A stretch of 62,965 nucleotides of DNA, counting the filler. It is 8 parts of 8 records of this genome, joined end to end, with 100 filler letters (N's around TTAATTAATTAA, not from the genome) between each part and the next. Parts side by side here need not be neighbours in the genome. Positions count along the whole stretch, not along the records: positions 55,166 to 62,965 come from SRR7504441_1453; 7 more parts are not named here. One strand, written 5' to 3'. How positions within the stretch are numbered: the first letter of the stretch is position 1; each line of letters begins with the position of its first letter. The position numbers and the translations under genes are program-made. This document shows positions 1 through 62,965 of this stretch, in pieces. The notes beneath the pieces were generated by a model. That model was not told where the DNA came from, did not search any database, and saw nothing but the letters and a program-made list of their open reading frames with translations.

Positions 1-7
1 CCCCCCC

Positions 8-64
8 CCGAGGCACGCCACAGACGAATGCCGAGGCACGCCGGGCAGCAGACGAATGCCGAGG
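8..64. repeat. Short imperfect tandem repeat (CCGAGGCACGCC...CAGACGAATG, ~2.3 copies) at the contig start
   Basis: CCGAGGCACGCC at 8-19 and 31-42; CAGACGAATGCCGAGG twice. Confidence 0.6.
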
Positions 65-316
65 GCGGAGACTTCACTTGAACGAGAGACTTTTGCCCAG
101 TGCATCGAGTGCGTCGCGATTTTGGTGTATGTGCGCAAAAATCGTGTGAAGATGTTGGTTCATCTAAGACAACTAGGCGCTATTCCATGGGTCTATACTA
201 GTTTGATTTACTCGACGACTCGAGTACATCATGTTTCGTTTGTAATTGTCGGTCGGTTTCTTTTGTCGTATAATTGTGCACAACCGCTGGTTTGCTAGAA
301 GAGCAAACACATGAAA

Positions 317-1054
317 TCACTCGGCCTTGGCGTGCGGCTTGGCATCGAGAGGGTCGTTCGGGTTCCAGAGCGGCTCGAGCGTGTAGACTATGCTGAAGAA
401 CAGGCAGTAGGTGCACCACTTGGACCCGAGCTCGATTGTGCCCTCGGTGATCGCCAGCGTGCTGATAACACTCCCGAGCACCAGATTGTGCACCAGCGCC
501 ACCCGGAACGGACAGACCAGCCAGAAGACCACGGCCACCAGCCCGCTGTGCATCAGCGCCCCGACCTGGATCAGGAGCCACGGCCAGTCGGTGAAGTCGC
601 CCCCCCAGTGAAGCGTGTCGTGAGCCACCGGGAACCGGCTCGCGGTGAGGCAGGTGCACCCGAACGCGAAGGACATGACCCCGATCGGGACCAGGTGCCA
701 TCCGATCAGCCGGGCCCGCTGGCCGGGCTTATTCATGTACGGGCTCGGGTAAGTGCACTGGGCAGCGTGCTGGCTGAGCACCACCAGCGGGAGTACGAAC
801 TTTGTGATCAGAAAGTTGGCCCGCTGAGCCTCCGGGATCTGCCAGTACTGGAGCTGGTGGGCCTTGCAGGCTTGGAGAGGCTCGTCCTCGTGCAAGCTCC
901 ATAGCGCAATGTCCACCAGCTGGGAGAAGGTGAAGGTGACCAGGTAACGAGCGTACCACGCGTCACGCGGGCTGTGCCGCCGCTGCCAGAGGTACAGGCA
1001 GGCCACCCAGCCCACCACGGCGCTGGCCGCAGATACTTGGATAGACCAACACAT
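317..1054 (-). CDS. Intronless multi-pass membrane protein, DUF5765-like (MCWS...GSxWC)
   Basis: Probable start MCWSIQVSAASAVVGW at 1054; about six hydrophobic segments; C-terminal GSKWCTY motif. Family call from motif memory. Confidence 0.6.
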   Translation of the reverse strand: MCWSIQVSAASAVVGWVACLYLWQRRHSPRDAWYARYLVTFTFSQLVDIALWSLHEDEPLQACKAHQLQYWQIPEAQRANFLITKFVLPLVVLSQHAAQCTYPSPYMNKPGQRARLIGWHLVPIGVMSFAFGCTCLTASRFPVAHDTLHWGGDFTDWPWLLIQVGALMHSGLVAVVFWLVCPFRVALVHNLVLGSVISTLAITEGTIELGSKWCTYCLFFSIVYTLEPLWNPNDPLDAKPHAKAE

Positions 1055-1191
1055 GCATGCTTCTTGATGCCGACGGGCAGATTTCAACGGACATTGTGCC
1101 CGGCTCTTCAAGTGGCCGAGCCCGATGCGCACTAGCAGGGGAATGCTCCGAGCCCGGGGCGGCGGTCTGCCCCGGTTGGCAGTCACGTAGC

Positions 1192-4100
1192 ATGTCGTTG
1201 TTCGACGAGATCAAGGGCTGGTTCGGCAGCGACTCGGACGACGACTCTTGCCCGCACGAGCCGACCTCGGCCCGATGGCGGTGCAGCCAGCCCCGGCCCG
1301 CCTGACCCGCCGGCAGCGACGACCCAGACGCAGAGATGCTCCGGACACTCTGGGCCGAGCACCAGCAGCTGAGCAGCGCCAGCGGCTCGGTGCACCCGGC
1401 GGTGCTGGCCGAGGTGTGCTTGCCAGCCGGTCCCGCGAGCCGCGGCGGGGCAGGAGCTTCATGTTAAGACCACAGAGATGCTGGCCTATCTGGCCTCCAT
1501 CTTGGCCAGCTGCCAGGCCGACCGCGCCGAGCTCGGCTCTTTGATGCGCGACCCGTCGGAGCTGGTCGGCGTGCTCGCCCGCCGGCTGGTGCGCGATTGC
1601 CAGCAGGTGCGCCTCGGCCGGCCTGGCAGCGACCGGGCGGGCAGAACGGCCTGGAGCAGTCGGAGGGGTTCGCAACGGCCAGTCAGGACGTGCTGGCGGT
1701 GCTCCAGTCGGTTGGGTCTGGCCGGTACGGACTGGAGCTGTTGACGACAATCGGTTAACCCGCCGTCTGGAGCCTGCCGCGCTTACCCTGTGCACAGATG
1801 CGCTGCTCGAGACTGCTCAGAGCGCGCTGGCCGCCACCAAGGCCGGGCTGCCGTCCACGTTGCTCCGGGTGACCAGGCTGCTGATGCACCTTCCGGATGG
1901 GGCCGACTCTGGAGAGACGGAGCGGCAGGCACCCAACCACCGCCAGGCGGGGCTCAGTGCGCAGTTAGGTGATCTCGCTAGTCGTACGACTGTGCTGTCG
2001 GAAGGCGGCGGTAGAGGAGATCAGCGTGAGCGGGACGATCAAGGAGCTGTGCGAGGCTGTGGTCAGTCCGGGCTCTGGCAGCCCGCAGGCGCAGGCAAAC
2101 CTTGGCTTGAAGCCCAGCGTTGACCAGAGTGGCAGGCGCGGCAGGGGCGGGTGCTCGAGCTGCTGGACTCAGTTCTGGCCGGGGCCAAGTCAGGAATACT
2201 GGTAAAGAGCATGGTGGAGACTAACTGCATCGGTTACATAGTCGACCAGCTCCATGGGGAGCTTGAGAAGCCCACAGCTGACAGGCAGATGACTGCAGGG
2301 TTGGTGACGCAGCTGACCAAGACGATGCGCGCGATGCTCGAGCTGTCGTGCCAGACCAGCCAGGAAATGCTCAAACAGTTTGTGCAGCACCACGGGTATC
2401 ATGAGATGGCTAATATCACCAAACAGCAGTTCATCCAAGACAACCAGGCGGATGGGACTGCTGCGCTCGAGCAGCTGCAAGCACTCGTATTCATCAACAC
2501 CACGTTCTACACTCCTGCCGAGGATAACATGGCTGATCTGACCAAAGATCAAGTCAACCAGTTGCAGTCCTCTGGCGGCGACAAGCAGGTGCGCTGCTTT
2601 GCTGCATTCGAGGCTATGCAAGACTTATGCTCGCACTCCGACTGCCCAGAGAGCTTGATTGGTCACATAATGCAAGCAATCGTGGATGTATACAGCGCTC
2701 ACCCTCTCAATTTCTTTGTGCTGCGCAGTTTGCACGTTTTTGAGTCCCAACTCCGGATTCTGCCTTCGTTGCCTCCAGATCTTCAGCGCTTGGTGCTCAA
2801 AACTTTCGAGTTTGTCGCAACCGTGCTGTCGCTGGTCCCGACCCGCGAGCTTGCCGAGATGAATAAGTTCTTGACGAAATCACATATTAGTGGTGCAACT
2901 GTCGAGATTATTTTCGAGACCGTCCTCAAGCTTGTCAACTTTGATGTGAGGTTCAAGTCCGCGATGCGGCAATCTGGCTTGCTCTCAACTATAATTCAGC
3001 ACATTTATTGGTTTTCCACGTCGACAGCGCCAGGGTGGATTGAAGAGAACTTTGGCAGCATATCAACTCAGCCTCCCGAGATCACTTTTGTCCAGATGGA
3101 GCAAGTACAACTGGTTCTAGATGCACTCGAGACTCTTGTCCAAGGGTCGCCGGAGAACGCACTTAGCATCAAGGAGTTTGGGCCACCCAAGTTCTTTTCG
3201 AGACTGATTGTGAACCCCAAGACGCGGGCGGGTGGATTCCGATTGCTGCAGTCAGTTGTACTCAGCGACCTACGATTCGGGGCTGCTGTGGAGATGGCCC
3301 TCTTGATGAAACTCGCTCGAGTCGTCCCCCCGCCAGAGGCAGACTGTACCCCTGACATATTGCGGCTGCCCACGGATGTCCTCGGGTGTGTGCAGAAGCT
3401 GTGTCACATGGGAGCGTTGCTTCAGCACTCGTTTGGGGAGGTAGATGGGATGTGCTACCTTGTGGAGCTTCTAGAAGAGACCGCGCGTTGCTGCATGCTC
3501 CTCATAGATGCCTCTCAATCCAACAAGGAATACTGGCTGGGAAAGTTTGAAGCAGTGATTGCAACCATTATTTCGGCAACACACCGTCACATCGAGAACA
3601 GGGATGCGCTATTAGACGCAGGGTTCTGCGACAAGCTGGTGACAATACTGTTGCAGACAGGTCTGATTGAGCAAGCCACACTGAAGCGAGTGTTGAGCTC
3701 ACTGGTTGATGTTGCAACTGGGCGGTCACTCCACTCTGATGTTCCGGACCTCTTAACAGGTGATTTAGCTGTATTCGAGCTACCTGTGGTGATGCCACAA
3801 ATGACTGTGGTTATGTTCAAGTTGGAGCCAGAATTATCGCCAGAAGATTGGTCCTACGTACTCAGCCTCGTCCATACCATGGCATGCCGATATCAAATCA
3901 ACTGTGAAGGGCTGTGCTCAAGTGGACTTATTTCGCACATCTTGCTCAACCATGCCAGCACCCTAACTGACACAGCTGATCCGAATCATCAGACAATGCT
4001 ATCCTTACTATGTCAGCTTGGGGCATTCAGGCTCCTGCCAGGAGAAATGCGGCAGCTACTCCGACTGACCCGTCAGCCAGCAACTGTGGTGCCAGCAAAC

Positions 4101-7100
4101 ATCCGAAATGGAAATGGCAGGCGGTCTCCGCCGGCCATCAAGACTTCTTCGTCACTTTCCTCATTACAACTGGCCGACGAGGCTAGTGCTGTCTCGGCTC
4201 CGTTGGTCTCTGCTCTGAATAAGATGGCGCAGATGCAATCAGTTCCTGCGTGTGAGATCAATCTACGTGGCCATAGTCATGCTGGTCTTGCCATCAGTGC
4301 CCTCTCTGCACTCCCAAATTTACTACTAACAGACTATAGTTTTTCTATTTGGCTCAGCTGCGATGATTATGGCGCCTACCTACCTCTGTATACACTGACT
4401 AGTCCAAACGGGAACATGGCGTCGGCATGTATCCGCGAAGGGAAGTTGCAATTTAGCTCATCCATGCAGTCTCAGCAGCATCTGAGTGCATCGGTGCCCT
4501 TTGACTTCGAGCCTAGCCGCTGGTATCACATTGTTGTCGTTGTGAAGAAGAACTTGTTTCTATCTGCCAGCTCGGTCAGCGCCTACATCAATGGTTTCAA
4601 GCATTTCTCTGAAAAGCACGAGTCGCCAAGTCTAGATGGCAGCACGTCACTTTTCATTGGTTCCAATGGGGAGACTTGTCCAGGATGTGCTCTGAGTTGG
4701 CGCGTGGGCCCAGTGCAGGTCATTTCTCGCAGTCTAAATGCCGACTCGGTTGTTCAGCTTTATCTGAAGGGCCCAGCCTACTGTGCGACCGTATCCTCCC
4801 AAAATTCAAGATCAGACACTTTTTTGAAATCTCCTGCAGGCTCGACGATAACCCCAGAGTTATTGAGTTCCATCTCCTTGCAAGCCCTACGATCTATTGA
4901 TGCAGGATACACGTCCAAGGAAACCAAGAATCCTCCGCAGCTTGTGAGCTCGCAGCTAGACATGGTGCTATCATTCCATCCGCAGACTGTCAGGGTGCAC
5001 ATGGGCATTGATCACCTGGCGGCAACTAGATCGAAGATCCCTGCCACCGAGCAGTCCCTAATGGTCCTGCCAAACTCAGCTCTCATCGGGGAGTTTGCTC
5101 AGAATTCGGATCTTAGTACAATCACCACAGCGACGGCTGCATGGTGCGTTGGCGATGTTGCAGTCCTGCAGCCGGTGCCTATGGCCATCGCGGTTCGCAG
5201 TGTGGGAGGTGTGAACCTATGCCTATCGTTGGCGACCCTTGCGAACACTTCTAGCCTGTTGGCCGAATCTATCCAATTTCTCGGCTCGGTTCTGAATGGG
5301 AATCTGAAAAATCTACACGAGATGGCGCGGGTCCATGGTTATAGAGTCTTGAACCTTGTACTCTCAATGAAACACGCACTGGTCACTTTCGATGTTCTTG
5401 ATGCAGTATGCGAGATTGTCACTGCCTCTAGTCCACAACATGCGTCAAGGGGTGATTTTCCAAGTGCCGAGCCAAGAGGACAGGATCAGGAAGGGTCGTC
5501 TGCAAATTGCTCGGCCCCGCTCCTGGTCAATTCCCTTGCACTGTCTTACATCATGCTGGACTTCACTCTTTGGTCTCGGAGTTCTCGAGCCGCAGCCCAA
5601 GAGCTCTTTGACCGAATTAAACTAATGATCATCGATTCACAAGTGTGCGACTTCAATCTGCACATGCTGCGTCGGTCAAGGCTAGTTCCTCAGGTAATTG
5701 ATTTCATCCGACGACTGTGCGTCTTCCATGAGAACGATCAGCACAAGCAAGACCTTGTGAAGGTTATTGGCTCGGCCGTCGGAGTGGTTTCTTTGATGCT
5801 CACAACATCGGTTGACAAGGGCGAACTTTTAACTGTGGCTGGGTTTCTGCTATACACTGTTCATCAGGCCCGGGTCGGTGGCATTAGCCGAGCAAATGCA
5901 GGGCCCAAGCGACATTCCAGGACCAGCAGCATCCCACGGTTCCCGTTTAGTTCCCCACCGACCAAGGGCAGCTGCATCCGCTCGGGCCATGTGCGCAAGT
6001 TGAATGTTCAAAGTCAGGCCCTCGATAAGCAAAGGCTGATTGAGGCGAGGCATGAAATTCTCAGCACACTGATAGCAATTGCACGTAAGATCTCCAAAGC
6101 GATGAGCGTCAACCCCAAGCTGTCGTCCAAAGCAAAAAAGAACATGATGGAGGCAATATGTTCTGTTATCTCTCCTGAGTTCCTACTGCAGATGCTCGAA
6201 GGACTGGTTTGTACCGTGACAGCCGAGCTACTTGTCCGGTTGATGACGCAGTTAATGCTTCTTTCGCCAGAATGGCTTCAGCGCTTTAGAACTGGTCGCT
6301 TCTTTCGGGACTTCCACAATATCATTGTTACGCATCACTTTTGCTCAGGAGATATCTATGGGGTGCTGCTTCATCTCATGGCGGGAATCTCTCCCATCGA
6401 GGAACAATACTCAATAGGAAAACCACTGGTTCCGACCATAGGGAAAGTTTACTGCCCTGAGTTGATTCCTCTCCTTCTTGACATGGTACAACGCTGCAGC
6501 ACCCGAGCACTCGGGACAATCCCGGACGAGATTAATTCCTCGGGTGTGCTTCCGAAGTCGAAATCGTCAAACCGTTTGTCTGATAATGCAGACGGTGCGC
6601 TGGAACGCTCATTTGCATTCCACCCGTCGTCGAGCAAAGCAACTGAACTGCAGCTCCCATTGATGGAGGCAAGGACGTCGTATGAGGGACACATCGAATT
6701 TGCCAATTGGGCTTTATTGAACCTGTCGGCCTGGATGGATTCATCTTCACAACTCCGAGCAGAGTTCAGGACTAATCTGCTCATCAACCACATGAGTCAG
6801 CTTCTCTTCGCTTTTGCCTCCGAAATCCCCAGAGACGCGCAAGCCGACGGGCAAGACCGTGGAGTCGACAGCTTTGAGCTCAGGACGATTGAATTGATGA
6901 AGCAAGGTGGCATCGCTGATCATTTCACTACGACTACTGCTCGTCAGGTCCTAGAAATGATTCACAACATAGCCATGACTAGCATACTGGAGCAAAGCAA
7001 TTGGTCCAAGCAGCTTGATCAGCTGCTGCTTTCACCGCCCCCTGCAACTCCATCACACCACATTAGCTTCCACACCAAGTTTTTCTGCAGACTGTTGTTT

Positions 7101-10100
7101 CATGTCACTGAGCCGGAGGAGCTTCCACCACAGACGCCCGGGTCGCAAGCCAGCGTAGAGCAGAATCTCATGGCTTTAGCCATCCAGTTGGCCCACATGA
7201 ATCATCTTGGCCAAGTACCGCTTTCAGAGCACGTCCTTATGTTTCTGCTCGCACTGTTAAACAAGTTTAGACCCGGATCGACCTGTATGACCAAGGCTGT
7301 AGGCGCAGCATGGCGCTGTGCCCTAGCGATTCTTTCGGATTCGGACGAGACTAGCTCGTTTGTTGATACATTGACGCAGCTGGACAAATTTCGGGACTTG
7401 ATTTACGATAGCCAATATTTCGAGGACAAGAAGCATGTGGTTGCCATGTGCCACCTTGTTGGAGAAAAGCTCATGCACGACGATAAAGATCTTCGTATCA
7501 CAGCATGTACGGCTTTTGCGTCTCTTATGAGCTGCAAGGTTGTGCGGGAGAATGTCCTTTCGTGGCAAGATCCCGAGAGCGGGGAGATACACGACTTGTA
7601 CACCAACGGGTTTGAGCTCCTCCTATCAGACACCAATGCTTTCTCTTCGTGGCTTTTTGACTCGTATGAGCGGGTGTGCAGGGTTCTCAGTCAGTCAGCA
7701 GAGGTGTCTTGGCATCATTTAAATGCCACCAGAGCACACAATCGAGGAGAAGCCCGCCGACGGATCCAACAGCAGCGCCAGGATATACAAGCCGCGTTCA
7801 CCGAGAAAGAGATGGAGCACGCTATCTCAGTAAAGGGCCGAGAAGCAGGTCGTCGCGAATGGGCTGAAATTTTGGTGGAGACGCACGAGAACGAGTGGCG
7901 CCGCCGTCAGCAGGATCGATTAAATGCAGAAGCACTTGCCGCTGCCAGGATCGGGGTGGTTCTGGAAGAGATCTTTCGGGAACGAGGCGTCTGGGGGGCT
8001 GAGAGTGAGGAAGAGGGTGTTCGGTGGAAGCTTGATTCAGTGGAAGGACCAGGTCGTACTAGAGTCCGGTTGGAAAGATGTGGCACCGCAGGCGCCGCGC
8101 AATTGCTCGAGAGGAAGGACCAATCGAGCCCACTGTACAATATGAATGCAGCGGATGGTGGCGAGTGCTCTGAGTCCGACGTGGATGTGGATGCGTCGCC
8201 ACAATCAGAGATTACCTCAGAATCATTGGATGAGCCACTGGGAGCAGCAGCTCCGGCTGAATGCGAGAACGGGGAGGACAACGACTTGACACACGATGCA
8301 CTGGACCCGAACGAAGGCGAGGAGACCGTATTGAGCGAGCTGTTGGGCCACGATACCATAGATCATCGATATGAATGTGAACGCGTGGCAGGGATCAATT
8401 GCACCGAGGCGCTCTTCCTGCTTTGCGCTCGAGGGGCTTACTTAGTGGACACAGGAAGGCATACTGCAGCTAACGGCCCGTCCACTCGTGAATTTGAGGA
8501 CGAACTCGTGACACCATCGAGCACATCTTCTTCCATTTCCAACTGCGTCCAGCAAGCTGCCCGTGGAATCGCTGATCCAAGGGACGCGGTGGTCCCATAC
8601 GATGTATGGGAGTGGCGATACCCTAAAATCCAACAGGTTCATAAACGCTTTTATAATCTGCAACCGGTAGCACTTGAGCTATTTGATATGGATGGTACCA
8701 ATCAGCTGATCACATTTGCCAGCGTTTCAATACGCGATCGAGTCTATACAAGACTTCGTGGGCTGGTTACCTGGCCAGACACTTCGCAGACGATGCATTC
8801 AACTACTGAGTGTGGCCTCGCACTGCTGCAGGATGCCAGGACTACGTGGTGCGAGCGTCTCAGTTTGGCGTGGCGAGAGCGCCGGCTCTCTAATTTCGAG
8901 TACATAATGCTGCTCAACACGCTTGCTGGGCGGACTTATAATGACTTGACCCAATACCCGATCTTTCCTTGGATCCTGGCCGAATACAGCACGCCGGAGC
9001 TCGACTTGCAGAATCCGAGCTCATTCCGGGACCTCAGCAGGCCGATGGGAGCTCAGGGAGAGGCCAGAGCCAAGATGTTTCAGCAACGATACGACGACTG
9101 GTTCGATCCAGAGGTGCCCAAGTTTCACTATGGCACTCATTATAGTTCACCCGGCATTGTGCTGTCCTACCTGCTCCGGTTATCACCGTTCACAGAGCAG
9201 TATTTGCAGCTACAAGGGGGAAGATTTGATATCCCTGATCGGCTTTTCTACTCGATTGAGGACTCGTGGGGCACCGCATCGCGAGATTCAATGGCTGATG
9301 TCAAGGAACTCACACCGGAATTTTTCTACTTGCCTGAGATGTTTGTGAACGCTGACTGTCTCAACATGGGCGAGAAGAATTCCACGGGCGAGGAGATCTC
9401 ACACGTCGAGTTGCCTGCATGGGCTAATGGAGATCCTTGGGAGTTTGTGAGGATGCACCGTGAGGCGCTCGAGTGTGAGTATGTGTCTGCCCATTTACAT
9501 GAGTGGATTGATCTTATCTTTGGGTACAAGCAGCAGGGACAAGCTGCCATTGATGCTCAGAATGTGTTCTTTTATCTCACATACACCGACGCAGTGGCGA
9601 TCGACAAAATATCTGATACTATTAGAAGAAACGCGACGATCTCGCAGATCAATAACTTTGGGCAGACGCCACAACAGCTTTTCAGTGCACCGCATCTAAA
9701 AAGAAGCCCAGGGCCATCTGTACGCCCGGGGCTGGGGGGGATGCTTAGTGCACACAATGTGCCAAGGCTACATGGTAACCGGCTTCTTCAGTGTTCTGGT
9801 CCGGTTGGGTTCATGGATTATGGCGGCGAGAAGAGGGACAAGCTGTGCACTTTGGGGATAAACTGCCGGCTGCTATTCCCTGAGCATTATGCCCAGTATG
9901 GCGACCCAGCTGGCTCGCTCCGGATTTTCCACATTCAGGGTCAATTGGCTGCAGTGCATGAAGGATTGCATGATGGCGGGGTTGTGGCGGCGGGGTGAGC
10001 TGGTTAAGCGATTCCGTTTGATCTAACCTGTGTGGTGTGTTGCAGCGTGGCAGCTGGCGGTTGGAATGCGAACTTTGCCATTGTGGTTACTGGTGGAATG

Positions 10101-10923
10101 GATGGGCTCGTGGGAGTGTGGCGAATACCCAAGCCGGTCCCGATTGCCAAAGCTCAACTGATGCGTCAGCTGGATGGGCATGGCTGTGCCATCACGTTTG
10201 TTGCAGCTTCACACATGTATGGGCTGGCTGTGAGTGGCGACTGCCAAGGGGGGTCGATAGTCTGGGACCTGAACAGACTGTTGTTCGTGAGGCAGCTCAC
10301 AAAGCATAAGCATTCAGTGGTAGCAATAATTATCGGGGACAAGAATGGCACTATCGCCACGTGCTGTTCAGCTGAGGTGCGGGTGCATTCGGTGAATGGC
10401 GCGTTGCTTCAAATGGTACAGGTGCATTAATAGCCGCAAGCCGCTTGGCCTAACTTAGGTCCGGTTCTGGCAGACTGAGCCAGATGATCCGATCACTGCA
10501 CTGGCTCTAATGTCCCGCAGCTATGGGGGCAACATGGTGTTCACTGGGCACCAACAGGGGCGTATCTCGTGCTGGGGTGATAGGGATTCGTTAGCTAGGC
10601 GCAATAAGCTTGCTAGTCAAGGAGTCCATCTCGATGATGCAGAGCAGTCTCCGCCAGAGCCTGTTGAAAAAGTGATTGAGAATGGAACTGATCATGATGA
10701 CACTTCTTTCCTCACGGGAAAGCCGAGGGGGAAGAAGCCGTATCAAGTACCCACAGAACCCACTCCGGAGTGCCGCAAGCTGGGACTGTGCCTAACTCTC
10801 GAAGGCCATCATCATGAAATCTCATGGATTCACGTTTGCACTGACCACACTAAGGTCCTAAGTAGCGACTTGAAAGGGAACATACTGCAATGGTCACTAG
10901 AAGATCAAGCCGCTCGCAGTTGA
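1192..10923 (+). CDS. BEACH-domain protein (ARM-like, ConA-like, PH, BEACH, WD40), LvsA/WDFY-like; ~8 introns
   Basis: BEACH motifs LSNFEYIMLLNTLAGRTYNDLTQYPIFPW, HYGTHYSS, ELTPEFFY, FGQTPQQLF; WD40 exons 10046-10421 and 10474-10923. About six mini-introns in 1281-2135 join ATG 1192 in frame to the 2136-9994 exon. Confidence 0.93.
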
Positions 10924-11123
10924 CACGAAGCTCGACCATTAAATAATCGATTACAAGTATCGCTACGTATTTGTTGTGTTTTATTGTAAGTCACTAGATC
11001 TGAGTCTGAAACCAATACTGAAACCAATCCTTTGAGATTGATTTTTTGTCACGTTCAATCAAGGAACCAGCAGAAACGCTCTGCCATCTTCAGCCACACC
11101 AAGGATACTTAGCTCGGGACAGA

Positions 11124-11696
11124 TTAGCACAGGTTGAGTCTGAAGAAATGGTTGTGAATGTACCAGGACGACCCAGACTGCTGTAGCACGAAGGTCTCGC
11201 AAAAGGGCATCGGGTTGCCATTGTCCACCTGCCCGCGTCTTGGCACCCGGCAGCAGCGGGGCGGGCGCCTGGAGCTGCCCCGTAACTAAAACCATGATCC
11301 CCTGGGACGCGGTGACTTGCACGTCCAGTCGCGCCGACTGAAGGTCGTGCTTGCATTGCTGGAACGTGAGGTTCTGCGACGGATGCTCGGCCGGGCCCCG
11401 GGCCGGCCCGAACCGTCAGCTTCTGGATGATGGCCTGCTGGCCCTTGTGGGTGTCCCCCTCAAACGTCAGCGTCGAGTCGTTGGTCTGCCCTTGATCGCC
11501 CGCCGGCCCCGGCCGGGCGCACTCACATACAGCGACACCAGCTGCGACCTGTCGCCGCTATCGAATAGCTGGTAATAGTGCGGCAGGAATTGCTGGGCAA
11601 TCGGGGTGGCCTGCGCACTGCGCCCCGACCGGCTCAACGAGCCGAGCCTCGGCCGACTCACATGGCTGGGTCTGGTGTTGCTGCGGGTGCTGCCAT
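11124..11696 (-). CDS. NTF2: Nuclear transport factor 2, four introns
   Basis: Spliced product IAQQFLPHYYQLFDSGDRSQLVSLY|TNDSTLTFEG...IIQKLT|NLTFQQCKH...VLVTGQLQ|VDNGNPMPFCETFVL...WYIHNHFFRLNLC*; last intron 11229-11268 is GC-AG. Confidence 0.92.
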
Positions 11697-11949
11697 CTTC
11701 GTCCTGCCCCCCTCCGGCTCGCCCCCCGGTCTGAGCAGGGGAAGCTGGCTAAGAAGGCGGCGGGGGAGGCTAGAGATGTTAGGAAGCAGCAAGAGGCAGC
11801 ACGAGAGGAGCCAACGAGGGGCAGGACGCAAGCGCGAGGGAGCATTGCCTTGCTCGGGTCGGTGCTCTCGAAACACTCAAAGCCGGGGCTCGATTTTCTT
11901 GATTATTGGATTTCCAAAGCCGTTGCGGCAAGGAGCTGCACAGCAGTGC

Positions 11950-12714
11950 ATGCAGTCGCCGTCTCCCACGCGGCTGCGGCCGCCGGAGCTGCCGGTGCGC
12001 AGCTCGCCGGAGCACGGGCAATGGTGCGACCACCGCTCGCCCGAGAAGGTGCTCCACGGCCACCGCAAGCACGCCGACAAGCACTCCACCGCCCTCGGGT
12101 GCGCCCACCACCCTGCCCCGCCCCTTACCCACCGGCAGCGTGCCCAACTTGGCCTGGGACGCCAGCCGGTACCGCGCCCGTAGCCCGACGCACCGGCCAC
12201 ACCAGGCCCACGTCCGCCGGGACGCCAGCGCAACGTCACCACCGGACCAACCCTCGTCCCCGCCCCCGAAGCCGAGTCCCTGCCGAGGGATGTCGGTGCA
12301 TGCAGCCATGCGCGACTTTGCGGACAGCGGGCTGCACCCGAGCCAGTTTCACAGCGTTCCAAAGCCGAGGCGGCCGGCCGCGCCGTTGTCGCCGGCGGAC
12401 GAGCACAGGTTGAGGCTGCACCAGCACATCGACAAGGCGGCCCAGCGCGAGACGGCTCTGGCCGAGCAGCGGGGGGAGAACGCCCGTCATCACTACAACT
12501 CAACGATGGATGGGTGCGAGCGCAGGCTGGAGGATGCCAAGGATGGGAGCAGTGGGATGATCAGGCACTTCAGCGGGATGGAGCACCCACATATCGTGCT
12601 GGAGGATAGTAGTGATGGCGGCAGATCCGCCACCGTTGCACCGCCAGAGACGTCACATCGGATCGGCGACGGGAAGGTTAGAGTAGGGACCAGCGGCAGC
12701 AGCACTGGGGCAGA
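11950..12714 (+). CDS. Hypothetical Pro/Ser-rich protein, 3' truncated by the contig end
   Basis: ATG 11950 and one typical mini-intron (~12099-12138) join two open frames; no recognisable domain. Confidence 0.5.
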
Positions 12715-12814
12715 NNNNNNNNNNNNNNNNNNNNNNNNNNNNNNNNNNNNNNNNNNNNTTAATTAATTAANNNNNNNNNNNNNNNNNNNNNNNNNNNNNN
12801 NNNNNNNNNNNNNN
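12715..12814. other. Artificial contig linker (N44-TTAATTAATTAA-N44)
   Basis: Six-frame stop linker flanked by Ns; identical at seven places. Confidence 0.98.
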
Positions 12815-13078
12815 CTTCGTCGAGAGATGATTTTATTGTCGTTACCAAATACCAACTGACTTTTATTGGATTATTAAATTATTCTCATGTTAAAATATTT
12901 TCACATGAGCTCTCGAGTACGAGTCTTGATGTCTTGTAAACAGTGATGTAACATTACCTTTTTTAAGTACCACTGTAGTCTACCAGGTACCGGACTACTG
13001 CGTAGCTACCGTAGAGTCTCGAGAGTCTCGTTGGAGAACGTTGCTCTCGAGACAAGCTAACGGTGCCTCGATGGCCTG

Positions 13079-13755
13079 ATGGCTGTCTTCGCGACTCTGT
13101 TCAGCCCCCGCTCCGACAGCATCATGCACGACTCGACCCCCGACTCCGAGCGGTGGAGCACTCCCGGCCAGAGCCCTGCAGCTTACCTGGACGCCCCGGC
13201 GCACGATTCATCTGAAGAGCCGTCGGCGAGCTCTGCTGGGGTCACAGCTCAGGAGTTTGCGTCGCAGGTCAATAGTGTGTTCGTGGACAGCCTCAGGCTG
13301 AATTATGGCAGCCTGCCTCGGCGGCCCGTGGAGTTGGGGGCCGATGCCGATAGACCAACTGCAGCACTGGGACGGGCCGATAGGCCAGCCGCAGTGACGG
13401 AGCAGGCCAGCAGACCGCCCGCAGTGACGGAGCAGGCCAATAGGTCGGCCGCAGTGATGGAGCAGCCGGATCTCTCTCATACGGCGAGAAGTGTCAGCCC
13501 CGATGCCGCGAGTTACCCCATGCCCCCCACCCCCCACACTCCGAGCTTCCAGAGCCTGCCCACCACGCCCAAAGACGGCCCGAAAGCGATACAGCCCTCG
13601 CCGACATCGCCGCAAAAGGACGACGATGAGAAGGTAGCCGTGCGCGGAGAGGGTTGACTGAGTTTGAGCAGGTCCGATCCTCACGGGCAGGTTCACGATC
13701 TGTGATTACTATTCAAGAAAAGGAGAATGAATGTTGCGCGTGTGTTTTACAATGA
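13079..13755 (+). CDS. Small disordered protein with internal 10-aa repeats and a C-terminal CAAX box (…ECCACVLQ*)
   Basis: ORF 13079-13633, GT-AG intron ~13634-13671, last exon ending CVLQ-stop. Confidence 0.6.
13346..13465 (+). repeat. Coding 30-bp tandem repeat (~4 copies, ADRPAAVTEQ-like)
   Basis: GCCGATAGGCCAGCCGCAGTGACGGAGCAG / GCCAGCAGACCGCCCGCAGTGACGGAGCAG / GCCAATAGGTCGGCCGCAGTGATGGAGCAG. Confidence 0.85.
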
Positions 13756-14179
13756 TTCAAATGAGCTCGAACTCACATGCAATCCTCCCATTATATACGT
13801 AGGCTGCTATAAGCCCCATTAGACCTGACTAAAACAAACTCTTCAATGGGTGTTCGTCTCAGCTTTTAACACAATAGGTCTACTCCGAATTCAGAAGATT
13901 CAACCATGATTGTCAATCGATTGATATAATTATATTGAGTTTCATCCTGGGCATCGCAGCAAAATCACCCTCTTGATTTGATTTTACTTGCTACGGGGGA
14001 CCTGAGATCGAACCGATTTAATATTGATGGAACAAATGCTTACGTAATTAATACGAACTCGTATATGCTCTTCAAGACGTCAAGAGTAAAACTTGTGCTT
14101 GCAAGTGTTCTTCAAAATGTCACCTTTTCACGTTCATGGGAACCTTGCAGTTACTTTGCAATTGCGTAAACAAGGTGTA

Positions 14180-17100
14180 TCATGATAGTGCTATTTGCTC
14201 AAGGTTTTCAAGCACAGGTTTAAGATCCGACAGCTCGCCTTCCCACCGTGTATCAAGTAGTATAGTTTGGACCTCCTCGCACGTATCTTCGTCCCACAGC
14301 TCATCCTGTACGAGCAGCGCATTATAGAATGCATCAGCGGTGGAGGACCGCACCCGTGGGAATTCATGACTAAGCCCGAACCGTACTACAGCTTCAACGC
14401 ACTGCCTAGCCATACTGCTGAGGCCTTCCTCACTATCACTGTCCTCATCCATGACGAGCATCGATGCTGTGGATGCCATCGCGGCCACCAGTATTCGGAT
14501 ATCTCCCGAGTGCGCTTTGCACGCAGCTTGGAGCTGCTGCACTCCAAAGCTTAATATCTCCTCGTCCCCACTGAGCCCATCAAACATATCTGCCCCGAGC
14601 ATTGATTGCAACGCCCGCACCAGAGTGCCGCACTGCGATGGCTTGCTCATCTTGTCCTCGATCAGCTTCATTAGAGCTGTAATGACCGCTAATTGTGCAT
14701 CTGGCCGGCTCGAGAGGTATCCACACAATGCATTTATAGCGGCCTCAGATGTGTATTTTCCAGGTGCACCAATGGAGTCACAGAGTCCTAGAACTAGAGG
14801 TTTGCACAGCATGTCTACCGAGGTGAGGGTCACAAGACGGTCGAAGCAGCAGGGTGCCGCTGCTCCAACAATTGCCTCAGTGCAGCTGGCGGATAGCTCT
14901 TCTAAGTGAGGAAGGTGAGCCAGCTTTGTGGAGACAAATCCATGGAGAGTCTCACATGCGACCAATCTCACCTTATCCAGATGTTCAGTGGCGAGGCGGA
15001 GCGCAGCACACAGCAGCCGCGAGGCCATTGATGCATTCCAGAGCTCTGCAGCATGCACTGACACCTGGGCTGACAGGTCACGGAGTGCAACGAGGGCCGC
15101 TGCCCGTACCCACGAGCCTACCTGCCCACGGTTGTCCTTGGAATAATCCCCCAGCGCTATAACAAGCTTTGAAAACACGCCCTTCCATGTCTCCTCATTG
15201 AGTATACCCTCATGTAAAGAGTAAAGCGAAAGCTGATGAAGTGCCTTCACTGCATTGCGGCGAACCTCGGGAGCTTTATCTCCTTTCACTGTGGCCAGCT
15301 GTAGTGCGGCATTCTGCACCGGAAGGTGCCACCGCCTGGCATAGAGATGGCCTGTCAGTCCCCCCAGAGCTAGAATGAACCCAGCTCGCTGGGTAGCGTT
15401 GTGTGGGCTCTTGTCTGCTAGTTTGACTTCGATGATCTTCTCGAGTTGTTGGTCCACGTGCGACTGAAATTCTGGCGCTGGATCGTCCAGCACAGCACTG
15501 ATTGCAGAGGCCAGTGTTTCATGCAATGTCTCAACCCCAAGGTCCAAAGCTTCAAGCAGTTGACCAAGAATCGCCTGCTTGAGCTCATTCTGCAGCAGTG
15601 AACTAGCCAGAGGCACACCATCGTCACCTTTGATAGAGAAAAGAGCTTGAGCTACTTGGCTGCAGGCAGCCCGAGTGGCCTCACCCCCTGAACCACGCAC
15701 CAGCTTTTTCTTGTGTATCATTAGCAGAGCGGATCCTGACGATTCCAGAACTTGGGCCATGTGCTCGATTGCCAGCGGTTGATCAACCCACTGTCTGAGC
15801 AGCGTGGCGAGGGCAAGCAGCGAGCCGTGGCGCAGATGAAAGCTTTGAACCGTGGCATTCTTGAGTAATGTAGGCACTGCAATCTCAAGCGTAAATTTGT
15901 CATCAAGCTGACAGAGCTTGGCAAGCGCGTCAGCTGTGAGGCTCCGAATGGCCTCATCCCAGTGAGAGACCTTCACATCAAGCAGATGATCTAGTAGCGC
16001 TTTCTGATACTCTGCGAATTGAGCGATAGCGAGCGCGATTGTGGTGTAAGATGCAACACGATTCCCGAGCGAAAAGAAGTCAGCAGTGGTGACAATCTCA
16101 ATCCCGTGTGGGAAGGAGCCTTGTCTGCCCACATTCTCTTGGAATGCAGCTGACGCGGCTCTCCGACAGTTGACTTCTCGATCAAATAGCGACAGGGTAA
16201 CTAGTGAAGTGGCCAGGGTTTGCACATGTGGCTTCATCACCTGAGGGGTGTAAGCCCGTGCAAAGGCCCAGCACACATAGCATGCTGCATCACGGACATG
16301 CGCTCCCACCGAATGTGCACCCCTACGCTGATCGAATCCCAGCGCGCTCTGCACGCGCGGCACCACGTGCTCGAGCCGCTCCGGCAGCAGCAGCCCTCGC
16401 CTTGCCAGCTCGCCCAGAGCGAGGCAGGCGCCGTGCCAGAACTGGTCGTTGGTCCTCTGGGTCTGGAACATCTCGAGCAGCGCTCCAATCACTTCGTCCG
16501 CTTCACTTTTGGGCAGCCTTCCGCACACCCGGCCGAGCCCCTTGGCAGCACTCCAGCGACAAACAGTGTCTTTATCAGCAATAGCACCCAACAGCAGCTC
16601 GATCGCCTCAGCCACCTATCCAACCAGCCACCTCAGCACAAATGTCAGGCATCAGAAGCGCACCTCCTCGCCATATTCAAGCTCCTCTTCGTCCTCGTCC
16701 TCGTCCTGGTCACCTTCATTGCAACCTTGTGACGCCGGTTGCTCAACGTTCAGATTAAGCGCCAACGATCGCTGCCCGCGCTGATACCTCCAGCTGGCCA
16801 CCCGAGGGGGCAGGAATGTCAGCGCGGCGCGTTGGGCGAGTTTGACCCCGTAGAGCCGTCGCTGGGTGGAGGGCGACGACTGGGTGACTGAGGTGGCTAC
16901 ATTGAGCACCCGAGTAGAGAAAGGCAGCAGCTCGTTCCTGGTGGCCGTCTTGAAAACCCCATCGAGTGCCGACAGCACCCCGACCACCTTGGCGTCGTCG
17001 AGCTCGGACACCCCGCCGGCCACTGTCTCGAGGGTCCATTCGATCCAGCCTGGCAGCTGGACCGGGCAGACCTCGCGCCGGGCTAGCAGCTTCTGGATCA

Positions 17101-17370
17101 GGATGCTCGCGGCCTGCTGGTCGCACCCCGGGCTGACCAGCGCCTGCTTGCACAGCTGGATTACCCGCTCGACCAGGGTGTGCTCGCTGTCGGCCAGCTG
17201 CGAGTCCACGGTGGCCAGGTCGAACGGAATCATCACGATGATGGCCAGCCAGATCATCAGCACGTACCGGGTCTCCCAGCCGTGGCTGCACGCCTGCATC
17301 TCGGCCCGGAGCACCCGCTCCACCGGCTCCAGGTCGCTCACCTGCCCCGTCGGTCCGCGCCAGCCAGCGC
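14180..17370 (-). CDS. TBCD: Tubulin-specific chaperone D, 5' truncated
   Basis: WETRYVLMIWL...MIPFDL, DTVCRWSAAKGLGR, WHGACLALGELARRGLL, VRDAACYVCWAFARAY, FDREVNCRRAASAAFQENVGRQG; intron 16616-16663. Confidence 0.95.
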
Positions 17371-17470
17371 NNNNNNNNNNNNNNNNNNNNNNNNNNNNNN
17401 NNNNNNNNNNNNNNTTAATTAATTAANNNNNNNNNNNNNNNNNNNNNNNNNNNNNNNNNNNNNNNNNNNN
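17371..17470. other. Artificial contig linker
   Basis: N-TTAATTAATTAA-N. Confidence 0.98.
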
Positions 17471-17497
17471 ACGGAGCTCAAGACACAAGCTAATCCA

Positions 17498-20400
17498 ATG
17501 GGCAAGAATGCGATTGACAGCCTGCGCGAATGCTTCGCGGCGGAAGATGAGACACTCGCGGCGATTGCTAGCAGACTCGGAGTCGAGCCCACAGTCCTGC
17601 TCGAAATTAACCAACCCCGATATCCGGGGCTCACAGAGCACTCCAAGCTGATTGCTGGCACCTCGATTGTGTACCCCTCCAAATGCCAGAACCAGGCACC
17701 TTGTGAGCAGAGCTTATCACAGAGTCCGCTGTCAAATAAGCTCATCTGCCTCACAGACCACAATGTTCAAGGTTATATTGGGGTTGACGTGTGGGGGAGC
17801 TTCGACGTGTGCTGGTATCTGGGCCAGATCTTGAAGTACGATCGGCATGATGGCACAATCACAGTCCGATTTTATGAAGACGACGAAGAGGAGGAATACA
17901 CCATCGCACAAGCAGCAAGGGATCTGCGGCTTGTGAATCAGAACGGCTTCAAATTAGTAGTGCATGCAGCCAACGACAATGATACTCTTCGCACCATCAG
18001 CGCGAAGCTGTCTTCGAACGCAGATGAGATGATGAGGCTCAATAGGCGCCGGTACCAGTTCTTGACATTAGACGCCAAGCTGGAAGAGGGCACCAGCTTA
18101 CTCGTTCCTGTGTATGGAGACAAGGGCCATGCTCAGCTGCTGTCTCCTCCACATGCTGCTGAGCAGCAGCGAATCCCGGCTCCTTACCCACGGCTTGCAG
18201 GCATGACATGGGATGGCATCTTAGGTGCGCTGCTTGCTTTCCCTGCTATAGCTTTGTTGAGCATTGTTTTGTCAGGAGAGTGGCTGGAGAATCCTGACAA
18301 CTCAGAACAACCTGTGGCGCAGAGCTCGTTTCCACAGCGTGAATGCGGTCTTGTAACTCAAGAGATCGGCCAACCTGCTTGGTTGGCCAGGCAGAAGGCG
18401 ATATGGCGTGCAGCCTGGAGTGGCTTGCCTACACCTGCGTTGTTCTCTGAACCAGGCAAATGCACTGGTTGCGGACACCGGTCTCCTGCAAGCGCGTTTG
18501 TTTGTGAAGCATGTGGCGAGCTCCTGATGGTGGGCACGCGGACGCTGATGAAGCGGCGTCTGCCTCGCGCAGAAACCCCCTCAAGCCAACATGAACCGTC
18601 ACAAGCGCGAAAACGGCAACGCACGGTCGCTCCTTACTTATCAAAAGTGAGAAGCAACAATGACAAAATCAAGGCTGAAAGAGACGCTATGCGGAAGAAT
18701 TTTGTTTGCTTTATTCAAAAACACAGAGCTGTGTTAGAACCGTTTCGAGCAACCATCCCCGACGGCTTGGCCGATGGGGAACTGCCAGTGCAGCGGAAAG
18801 TGGCGCAGCCCTCTCAGATGAAAATGGTGTTGCGCGAGCATCAAATAGAAGGTTTGTCGTGGCTAGTCCACATGTATGAAAATGGCGCCTCGTGTATCCT
18901 CGCAGACGAGATGGGCTTGGGCAAGACAGTCCAGACTATTGCGTTTTTAGCGCATCTTCGGTTTGTTCGGGGTGTGTCTGGTCCGCATCTGGTTGTTGCG
19001 CCACTCTCTGTCTTGTCCACTTGGGTATTAGAGTTTCAACGGGCGTGTCCGGAGCTGACTGTAGTCAAGATGCACTCATCAGATGCAAAGGAGCGCGAGG
19101 AGCTCAGGCGGCGTGTTCTCGAATCTGTTACTGAGGTAGATGTAGTAGCTACTACTTATGACACAGTTGCATCGCCGACGATGCAAACGCTCTTCAGAAA
19201 CACCTGGTGGCGGTATGTTGTGCTCGACGAAGCGCACACCGTAAAAAACGAGAACAGCGCAAAGGCTAAAGCTGTGCGCGGTCTGCACTTCCAATCGTCG
19301 CTGCTTCTGACAGGCAGCTTTGCTAAATCTGACAGGATTCTTACAGTTGTGTGCAGGCACGCCTGTCCAGAATAATCTGCATGAGGTTTATGCTTTGCTC
19401 AACTTCTTGTACCCAACTGTGTTTGTGGATTCATCTGCGTTCGACGAGGGCTTCGACTTAAGGCTTACGCGACACGTAGATGAAAAGGTGCTGGCCGAAG
19501 CAAATCAGCTACTGCAGCCATTCATGCTCCGCCGGCTCAAAGAGGATGTAGAAAAGAAGCTCCCTCCAAAGCTCGAGACTAAAATATTTTGTCATCTGAC
19601 TGAGATGCAGGTGCTTCCCTGCTATGCTTTGCGTTGCCATTAACACCATGTTGTGCTGCAGCGCTTCTGGTACATGCGACTTTTATTAAAGGACAGCGCC
19701 TCTTTAGCACAGCTAGAGGATGACGCTGAGGCGGAGCTGGGGATGTCAAAGAGCACTGGCTGGCGTAAATTACAGGCGCTCATGGTTCAGCTCAGAAAAT
19801 GCTGTCTGCATCCATATCTCTTTGACGAGGCGGACTACAATCCGGGCTGCATCGACGAGGATCTGATCTACAATTGTGGCAAGCTTCAGATCTTGGATGC
19901 ACTTCTTAGAAGGCTTAAGGCGAAGGGACACCGAGTCGTCTTGTTTAGTCAGATGACTAAGATGCTTGACATATTGGAGGACTTCTTGAATCTGAGGAAC
20001 TATGCATACTGTCGCCTTGATGGAAGCAAGTCACGAGTACATCGCACAGTCGAAATCAATTCGTTTAATGATGAAGGCAGTCAATTGTTTTGTTTCTTGA
20101 TGACGACGAGATCTGGAGGGTTGGGCATCAACCTCCAGACTGCTGACACCGTGATCCTGTACGATAGTGATTGGAATCCTCAGCCAGACCTGCAAGCAAT
20201 GGCGAGAGTACACCGAATCGGCCAGACAAAAGTTGTTCACGTCTATCGACTTGTCACACGGGGTACCATTGAGGAGAAGATTGTGGACCACGCAGATAAC
20301 AAGCTGTACCTTGATAAAATGGTCAACAGTAAGCAAGTCACCGATGAGGCCACTGAAGATGACGAGGCCTCCACCAAAGATATGCTCAATGCGCTAAGCT

Positions 20401-20965
20401 TCGGTGCGCAAGCAGTAGCAGGCCTTGACAGCACCACCGATCCACCGACTGATGACGAGTTGGATGCAATAATCAATAGAAATCGGACGAGCAATGAGTC
20501 GATCGGTGATCGACTAGTAGGTGGTACTGAAAACAAGGCTGGAAACTTTGAGGTGTCTGAGGCTAAAGTATCGATCAGGCAGCTAAACGGCAAAATTTAT
20601 GGGCTGGGAGACAGCAAAAAGAGCTGGCCGACCAATGTCGTCGATATCGCAAAGGAATGGGATCTACTCTCACAGGACCGGGTGCGCAAGCGCAAAGCGC
20701 GCACTGAAACCGTGCACGTGGCTGGTGTTGGTGCTGTCAATGTCCTGAAGGATGCAAAAGCTGCAAGAATCGATGGCGATGTGCGAGAGCGACAAAGTGC
20801 GAGGCAGGTAGCAGGGAGGGACTACGAGCACAGCAAAACCTGCCAGTGCTGCTGGAAGGAGGGGGATATGATGATTAAGTGCACGCAGTGTCCAGCTGCA
20901 TTCCATGCGGAGTGTCTAGGTCTCGACAGCGGAAAAGGGCTGAGTCCACTCTGGCGCTGTAGTCA
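17498..20965 (+). CDS. SNF2-family (ISWI/CHD-like) ATPase with N-terminal LysM-like/Tudor-like/LysM-like and Zn-ribbon modules and a C-terminal PHD; truncated at the contig end(s)
   Basis: ILADEMGLGKT, VLDEAH, LTG|TPVQNN, VVLFSQMTKMLDILED, GGLGINLQTADTV, DSDWNPQ, ARVHRIGQ; PHD CQCC...CTQCPAAFHAEC. Introns 18225-18275, 19314-19356 (GC-AG), 19611-19661. Confidence 0.92.
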
Positions 20966-21065
20966 NNNNNNNNNNNNNNNNNNNNNNNNNNNNNNNNNNN
21001 NNNNNNNNNTTAATTAATTAANNNNNNNNNNNNNNNNNNNNNNNNNNNNNNNNNNNNNNNNNNNN
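20966..21065. other. Artificial contig linker
   Basis: N-TTAATTAATTAA-N. Confidence 0.98.
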
Positions 21066-21429
21066 CGAGCCGCGGCAATGTCGGGCAACAAGGACCGCCC
21101 GCTTCCCGCTGCCAGGCCCGAGTTGCCGTTGAGTGAATAAATTAAAGTCCGGTCAACACACTGATTCCGTTTCTAACAGGTTTTTTGCGTTCACGGCGTC
21201 GTTGAGCAAGGATCGACCGAGGTCACCAAGTGACGCAACAACACCATGGACGTCGTGGCCGAGCACAAAGGGTATCAGACCACCGTCGGCGATGAAGAGC
21301 AGACATTCAGCGTGACCTCGATCGGGGAGCGGCGGCCAAGAGACGCCGCCTTCCTGTGGAAGATCTCCACCCTCGTTATGAGCGTGGTGCGTGCCCGTCC
21401 TGGTGGCTTCTCCCTCCTGAATCTCGAGG

Positions 21430-22128
21430 GAATACAGGTAGCTGTCGTGGCAGTGATTGTGGATATGAGTTCCTAGACTTCACAACCCCAGTCGATTCTC
21501 ACAGTGTGACAAAATCTACAACAGTTAAACTCCAGGGCAACAACGCGCAACTTCGTGCCACGGCTAGACGGGTGGGCAACGACGACGATAATCCTACGGA
21601 CCCACTGGACATGACGCAGGTCCAGAAAGATTCAGCCATCTGGATAACGTACAAGGGAAGGAATACCTGGGGCATGACGTTTGGCGAGAAGGGAAATGCT
21701 AAATGAAAGCAGGCCGCAACCTCTTGTTTGCGGGCAGAGCTCAAGGCGATTGTCCTCCTGGCCCTGTGCCATTCCCTCCAGGAAACTGCGATCTCCAAAC
21801 TGCTGGAATTGAGGGCGTGATCCAAGGCGGCGGCAGGGTCTGTTGCCAAGACAAGTGTGGAGGGGCTGCCTACGGGGGCCCTGACAGGTTCTGGAAAGCG
21901 CCTTATGCCTGTGGTGGGCCGAATTGCGACAAAGGTGCAGACGGCAAAAGGGACAACTTCAGGTATCAAAACTGTTGCGTGGGCAAGCCTGTTTCGGGCG
22001 GCACAGACAAAGCCACAATCACTGCCCCATACGGGATTGTCAGCCAGAAACGATTCTGTTCTTGGGGGGAAGGAAAAGGCGGGCTCGGCACAGATGCTCC
22101 TCCATGCATCAACAAGTTGACCAAGTAA
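21430..22128 (+). pseudogene. Frameshifted fragment of a Cys-rich extracellular-type protein
   Basis: Coding-like frame ...NPTDPLDMTQVQKDSAIWITY...GNAK* continues as MKAGRNLLFAG...CCQDKCGG...CC...PPCI after a one-base shift at AAATGAAA (~21701); no clear start. Confidence 0.45.
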
Positions 22129-22291
22129 GCGTTTAATCAGCAACCTCTGAGCTGTTATTGCAGGGTCTAGTTTACGCAACAGTAACGCAACAACCACACT
22201 GTTACAGCCAATGCAGTGATGATGCCATACGGAATTGAGAAGTAATCGTCCATTACCGTGTAGACTAAGTAATTTCATTGACAAGTAGTTA

Positions 22292-24427
22292 TCACATTGA
22301 ATTTAAGCCTATACTGAGAGATTTGGAGTTGGGTTTACGCATTCGCGCATACACTGACTTCCACCACGAGCACTGCTCTCTCCTGAAGCCACGCAGCACA
22401 CTCAAGTTCCCAAACTTCAAGTTCAACCTGGCGCCGCTCTGCGAGTCGTGCACTGGCCATCCAATCTCCGCTGGCACCGTGCCGTTGCCTGCGGCAGCCT
22501 GCGTCACCAGTAGCCTGATAGCGGCGTCGGAGAATGCCCGCTCACCACCCGATGTGCTGTTCCAAGTACAGGACCAGGCTGCAGCCCCGTCCGGCGGCCT
22601 GATCCACGGCCAGAATCCAGACACAGTACCAAACAGCCAGGATAGCTCCATCGTATGAAAGCAAGAACCCGACAGCTTCCCACGCCAGGAGGCCGGTGGA
22701 CAGGCCTGCACGGCATCAAATCTCCAGGCATACACCGTCGGCGGGCGCACTTCAGCCCTGGCCGACCCCGAGCGAATCGCGTCGGCCAGTACGTCCTCGG
22801 AACACAGCATATTTAGGTCCTGCCAGAAATCCTCGTAAACACGGCAGCAGCGCGGCTGTGAGCTGGTCGTATTCCCGGCCGCTGAGCAAGCAGGCTGGCC
22901 GTCCTGGCGGGGGGCCAGATACACTGCAGGCGCCTCTGCAGCAACGAATGGGGGCGGCTGCAAGTTGTTGTGGCTGAACGCTCGCTCAAGCGCCGGGACA
23001 GTCTGGTCTAAGCTAAGTGTCGGATTGTTCATGCAGCTGTCCTGCATCTCCACGCTCTCGCCTGAATTGTGCCCGATCAAAAGCTTGACTGTGCGATCAA
23101 ACTCGCCGTGGGCATACGACTCAAACGGAAGCTTTGGCAAGAGCAGGCTGCCGTAGTAAGGCCGTGCCGACCCGCCACCCAGAAGCTTGCTGGCAGGGAC
23201 TCTCCGCAGGCAGGTGCGGATAGCGTCGTCGTTGCCACCTGTGCAGTTGAGCTTGGTCGCCAGCTGAATCGCGAGGGTTTCCGCTGCCTGCTTGGAGGGC
23301 AGCACAGCGCAGTCTGGGTTCAAGAATGGCTGGGCGCATGCAGAGTCCACGGCCACAGCCTTGACAAGGCCGTTGAATGGCTTCATAACTGGTATCCACA
23401 GCGCGTGATTGGCCCCGCTGGACTGTCCCCAGAACAGCACTCTGTCCGGGTCGCCACCAAAGAGCCTAACATTCGCACGTACCCACCGCAGCGCGGCCAA
23501 GTGGTCAAGCAGCCCGAAATTGCCCTGGCTTCCGTTGGCCTCGGTGCCAAAGGCCGGGTGTGCCAGGTAGCCCAGGTTTGCGAGTCTGTAGTTTATTGTG
23601 ACCGAGATGTGTGCGGCCGATTGGAGCGCATTGCTCCCATTGAAGAGCAGCGGCCTACCCATAGACGACGAGCCGTCCCCGTCGCCGCCACCGTGCCCGA
23701 ACACAAGCACCGGCAGTTGGGATCCCGGGGAAGCGGTCCGTGGGGCGTACAAGTTGAGCACGAGGCAGCTCTCGTCAAACCTCTGGGCCGAGCCGTCGGG
23801 GTTGAGCCCAACCGGCATCCCGTTGTCGGTGTTTGGAGCAAGTTGCCAGTCCTGGTGGCACATCGGGCCGAATTTGGAGTGCGCATCCACCGTCACCGGC
23901 CGTTCGGCCGGCGCGATCGGCTGCGGTGGGAACCACCGCAGCCCGCCCACCGGCGGCTGGGCGTAAGGAATCCCCAGGTATTCCTGCGAGCGCTCCCTAA
24001 ACCGCCCGATGTACCGTCGATTCCCAATCACCACTGACGGGCCCTCCGGTGCGGCGTCAGCCAGCCCGTGCAGTGTGATCCTGTCGCTGGCGTGCTGTAG
24101 CCGCACCGCCGTCCGCCCGCCCCCGTCCTCAAAGAAGCTGCCGACCCACCGCTGGCCGTGCACCACCGTAGACAACTGCGGGGGCGAGCCAAACCCGCAA
24201 ACCAGCCGCTCCGGGGGCGGGAGCTTCGGCGTGTGCCCCCAGGCCAGCCCGAGCGTGCTGTTCTCAAATTCTGTGATGGCCGCGTGCAGCGCCAGGCTCC
24301 GACCGTCTCGCACCAGCGCGCCCGAGTAACGTGCCACCAGCGTGCCGAACCAGCCGGCCCAGCACGGCCCACCCGTCGCCAGGCTGGTGCCGAGCAGCAC
24401 CAGGACACTCAGCTGTTTGAGCGGCAT
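22292..24427 (-). CDS. Secreted type-B carboxylesterase/lipase (cholinesterase-like), intronless
   Basis: Signal peptide MPLKQLSVLVLLG; YLGIPYAQPPVGGLRW, ESCLVLNLYAP, HGGG, NYRL, GNFGLLD, FGGDPDRV, WGQSSG nucleophile, CFHTMEL His. Confidence 0.92.
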   Translation of the reverse strand: MPLKQLSVLVLLGTSLATGGPCWAGWFGTLVARYSGALVRDGRSLALHAAITEFENSTLGLAWGHTPKLPPPERLVCGFGSPPQLSTVVHGQRWVGSFFEDGGGRTAVRLQHASDRITLHGLADAAPEGPSVVIGNRRYIGRFRERSQEYLGIPYAQPPVGGLRWFPPQPIAPAERPVTVDAHSKFGPMCHQDWQLAPNTDNGMPVGLNPDGSAQRFDESCLVLNLYAPRTASPGSQLPVLVFGHGGGDGDGSSSMGRPLLFNGSNALQSAAHISVTINYRLANLGYLAHPAFGTEANGSQGNFGLLDHLAALRWVRANVRLFGGDPDRVLFWGQSSGANHALWIPVMKPFNGLVKAVAVDSACAQPFLNPDCAVLPSKQAAETLAIQLATKLNCTGGNDDAIRTCLRRVPASKLLGGGSARPYYGSLLLPKLPFESYAHGEFDRTVKLLIGHNSGESVEMQDSCMNNPTLSLDQTVPALERAFSHNNLQPPPFVAAEAPAVYLAPRQDGQPACSAAGNTTSSQPRCCRVYEDFWQDLNMLCSEDVLADAIRSGSARAEVRPPTVYAWRFDAVQACPPASWRGKLSGSCFHTMELSWLFGTVSGFWPWIRPPDGAAAWSCTWNSTSGGERAFSDAAIRLLVTQAAAGNGTVPAEIGWPVHDSQSGARLNLKFGNLSVLRGFRREQCSWWKSVYARMRKPNSKSLSIGLNSM

Positions 24428-24595
24428 GGTGTGAGGCAGTCGCGTCCGTTGGGCATCTCGGAGCTTCGGCCGACCGGCATCAACTACCCTCGCCCTCTGC
24501 CGCTCCTTGGAGGCGCAGCACGGGCTTGAGTTCGAGTGCTGGCGGGTGATCCGCCACTGAGCTTCGCCGAGCATTCAGAGCACCGCCTAGCTCGA

Positions 24596-27500
24596 ATGGT
24601 GGCCAAGGGTGGCCACGGCTTCAACGAGGGACCGGTGCCCACAGCTGACATCATCCTGGAGGACCAACCACACACCGCAGAGCCGCTCCCGGCGGCCGAC
24701 CGCGAGTCGATAGCCGAACTGGCGGACGACGAAGAGGCCGGGCTCCTGGAGGAAGAGGCAGGCTATAGCTGGTTCGAGTTTGACGAGGGCCTGCCGTCGA
24801 TAGGCTGGTGCGCGACCCGAGTGCCTGTGGAGGAGGTAGTGGGGTTCGTTGTACTTCAGCTCCGGCGGACCGGTCCGTTGGACGAAGTGCTCCGGGTGGA
24901 CTATCGCACGGACGGCCCGGCTGTCGGCCGTTTTGTTCCCAAGCAAAGCAACGTGCTTTTCCCGAAAGGCGTGGCGAACCGGTAGGCGGGCCGGCGGCTG
25001 GCTGGGTGACGACTGTGGGCAGGGCGGTGACCATACGGGTGCTTGATGATCAGTTCGAGGACCAGCCGGACCAGGAGAGCTTCTTAGTTCGGTTGGAGTA
25101 TCCCAGGACATCGCCTTTTGACGCGCTTGGAGACTTCCCACCCATAGTGAATCCGGTGGTCGAGGTGGTGGTGGAGGACATTGATGCGTTCCACAAGAAT
25201 TGGAGCAACCTGATTCTTAAGAGTAGCTGGTTCCAGCTTGCGGCAGTGATCTGCACAATCTACGCCTTGTTCGGATATGAGGCGGTGAGTCAGCCTAGTG
25301 CCCTTCTCAAGCACGAGAGCATGCGCTGGCTCACCGATTGGAGCAGATTGAGGCTTCGGATCCGTATCAGTCTCGAGACGACTACGTGACTCCGCTGACA
25401 GTGATTGCGATCGTTGTGTTCACTGTAGAGTTTGCGCTGTCCTGCCATGCCTCGCCGGGAAAATATGTGCTCGGGTTTATGTTTTGGCTTGACCTCGCCT
25501 CGATCGCTACTTTGATCGTCATTTTGCCGGCCGTCGCTGCGGCATACTCGATGCACTTCTCATCGGGCGTAACTAGGACAGCACGTGTGGCCAGCGCACT
25601 GGCACGGTCGATCCGGACACTCAGGTGTAGATGGCAATACGTGGTGCGATGATCCGATCACAGGTGCGGGGCATTTCTAGGCAAGCTGTTCCGGTTGGCT
25701 GTGGCGCTGCTGACTGCATGGCAAATCCATAAAGCTAAGAATCAGCTGCTGGAGGTCGGATGTCCCAATGCCAAGCTGCTCAGGCTATTTTGCAGGACGT
25801 GCAGAGACAGGAGGCCGAGAACGCTGTGGAGAGCGCTGAAAAGGCTGTCAAGGCGGCCATAGAGGAGGTCGAGGCCGCGGAGGACAAGGTCCAAGATAAA
25901 AAGGAACTGCTGGCGCAGGCTAAGACTGGTCATGAGAAGAGAAGCTCCGAGGCCCAGGTGTGATAGCAATGAGCCTTACCTGGCCCTAGCTGCGTTGATT
26001 GGCACATATTCCTAGCTGGTAATCTGACAGCGGCTAGGTGCTCAAATGGGAGGAGAAGCTCTCGGCATCTGTGTCGATGCGGAGTGATCTTGAAGATGAG
26101 CTGTCCTCGGCCAAGAAGGAACTGGAGACACTTGAAGCTGACTTACTGCAGAAGCAAAAAGAGAGGGAGGAGAAAGTTCAGACGATGAAAGAGCAGGGAA
26201 TCGACGTGGAGATGGAGGATGAGAAGGTGGACTTTGATACCAAGGCTGAGCAGATGACTAACACTGCATCGGATGCTGTAGCCAAGGTGTGGGCTGAGAG
26301 TGCACTGGTATTGACGGGTCAACGGACAGATTGGCTCGTCACTGCTTGAGGCCATGTCTACCAAAGTGATCCTGATGCTACTGCTGACGCTTATTTGCTA
26401 CGTGCTGCTCACAGTGCCTGGGGCAGATGGAGCCCAACAACAGTTCGGCATTGATGTGCTCTACTCATACAGCAGCAGCAATATTGACCCAGTTTACCAG
26501 CAATTTGTGCGAGGGGATCCTCCGGGCTCCTACTTTGACGACATGAGCGAGCTGGTTTACCTAAGAGTGGTGGATGTCGACTATAACAGTGGTCTGGACA
26601 CAGGCAAAGTTGGGAGCTATCATTGGAGTAATTTGGGATACTTTATACCAAACAACGATGGCTATGTTAAACAGGATGCGTGTGATGTGAATTGGCCTGA
26701 TATTAAGGACATTGTGGGCTCGAGCTGCTCGTCGTTTACAGTTTTCAGCTTCTACAAACGAACCAAAGAGCAAGCTCTTTACAACATAATCTTCATCTCA
26801 ATCATCTTATTCATCATGCTCACTGGGCTTGGACTCATGGCGATGGACTTCAACGCGCTCCTTGGTGACTCCTCCTGTGCGACTATCTCAGATCTATCAT
26901 GGCAGGTGGACCTGTTCTTACGATCATCTCTCTCATGAAACGGCTTTCCAAAACTGTGACCCAAGCAGTAGACCAGATCAACCTTTTCGCCGTCAAGCTC
27001 AAAGCAGAAGAGGATGAGGTGTCAATCAACACAAAATGGCTCTAACAGGGCTGTAGGTGCAGGACTCGCCTGAGCAGTCAGATCCCATGGAGGTGCTCGT
27101 CCAGAGCAACCCCCATTTGGCTGCGTTTGACCCAGAGGCCGATACATCTACAATGAACTTTGATCAACTGCAGTGGCACAAGGCGGCTTTGGATCAGCTG
27201 GAGGAAGTCAAATCGAGCATAGTGAAGCTCAAGACAATGGCAGAGCGGTATGAGACCATGGACCCCACAGAGCACGGGGCTGTTGTTCTCTCGGATATCA
27301 AGATGATGTCAATTGGGGTTCATAAAGAGATTCTTCATGTGCTGAGAGAGTTTGAATTGAACTTTACATTCCGGATGGCGTCAGCACGGAACCATGTTGT
27401 GGTGACTCACGAGAACCTCACAGATGCCTGCTCCCAGGTATGTCGCCTGGCTAGAGCCCTAGGTGGTTTGTGTTGACTAGAGCACTGGCAGCTCCAGAAC

Positions 27501-28867
27501 TACTTACACCAGCCACTCAGGAGCCAAGTAGCAGTGACTTTCGCAACGCTTGGAGCACTGAAAGTTGTGCCTGAACCCATGGCTAATATCGTCAGCATTG
27601 CAGAAAAAGTTGCAACTGAGGCTGTCACGGCTGCCAGCGGGCAGATGGATTATATGAATGTGCTGCATGCTGTGACCCAAGCTCTTCCTCCAGAGGTGCG
27701 ACAGCATGCAGATAAATTGCCTCCTACACTAGTTCACATGCTTCTGACCTACCCTGTCGGCTGCACGACTGAGGAAATCCTCGAAGACGCTCGGCGAAGG
27801 AAATTTGGCGGGGATCTGCAGCGATATTTCGAGGTGATGACACCCGAGTTGCTCCACAAGCTACTCACGGCTCAGTCAGTGGACGAGATAAAGCCGCAGC
27901 TTGAGGAACTTTCTGCCCAGGTTACTTGGTTTGGTTGCCCCAGCCAGTGCTGATCTACTTGCATTACAGGTGGACGAAATTGACGACCGAGAGGAGGTGG
28001 CCATAGAGTTGCTGAGCAAAGATATGTCGCTTGTCAGTTCCAACCTGACTGCCGATGCAGTCCCTGGAGACACTGTTTTGCATGTTGCCTGCAACGACGG
28101 GTTCGAGCCTGGAGCAAAGGTGCGGGTTGGAGAAGTGGATTCAGAGCATTGTGAGGAAGTGGTAGTGGCTGAACTTGGATCGCTGATTCTCGAAACGCCT
28201 CTGAGCCACGCTCACGGGGATGGCGATCCAGTAACGCTCATCCCAGCCAACTGTCCACCTGAGCCAATTCCCGATATCACTTCTGAGCAGGCTGTCCACG
28301 CTCTGATTGCTGCTCGCAGAGCGTATAGCTCGATCACGGTGAACGTTGGGTCGGTCATCTCGCAGAAGGGGCTGCCTGAGGACAAAGCCGGTGGGACCAT
28401 TCTTGCTGTTGCTGTACAGATGCTGTGTGGTCTATTGCGAGACTCGTTGCAGCAAGACCTGGCTGAGTTTGGAGTTACAATCCCTGAGAATATTCCTCTT
28501 GACGTTGTATCGTTGCATCAATTCGCGCTACAAGCCTTTGCAAGTGTGGTGGCCACAATTGCAAGAAAGTAAGCAAACTAGCACCCGAGCTTGATCCACC
28601 CATTAATAGTTTTGCAACAGAGTTCTGAGCCATTGATGCCACAGGCATGGACTACCACTACAAAATGAAGCAGCCATCCAGGCTTTCTTAAACGAGAAAG
28701 ATCTATCCGCTCAAGCAGTCCTGCCCTTGTTCACGCAATGTTTGCCATCAGAGTTGCAGCAGCATGTCGATAAAATCCCTCCATCACTCATCCAGGCCGT
28801 GTTGAACTATCCTGACGGCTGCACAGCTGAGGACATTCTGCAGCATGCCCAGCAAAGTGCGCCCCCG
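24596..28867 (+). CDS. Multi-exon membrane protein: Calx-beta, voltage-sensor-like TM bundle, coiled coil, pore-like TM pair and C-terminal repeats; 3' truncated
   Basis: Calx-beta (VLRVDYRT...VTIRVLDD...ESFLVRLE); EFALSC...YVLGFMFWLDLASI; S4-like RTARVASALARSIRTLR; KIGSSLLEAMSTKVILML; EQALYNIIF...DFNALL. Confidence 0.7.
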
Positions 28868-28967
28868 NNNNNNNNNNNNNNNNNNNNNNNNNNNNNNNNN
28901 NNNNNNNNNNNTTAATTAATTAANNNNNNNNNNNNNNNNNNNNNNNNNNNNNNNNNNNNNNNNNNNN
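28868..28967. other. Artificial contig linker
   Basis: N-TTAATTAATTAA-N. Confidence 0.98.
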
Positions 28968-28991
28968 TTATAAGGAAATAACTGTTAACAC

Positions 28992-31732
28992 AGGTACTGC
29001 GGCAAGCGGCTTCTCCCACGCACCTTGATAGCGCACCAGCAATATTTCTGTGGCCCGGATGCGGAGCGGACCGAGAAACTGAAAAAGCGGGAAAAGAAGC
29101 AGAAGCTGGCGGCTGGCAAGGCGATGGAAACGCTCAAAATCACAAGAAAGGGCGAGATCCCCGAGCCTCGGGGCCCACCTACCATGTCCAACGTCTACAA
29201 AGAGCTCATGAACGAAGCGAATCGTACCGATTAAATCCGGGCTGGGCTGAGCTGAGGCAGGCAAACCGGTGTCGATGTTTGAAAAGGCTGAGCCGGCCAA
29301 GCTGGAGATAGCGTGCTGCGTGTGCGAGGACGGGACTGATAAACCGACCGACCAGATTGTGCTGTGCGACGGCTGTGACCGGTCAGTCCGCTTGGCTCGC
29401 TGTTGAACTGACCGAGTCGGCCGGCAGCGGGTTTCACCAGCAGTGCTGCACTCCAGCGCTAAAGCAGATCCCTGAGGGCCCGTGGTACTGTTTAAGCTGC
29501 TCCGAGCCTACGCCTCGCCAGCCGGAGATCAAGTGCGTGGTGATAGACGAGAAGACGTCCAAACGAGCGAGCAAGCCGGCCAAAAAGCGCAAGGGACCTG
29601 ACCAGACTGCTGCATGGGAGGAGGCGATGGAGGAGGCAGCACTGGCCAACGGCGGGCTGAGTAACGAGGCTATAGACAGAGAAGTATGTGCTCGGGTAGG
29701 TGGCGGCCGATGGGCTGGCAGGTGGAGAGATCGTCGTTGCTGCACTCGATTCGCTGGCTCCGGATCATGCTCGACGAGGCCCACAAGATCAAAGCGCGGA
29801 CTACCAGCACCGCCAAGGCAATTTACGGGCTCCAGTCCGAGCTCAAATGGTGCATCACAGGCATGATCTGCCCGATTTGCTTGCGCTTGCCAGCCGGTGT
29901 TGGGGCAGGCACTCCGCTACAGAACCGAGTGGGCGACTTGTATTCGTTGGTGCGCTTCCTCAAAGTGGAGCCGTTTGCCTATTACTATTGCAAGCACAAG
30001 GACTGCAGCTGCAAGTCTGTCTGCTGGCAATTTGGGCCCAAACAGAAAGCATGCGAGGAATGCGGGTATATCTGGCTCAGCCGCCGGCTTAATAATATGG
30101 TCTACAGGCACACTCCGATGAAGCACTATTCGTTCTTCAACAAGAACGTTATCAATCCGATCAAGCGGTACGGTTACGTCGGCGAGGGCAAGCAGGCACT
30201 AGTGATGCTCCAAGAGCAGGCTGATCTGCCCAGTTGGCCAGACTGAGCTGCTGGCAGGTCCTCGGGCAGATCAACCTCCGCCGGACAAAGCAGGCCCGCG
30301 CAAATGAGATTAATCTGCCACCACTCACAATCAAGATCCGGCACCAGGAGCTCGACACTGCCGAGCGAGATTTCTACGAAAGCCTCTACAAGACTTCGAT
30401 GACGCAGGCACTCGGCCGTTGTTGTGTCCGGCTGAGCTTGAGACTTTCGGGTGCCAGTTTGAGACGTTCTGCGCCAAAGGGACTGTGCTGCACAACTATG
30501 CTCACATCTTCGACCTCCTGGCCAAGCTGCGTCAGGCGGTGGACCACCCATATCTGGTGGTGCACAACAAGCCATTCAAGGCCAAACCGAAGGCCAAGCC
30601 GAGCCCAGCCCCAGTACGCGACATCTGCGCCATCTGTCAAGACCAGATCATCGCCACTGAGGTGAGCGCTCGTCGGTCCAGGCTGAGCGTTAGGTGCAGG
30701 TGGCGGCTGCAGCGTGCAAGCACTGCTTTCACCCGCAGTGCCTGAACGAGTACATCGAGTCTGCTCCAACCGAGGACGGAGTCGGCTGTCCTGCCTGCTA
30801 CCAGCCGCTCTCTGTGGACATCAGACCTGCAGTAGAGCTCGAACCGGCCCAGCACGAGCAGCCGGCCGGGCCCACGTTCGGTGCACGCCCGGTGTTGGCT
30901 GGTGGACTGGGCCACAGGGAAGTCGAGTATCCTTCACGACGTCGATCTGAGTCAATTCCAGTCAAGCACTAAGGTGGAGGCTGTGCTCGAGGAAGTTCAG
31001 GTCGCCGCACACTAGATCATCCGGTCGAGTGCGCAGCAGGTGATGGTGGCCGGCTCGGACGACTCCAAGGCGATCGTATTCTCGCAGTACACAAAGATGG
31101 TCGGTCAGCCATCCAGCGCTTGGGCACCACCGCTGGTCAGGTGGACATCCTGGAGTGGCGGCTGTCCAAGTCCGGGATCAAGTGCGTCAAGCTGCTCGGC
31201 TCACAGCCCCTCCAGATGCGCCGGTGCCACCAGCAACGGCCGTTTGGAATGGGCGACAGGGCTGTGCTCCACGCGTTCAAGATCGACCCGTCGATCCGCG
31301 TGATCCTGATGAGTCTGAAGGCGGGCGGTGAAGGTCTCAACCTGCAGGTGTGCCTATATAACTATATAGTTATATAGCTGTATAGGTATATACTATAGTA
31401 GTAGTATATAGTTACAGGCGGTGAGGGTCTCAACCTGCAGTGTGCCGACCACGTGATCGTGTGCGACCCTTGGTGGAACCCTGCTGTCGAGGCGCAGGCG
31501 ATTCAGCGGGCGCACCGCATAGGCCAGACCAAGCCGGTGACTGCGGTGCGTTTGATCACCAAAGGCACCATCGAGGAGCGAATGCTAGAACTACAGGAGA
31601 AGAAGCAACTAGTCTTCAACGGTGCGGCCCAGGTAGGCTGTCGGCGCATGATTGACAGGGACTGTGGACGCTGAGGCTGGCTCGTTGGCCAAACTGAGCA
31701 AGGAGGACATTGAATTCCTCTTCAAGAACTAG
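28992..31732 (+). CDS. RAD16: RAD16-like SNF2 ATPase/RING E3 with an inserted PHD finger; 5' truncated; ~13 introns
   Basis: YCGK...[67 protein letters not shown]...CKHCFHPQC...[32 protein letters not shown]. Confidence 0.9.
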
Positions 31733-31934
31733 ACCAGAGCATGACGCACTCGCACATATGCTCCCCACGTACGTACATGGGTGTTGTAGAAATGAGATTT
31801 AAGGCAACGGTAGATAATGGTAGATATCTACGCTTACGAAGTACAAACCGCAACGCTCCGACTTTAGAACCGATAAATGTACTCAGATATATATGATTAC
31901 ATGTATGCTGAAAAATGTAAGCACATGATGCTCA

Positions 31935-32852
31935 TTACTTTTTTAGGCTGTTCATGGCACCCAGCAGCCCTTGGCCGGCCAGCCATTGTGCTGCCCTGTC
32001 GGTCCAAGTACACACCTCCTTATTGAGTGAGCATAGCCCAAACCCGTGCCCTCCCGTCGGGTAGAGGTGCATCTCAGCTTTGACCGCCGCGGCCTTGAGC
32101 CCGAGATAGTAGAAGATCGAGTTCTCCACCTGGACCGGATCGTCCTCAGCCTGTGCCAGGAAGCTGTCCGGAGTCCGGCTTGTGATAGGCATGCTCAGCG
32201 TGTGGTTCGGACCACGATCCTGGCAATTAGAGCCGTACCGCCAGCCGTCGCTTGAACCAATCACGCACCACGGGTACAGCAGCATTGCGAAGTCCGGCCG
32301 GCAGCTCAGATCGTCGGCGGCGTCCACGCGTGCGTAGCTTCGCTGACTGAAGCTGTTAGATACATGGGCTGACAAGTGCGCGCCGGCGGAGAACCCGATC
32401 ACGCCAACCTTGCTGCTCGGGTGCCAGCTGCGCACCAGCCCGAGCGCGCGTTGGACGTCCATCAGCTGAGCCCCGCCGAACGGCAGCCAGGACCGGAGCG
32501 GCACCCGGTACTTGAGAATGTACACCGAGATGTTCAGTCGGTTGAGCCAGCGGGCCGCGCTCTCGCCTTCCAGCTCCCAGGAGAGATGCGTGTAGGCCCC
32601 ACCGGGCGAGACCACCACTACCGTGCTGGCGTTTGGGGCCAGTCGGGGGTAGAGGGCGGGGGCGTGGACATTGTAGAACGAGCCGCCGTATTTGGGCGAC
32701 CAGGCCTCCGGCCCGACGCTCCCACTTCGTTCGCCGGGGACCTGGCCGGGAGGGAAGATGGCGGTGCCATTGGTGGGCGCTGGGCCGCTGAGAGGTCCAG
32801 CAGCCCGGGCAGCAACCACGGCAGCAGCAAGAAGCACGCTGATGAGGCGCAT
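31935..32852 (-). CDS. Secreted alpha/beta hydrolase (BD-FAE / acetyl-xylan esterase-like), intronless, bacterial-like
   Basis: Signal peptide MRLISVLLAAAVV; PGGAY, EG...ARWLN, LKYRVP, DVQRAL, GFSAGAHL, RPDFAMLLYP, EDDPV, EMHLYPTGGHGFG. Confidence 0.88.
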   Translation of the reverse strand: MRLISVLLAAAVVAARAAGPLSGPAPTNGTAIFPPGQVPGERSGSVGPEAWSPKYGGSFYNVHAPALYPRLAPNASTVVVVSPGGAYTHLSWELEGESAARWLNRLNISVYILKYRVPLRSWLPFGGAQLMDVQRALGLVRSWHPSSKVGVIGFSAGAHLSAHVSNSFSQRSYARVDAADDLSCRPDFAMLLYPWCVIGSSDGWRYGSNCQDRGPNHTLSMPITSRTPDSFLAQAEDDPVQVENSIFYYLGLKAAAVKAEMHLYPTGGHGFGLCSLNKEVCTWTDRAAQWLAGQGLLGAMNSLKK

Positions 32853-32895
32853 GGAGGGAATAAAAAAATTGTCTTCTCCAGACTGTCTCCACGCC

Positions 32896-33963
32896 ATGGT
32901 GTCAAGGATTCTGCTGCTGCTGCTTTGCGTTGCGCCTCTCGCCAGTGGGCACGGAGCCATGGTCCACCCGCGGTCGAGGAACAGCATCGACTGGCTGGTG
33001 GGCGTCAACTCAGCCCCGTGCTCCAACCTCACCGGTGCCAAGTGCCAGAACGGCCAGGCCTCCTTCTGGTACTCCCAAGGCTGCTTCATCGGCTGCCCCG
33101 CCTGCGACAACAAGTCCGGCCGTCGTCAGGTCGACCTGTGCGGTCTCGGAAAGCAACAGACCCTCACAGACCCCAAGTTCTGGTCGGTTGGCCGCGACGC
33201 CAAGCCGGGATCGCCTCAGGATATATACCGGCACAACCCCTGGCGGGCCCCGGGCTCGGCTCCGGTGATGGACGCCTGTGGGCTGGCGGGCGGCGATTAT
33301 CAGAACCACTCGGGTGCCGAGGCCGGCGACTACACCACCACCCCATACGCCCGGCACGGCGACATCGGGACCCACGTGCTGGGCCCGATCCCCGGGTACG
33401 CCCCTCCCACCTACAAAGCGGGCGGGACGGCCGAGGTCACCTGGAGCATGCGGAACAACCACGGCGGCGGGTATCAGTACAGGCTGTGCGCTCTGCCCGA
33501 CAACTTTACTGAGCTTACTGAAGAGTGAGATTTAATTATAATTTAATTAATTCACTTGGCAGGTGCTTCCAGAAGACTCCTTTGGAGTTCGTGCGGGATG
33601 AGCAGATGATAGTATTCCCTAACGGGAGCAAGCTCAAGCATCCGAGCCCCACTTTTGTGGATCAGGGCACCATGCCTGCGGGCAGCACCTGGTCGCTCAT
33701 TCCCATGCCGCCCACCCTGCTAGGCCCTTGCTGCCTGCCTGGCACTCACGACAATGACGACACGCCCAACCGATGCCTGGCTGGCGAGGGCGGTGTGGCG
33801 GCATGCAATGACAAGAACAATTCGCTGTACCAGAACAACTGCGCGCCTTGCCCGGGCACCCCCGGGTCGGACTGCTCTCGCTGCGACCAGGTGTCCTCGA
33901 TCAAGCCAGACAGGTACAAGAATGCACTAGTAGTAGTACTAGTATTACTACTAGTAGTATAGT
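32896..33963 (+). CDS. Secreted AA15-like lytic polysaccharide monooxygenase, 3' truncated
   Basis: Signal peptide ending ASG followed by His1 (HGAMVHPRSRN); NPWRAPG.APV.DACG; NNHGGGYQYRLC second His; intron 33525-33562. Confidence 0.8.
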
Positions 33964-34063
33964 NNNNNNNNNNNNNNNNNNNNNNNNNNNNNNNNNNNNN
34001 NNNNNNNTTAATTAATTAANNNNNNNNNNNNNNNNNNNNNNNNNNNNNNNNNNNNNNNNNNNN
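33964..34063. other. Artificial contig linker
   Basis: N-TTAATTAATTAA-N. Confidence 0.98.
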
Positions 34064-34204
34064 GTTCCTCGCGCTCGGGTGCACTGGTGGCAGCCCCACC
34101 TCGGGTGATCCCGCGAGCGCGCTGATCCCGGATGCTAATTAGGCCAGGCGGTGATATGCTGGCTCAGCTGGCTTACCGGTGGGCGCAGACCTGTGAGCCA
34201 GCAG

Positions 34205-35992
34205 ATGGAGAGCGAAGGCAACCCACTCGCTGGGCTGTACGCAGACCTATCCGAGCCGGACCGGCAGGTCGGACCAGGGGTGCTCCCAGTGACGCGTGCG
34301 CAGGTGGATCCGCTGCTGGCCGACGAGCAGCCGGTGGGATGCAGCGCGATGCCTTTTGGCGACCGGGCCAGCCCAGCCGGGGCGGCCAGGGTGCTGAGCA
34401 CGCTCGGGATGAGTGCGATGCTCTTTCTGGAAGTGGGCGGTGGGATTGGGATGGAAGAGGCGGTGCTGTTCGGCGGTCGCTTCTGGGCGCTGGCGGCGAT
34501 CCTGGCGGCGCCCATACTAATCTCGGTGCCCATTGCCCTGGTATGCACAGTGATTTGCGCAGCCTTGACGCCTTGACCAGGTAACGGCTGAACTTGCCAC
34601 AATGCTGCCGGAGAACGGCGGTAGTGTCATGTGGGCGCAGCACGCCCTAGGTCCGTTCTGGAGTTTCGTAGCCGGTGTCACATGCTACTTTGCAAGCGTG
34701 GTGGATGTTGCCACCATGGCCGTGCTGGCCGTGGACTACCTTGCTAGAGGCCACCCCGAGCTTCAGGCCCTGCCATTCCTGCAGCTGGTGATGGCTCTGG
34801 CAGTAATCGCTGCCAGCACGGGGTTCCTGGCGGGTGCTCTTCTGGGCCACTAATTGGGGGCAGGATCAACCTGCGGAGCATCACCTGTGTAGCCTCGGTA
34901 GCTACGGTGATTCTAGCTGCCTCTGTATTTCCTTTGTTTGTGGTGGTGGCCCTTGGGCTGCCGTATATCGATCCGAATCAGTGGCTTCATCCGCGTCCAA
35001 TTTCCAAAGTCAATCCGGGCAAATTCCTGGCCATCCTCATTTGGAACATGAGTGGTTATGATATGGCCGGAGCATGCGCTGGAGAGGTTCGTCTACTACT
35101 CCAGTCCACCGCTTAACCTTTGACGTGCAGGTCGAAGATCCAGCTAGACAGTTCCCAAGGTCTCTCACCATTGTGATTATTCTCAACACGTTGTGCTACT
35201 GGGCGCCGCTGGCTGTCGGTGTCTGCACCCCGCCTGGGTCGAATGAAGACATGTAACTCTGGATTTGTGCCCTGCTTAGCTCCTGCAGGTGGCTGGATGG
35301 CTATTTGATGACCGGAATAGCGCCATTCGTTGGTGGTCACACTTTTGGGTCGTGTGCGCAAGCATGCTCCGCAATGTCAGCACTGGGAATGACCACGACT
35401 GCTATCACAGTTGCTGCTAGGGAGCTTCAATATATGGCCGACAACGGCCAGTTCCCCGAGGTCACCATTTGCTTGGCAGTCTGCCATCCACTTTTGCGCA
35501 GGTGTTAAGTTACACTCACCCAGAATGGCAAACCCCTGTCGGTACAATACTATGGACCTGCTTGGTTTGACAACTCACACTGCCAGCATCTCAACATTGG
35601 TGGGCAGGGATCTGCAATGGTAGCATGCTTGCCCTTTGATGAGTTGGTTGAAATGTCGAACGCGGCGGGTGCCATTGCATATCTCATAGAATTTGCCAGC
35701 TTTCTGAAGCTGCGAAAGGTAGCCTACCATGGTTTAAAAATGAGCGGCATCCTATGTGCAGGACCGGCCCCATGAAGCCCGGCCAATCGCTGTGCCGTTT
35801 GGGTTCAATGCTTGCGTTATAATGCTTGTCCCTTCGGCGTTTGCGTTCTCATTTTGCATCATCTTTCAGTCACGGCGTTCACTCATGCTACTGACGTTGT
35901 ATTTGATCTGCATGTTTGTATACTACGCTCTCTCACAAACTAGTGAAGACCGGAACAAAGTTGAGCTAAGGCGCATGATCCGACTTATGTAG
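34205..35992 (+). CDS. APC-superfamily amino acid/polyamine permease (PUT/LAT-like), about seven introns
   Basis: FLEVGGG.GMEEAV, PIALV|TAELATMLPENGG..WA..ALGPFW, WNMSGYD.AG..AGE|VEDP.RQFPR, IEFASFLKLR...RP. Confidence 0.88.
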
Positions 35993-36098
35993 TTGACCGA
36001 CGACCAGGGTAGATATCTCTCAAGTATAGTAGAGATCGCCTTTTGAGTCGGAGTATTTTGTGATATTTTTTAAGCGTTTTATATCCTTTTAAAAGTAA

Positions 36099-39000
36099 TT
36101 ATAGTTCTACTAGTGCCACATCGAGCTTCTTATCACACTCGAATTCGATATCTAGAGTCGACAGCACTTCCTCGTCTTCAGAGGCAAACAAGAGCCTGAA
36201 TGGCGATTCGGCGCTGTTTAGCACCATAGGAATCCGCATGGCGCCTTCCTTCCCGGCAGCAATGTTAGCCACCAGCTCGCCTGATGTGTCTAGAACTGTG
36301 TCTTCCCCCTCGAGACGGAGCATTTTTGCTGTTGACCCTACTATAATCCTCAAATCTGCAGCTATCCCCGTCAGTGCTGAAAGAATCAGTGTGACGGTGC
36401 AGTTCTGTGTTATCCTCAACTCAAGACTCGGCAGATTCGCGAGATGATCGCGAGTGGTGTTTTTCTTGGATGCTCACTACCAACCTGTCCCCAGCTTGTC
36501 AGCTTCCACACACAAAGAAGTGTAACTACCTCTGCCAGTGTGCTTGCCAACCCCTTTGCAAACTCAGCCTCTGCTTGGTTGCCGCGTAAAGGCGCAGCAT
36601 CTGGCTCGACCGGCTGGTGACTTGGATCCAAAGGACCAGTGGCTAATATGTGTGATAATGACAATGCTGGCTCGATCGACCTGCAAGCGCTAGATTAAGA
36701 CACCAAGAGGGCAGCAATGTGGCACCTGCGCAGTATTGGATCGTGCTGGTCCAAACTTGAGCTGAGCTGCTCGAAGTCCTTTGTTGCCGGCAGCTCAAAC
36801 AGGTTGGCAAAGGATCCTTTCAGCTTTGCGAACGCCTTGCAGAGAAGCAGCGGCCAGACTTCAGTCGGATTGCCCATCCTGCCAAACGCGGGTCGCTTGT
36901 TGACACACGGGATGAAGTCATCAATTGTGACTGATACCATCTGGCCATCTCCCCTGCCACTGGGAATGCTGAGCTTATAGCTGCCAGTGAGTGCCAACTC
37001 TGTGGTATTGAAGAATGAGCGGATGGTTTCATCAGACAATGAGCACACTCCGCACCAGAACCACGGCGAGGACATGGCTCCGGGCTCAATGGTATTTTTG
37101 TCGAGCGGTCCATTGAGCATCAGGACCGGTGGTTGGCTGCAGATCTCAGGCGCACGATACCATTGTACATTGCTCCTATCTGCACGCAATGGCTTGCCAA
37201 GGCCCACCAGTGAGACGCCGTTAGGTGGGAACTCAGGATCCACCATCATTGCACTATTATCAAACGCCTCCTTGGTACTAGTTGGCCGCATGCGCATCCA
37301 TCTCGTTGCATCTGGTTGACCCCTTGCCCCGACTGGATCCGAAAACATCGCTCCCAATTCAGCATGCCCGACCTCCTTTGCGAGTGCAACCAAGTCGTGC
37401 GCTTCTGCATCTCCCTCGCCGGCCATCGCGACAAGCAAAGCATGCGCCACAGCGATGGCTCCACATCTTACAGCAAGCTTCAAAGGCGAGTCCCCAGAAG
37501 AATCTACTCCATGCAGTAGTGAAGCGCGTTCCTCGTCACTGTTGCAGGCAGCAAGTATGATCTTCACGCATTCTGCACGCCATGACGAATCGCTATCCTT
37601 CTTGTTTGTCCAGCATCCGAGCCAGTGCAGCAGCGAGCGCTGCTTCAAGTCGACAAACTTGGCTGCCTCGTTGGATGCTGTTAATCTCATCCGTTTCTCT
37701 CTGCCAAAGTATGCCGCCCACCACATGACAGGCCAATTCTGGCAGAGTTTCAGCTTGCTTCCAATCCCGTCGGAAGGCGCGTAGCAGCGTCCAAACAGAA
37801 CATCTGATCCGATCTCAAGAGCTGTAACTATGAGCATGTCATCGTCAGTGAGCCGTTTGGGGTCAACTGCGTCGGCCAGCCGAGCCACCACATCATCAGA
37901 GGCCCCATTTCGCACCGCCCAAGCAATCGGAGGCACTCCGTGGCAGTCCTTGAGCAAAGGATCTGCCCCACAGCTGAGCAGAAGGTCCGTGAGTTCCCAC
38001 TTCTGTGCGCACAGCGCCGCCGTCAGAGGTGTAGAACCATCAACATCCACAGCATTGACATTTGCTGCGGGTCTGGTCCCCAGTAGAAGTGTTGCCATTT
38101 GCACACCCACTTCGTCATTTGCCACTTGAGAACAGCAATGAAGCGGCCGCCATCCAAAAACCCCTTCTGCATCAGGGTTGCATCCAGCCTCGAGCAATAC
38201 CCTCAGCATCAACAGAGACCCAGACAGGGTAGCCGCGATGGCCAGCTCGTCCTCTATCTGTGAACCAAGCTTTGCCAGAGTCGAAACCATTTCTGAATCG
38301 TCGTTGTCGATGGCAACTCTCAGTGCTGTGCGGCCTAGTGCATCAACAGCCTCTAAATCGAACCCTACTGTCACCGCACCCTCACTCTGAGCGAGCCTTG
38401 CAAGTGTCTGAACCAGATTAATCTTTCCATGCTGCGCTGCCATGTGCAGGAATGTATTCCTCTGCGGGCCGTGAATGAGAGACACGTCCAGTGAGAAGGC
38501 AGAGTCTGGTAGGTTGGAGAGCAGCTGATTGAGCACCTGCTCTGGATCTTTACCGTTTTCCTGTGCATGCTCGAATAGCAAGTGTAGCACTGGCTCTCCT
38601 TGTCTGGTGAGCACATCGCCCAAAGCCAAAGCAAACTCAGATTGTGTTGCGACGTTGTCCTGATCGAGATCGACTGCGAACGCATCCATCTCTTCCAGAG
38701 ATAGGCCCAGGAAGAGCTTTATGAAAGGCTCGATGAGGACAGCGCGCTCTACCTCACTTGTAGCTGCCTCAAAGCGGCTCTGTTCCCTCTGGAATACCGC
38801 GTGTACAATTGGGAGTGAACCTTTCTGGATGGCCACTTCCATCAATCCCTTTCCACGGCTCTTCGCGAGAGTGTAATCAACACCCTGCTCAATCATTTTT
38901 GTAAGCACATTCTGAAGCTCAGTGCTGGCAGGTGAGTCAAGTGATGCCTTGTCATACTGTCCTAGAATCTCAGCAAACATCGAGGGTTCAAATGAAGCAC

Positions 39001-42000
39001 CATTGCCAATCAGCGCAGCCATGGCCCTCAACTTGTGGTTGTCATCATCCATCTCGAGTACAACCGACAGTGGAGTTTTCCCATTGTACTTTGCATTTGC
39101 ATCCTCCTTATGCTTGAGCAGCTCTTCTGCTATCGCAAGGTACTGGTCTGCCCAGTAGGATGACTGAAAGACACTGGTGCTTGTCCTGCTCAGCTGTGCA
39201 GGAACATTATTGGTAGCCATGAGCGGCCCGTAATCCTGAGCCTGGACTAAACCAGGAAGCGCTACATGCAGTCCCTTGCTGCTGCTTGGTCGAACGCCGG
39301 TTGGCAGCAAAGCAGAGACCACTCTTGATGTGCCTATTTTGATTGCCTTGTCCATGATCGTTGTGTATTCCTTGTTTGTCATGTTGCTGTCCTTTACGAT
39401 GTTTGCAACAAGCTGATCAACAACCTGAGCATTTGCAATCAAATCTTGAATGTGATCTGTATCAGCAGAGGTAATCTGACTGAGAGTCGGAGCCTCTGCG
39501 AGGGACATCAGTGCTAGCGTATCCTCTGCATTCATCTTTTGTCCAGCCATGTCGACAACCTTCTGCGCGATGTCTGCCAGCCCTGCCATGATGGCCAGAA
39601 CCAATACAGTGTGATCAGCATCTGGTGGAGTGTCAGGTCCTGCACCTTCGTTTATGAGCTGCAGCGCCATTGACTCCAGGTAGCGCCTGCGCTGCTTTCT
39701 GAGGAGCCTTGCAGCAGCCTCGGCGCCATGCTGAGTTGTGACCTGGCCCTGGTAATGCACGACAGTACCAGCCTCGTGAATGATTTCAATGGCCCGCATC
39801 TCAAAAGGATCGGCCTTATCTTCCTTCTTGACATACCTTTCAGAGAATGGGTAGTGTTGCTGATGTGTCTTAGGCTCAATCTTAAATTCAACTGTGATGA
39901 GACCTTCCTCCTCAACAGCCTGCGTCAACACAGTCTTTAGCTGGGCATGCCAATCAGCAAGAGAAATTGCTCCAATTGGGACTGACGGCCTCTGTCCAAC
40001 AGCGAATTTGCCCATCTTGATACAAAGGATGGTCATACGAGAGGCATCAACGTCGAGATTTAATGCTGTTGGTCGCTCTCTGACTGACCTCTTGCGTGGA
40101 GGGCTCACCATTCGTGGAGCAAGCGAGCTGAATCCCCTAACATCCTGTATCTTCTTCCATGATCCTGCCTTTGGACCTTTGGCCTCCTTGTGTTTTAGGC
40201 CTTTGATCACCTTACTCTGTGCAGAGTCTTCCCTTTCCAAGGTCTCGGCCTTTCCTTTGATTTGCTTGGCTACATTTTTTGCATGCGTCATCTGGATTGC
40301 CGGATTGATATGCACAGAGTCCCTGTCAGCCGAGGCAACGTAAAGCTCTGAGAGAACTGCATGCAGAGGGAATCCCTTGTTGTCTCGGGGGGAGGCACCA
40401 CCAAGCTTGAGCAACCAGACCACATCATCGTCCCCAAGCACACAGGCCAGGTCAAGTGGAAGGTAATGCCGCACCCCACACTGTTCCACGTTGCCTTGCT
40501 CGACCACATTTGCGCCAGCCTTGAGCAGTGTGTCGAGTGCATCCTGAAGGAACTCCCACTGCATGAATCCACGAGGCGTGCCGAGCATCCGCACCAGCAC
40601 GAGCTGAAGCAGGCTCACGTTGTTCACACGGGCGCCTGCAGTCAGGAGTACATTCAACAGCTCGTAGTTGTTGCTCTGAATTGCAGAGTGGATTGAAAGC
40701 ATCTCTTGGCCATCATTAGGATCCGAAATATTTACATTTGCGCCTGATCCGATTAGCCGGTTCACAACGTTCACTTGTTCCTCTGCAATTTGTGCCGCTA
40801 TCAATGGAGTGCTTGCTAGGTTCTTCCTCTCATTTGTGGTCGTGATGAATGCTGGCAATAGCCCGACTGTTGACGAGGCACTGACACCTCGGTCCAGCAA
40901 CGAAAGGATCAATTCCACCTCTCCCTCAAAGCATGCCCTGCGCAGCAGTGACTGCCCTTGCAAGCCGTCTGCTGCGCCTGGCTGGCCAAGCTCGGCTAGA
41001 TCTTTTGACATGTCTTTGAATACAGTCAGAGCGAATTCGCCGAGCCCTCGAGCACGCATGGCCTCAGCAGCGCCTGAGAGAGCAGTGTGCTGCCTCCTAG
41101 CTGCACTTGGTCTGGTAGCTGGGTCCACCTGCATCTTTGCTCGCTGGATCACATGCACAAGGACGGTCTCCAGTAAATGAGCTGAGCCCTGCTTCAAATC
41201 TACGACACTCTGAGCCTCAATCAGTTCGGCATCAATCCTCAAGGCTTTGACCTTGGCAGCATCGTATGCTTCTGTGGCCTGACGTAGCGCCTCCTGTACT
41301 GCCACTACGCGGATCTGTGAAGGCTTCCATGACTTGCTCAAATCTTTGGCCCGGAAGTCGGCTCGCTTCAGAGCACGCTCTGCTGTATCCTTTGCAGCAT
41401 GTGCTTCGGGCTGCTCCTCTTTCAGTCTCTCAAGTCGGGCGAGCGCGTCCGCCTCGCCTCCCGAGTGAGCCTGGACCAGCTTTGTGACAAGCACATCGAC
41501 AGCTCGCTGCTGACAGCCCAGCCGCACCAAAGGGGATGAACCCAGAGTCAATTCAAGGAGAAGCTGCTCGTCTTGAGCCTTCAGGGCAAGCTCAAGAGCC
41601 ATTGGCGGCAGTCCATCAATCACAGAGGTGGGGTCGGCCCCTTCGGTGAGCAGAGCTGTCATGGCTGCCCGGCAGAACGCAATTTCGGCCGGATCGCTGC
41701 CTGCAATCAGCCTTTTGACAGTCTCGAGCAGGCAATTGTCCAAGTCGGCAGTCTCACAGCCTTTGGCAACCCAGCGGAGTAGCTCTGTTGCCGAGGCTGC
41801 AGCAATAGTGACAGCGGTCTCGTTCTCTGGGTCCACCAGCCGAGTGCTTGCCTGCTCTGGAGCATACACATTGATTGCGTAGTGATACACCAGGCGAGAG
41901 TAGCGCAAGGCCAGGTCTAGAATGTCAACCTTAAGTGTTTCGACTACTGCTCCTCTCCTCAGCCTGGCTGTAGCCAAATAACGGGCTGCCATGTCGACCT

Positions 42001-45000
42001 CACTTGGGTTCTCTGGATAGCTGCCAAGATCAGCGGCTTTCATTAGCCACTCCTTGTCTGGCTGAAAGTAGCCCGCTCGCAATTCTGTGGAGCTGCCACC
42101 TGGTCTGTGTACTTCAGTCTTTCTTCCCTCGGACTCGGCCTGCTCGTACATGAAGCGATCCAGCCGCTCTTCTGCATCTGCTAGCCGAAGTGAAGGCAGC
42201 CTCGGCTCGGTTGCGCCTTGAAACGCCACCTCTGCTAGTTTGCCAAGTATCTCGAGGTCTTCAAAGGTGGGTACTGACGATACATCCTTGGCCAGCTGTT
42301 CTCGCCTGTCTCGGAGCATTTCGAAGGCTAGCTGCTGCCGTGTGCCTGAAAGAGTTTCTTCAGCTCGCTGTAGTTCGCCAGCAAGCTCTGCTCGGAGCAT
42401 CTCGAGCCTTGTACGGGAATCATGAGACGCTTCAACAGCTGAAACAAGATTGATGAGCGCCTCAATTGCAACTCGCCACACATCAGCTGCATCTGCACGC
42501 CGCGCAAGGGCTGCAGTTAGCGCCACCGCCCTGCATGCCACAGCCCGTTCAAGGATAGGTATTGAGACAGCTGAACCAGACACCACCAGCGCTTCGCCAA
42601 CCTGAGAACACCAGACGGCTCAGAAACAGAAAAGTCATGTGATTAGCTACTATCGACAGCTGTCGACACTGTACGACCCTCGTCGACACTCTAATACGAC
42701 AGTTAGTCGACACTGCGACAGTTGGTCGATATTACGACACTCGTCGACACACAGGGACACACGAGGCGACTGATTGCAAAGCAAAATCAAACGCGAGCTG
42801 TGCAACACCCCACACACGGTGACTGGGGTTCTTATGGCACATCCCTCTAACCCTGTGCACTTGAGGAGCACCTTCTCTAGACGCATGCGAGCCTCATGAG
42901 TTGGACCGTCTGAAAGCACCATGACCACCTCAGCAACTACCTCTGACAGCTCAACCATTGCTACCTCCAGCCTAAGGTTTGACTTGGGCTGCGGATGCTC
43001 AGGCATCTGGCGCCACACCATGTTGGCACTCACATCGAACGCTGGGTCCTCCACGGCCTGCTTGATCAGCCGCTCTGCAACCAGCGTGGTACTGGCAGCA
43101 CCCAGATCTGGGTGGAAGGCTACCAGCCGCACACTGGCAACTGTGATATGAGCTCCACAGTCCAACAGCATTGCTATTGCATCATGCGATGCACTATCTG
43201 CAGCAAGCATCAATGGGGTCCTTCCTGCATCGTCCAGCGCCTCCATGCTTACACCAACAAAAGCGCCAGACTCGGCTGAATGTGGCCTTCCTAGCTCAAC
43301 GATCTTTTGGATCAAACTGGGGAAGTTATGCCGTGCTGCCAGATGTAGAAGCGTGCCTCGTTCACCGCGAGCCTCGCGCAGGCCTAGATTTATCATGCGG
43401 TGCCTGGCAGCCATTGCTTCGAGCACAGCAATGCACGAGCCTTCAGGAGTGCTCCCATGCTCAAGCAACATGTGCAGCACAGCAACCCCAGCCTGGAGGA
43501 AGAGCTCAGCAATCGCCACAGCGAAGTCGAGCTGCGCTGTGCTTGAGTCCTGGCTGAAGTCTGCTGCAAATGGGGAAGCCTCACCATCAAGCAGCGAGAG
43601 AAACAGAGTCACAAACGGCTCAAAGACCTCGGCATGCTCGCCAGCTTTGCCAAATGCGTTGACTGTCGACTTCTCAGCCTCATAAGCTGCCTTGATGATT
43701 GGCAGTGAATGCAGCTGCAGCGCCCAGTCTAGCAGGGACAGGCCTTGGACCTGCACAAGAGCAACCTTAAAGCCGAATCTAGCATGTGAGCACACCTTGA
43801 GCCTGAAGTCGACCCCTCGCAGCACCATGCTAGCAAGGGTGTCCTCCAGGGCCCGATGTCGCACTGGGTCGGAGTCACCAACAGCAATAAACTCTTCTAG
43901 AGTCTTGGATAGATCAGCAGATGAGAAGTTTGCACCAGACTTAACGAGAGACGCTGCTTCTGCTGGCAGGGCAAGCAGCCGGCCCATTTGTTGGGCATCA
44001 GCCTGCTCTGCGAGCGCAAGCTCGAGAGGTTTTGTGCCGGCAAGCGGAGCATTGGGGTCAGCGCCGGCATCAAGCAAGGCTTGAGAGATTAGCTTGCGTT
44101 CTTTGTTAGGGCACTGAGATATCTGTGCCAGGGCTGTATGGAGCAAGCTTCCCTCAGCACGAGCTCCCATGCTCAGTAGCTTCTGCACAACTGGGAGGCT
44201 GCCAGCGACAATGGCACACTCGATCATCTTGGTGAGCACATCATCAGACAGCGCGTCTTGATCAGAAGAGTTTAGATCCGACAGTCCAGAGAGCACAACT
44301 GCTTCAGCGAGGCTGTCGTCCATTACTGATCTGGTCGGGTCTGCCCAGAAATCGAGCAGGTTGACCACATTTAACAGATCATTCGGGCAAAGATAATGGA
44401 CTACATCGAGTGTTGGCTTGATTCCAGATGCTGCAATCAGTGTCGGTGTCGACTGCTCACTGAACTCAGCAGGTTCAGAGGCGATCTCAGGCTGCATCAC
44501 AGGGGCCTTCATTTGGCAGAGCATCTTGGTGAGATCATCCAGGTACGAGATCCGCGGCCCGACCAGCTGGCAGATAGTTGCGGCTGGCAGCACATGGCAT
44601 GTAATTCTACCAGCACGCAGTTTTGAGTCCTTCCGCCGGGCCATCTCGGCCAGCCTGCATTTGAGTTTATGCAGCTCACCCTTACCTGCCAAGTGGTCCA
44701 CTCCTTGCACCGATAGCTCAACAACCACTCCGTCGTCCTCTGGTGAGATCCCAGCATTGGGGTCAAATATTTTGGCGATCCGGCCTTCAGAGGAGAATCC
44801 AGCACCTCGCCACACCAGCTCAGCTGTCGCATTCCGGTCTAGATGCTCAAGCATGCACTCGAGCACAGCATCGCCATGCCGCTGCTTGATAGTCCCCAGA
44901 AAGTCTAGCCAGCTCGACAAGCACACAGTACCGTCGTGCCCAGGCACCAGACCCGCAAGCAGCCCCTCCCGATCACCACCATGCACCCCGACTAGATCTT

Positions 45001-46135
45001 CCTTGTACACAGCATCGATTGCTGCCACTGCAAACTTCTTGAAGAAGCCTCGCGCATTGTCATCCTGCGCGCTGGACAGCCCACGCGTTGCGGCAGGCCT
45101 CCCTGCTTGACTCGACGGCGCAGACTTGCCCCAGGCCCTTGCATTCCTGTTCAGCTGCCAGAGGAACAGATTGGTAGGCTTGTCCCCAAATTGTTCCTTG
45201 AGCGATGCCACAAATGCGATCCAGTCGCTTGCCAATACGCGGTCGTTGCTGTCAGATCGCAGAGCATCAAAGAACTGTGGGGCTGACCCTGGGCTGCCGA
45301 GCTGCGTGGCACCCAGCGCGGTGAGGATCCCATCGGGGTCCCCTCCAAACACAGCCATCAGCTCACTCTTGGACAGCGTGGTCTCGCCCTCGACTAGCAG
45401 CTCAAACAAGGCCTGAGCAGTCCGACGCTGCTGCTCAGAGAGCAGAGCTGAGGCACGTGAAGCCGTCCGCCGTGCTGTGAGTGCCCTCGAGTTGCGCACC
45501 AGGTGCCGGAGGAACACGCTGAGCACCTTCTCACCTCGGCTGACCTTGATCGCCACCACAAACTTGTTCCATTGGGCAGGGCTCACCACGCCGTCCTGCT
45601 CGTCGAGCTTGCTGAACAGACCGGAGGCATCACCGCCATGCAGCGCCACCATCGCATGCTTGTCAACCCTCCGCTTGTGGTCTGGGTCCATCACAGCGTA
45701 CAGCCCCTCCGCCGCCTGCTGCTCAGCAGAGGTGAGTTGGTTGGAGAAGCTGAGTTGCGACAGCGGCTCCTTCACTCTCCCAACTGTCACCAGGTGCGCT
45801 GGTAGTTCCAAAGCCACAGACACGTCGCGAGCCACGGTCGACGCAAACTGCTGTCGGGCCAGCGAGCCAGGGTGGCCCATGTCCACCGAAGGGTCCAGTA
45901 CCAGCATCACAGGAGAAGCGGCTCGCCATCCCTCGCTTGGCGCCACCTGATCGCTGCCTGCTGACGCAGACTGCCTGTAAAGCTCAGCTGCGACTGCGTG
46001 CACCGGCCGGCCAGCGTCCAGCTGGGCCCCGGCCAGCTTGAGCAGCCACACAATGTCGCTGTCGCCCAGCGCTAGCGCCAGATCCAGAGGCAGGTATCCG
46101 TCAGGTCCCGGTGTGTTGACATCCGCACCGGCCTC
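36099..46135 (-). CDS. Giant (>3200 aa) ankyrin-repeat / EF-hand-like / coiled-coil protein with a degenerate calpain protease domain; 5' truncated; 3' end uncertain (36416 or 36099)
   Basis: ORFs 42650-46051 and 36695-42586 join in frame via intron 42602-42817; many ankyrin motifs (GRTPLMLA, GWRPLH, GSTPL); calpain DPEFPP...VQWYR...VTIDDFIPC...EVWPLLLCKAFAKLKGS. Confidence 0.85.
42651..42780. repeat. Intronic low-complexity array of (GT)CGACA(C) motifs
   Basis: About ten CGAC cores, e.g. TGTCGACACT, CGTCGACACT, AGTCGACACT, CGTCGACACA, inside a 216-nt intron. Confidence 0.75.
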
Positions 46136-46235
46136 NNNNNNNNNNNNNNNNNNNNNNNNNNNNNNNNNNNNNNNNNNNNTTAATTAATTAANNNNNNNNN
46201 NNNNNNNNNNNNNNNNNNNNNNNNNNNNNNNNNNN
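46136..46235. other. Artificial contig linker
   Basis: N-TTAATTAATTAA-N. Confidence 0.98.
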
Positions 46236-46252
46236 TAACGGAAGCTTCACCC

Positions 46253-49200
46253 ATGGTGAGCTTCTTCTCTACAGCCTGGAGCCAAGGGGGGCAGGTGGAA
46301 CTGGGCAGTGAAGCCCCACCCGATCCGGGGCAGCCATGCTCTCCCTGTGCGTGGGAGGCCCAGCGGAGCGCGGTCCGGGCGGCGCTGGAAGAGGTCGAGG
46401 TGGGGGTTCGGATCCTGAACGGGGAGCCGGAGCTGCGCGTGAACGAGCAGGGCAAGTCGCTGCTCTGGTCCTTCTCCCAGTTCGCCGACCGATTCCCAAT
46501 GGACTGGTGATCGCGCGCAGTGCTGCCGGCTCAGGGTGGGGCCAGGTACGTGGTGTCGGCCAAGTGGTGGGAGACATGGAAGGAGCACGTCGCCTACGAG
46601 CAGGCCCCCCCTCCCCCCGAGCTGCTGTGGGATTTATCGGCTTTGGGGATCAGATGGAACAGCACCCAACTGATCTGCCCCCGGCTCCGGGGCCGGTGGA
46701 CAATGCCGGCCTGGTGGTGGCGGCTGCTGGAGAGGAGGAGGTGCGGCCCAGCACCGGAGGGGCAAGCCGGGGCAGGCCGCGGATAAGGAGCTGCGCAAGG
46801 GGCTGATGAAGGGCGTGGACTATGTTGTGCTTCCGGACACCGTTTGGGACCTGCTCTTCGACTGGTAGCCCCCCTCAGTCTGCACCGCGAACCCTACCTG
46901 CCCATGAAAAAGCCCGTGCCTCCGGCAATGAGCTGTCTGCAGGTATGGCGGCGGACCAGCGCTGTCTCGGCGGGTGCTGCAGACACCGATGTTGCGCAAG
47001 CCGCACGTGCGCTGCCTGTGGGTTGCGGCTAGTTGACTGGGTTGCAGCTGGATTTGTATCCGCTCAGCGTGGAAGTCATAAACAAGTCCAGCCAGTCGGT
47101 CTCCGTCTCAGGTCAGTCATCTTACCTAATCCAGCCTGATTACGGAAACCGGCTCCTCGTGCGCGGCTAAGATGCGGCTCGCAGGTGGCTTGCAGAGCAC
47201 GACTCGTCGGCGTGATTTCTTTCCGATGAACACGGCTTACGAGGTGAGAGTTCGAGCCTGGCTCGTGCTGATCCGTGCGGCTCGACAGGTCAAAATGGAG
47301 ATCGGGCAGATGTTTGGTGTCCCGGGGCAGAACTGTGAGCTCGCCTGGTCGCATCTGGTCCGTGAGCAGGACGTGCGTGAGGCCGCTGCAGCCGTTGAGG
47401 CAGCCAAGACCGAGCTGGCCGCCACAGACCCTCCAGAGTCGGAGGCAGAGGACAAGCTGAAGCAAGCCGAGCAGCAGCTGGCCGAGCTGGAGGAGGTGAT
47501 TGCCGAATGCACCACTGCAATGTGCTGATGACCTGTGTGGCCTCAGGCACTAGCCAAGCCCAAGTCCGAGCGCTGGCTGCCTGATGAAAGTACTATTCCA
47601 TCCGACCGAAAGGCGCCAACCATCAGCCAGATTGGCATCTGTTCAGGCGACAGACTCAGCATCACGTCACTGGCGACCCACAGTATCGGGTCACATCCAC
47701 ACTCTGGGCACGTGGGCACTTGGACACCATTCGTATACAAGCCTCCCCCTCGCTATGTGGAGGGTCAAGTGCCGACAGTGGGTGTGACCGGGCTAAAGAA
47801 TCTGGGCAACACCTGCTTCATGAACTCCGCCCTCCAGTGTGTGGTGCACTTGCCACCGCTGCGCGATTTCTTTGTTTATGAAAAGCACCTAGGAGCGTAC
47901 AAATCTCGCTCTGATGCGCTGCCGAGGGCTCAAATGGCCAAGCCGTTTGGTGAACTAGTCCAGGATGTCTGGTCGGGGCACTACAGCTCATTTTCTCCGG
48001 ACCAGTTCAAGCGTCAGTTGGAGCTATATGCACCTGTATTTGCCGGCTATTCGCAGCATGATTCGCAGGAGTTTCTCCAGCGGACACTCGAAGCTCTGCA
48101 CGCAGACCTAAACCAGCCCGCCGCGACTGACCTGCAACCGTCAGCGCCCACTGAGGGTCCCGACGGCGAGAGGGTGGCTGCGGCCTGGGATGACTGGCGT
48201 AAGCAGAACCAGTCAGTGGTGAGTGCGCTATTTGGCGGTTTTCTGCAGTCAAGCTTGCGGTGTGGAAACTGCGGCCAGCATACTGTCGGGTGCGAGCCAT
48301 CCAAGATGCTCCAGGTTCCAATACCCTGTGAGCCCAACCGTTCTATCTCGGTGGTGCTCTGTGGCCAAGCTCTACAAGGCCACACTGTCACTGGCACTGA
48401 GAGACTCTCTGTGCCCAAAATGGGCACTGTTGAAAATCTACGGAGTGCGCTACTCGAGCTTGCCCCACTTGACCCTGCGGAGGCTTGCTATGTTTTTGTG
48501 GAGCACTCCTCATGCCAAGGCGATAAGATCTGCCCGATGCCACTTACGAAGGGCTTGTTGCTAATTGAGGCTGAGTCAAGCATACGAGTGCTCACTGTCA
48601 AGGCCCCATACCAGCAGCTGCTCACCCTTTGCTTTGCTGAAGACTCAAGCGCAGCTGCTGAAGATCCATCGACAAGCACTGAAAGTGTGGTGCGCCCGGC
48701 GATTCGATCCCCGCGGCTGCCAGCCCTGCTGATCGGTACCTGTGCTAACCCCACCCGGGAGGACCTAGCAACTGCAGCCAAAGCGGCCTTGGCTCAGCTA
48801 GACGACAAAGAGTGGACTCTGGAGCTGCATGTAGAGCAACCTAGGACCGCGGAGCGCCAGGGTTGGGCTCAGCCTGCAGTGGTTGCTGGGGAGCTACTAG
48901 CTGAGGCCTCAGAGCAGGCTGTAGCACAGCTGCTGGCAGGTGAACTCCGGCTGGTGGCTGTAGTGCCTGCGCAGGGCGGCTCGCACGTACTTGAGCTCTA
49001 TGATAATCATCCAACTCATCACAGGCCACGAGCGCAGCCCCTCGAGCCTCAAGCAATCGCCAGCAATGTCACTCATCAGAACGAGGACTATGATGATCTG
49101 CCAGCAGCTGGGCCGACATCCAGCAACTCGCCACGCTCATCTGGCCAAGCGGCCACGCCGTTACAAGATTGCATTTCCAGCTTTTTCAGCGCTGAAAGCA

Positions 49201-50126
49201 TACAGGCAGCTCCATGCCAAAAGTGCGGCCATACGGGGTTTGAAAAGCAGTACTCAATGCTACGACAGCCGCAGGTACTCGCGCTGCACCTCAAGCGGTT
49301 TGAGATCTACGGGGTTTACGCCACCAAAAACTCAGCACCGCTGCAGCTGCCAGACACACTTGATCTATCACCTTTGCTTGGATCTGATATGCTGGCGGAT
49401 CCGTGCTCGAGCTATAAGCTGGTGGCCATGTCGAATCACATAGGCACGCTGAATCATGGGCATTACACGGCCTCAATCAAGGTTGGTGAGGATTGGTACT
49501 TGTTTGATGACAACCGGACCAGCAAGCTTGAGGAGCCACCATGCAGCCGACCGGATAAGGAAGGCTACCTGCTTTTCTACCTCCGGGAGGACCTAGAGAA
49601 TAGCCCAGAGTTGGACTCGACCCAGGTGCCGGATTCGATGAAGAGCTCCAAATTGCAGCAGCCTGCCAGCAGTGCCAAGCCATCTGGCAATGCGAGCAGT
49701 GCCAAACCAGCTGATGATGCCAGTAGTACAAAGCCGTCAGTGCTCCAGAAGACGCCCTCTCAGTCAGTAGCAACTGCTACCGGTGAAACTAGGGTGATGG
49801 CCCGAGAGTACCTGAACAATGCTGGAGGTGATGTCGAGTTGGCCGTGAGTATGATCCAGTCGCTGCAAGTCGATGAGTCACCAGCCGAAAACCCACAAGT
49901 TCTAGCCCGCGCGGATTCAGCGATTGTATCAGAACGAACGGGTGTGATGAGACAGGAGGCGAGGGAGTTTCTAAATATGTGCGATGGGAATGTACAGCAA
50001 GCATGTGCGCTGATCAGAGACATGTATGGCGATGCTAGTGGATTTGATGGACCGGGATTCGACGGTCCCGATCATATGTATGGTGCTGGTGGGCTAGGCG
50101 GTGGCCCGGCCGACATGTGGGGATAG
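46253..50126 (+). CDS. Ubiquitin-specific protease (C19) with N-terminal DUSP and two C-terminal UBA-like domains (USP4/11/15-like)
   Basis: DUSP YVVSAKWW..WK...PGPVDN...DYVVLP..VW..LFDWYGGGP; GLKNLGNTCFMNSALQC, QHDSQEFL, HLKRF, NHIG...GHYTA, WYLFDD. Confidence 0.92.
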
Positions 50127-50334
50127 ATAGTTACCATAAAATTGAATGTCTAAGTTTGTAATGTTAATCACGTCTGTCACCCAACACTGAGCATACTAGC
50201 TCGAGTCGTACTTAGATCTAGATTATTGCAATGCTGGATTCAGTGTTCGGAAATTAATATGTGAACTTGAGTACCAGCTGTGACGCAGTCTGACGCGATA
50301 TTGCCCTGTGTAATGGTGCCATCCTCTGCACCTC

Positions 50335-51661
<1,327 letters not shown>

Positions 51662-51713
51662 TTTTCCAGGAGGCTCGCCGCGGGCCACGTCCGTTGGTTC
51701 CGCGAACTCAGCG

Positions 51714-53292
51714 ATGGTGATGCCGCCGGGCGGAGGGGGTCCAAACAGGCAACCCGCTGCGGTGCTGCCCAAACAGGCAAGCCGGGGGCGGGGCGATGGG
51801 GGCGACCGGGGGGCGGCAGGTTCTGGTCAAGGCCACCTCCGGGCGTACCATGGTGACCCGCGGCCCGGGCCGGTTTGAACCCGGGGCTCACACTGGGGGC
51901 GCAGCTGCTCGAGATCCCGTCGGACGCCTGGAACCAGAGCCGGCTCAAGGTGGATGCCATCGTCCGGCTGGTCGTCGACAGCGAGGGTGCGCCCCGCCTC
52001 TGGGCCGCCTCCGAGCCGCCCCAGGGATCCCGGCCGAGATGGTTCGGCTCTGCACCGGCACCCAGGAACTCCGGCCCGCCCAAAGCCTCAGCCCGGCGGA
52101 GGTGCTCCGGCGACCGGCTCGCGCTCACCCCTGCCGTTTGCTTGTAGGTGCGGGACCTGCCCACCGTGCGGATCCTGCTCGGCCTGGCCGGCGGAAAAGG
52201 TGCCCGGCCGCGGCTCGGCCGCCGCACAAACTGCGGGCAGGCGGGTTCGGCGCGATGCTGCGCAACCTGGGCAAGAACATTGACACGAAGAACATGAACT
52301 ACGACGCCTGCCGCGACCTCTCGGGGTGAGCGGTCAGGGCCGCTGCTGGGCTGAGCCTGTGGATGGCAGCCGGCGGCTGAGGCACGTCAACAATGACAAG
52401 AAGCTGCGTGACTGGCACCACCACCAAGCGGACCGGGAGAAGGAAGAGAAGAAGCAGCAGGACGAGGCCAAGGCCAAGCACCGGCTAGAGAAGCGCGATC
52501 TGCAGAGGGAGTTGATCAACGAGGCGGCGCACTCGCTAGTTGACGAGACAAACGAAGTCACCGAGGGGCTCAGCTCCGCGGTGATGCAAGGGCTCAAAGC
52601 CAGGAAGCGCAACCATAGCCAGCAAAGCGCTGAAGAGGCCGCGCCGGAGCCAGCCGCTGAGCTAGCCGCTGAGCCAGCCGCTGAGCCGGAACAACCTGCC
52701 AAGAAGCCAAAGATTGAGGAAAATGCCTCGCAGGCGGAGGTAGAAATAGTGGCGCCTTTTGAGCAAGCTGTGACGGCAATGGACAGGCGCCGGCTGCTGC
52801 CGAGGAGGAGCCAGACAAAGCTGCCGCTGAGGAGCCATCCGGGGGGGTGAGCGACTGGAGCAGTGCGGGCCTCTCAGCTGGGCCTCCAGGTGAAGAGGCC
52901 ACGGGAGGAGGAGCCCGCGCAGGAAGCGATGGATCTGCAACAGCTAGATAGTTTGCAAGCGGTAGAAGAGCTAGGTGCGTGCGCCTCCAAGCCACGAGAA
53001 AGCTTGCCAGGCCATGATTTGAGAGCCCGGCACAGGTCTGGAGAAGCTGGCGGTAGAGTGCCGGCTCCGCGGGCTCAAGGCAGGCGGCACAGCGGCCGAG
53101 CGAGCAAAGCGGTGCGTGCAGATTGCCTTTGAATGGCAACTTGCCTAGCAGTCATGTAGGTCCTCAGCCAGCCCCTGACCGTGTGTTTGCAGGCTGTGGA
53201 TAGTGCGCGGTCCCCCAGAGCTGAGCGGCGACCAAATCCCTCGCAAGCTGCGTGGGGCTAACAAGGTAGCAGCAGCCCTGGCAGCCGTGTGA
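51714..53292 (+). CDS. SDE2: Splicing/replication-stress regulator SDE2 (Ubl-GGKGG, SAP-like C-terminus)
   Basis: LAGGKG|GFGAMLR...NYDACRDLSG|RRLRHVN...KLRDW; C-terminal LEKL..ECRLRGLKAGGT..ERAKRLW. Confidence 0.9.
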
Positions 53293-53681
53293 TCGTGGTG
53301 CAGGCCAAGTGAGCCAATCTCCGGCCAGAACAGAGCCATGCTCTTCGTTTGTGTATAGAGGCGTGCCGGCAACTTGGAGCGCTGGTCATGGGATTACATA
53401 GGAAAACCAAACAGCCTGATGGAACGATGCCACCGGGCGCAAAGACCTATTTAGACATTGTTGGCTTTTAATTAGCCACAAGCTTACGTACGTGAATCAA
53501 TCTTCCCACCGGATGGAACTTGTAAAGCATGTATTATATGCGCCTCAAATTCGCTTATGTAAGGACAGTGACGGTGCTGCGAATTCCAGATCATTTATAT
53601 ATACATGTACGCAAGCTCACGGGTTAGCCTCTTGTCGGGTGCGCAGCGCGCGTTCGTTCTGGCGATCTGGCGACAGTTAGC

Positions 53682-54962
53682 ATGTCTGAGGGTGCAGCCG
53701 GCGAGGGCGACGTTGACCGGTTAGCCCGGGACTTGCGCAGAGTGGCGTCGGATGTCTCGTCGGACGGCTTGCCGAGTGGCCGGGATGAGGTGCTGGCAGG
53801 GCTCGCTTCGGTGGGGGAGATGCAGTCAGATGACCCGCTTTTCAAGCACGGTCGGGCCTATGCTGGGCCCCTCGAGGCGCCCCGGTGCACCTGGGAAAGC
53901 GACAAGCCACCCAGGGACGATCACAGCTGCCCGGGCTGGCTGACCGCGTCAGAGTTCGAGGACGGTTCCGAGGCGGGGGCCGCCAAGCTGCGGCAGATGG
54001 TCAGCCTGCTCGAGGCCTCCCGGTACACTCTGCTCTACACGGGAGCTGGTATCAGCGCGAGCGTGGTCGGACAAGCGGCCCGATCCGGGAACATCACGGT
54101 CGGTTTTGAGAGGACCGACCTGATGGCCGTGAAACCCACGCCGACCCACAAGGCGCTGGCGGCGCTCGGCAAGGCGGGGCTGATCCACTCGTGGCTGCAG
54201 CAGAACCATGATGGCTTGCCCCAGAAGGCTGGATTCCCGCAGGAACTGATAAACGAGATCCACGGCAGCTGGTTTGATCCTGGGAATCCAGTGGTCAAGT
54301 ACAATGGGACGCTGCACGAGCGGGCGTACCCGTGGATGGAGGAGCAGTTTGCACAGGCCGACCTGGTGCTGGTGATTGGCACTTCGCTGGGCGGGCTCAC
54401 GGCCGACGGGGTGGTGGAGACAGTCGCTCACCGGTCTATGGCCGGCACATCGTTGGGTGCTATCACTATCAACCTGCAGCAGACGCCGATGGATGGATTA
54501 ATGAGCCTCCGGATGTTTGGCAAATCGGACGATGTGCTCAGCAGGCTGATTGCCCAGCTCGGAATGGGCAGGCTGCCCACCAGACTGCCACGGTGGCCGA
54601 CTGACGCCGCGCTGGTCCCTTATGACAAGGACGGGCGGCTGGTGGCTGACGGCGCAAAGCGGATGTGGCTGGACCTGTCGGACCGGCAGAAGGTGCGGCT
54701 GACCCCGGGCCACAATATACAGGGGTCCAAGCAATCGCAGTATAGGCACATTGGGGCTCAGAAACGGGTGACCCGCGATGGAGTGACTCGGCCGGCCGGC
54801 TACTTCAAGGGAGATGGCACTGTGATGCGAAGAGAGGAGTTTCACTGGCTTTTGACTATTGAAGGCGTACAGATGCGCCTTGGAATTTGGTGGCTCGATG
54901 TGGCCATCCGAGGGGCTGTGGACGTCCTTCCCCTTGTCAACAAGGTCCCGAGGTTCGAGTGA
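53682..54962 (+). CDS. Divergent sirtuin (SIR2 family, class-IV-like) lacking the Zn-binding module; intronless
   Basis: YTGAGISAS, PTPTH.AL, QQNHDGLPQKAG, NEIHG, ADLVLVIGTSL, INLQQTPMD. Confidence 0.85.
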   Translation: MSEGAAGEGDVDRLARDLRRVASDVSSDGLPSGRDEVLAGLASVGEMQSDDPLFKHGRAYAGPLEAPRCTWESDKPPRDDHSCPGWLTASEFEDGSEAGAAKLRQMVSLLEASRYTLLYTGAGISASVVGQAARSGNITVGFERTDLMAVKPTPTHKALAALGKAGLIHSWLQQNHDGLPQKAGFPQELINEIHGSWFDPGNPVVKYNGTLHERAYPWMEEQFAQADLVLVIGTSLGGLTADGVVETVAHRSMAGTSLGAITINLQQTPMDGLMSLRMFGKSDDVLSRLIAQLGMGRLPTRLPRWPTDAALVPYDKDGRLVADGAKRMWLDLSDRQKVRLTPGHNIQGSKQSQYRHIGAQKRVTRDGVTRPAGYFKGDGTVMRREEFHWLLTIEGVQMRLGIWWLDVAIRGAVDVLPLVNKVPRFE

Positions 54963-55065
54963 GATCTTTATCAAAACTGTAGTCTTTCGCTAGTCTTGCG
55001 CAGGGTGACCTCGTGTTGCCTCAACTCTTTCAGATACAGAGACTCAAATCACTTTATTGACGATT

Positions 55066-55165
55066 NNNNNNNNNNNNNNNNNNNNNNNNNNNNNNNNNNN
55101 NNNNNNNNNTTAATTAATTAANNNNNNNNNNNNNNNNNNNNNNNNNNNNNNNNNNNNNNNNNNNN
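55066..55165. other. Artificial contig linker
   Basis: N-TTAATTAATTAA-N. Confidence 0.98.
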
Positions 55166-57265
55166 CTTGCCTGGTCAAAGATGGCGACTCCCGTCCTGCA
55201 GGCCTGCACCTCTTGCGCCACACTGCTGAACGACCCACCCCATCCGAACGTGCACTCGTCCTCAATCAGGCCGAGATACTCGGACGGCTGCTTCTCTGGC
55301 GCCACGATGTCCAGCCCACTCACAGCCCCCTGCTCGTGATAAGCTCCATACCAATCATACTTCTGCGGCGGCTCGGCCTGGCTGTCACTCACAAACCAGC
55401 CTGGCCGCTCGAACCCATGTCGGCCCTGGAACACGCAACCAGCTGCCAGCAGTTTATTATACAGCGGAGACCGACGGACTCCTCGCCCGGCTAGATGCTC
55501 GTCGTGGGGGAACACAATGGCGTAGGTCTTGGCGTACGATTCGTGCGAGGAGTGGTTGATCCAGTCCTGGTTCTTGGTGCACTCGGGGTGGAACCTGGCA
55601 ACATCCATCATGAACAGATCCTTCTCAGGAGCCCCTTGCGTGATCCACACCGCCAGCTGCTGCCCGACACCTCCGCCAAGCATCATCCCCATAGAATTAA
55701 ACCCGGTGCAATGCCACAGTCCATTCAGCGCCGGGTCGGGCCCCACAAGTGGCAGGTGGTCAGGTGTGAACGCCTCTGGCCCGCAAATTGTTGCTTTGAT
55801 CCCTGCCTCGGCACTCAAAGGACACCGAGCCAAATGGCCTTCGTAGTTCTGAGCAAATGTGTCGAAATCGAGATCGAACAGCCCGAAAGCGAACCCGGGG
55901 TCCACCTGCCATCCTGAGGCTTCAGCGGGCTCAAATCAAGCAGAGTAGCTTACTTCAGGCCAAAACTCTGGGTTACGCTCGTACCCTCCAAGCGCCCTGC
56001 AACCGGTGAGTCCATCGGCCAGTTGGAGGCGGCACATCGAGTCGCCCTGGGTCTTGAGGTAGACGGAAAGGTCGTGGTCGCGAACATTCGGCAAGTCTGC
56101 GTGCATCCCCTGCGACCGCTCGTATCGGCGGCATGCAGGCTTTACCTCCAGTGATTCTGTGAGTACCATCGCGTGCTTCATGGCCACCTGACCCGGGATC
56201 GGTCACGCCCCCGGCCCAGATGCCACCAGCGGCAGCCTGCGCGTGCCTGCCATCTCCGGGATCTCATTCGCCCACGCCCCGGCTGCATTCACCACCACCT
56301 GCGCCCACAGCTCGGCCCGCCAGCCCCGGCCCAGCCCGCCTGGGTCTCCATCCGCTGCCCGTCCTCAGTGATCACCGCGCAGATCCGGCCATCCGACCCG
56401 AATTCAAACCTGCCACCGCTCGGACAGGCCTGACCTCAACCCAATTGGAAGGGCACCCAGACACTGCAGTCTGCTCCGCAATCCGAGCGCCCTTCTCCTT
56501 GGCCGCCCGGGCGTACGCGCTCACAATCCCAGTGGGGTCGATCGACCCGTCGCTCGGCGAGTATAGAGCGCCTGAGTCGCACGGTGAGCACACTAGTCGC
56601 GGCGGCGGCGGTATGCCTGTGATGTCTTCTGTCGATAGGAGCGGGTGAACGTCGTTCACTTGGCCCGGGGCCAAGATGTGACTCTCAATCCCGTAGTACT
56701 TGCCCAGCTCAGACAGCCGGCGATACTCATTCAGCCGCTCCTGCCCCAGGCTCGCCCCGGGTCCGGCCCGGCACGACGCCTCGGTGCAGGCTATGAAAAG
56801 TCCGCCGTTCTCTCTCCAGGTCCCGAACCTGCCATAATCGACCAGGTGCCTAACCGGTGCGACACCCGGTGCTCTGCTGCAGCTCGATGCACTTCTCGCG
56901 CGTGTAGCTGTGCAGCTCGACAGAGACGTGCGACGGCCGGAGCCGCCAGAGCATGCCGGCTGAGTGCCAGGTGGTGCCGGCGGTGAGGTTGTGCCGCTCA
57001 AGCAGGACGGTGGACACCCCGGCCTGCTGCAGGTGGTACGTCACGCTCGCGCCTGCCCCGCCGCTCCGCCGCAGCCGGGCCCGCAGCACCGAGAGAGCCG
57101 CCCCCGATCACAACCGCGTCGGCACTGGCCGGCAGCCTGCATCGGAGGGCTCAGCGCTCGGCTGCTGGGCGAGGGGGCGCACTGGGGCGGGGCGGCATAG
57201 CTCCGCGCGGCGCTGGCCGCCCGACGAGGCCGACGAGGCCGAGAGAAGCCCAGCCGCCTCAGCAT
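55166..57265 (-). CDS. SARDH: Mitochondrial sarcosine dehydrogenase (GcvT/DAO family), 3' truncated, ~11 introns
   Basis: Arg-rich transit peptide; [72 protein letters not shown]. Confidence 0.9.
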
Positions 57266-57635
57266 GTTGCCGGCTTGAGATGCGGCGACGTCTGTTCCAC
57301 AATCGAGCGGCTCTCATAGTCCGACGGCTTTTGTGGCTCCACGTGGCTCTGATTGTGACTCTAATTGTGGCATGCTGATGGGCTGACGGGACAAGCACAC
57401 GCCCCCACCGTAAGGTCCTATCCGCGGGTACGAGGATAGACGGTCAGATCTAATCACTGGATTCGCATTCAAGCAAGAAAACCGCATCTTTACTGATTTT
57501 ATATGTCGGAGTCAGTCGGACCGTCTTGAGGTTTAGAGTTGGTCCCTTAATGTTGATCAACGAAGCCATTTGGACCTAGTACCAACCCTCTGTATGAAAT
57601 TGTATTATTGTACAGTGTCTTTTCACGCGGCTTGG

Positions 57636-58245
57636 TCAGAAGGCAAGGTTGTTGTACCGCCGGAGGAAGCTGTGTCGGATGTTGTCCTTGGTGTCGGCCT
57701 GCGCCGCACGGCCGTGCAGGAACTCGTAGCCTTTGGCCGTGTGCGCGTCCATTCCGTTGCGCTGGGCGATGTAGCTCATATCCCGCATCCGAGTGTCCCG
57801 CACCACGTTTGCCGCGGACAGGTCGTTGGCCGCCTGCCCCCCATTGAGCCCTGGGGTGCCGGCCCCGGCCACCTTGAGCGCGACCACGTGCCGGGCCATG
57901 GCCGATTCGATGTTGGCCTTGCCGTCGGGGCAGGATGTCCGTTGGTGCAGGAACCCGAACCCGTTGGCCTTGCTCGGCTCCATCCCCTGTCCTTGGGCGA
58001 TCTCGACCAGATCCTGCGGCCGCCGCCTGAGCATGCGAATGGGAGGGGGGGGGGGCGTAGGGGGAGAGTGTCATGATGCGGGGAGGGGTTGCCTGCATGG
58101 CGAGGGTCTTGGCCTTTTTTATGGTGAGCTCCTTGGAGGAAGCCTGGGGGAAGAGTTTGGCGTACTTCTTGTTGGCGGGTATCGCCGGTCGGACCAGCGC
58201 TTGCGCGGAGGAAGCATGGCGGACCAGCGCTAGACGCCCCGACAT
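57636..58245 (-). CDS. Small hypothetical protein with an internal repeat (G.E...A.GF.FLH.R twice), possibly mitochondrial
   Basis: MSGRLALVRHASSA start; a GC-AG intron at 58014-58092 joins it to DLVEIAQ...; repeat GMEPSKANGFGFLHQR / GMDAHTAKGYEFLHGR. Confidence 0.55.
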
Positions 58246-58404
58246 GCTACTTCCACCCGGGGATCTGCAAGGATCGAGCCGCTCCTCCTCAGGGTGGTGG
58301 TCCTCCTCTGCCTGTTCCTTTGCTTGACAGCCCACGAACCTTCCAAGCAGCTTGGCCAGCTGCAGCTGCTGCCAACGGAATCATAACGGACGCGATCCCT
58401 CAGG

Positions 58405-59497
58405 ATGCAGAAGCAGCTCCTTCTCCTTGTGGCTCTCGTCGGCGTGCTGTCGGCCCGCGGCTGCGACGTGGGCTATGACTTTGGTCCGTGGCGGTCGGCC
58501 GAGGCCACGGCGCTCTCAGTCAGGCTCACCTGGTGCCGCAGCGGGCGGCGGAGGGCTCACTGGGGACACAGGTGGACTGTGCAGCCTCAGCCCAAGGCCA
58601 ACGTGTACTTGTCCACCGCCACCGGCACCGCGTGCAACTCGGGCTACTTCGGGGCCCAGTACCACCCGACCTCCCAGTCCGTCCTCTTCTCGATGTGGGA
58701 CAACCCGCAGAGGGTTGGGCTGCAGAACCACAGCCAGTTCAAATTTCAGGCCCTCCCCGCCGGCGGTGCCGTGAGCGGGCCAGCCCGGGTGCTCACGCGG
58801 GCCAGGTAATTGCTGGCGGAACGCACTGGACGCCTCGGGCAAGTCGACCGGTGTGCAGTGCGGCCAGCCCTGGCCGCACAACCAGTCTGCCAGTCAGAAC
58901 ATCAGCCTTCAGCTCGGGGTGCCCTACGAGTTTCGGATGGAAATGACATACACCAACGCGTCCGGAGCGCTGTGGGAGGTGAGCATGCACGATCCGACCA
59001 ACGGACACTCCACCTCGGTCGGAAAGATCTTCTTTGTGGACCTGCCTCTCGGGCTTCCGACCAGCTGCCGCGCACTCGGGCAGTCGCAGAGCCCGCCGAC
59101 CCCGGGGCTGTCCTCGTATACATTCTTGGAGTACTACAGCCCGCCGTTCGATTACACCACGGTGGCCAGCTGGAGCAACTTTACCGCGTTTTCAGCCAAC
59201 GGGACCGAGTACCGGCCTCGGGATATCGTACAGGACTGCTGCGGTCGGACTTATGGCCGGCCACCCACCGGCGGATTCCTGGACACCTCGCGCCGCTGCC
59301 TGCCGCCCGAGTGTGACCAGCTCGAGCTGACGTTGATGTGCGGTCCGTATGTGCAGCCGTCCAAGTCGGCTCTTGCGGCCAACCCAAGCTGTCTCAAGCT
59401 GCCGCCGGCCGGGCAGCTGGGCGGAGCCCGCAGGATGGACGACTGCTGGGCGAACGGCCCGCCTGCCTCGCTCGATCAGTGCTTCGCTCGACAGTGA
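58405..59497 (+). CDS. Secreted Cys-containing protein, DUF3472-like
   Basis: Signal peptide MQKQLLLLVALVGVLSARG; SGYFGAQ...VLFSMWD; C.....G..TGVQC; SYTFLEYY; one or two mini-introns. Confidence 0.6.
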
Positions 59498-59868
59498 TTC
59501 CTAGTATTGAGGTAGAGCTACGTACACATTATATAGATAGTCGCGTAGTCGCAAGGCACTGATGCGACTGATGACTCGAGGACAATCGGTGATATATCGG
59601 TGATCATGATAGGCGTCGATGATAGGCGATTGTGTAGAAAATTTAGCCGATGGTTTGTGAAAATGTCAACGATAACTGTTGTAAACGGTGGCGCGACGCG
59701 TTCAACCGTTGTAATTCTATACTGGTACTGATATAAAGAGCTCTAATATTATAGCTAGCGGTTATTGCTGGCTACATGTACATCTCGGGCAGATCAGAAG
59801 GAATCATGTAGCCATAATTCCTGCAATAATGCAACCTGTTGTAGGGCACCGGCTGCCACCATCCGAAC

Positions 59869-60347
59869 TCAGCACCTAGCCGCGGCCCAGGCACGCACCC
59901 TATCCCACGCCGCGTGGATTCGCTGCACTAGGGCGGCCACCCGCGTGTTTGGGCTCGCGTAGATCGCTTCCACGTCCATCGCCTCCCTCACCGGAGGCTG
60001 CATTCGGGATAGCCCCAGTCCCAGCCCCAGCCCGCCTGGGCTCCCTATCCGGGACTCGATCAGCATCCGAGTGCCGGCCACGCGCCGTCGATTGGCAGCT
60101 TCCTGGATCTGCCCTCAGGCTCAGCCAGCGACGCCCTCCAGCTAGCCACCCGGTGCTTCTGCCTGCGCCGGTCCGCAGCCGCGCGACAGGGGAGCGCCTT
60201 GCCCTGCTTGGGCTTTGGGGGCGCCTGTGTCCGGCTGGGTGGGCCGGTTGGCTGGGTCATCTCGGTGGGGGCGGTCGGTCCCAGCCCCGGGGGCACCCTT
60301 GGAGGGCCGCTGACGGCCGGCGGGGGCCCGGTGCGCGGCCGCTGCAT
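59869..60347 (-). CDS. Hypothetical protein (start 60347, or 60425)
   Basis: Typical mini-intron 60109-60149 (GT...CTGA...GGCAG) joins ...RRRQKHR to IQEAANRRR...AAARC*. Confidence 0.45.
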
Positions 60348-60423
60348 CTCTACCGCTCCTTCTTCGCCAACCGACAGCCAGTGGCCGCCAATAGCAACGT
60401 GCCGGGGGGCCCAGTCATAGGCC

Positions 60424-61423
60424 ATGGATCCGCCCAAGATGGTCCGCCGGTCAAAGCGGCTGAGGGAGCAGCCAGCCGTCTCGCCCGAGTGCAAGCGCCC
60501 CCGGGCCCGCAAGCGCGCCAGCTCGCCCCGCGCCCCGCGCAAGGGCCCGAGCCCCAGTCTGTCGCTCTCGGGCAACAAGTCCCGCAGCCTCTCGTGCTCG
60601 CAGACCGCCATGTCCCGCCGGGCCAACCCAGGGCCCAAGGTCGACCCGGTCTGCCCGCTGAGCGCGCTCTGTGGAGACGCCACCGTAGCCGGGCCCCAAG
60701 ACGACGACGAGGACGGCCGGGCCTGGAGCGTTACGCTGCAGGACCGGGCGGCTACCGAGTGAGTGCCGCAACCGGGGCGGCTGACCGGTCACAGGTTTAC
60801 GATTATGCAAGTGCTTGAAGACTTGCTGTGCAACCCGCCCCGATACTACTTCTGGACTCGGTGGACGGTTGGCCGCGCCCGGGCTCACAGCTGGGGTGCA
60901 GAGTGGGGTGCTTTGGGGAGAAGCGGGCCAAGGGCACGCACCATCGGCATGATAGCCTAGAGGCTGCCGTCGCAAGCTTCGCACAGTCCTACAAGGAGAA
61001 GGCCGGTGTGGACTGGCCGGAGAAGCCTTCGTTTGATGGCGAGGTGCTGCACAATAGTTACAAAGCGGAACGACGCCCCAGCCCGCGCCGTAAGTTCACT
61101 AGCCCACGTGATGGAGGAAAGAAGTCGGCGGTGACTGAAGAGGAGGAAACGGAGTACTACGGGTGCAGCGCCCCCGAGTCGGATGATTGGGATGGCTTGA
61201 TGAAGGTAGAGCTCTGGGCCGCGCTGGGCTGAAGTAATCGTTGTTGCAGTTGTACGCCAAGCCCAAAAATATCAAGGTGACTGTGCTGCGGGATTGCGGC
61301 CGGGTGAAGCTCAAGAAGGGGAGTGTTGTGCTCAAGGAGCACACCATCCACTTTCTGGCGCGGGAGCCTTTGCTAGAGAAGCTGGTGAAAGAGGGGGCTC
61401 TCAAGGAGCACTTTGACGACTAG
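60424..61423 (+). CDS. Basic N-terminus, WGR-like domain and GINS Psf1 C-terminal (B) domain fusion; three introns
   Basis: VDPVCP...WSVTLQD...FTIMQVL...YYFWTRVG..G...SLEAAVASFAQSYKEKAGVDW; PKNIKVTVLRDCGRV...GSVVLKEHTIHFL....EKLVKEGALKEH. Introns 60759-60794, 60860-60901, 61206-61249. Confidence 0.75.
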
Positions 61424-61604
61424 CGGGCTCGCACACTTGGGCTAGACCACACAAATTGTTCAGCCTTTTGTATTATTAGCGTAACACACAATCGTATTTA
61501 ATTAAATCACAGACGTACCGTACTCCATAATAATTATTATATAGCTTTGTATGTGCACAGCCAACGATTCGCTTGCACAGCCAATTAGCATCATAGAATT
61601 AGAA

Positions 61605-62923
61605 TTAGTTCAATGGCATCCGAGCCACACCAACATCATAGCCGCCGCCTTCGATGCCTGGCACTGGTGGATCAAAGGTCTTTTGAAAGGCCATCACCAG
61701 AACGTTCCCCCCTGCACCATCAGGGGCAACCACCGCATCAGAATAGCCGGCCCCCCCTGCATAAACCCTGTCCACAAACTGCCAACTGTCACCACCATCC
61801 AGTGACTGATGCAAAGTGTAATTCGAGCGGGCGCCGGTGACATTCCCAGGCTTGCTCCAGTACATCTTGTTGCTCAGCTTCGGGTCGGAGCACAGTGCGT
61901 TGTCGCAGGTGGCGGCTGCAAGATCAGGCTGCCGATTGTTGGCTCCCACGGGGTCTCCCGGTACACCGCCAGTAAACCAAATCTCAGCCCACGACCTCCC
62001 TCCGTCATCGCTACGCGCGAATCCTCTGTGCCGGCCACAGGACGCGCTCGGACCGAAGTAGCAAGACTCGACTCGCGAGGCCATCAGCAGGCTCCCGTTC
62101 TGCATCTCCGCAATCTGACACTCGGTCCAGCTGGCCGGGAGCAGCTGCCCCATCTGCCAGCTCAGCCCGAGATCATCCGTGTACAGCACAAACGAGCGCA
62201 TCCAGTCCGACGAGTTGCCCGGGTGCCTGGCGCAGTCAAACCGCCTAGCGTACGCTAACCGGCCGGCGTATTTGCCTCTCTGGAGCTGAATACCGTGATT
62301 CAACCCGCCCCCAATGCTGCCCCCGGGCCCGGTGAGCCCCTCGCCGCCGGGGAGACTCACTAGTGCGGTCCGACGGAGTTGTTCACCGCCACCGGCCGGG
62401 GAGCCGACCAGGTCTTGCCATCGTCCCCTGAGACCGAAAGCCCGCCCACACACCCGGCGAGCTGCTCAGGGCTCGGCTTTTGGGCCAGCTGGTCAGCCCA
62501 GATCGGGCTGCCGCCTTCGGGCGGGCCGGCGGGCCGGGCGAGGGGCCCGAGCAGCCCGCCGGAAGCCGCTGTCTTGTTGTCATAGGCCACGAGCATCAGG
62601 ATCTGCCCGCTGCTCTTGACGTAGGCCGACTGGCCCAGTCCGTGCGGCAGGTCGATCGGCGGGCCCCAGGTGCGCAGCCCATCGCGAGACTGGATCAGCG
62701 TGGTGAACGGGGCTGCCCGTTGCTGGTCGCCGCCCCGCTTGCACATGCCGTACAGGAGGGTGGTGTTGCTGTTGGTTGTGAGCAACATGGGGCACCACCA
62801 GCTCTGGCAGGAAGTGCCGTTCGCCCGCTTGTCGCCGGGCAGTGGGACCGTCACCGGCAGGTCAGCCATGCTCAGCTCCACCAGGACCGGCAGCCACCAC
62901 ACGCAGCGCGCCAGTCGAGCCAT
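61605..62923 (-). CDS. Secreted BNR/Asp-box sialidase-like (GH33) protein, one intron
   Basis: Five Asp-boxes (SRDGLRTW, SGDDGKTW, TDDLGLSW, SDDGGRSW, SLDGGDSW), GIQL..G...GRL, TECQ, GAGYSD; intron ~62317-62360. Confidence 0.85.
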
Positions 62924-62965
62924 ATAACGGCCGGCGCAGCAGCTGCCCGGACGGCGCATGCACCC

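Follow-up and report, generated by a model that had tools for sequence, protein, structure and literature searches.

Does a gene within a 62,965-nt stretch of DNA (the window, by which we mean the whole stretch analysed) couple a domain that senses DNA breaks to a docking module of the replisome? Each of the two modules is well known from a single fixed setting. In PARP1-3, WGR serves as the input that senses breaks; in GINS, the Psf1 B-domain is a flexible arm locking on Cdc45 and receiving Pol epsilon. Here the two appear to be coupled with neither an enzyme domain nor any other part of GINS. On balance, we favor the view that this is a genuine nuclear gene, both transcribed and spliced, from a marine microbial eukaryote with a compact genome, and that it encodes a non-enzymatic chimera of 292 aa. 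The architecture itself is likely: it starts with a basic N-terminus and continues through a WGR-like domain and a linker to a Psf1 B-domain.

The coding sequence is open over 879 nt (292 codons) on the + strand, and this frame appears only once three GT..AG introns of 36, 41 and 44 nt are removed, in agreement with the three mini-introns and ~290 aa proposed in the preliminary description. The initiating ATG stands in a Kozak-like context (GCCATGG) with an in-frame TAG just 5′ of it at 60418–60420; the stop codon TAG occupies 61421–61423. The exons, the introns and the domains they encode are collected in the table.

Features of the predicted WGR–Psf1 B-domain gene (positions along the window)
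Feature	Coordinates	Strand	Description
Exon 1	60424..60758	+	Codons 1–111 plus 2 nt; basic S/P-rich N-terminal region with KRPRARKR-type stretch
Start of WGR-like domain in exon 1	from ~60640	+	VDPVCP, AWSVTLQ
Intron 1	60759..60794	+	36 nt, GTGAGT..CACAG; inferred, RNA cover absent
Exon 2	60795..60860	+	22 codons; central strands of WGR-like domain; ends ..YYFWT plus CG of the R codon
Intron 2	60861..60901	+	41 nt, GTGGAC..GTGCAG; splits the R codon of W-T-R (CG|A); inferred, RNA cover absent
Exon 3	60902..61205	+	Second half of WGR-like domain to ~61016 (VGCFG.., helix SLEAAVASFAQSYKEK.., GVDW), then mixed-charge linker
Intron 3	61206..61249	+	44 nt, GTAGAG..TTGCAG; skipped in RNA contigs
Exon 4	61250..61423	+	Psf1-type GINS B-domain by sequence and predicted fold, 57 aa, plus TAG stop

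Four GT..AG solutions keep the frame at intron 1. The one chosen has the consensus donor GTGAGT and is the only short option; the other three, of 93–150 nt, would remove domain sequence. Intron 2 is one of 13 frame-restoring GT..AG solutions, and it is this one that recreates W-T-R-V-G, with a size like that of introns 1 and 3. Sensible alternatives to the junctions of these two introns are few or absent. In the proposed frame exon 1 has a GC3 of 0.90, whereas the two remaining frames give 0.67 and 0.64.

RNA contigs from four marine (meta)transcriptome runs (X1–X4), belonging to three studies, fall on the gene. Contigs of X1, X3 and X4 cover 60917–61203 of exon 3 and skip intron 3 exactly (61203>61248; 'skips 44, GT..AG, cut +2'), that is, in three of the four runs and two of the three studies (P1 and P3). 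Transcripts therefore carry the WGR-like exon and the last exon in one piece, and a separate gene for the last exon is ruled out. A minus-strand gene was likewise rejected because the GT..AG joint sits on the + strand. The X2 contig spans 60405–60564 and includes the ATG. The splicing put forward in the preliminary description is therefore confirmed by RNA for intron 3, whereas introns 1 and 2 fall in a stretch free of RNA cover (60565–60916) that, like 61309–61423, is uninformative either way. Word depth of the contigs is low (2–5.4). At 60984, a C>T change turns codon 162 (Q) into a stop in one of the two contigs covering the site; its depth is 2 and it may be an error.

Sequence and predicted structure identify exon 4 as a Psf1-type GINS B-domain, as had been proposed from the letters of the window. 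Exon 4 scored 35.2 bits against Pfam PSF1_C (PF24997; cut-off 27, E 9.3e-9, profile positions 5–52 of 54), and the ORF at 61238–61420 gave 34.9 bits on rescoring. A phmmer search of the PDB with the single exon-4 sequence returned four matches, all of them PSF1 (human and Xenopus, residues 147–192 of 196), and 7 of 9 matches were PSF1 when we used profile A1, which includes the canonical Psf1 fragment P0006. The AF2 model of exon 4 (mean pLDDT 83.6, pTM 0.59) shows four strands, then a helix, then one more strand. In Foldseek, ranks 1–13 were all CMG/replisome chains of 193–204 residues, with TM (query) 0.63–0.82, probability 1.00 and E values of 2e-3 to 6.5e-2, none being ≤1e-3 with this 57-residue query. 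Here, 6xtx_A, 8ouw_A and entry 7pfo are named PSF1 and the other chains are taken as Psf1 by length and entry only; the archaeal B-domain chains 5ghs_D, 5ghr_D and 9moj_D are also among the rows. Exon 4 keeps the conserved RDCG/KDYG turn as well as the HFL-R motif and the G-L-E end.

Two short metagenomic relatives with the B-domain, P0003 (57% identity) and P0005 (49%), have subfamily-specific motifs in common with the window, and 22 of 57 columns are invariant in the three sequences. One such motif is REPLLE, where canonical Psf1 is one residue shorter. All three have a Q directly before LY, as would be expected with a CAG acceptor at a shared position, and P0005 aligns also to the linker, as far as the end of exon 3 (E 0.016). 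Both relatives are singletons among ~15 billion proteins, on ENA contigs of 1202 and 1232 nt. In protein collections, we found no full-length relative at E ≤0.01 among 78 candidates for exon 3 and 139 for exon 4. Alignment A2 gave 122 pattern matches and a single locus (L001) in JGI metagenome contigs, with no relative; L001 looks prokaryotic and unrelated and matches only query residues 4–35. None of 64 pattern matches in viral contigs was confirmed.

The B-domain of this subfamily departs from canonical Psf1 at one site of known consequence. Yeast Psf1 residues V161, F162, I163 and D164 are called 'highly conserved' in an excerpt of PMC7762974, and their change to alanine strongly impairs Dpb2-N binding. 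In our mapping on the alignment, V161–D164 (the psf1-100 allele) match L-Y-I-E in human, Xenopus and fly and to L-F-V-Q in C. elegans and P0006. The corresponding residues are K-N-I-K in the window, E-K-I-T in P0003 and K-T-V-T in P0005, so the motif is not conserved: unlike in canonical Psf1, the first two residues, L-[YF] before the first strand, are missing in all three (a 2-residue gap), and the fourth is K or T in place of E/D/Q. This apparent loss counts against the Pol epsilon form of an adaptor function.

The region encoded by exons 1–3 is probably a WGR domain, more precisely a divergent PARP-type WGR with a W-T-R variant of the motif, spread over three exons. Pfam scoring was applied to single-exon pieces only, of which the exon-3 half alone is scorable in one frame. 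This exon-3 piece had Pfam WGR (PF05406) as its sole match (E 0.011, 16.3 bits against a cut-off of 22, profile positions 42–78 of 79); longer exon-3 pieces scored 13.9–14.4 bits, likewise under the cut-off of 22, and the exon-1 and exon-2 pieces alone had no Pfam match. Taken alone, the E value of 0.011 is near noise, because three apparently spurious matches in a Pfam scan of 83 ORFs had E values of 0.006–0.022. Across the exon 2/3 junction the spliced sequence reads ..YYF-W-T-R-V-G-CFG.., and the W and R of the signature are kept with only the G changed to T; the preliminary description, which had the signature degenerated to RVGCFG, has to be corrected on this point. By eye, the order AWSVTLQ .. 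F-I-Q-LED .. W-T-R-V-G .. helix .. EK-G--W parallels the WGR segment of human PARP3, and hhalign places W-T-R-V-G on the bacterial sWGkvG. We take W589 of PARP1 to be the W of the W-G-R motif. This residue is the main DNA contact, according to an excerpt of PMC8150716.

In the ESM Atlas, the named clusters closest to exon 3 were WGR at 0.83, 0.80 and 0.79, a lead only since these values are below the 0.9 level, and all of the 10 best named clusters were WGR; for the well-supported B-domain of exon 4, the Atlas returned mere noise (phage hypothetical clusters at 0.81–0.83). WGR domains fold as a five-stranded sheet with one helix; the AF2 model of exon 3 alone was poor (pLDDT 60.7) and has a helix at residues 19–34. 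PDB phmmer gave six matches at E ≤10 for exon 3, none of them a PARP, zero for the exon-2 piece and one irrelevant match for a 46-aa piece, and there was no relevant match in NCBIfam. Support for the WGR-like domain of the preliminary description, from the sole Pfam match of exon 3 (16.3 bits) and the WGR clusters of the Atlas, stays below threshold.

We also built narrow bacterial WGR profiles from E. coli YehF and 55 relatives (effective sequence number ~1.2). The 55-sequence profile gave negative domain scores against the spliced protein. Twelve bacterial WGR sequences gave P 0.067 against the spliced protein in hhalign and, as an HMM, 2.2 bits, a score equalled or exceeded by 51 of 2000 shuffles; hhalign of the same 12-sequence alignment (A3) against exon 3 alone gave P 0.17 in a wrong register. 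A3 does find human PARP3 (E 3e-6). The failure of the bacterial profiles weakens the WGR assignment without refuting it.

Residues 1–80 are basic (20 K+R versus 4 D+E, pI 11.8), as expected from the Arg/Lys-rich N-terminus first noted, and are probably disordered. The linker had been called acidic; its charge is in fact mixed (11 K+R versus 14 D+E), with a basic first half and an acidic second half.

The gene has neither a PARP catalytic domain nor a GINS A-domain, as noted at the outset. We scanned the 83 stop-to-stop ORFs of at least 45 aa at 55.8–61.4 kb; the full listing, from 55.8 kb to the end of the window, comprised 103. The Sld5/GINS A-domain (PF05916) was absent from the exon pieces and from these ORFs, and no Pfam match to the PARP catalytic (PF00644) or helical regulatory domain was found in the gene or the 83 flanking ORFs. 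The canonical Psf1 fragment P0006 carries an A-domain (PF05916); a tblastn search with this part finds nothing in the window, ruling out a second copy or a canonical Psf1 there.

How does this arrangement compare with known proteins? Exon 4 resembles the B-domain of Psf1 (GINS1) in exceeding the PF24997 cut-off and in a predicted fold that superposes on CMG/replisome chains. Unlike Psf1, the protein is without the helical A-domain and therefore cannot be a subunit of the GINS tetramer. PolE2-N (aa 1–75) binds mainly the Psf1 B-domain, which packs on Cdc45 in CMG (excerpt of PMC10899662), and the archaeal Gins51 B-domain docks the Cdc45 homologue GAN and the N-terminal domain of the polymerase small subunit (PMC9023282, in part). 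Archaeal Gins51 carries this C-terminal domain together with a GINS A-domain, the present protein together with a WGR-like domain. At the other end, the protein resembles the break-sensing unit of PARP2/PARP3 in having a basic N-terminal region ahead of a WGR-like domain that keeps W and R; in PARP2/PARP3, WGR mediates binding to 5′-phosphorylated breaks (PMC8150716, in part). The differences are the motif change of G to T, the sub-threshold WGR score and the absence of a helical or catalytic ADP-ribosyltransferase domain; since the latter is missing, binding could not be converted into a PAR signal. WGR without a PARP catalytic domain also occurs in E. coli YehF, in Bacteroides Q64V53 (PDB 2ra8) and in small eukaryotic ESM Atlas clusters. 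The bacterial domains are shorter and show no detectable similarity to the present protein, and all 55 of the bacterial relatives examined have PF05406 only, with no GINS B-domain. In the main texts of the literature searched, we did not find the combination of WGR and Psf1 described.

The same observations can be read in other ways. The gene could be a young, lineage-restricted product of exon shuffling, in which a PARP2/3-like piece and the last PSF1 exon are transcribed but do little or nothing and might be in decay. We regard this as rather unlikely. It would accommodate the rarity of relatives (only two fragments in ~15 billion proteins, each a singleton on a contig of ~1.2 kb), the stop at Q162 in one of the two RNA contigs covering the site, the degenerate WGR motif, the lost Dpb2 motif and the low RNA word depth of 2–5.4. 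However, the B-domain is kept at 49–57% identity with 22 of 57 columns invariant among three diverged sequences, the Q directly before LY in all three is compatible with a CAG acceptor at a shared position, the frame is intact across four exons and transcripts occur in three independent studies; the nonsense call itself comes from one contig at depth 2.

Were the WGR match due to chance, the gene would encode a paralogue of the Psf1 B-domain, acting as a decoy or regulator, with N-terminal two thirds that are unrelated to WGR and largely disordered. WGR is the single Pfam match of the exon-3 piece and its span is precisely the C-terminal profile half that exon 3 should encode, the missing half is found in the right order in exons 1–2, splicing recreates the W and R, all of the 10 best named Atlas clusters are WGR, and the predicted helix at exon-3 residues 19–34 lies where the WGR helix should be. 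For these reasons we consider a chance match improbable, although WGR never reaches the curated threshold, the bacterial profiles fail, phmmer searches of the PDB with the pieces return no PARP and the AF2 model of exon 3 alone is poor (pLDDT 60.7). A faulty 5′ model is, in our estimate, very unlikely. With another start or other splicing upstream of 60917, the product would consist of exons 3–4 only or carry other 5′ exons, and the lack of RNA cover over 60565–60916, introns 1 and 2 included, leaves room for this, as do the GC-rich 600 nt upstream. Against it stand the RNA contig over 60405–60564 that includes the ATG, the in-frame stop just before this Kozak-like ATG, the consensus GTGAGT donor of intron 1, which is the only short frame-keeping solution, and the GC3 of 0.90 in exon 1 versus 0.67 and 0.64 in the other frames.

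If the locus is, as we favor, a spliced gene for a WGR–Psf1 B-domain chimera, the protein would be nuclear and would bind DNA, most likely at nicks or ends, via its basic tail and WGR, as PARP2/PARP3 do. It would have no catalytic output of its own and would use the B-domain as a protein-docking module. Because the yeast Dpb2-binding motif is not kept here, direct recruitment of Pol epsilon seems to us less likely than a partner that is Cdc45-like or specific to the lineage, or than competition with Psf1 for such a partner. We hold the adaptor or competitor mechanism as a tentative proposal, less likely than not. Its most specific form, a silent nick or end sensor whose mimic of the Psf1 B-domain docks on or competes for the Cdc45/Pol epsilon surface at damaged templates, seems improbable to us; if true, it would be a direct, PAR-independent link from strand-break recognition to helicase assembly or arrest in a marine protist group.

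The protein would test whether the B-domain is a portable docking module and whether WGR can serve as a pure targeting domain. Binding of Cdc45 or Dpb2 would suggest that strand breaks and the replisome are connected by a route independent of PAR. Even an inert protein would provide a clean case, backed by RNA, of exon shuffling in a protist with a compact genome. Genes of this kind escape gene callers without intron models, and the relatives in databases are unspliced fragments.

The 600 nt upstream of the gene (59.8–60.4 kb) are GC-rich; a local compositional outlier was ruled out because the adjoining 400-nt bins are also at 60–72% GC. On the 3′ side, an AT-rich spacer is followed by a convergent BNR-repeat gene. 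Short introns are needed by other genes of the window as well: for a TBCD-like gene, there are only three bridging solutions, of 48–66 nt, with one common donor.

No single frame is open at positions 60424–61423 (+). Joining the four exons listed below yielded an open frame of 879 nt (292 codons, ending in TAG), in agreement with the preliminary description of a gene hidden from the raw ORF track by its division into four exons. The start ATG lies in a GCCATGG context with an in-frame TAG immediately 5′. Every frame-preserving GT..AG pair was enumerated. Intron 1 had four frame-open solutions, the sole short one being 36 nt with donor GTGAGT; intron 2 had 13, of which the 41-nt one matches the other introns in size and restores a domain motif; and intron 3, 44 nt long, had three. 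All three introns have GT..AG ends. The window has 56.7% GC and is eukaryotic nuclear DNA densely packed with genes, its long ORFs carrying BEACH, tubulin cofactor D, SNF2, carboxylesterase, ankyrin–calpain, UCH and BNR domains. Other genes in it also need short introns, as judged from reading frames and not from RNA, and the cofactor D gene is a useful local example of short introns in the source genome.

Exons of the spliced gene and two further genes of the window
Feature	Position	Strand	Remarks
Exon 1	60424–60758	+	open spliced frame
Exon 2	60795–60860	+	open spliced frame
Exon 3	60902–61205	+	open spliced frame; RNA joint to exon 4
Exon 4	61250–61423	+	open spliced frame; RNA joint from exon 3
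BNR/Asp-box (sialidase-like) repeat gene	61605–62965	−	two overlapping frames; runs off window end
Tubulin-folding cofactor D gene	14180–17422	−	two ORFs bridged by three GT..AG solutions only (48, 57 and 66 nt), one donor at 16663

Seven RNA runs were listed for the window, and three studies contributed four marine (meta)transcriptome runs in which small shares of it were present. Six RNA contigs from these four runs were placed on 60200–61700: one spans 60405–60564, including the start codon, two span 60917–61094, and three (runs X1, X3 and X4; studies P1 and P3) cross from exon 3 to exon 4, omitting 44 nt with GT..AG ends that are exactly intron 3. A last exon unjoined to the WGR exons had been named as the main ground for rejecting the model; since three RNA contigs skip exactly intron 3, this test favors it. 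RNA cover from the six contigs is absent over introns 1 and 2 and over 60565–60916. Of the claimed three mini-introns and ~ 290 aa, the length is matched by the open frame and intron 3 is skipped in RNA; introns 1 and 2 are frame-based. Four sites differ between the contigs and the window: two changes are synonymous, a third is D204E, and the fourth, C>T at 60984, turns codon 162 from CAG into a TAG stop in the X3 contig. This stop may be an error because it occurs in one of two covering contigs (X1 reads C) and at a depth of 2; it could reflect misassembly or a segregating null allele.

Exon 4 (57 aa) matched Pfam PSF1_C with an E value of 9.3e-9 (35.2 bits, cut-off 27). Among PDB sequences, PSF1 accounted for all four matches at E ≤ 10 (Xenopus, human in two entries, and Drosophila), the alignments falling on the last ~ 46 residues of PSF1. 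When exon 4 was run with HMMER against all 1.84 billion representatives, five matches had E ≤ 1e-3: two metagenomic relatives, P0003 (103 aa, 57% identity to the query) and P0005 (168 aa, 49%); P0006, a canonical Psf1 fragment with Sld5 and PSF1_C; and two unrelated sequences. A profile of exon 4, both relatives and P0006 found PSF1 in 7 of 9 matches. AlphaFold2 run on this four-sequence alignment predicted four strands, a helix and a strand with a mean pLDDT of 83.6. Foldseek ranks 1–13 for the model were 193–204-residue chains of CMG/replisome entries (query TM 0.63–0.82, probability 1.00), with E values of 2e-3 and up, 1e-3 not being reached by so short a query; the PDB matches name chains 6xtx_A and 8ouw_A as well as entry 7pfo as PSF1, and the other chains were assigned from length and entry only. 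The C-terminal Psf1 B-domain proposed earlier is therefore upheld by the above-cut-off profile match, the PDB matches and the predicted fold.

The window protein, P0003 and P0005 share an L-Y start, a REPLLE motif and 22 invariant columns of 57. P0005 also aligned (E 0.016) to the window's linker as far as the end of exon 3, with 18 additional residues between that point and L-Y. Each of the three sequences has a Q immediately before L-Y, encoded in the window by the acceptor's CAG. Both relatives are singletons on ENA contigs of ~ 1.2 kb, and we infer that gene calling on short contigs of eukaryotic origin probably left them unspliced, their intron sitting where the window has it. Other protein collections, JGI metagenome contigs and viral contigs yielded no full-length relative. 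The sole JGI locus returned (L001 455–571) is not a relative, having only an LRDCGRV-like word in common and lying in prokaryotic- or phage-looking DNA.

WGR profile scores were taken on single-exon pieces. Residues 1–46 of exon 3 had WGR as their only Pfam match (E 0.011, 16.3 bits, profile positions 42–78 of 79), short of the 22-bit cut-off; longer pieces gave 13.9–14.4 bits, and neither the exon 1 tail nor exon 2 alone matched any profile. Taken by itself this score is near noise because three apparently spurious matches had similar E values in a scan of 83 neighboring ORFs. The assignment gains weight from several points. The match is to the very family named beforehand, and it covers precisely the profile half expected from exon 3, the remaining half being found in order in exons 1–2. 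Splicing of intron 2, which divides the R codon, yields F-W-T-R-V-G, so two residues of the W-G-R motif, W and R, are retained. The WGR-like domain of the preliminary description has a sub-threshold match, and its degenerated signature RVGCFG was placed three residues off. W589 of PARP1 is presumably the W of this motif. With hhalign, W-T-R-V-G fell on bacterial W-G-k-v-G and A-W-S-V on k-F-W-e-v (P 0.067), and by eye the human PARP3 WGR segment has a parallel run, F-I-Q-L-D .. R .. W-R-V-G-G .. EK .. W. The three nearest ESM Atlas clusters to exon 3 residues 1–50 were WGR (0.83, 0.80 and 0.79), a lead only, against which it counts that the Atlas yielded noise alone for the well-supported B-domain. 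It also counts against a WGR domain that profiles built on YehF of E. coli and related sequences did not detect the spliced protein; these profiles are narrow (effective number ~ 1.2), and the 12-sequence alignment behind one of them detects PARP3 at E 3e-6. Overall, the WGR assignment is quite likely correct.

Residues 1–80 are basic (20 K+R, 27 S+P, pI 11.8), as the claimed Arg/Lys-rich N-terminus implies; the linker (residues 173–235), described as acidic, is of mixed charge. The gene and the ORFs of at least 45 aa at 55.8–61.4 kb (83 of 103 listed ORFs scanned) yielded no match to an Sld5/GINS A-domain, a PARP catalytic domain or any other DNA-repair domain, in line with the reported absence of the first two. 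No second copy of the gene and no canonical Psf1 occur within the window.

The WGR domain is described as mediating DNA-break binding in PARP2 and PARP3, and W589 of PARP1 as stacking on the 5′ strand (PMC8150716). The Psf1 B-domain is reported to be flexible in free GINS and packed on Cdc45 in CMG, and to be the main site for the PolE2/Dpb2 N-terminus (aa 1–75; PMC10899662). The simplest reading would be a putative nuclear DNA-binding protein that presents its B-domain for docking to a partner, as an adaptor or a competitor. Replacement of V161, F162, I163 and D164 of the yeast B-domain is reported to strongly impair Dpb2-N binding (PMC7762974). By our mapping these residues would correspond to L-Y-I-E or L-F-V-Q in animal Psf1 and P0006; the window protein, P0003 and P0005 lack the first two of the four and have K or T as the fourth. 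This apparent loss argues against a Pol epsilon version of the adaptor, and because the Dpb2-N binding residues do not seem to be kept, a putative Cdc45-like or lineage-specific partner is at least as likely as Pol epsilon.

Our literature search found no paper combining WGR and Psf1, and the WGR–Psf1 B-domain architecture was absent from all protein search results. The combination of these two known modules appears to be new, seen so far in one window, plus two fragments that share the B-domain. The gene, its splice junction and its B-domain are solid; the WGR identity is probable.

The 3′ end of the gene adjoins an AT-rich spacer followed by the convergent BNR-repeat gene, which contains an intron because its repeats sit in two overlapping frames. 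GC3 of the gene is 0.79 (0.90 for exon 1 alone) versus 0.55–0.58 in five large window genes sampled, and the adjoining 400-nt bins are likewise GC-rich. Between an AT-rich spacer (59500–59800) and the start codon lies a 600-nt stretch of ~ 72% GC (59800–60420) with long open frames on both strands and no Pfam match, a possible 5′ UTR, promoter or unrecognized gene. Elsewhere, very long ORFs of 1177 and 1974 aa, ~ 30 nt apart, at 36695–46183 (−) jointly encode an ankyrin-repeat protein with a terminal calpain protease domain and are probably a single gene with a mini-intron. The SNF2-family helicase gene at 17423–21017 (+) comprises two long ORFs with a C-terminal PHD finger, and its N-terminus has weak LysM-type matches (E 8.5e-5 and 4.3e-4); LysM on a chromatin remodeler would be unusual.
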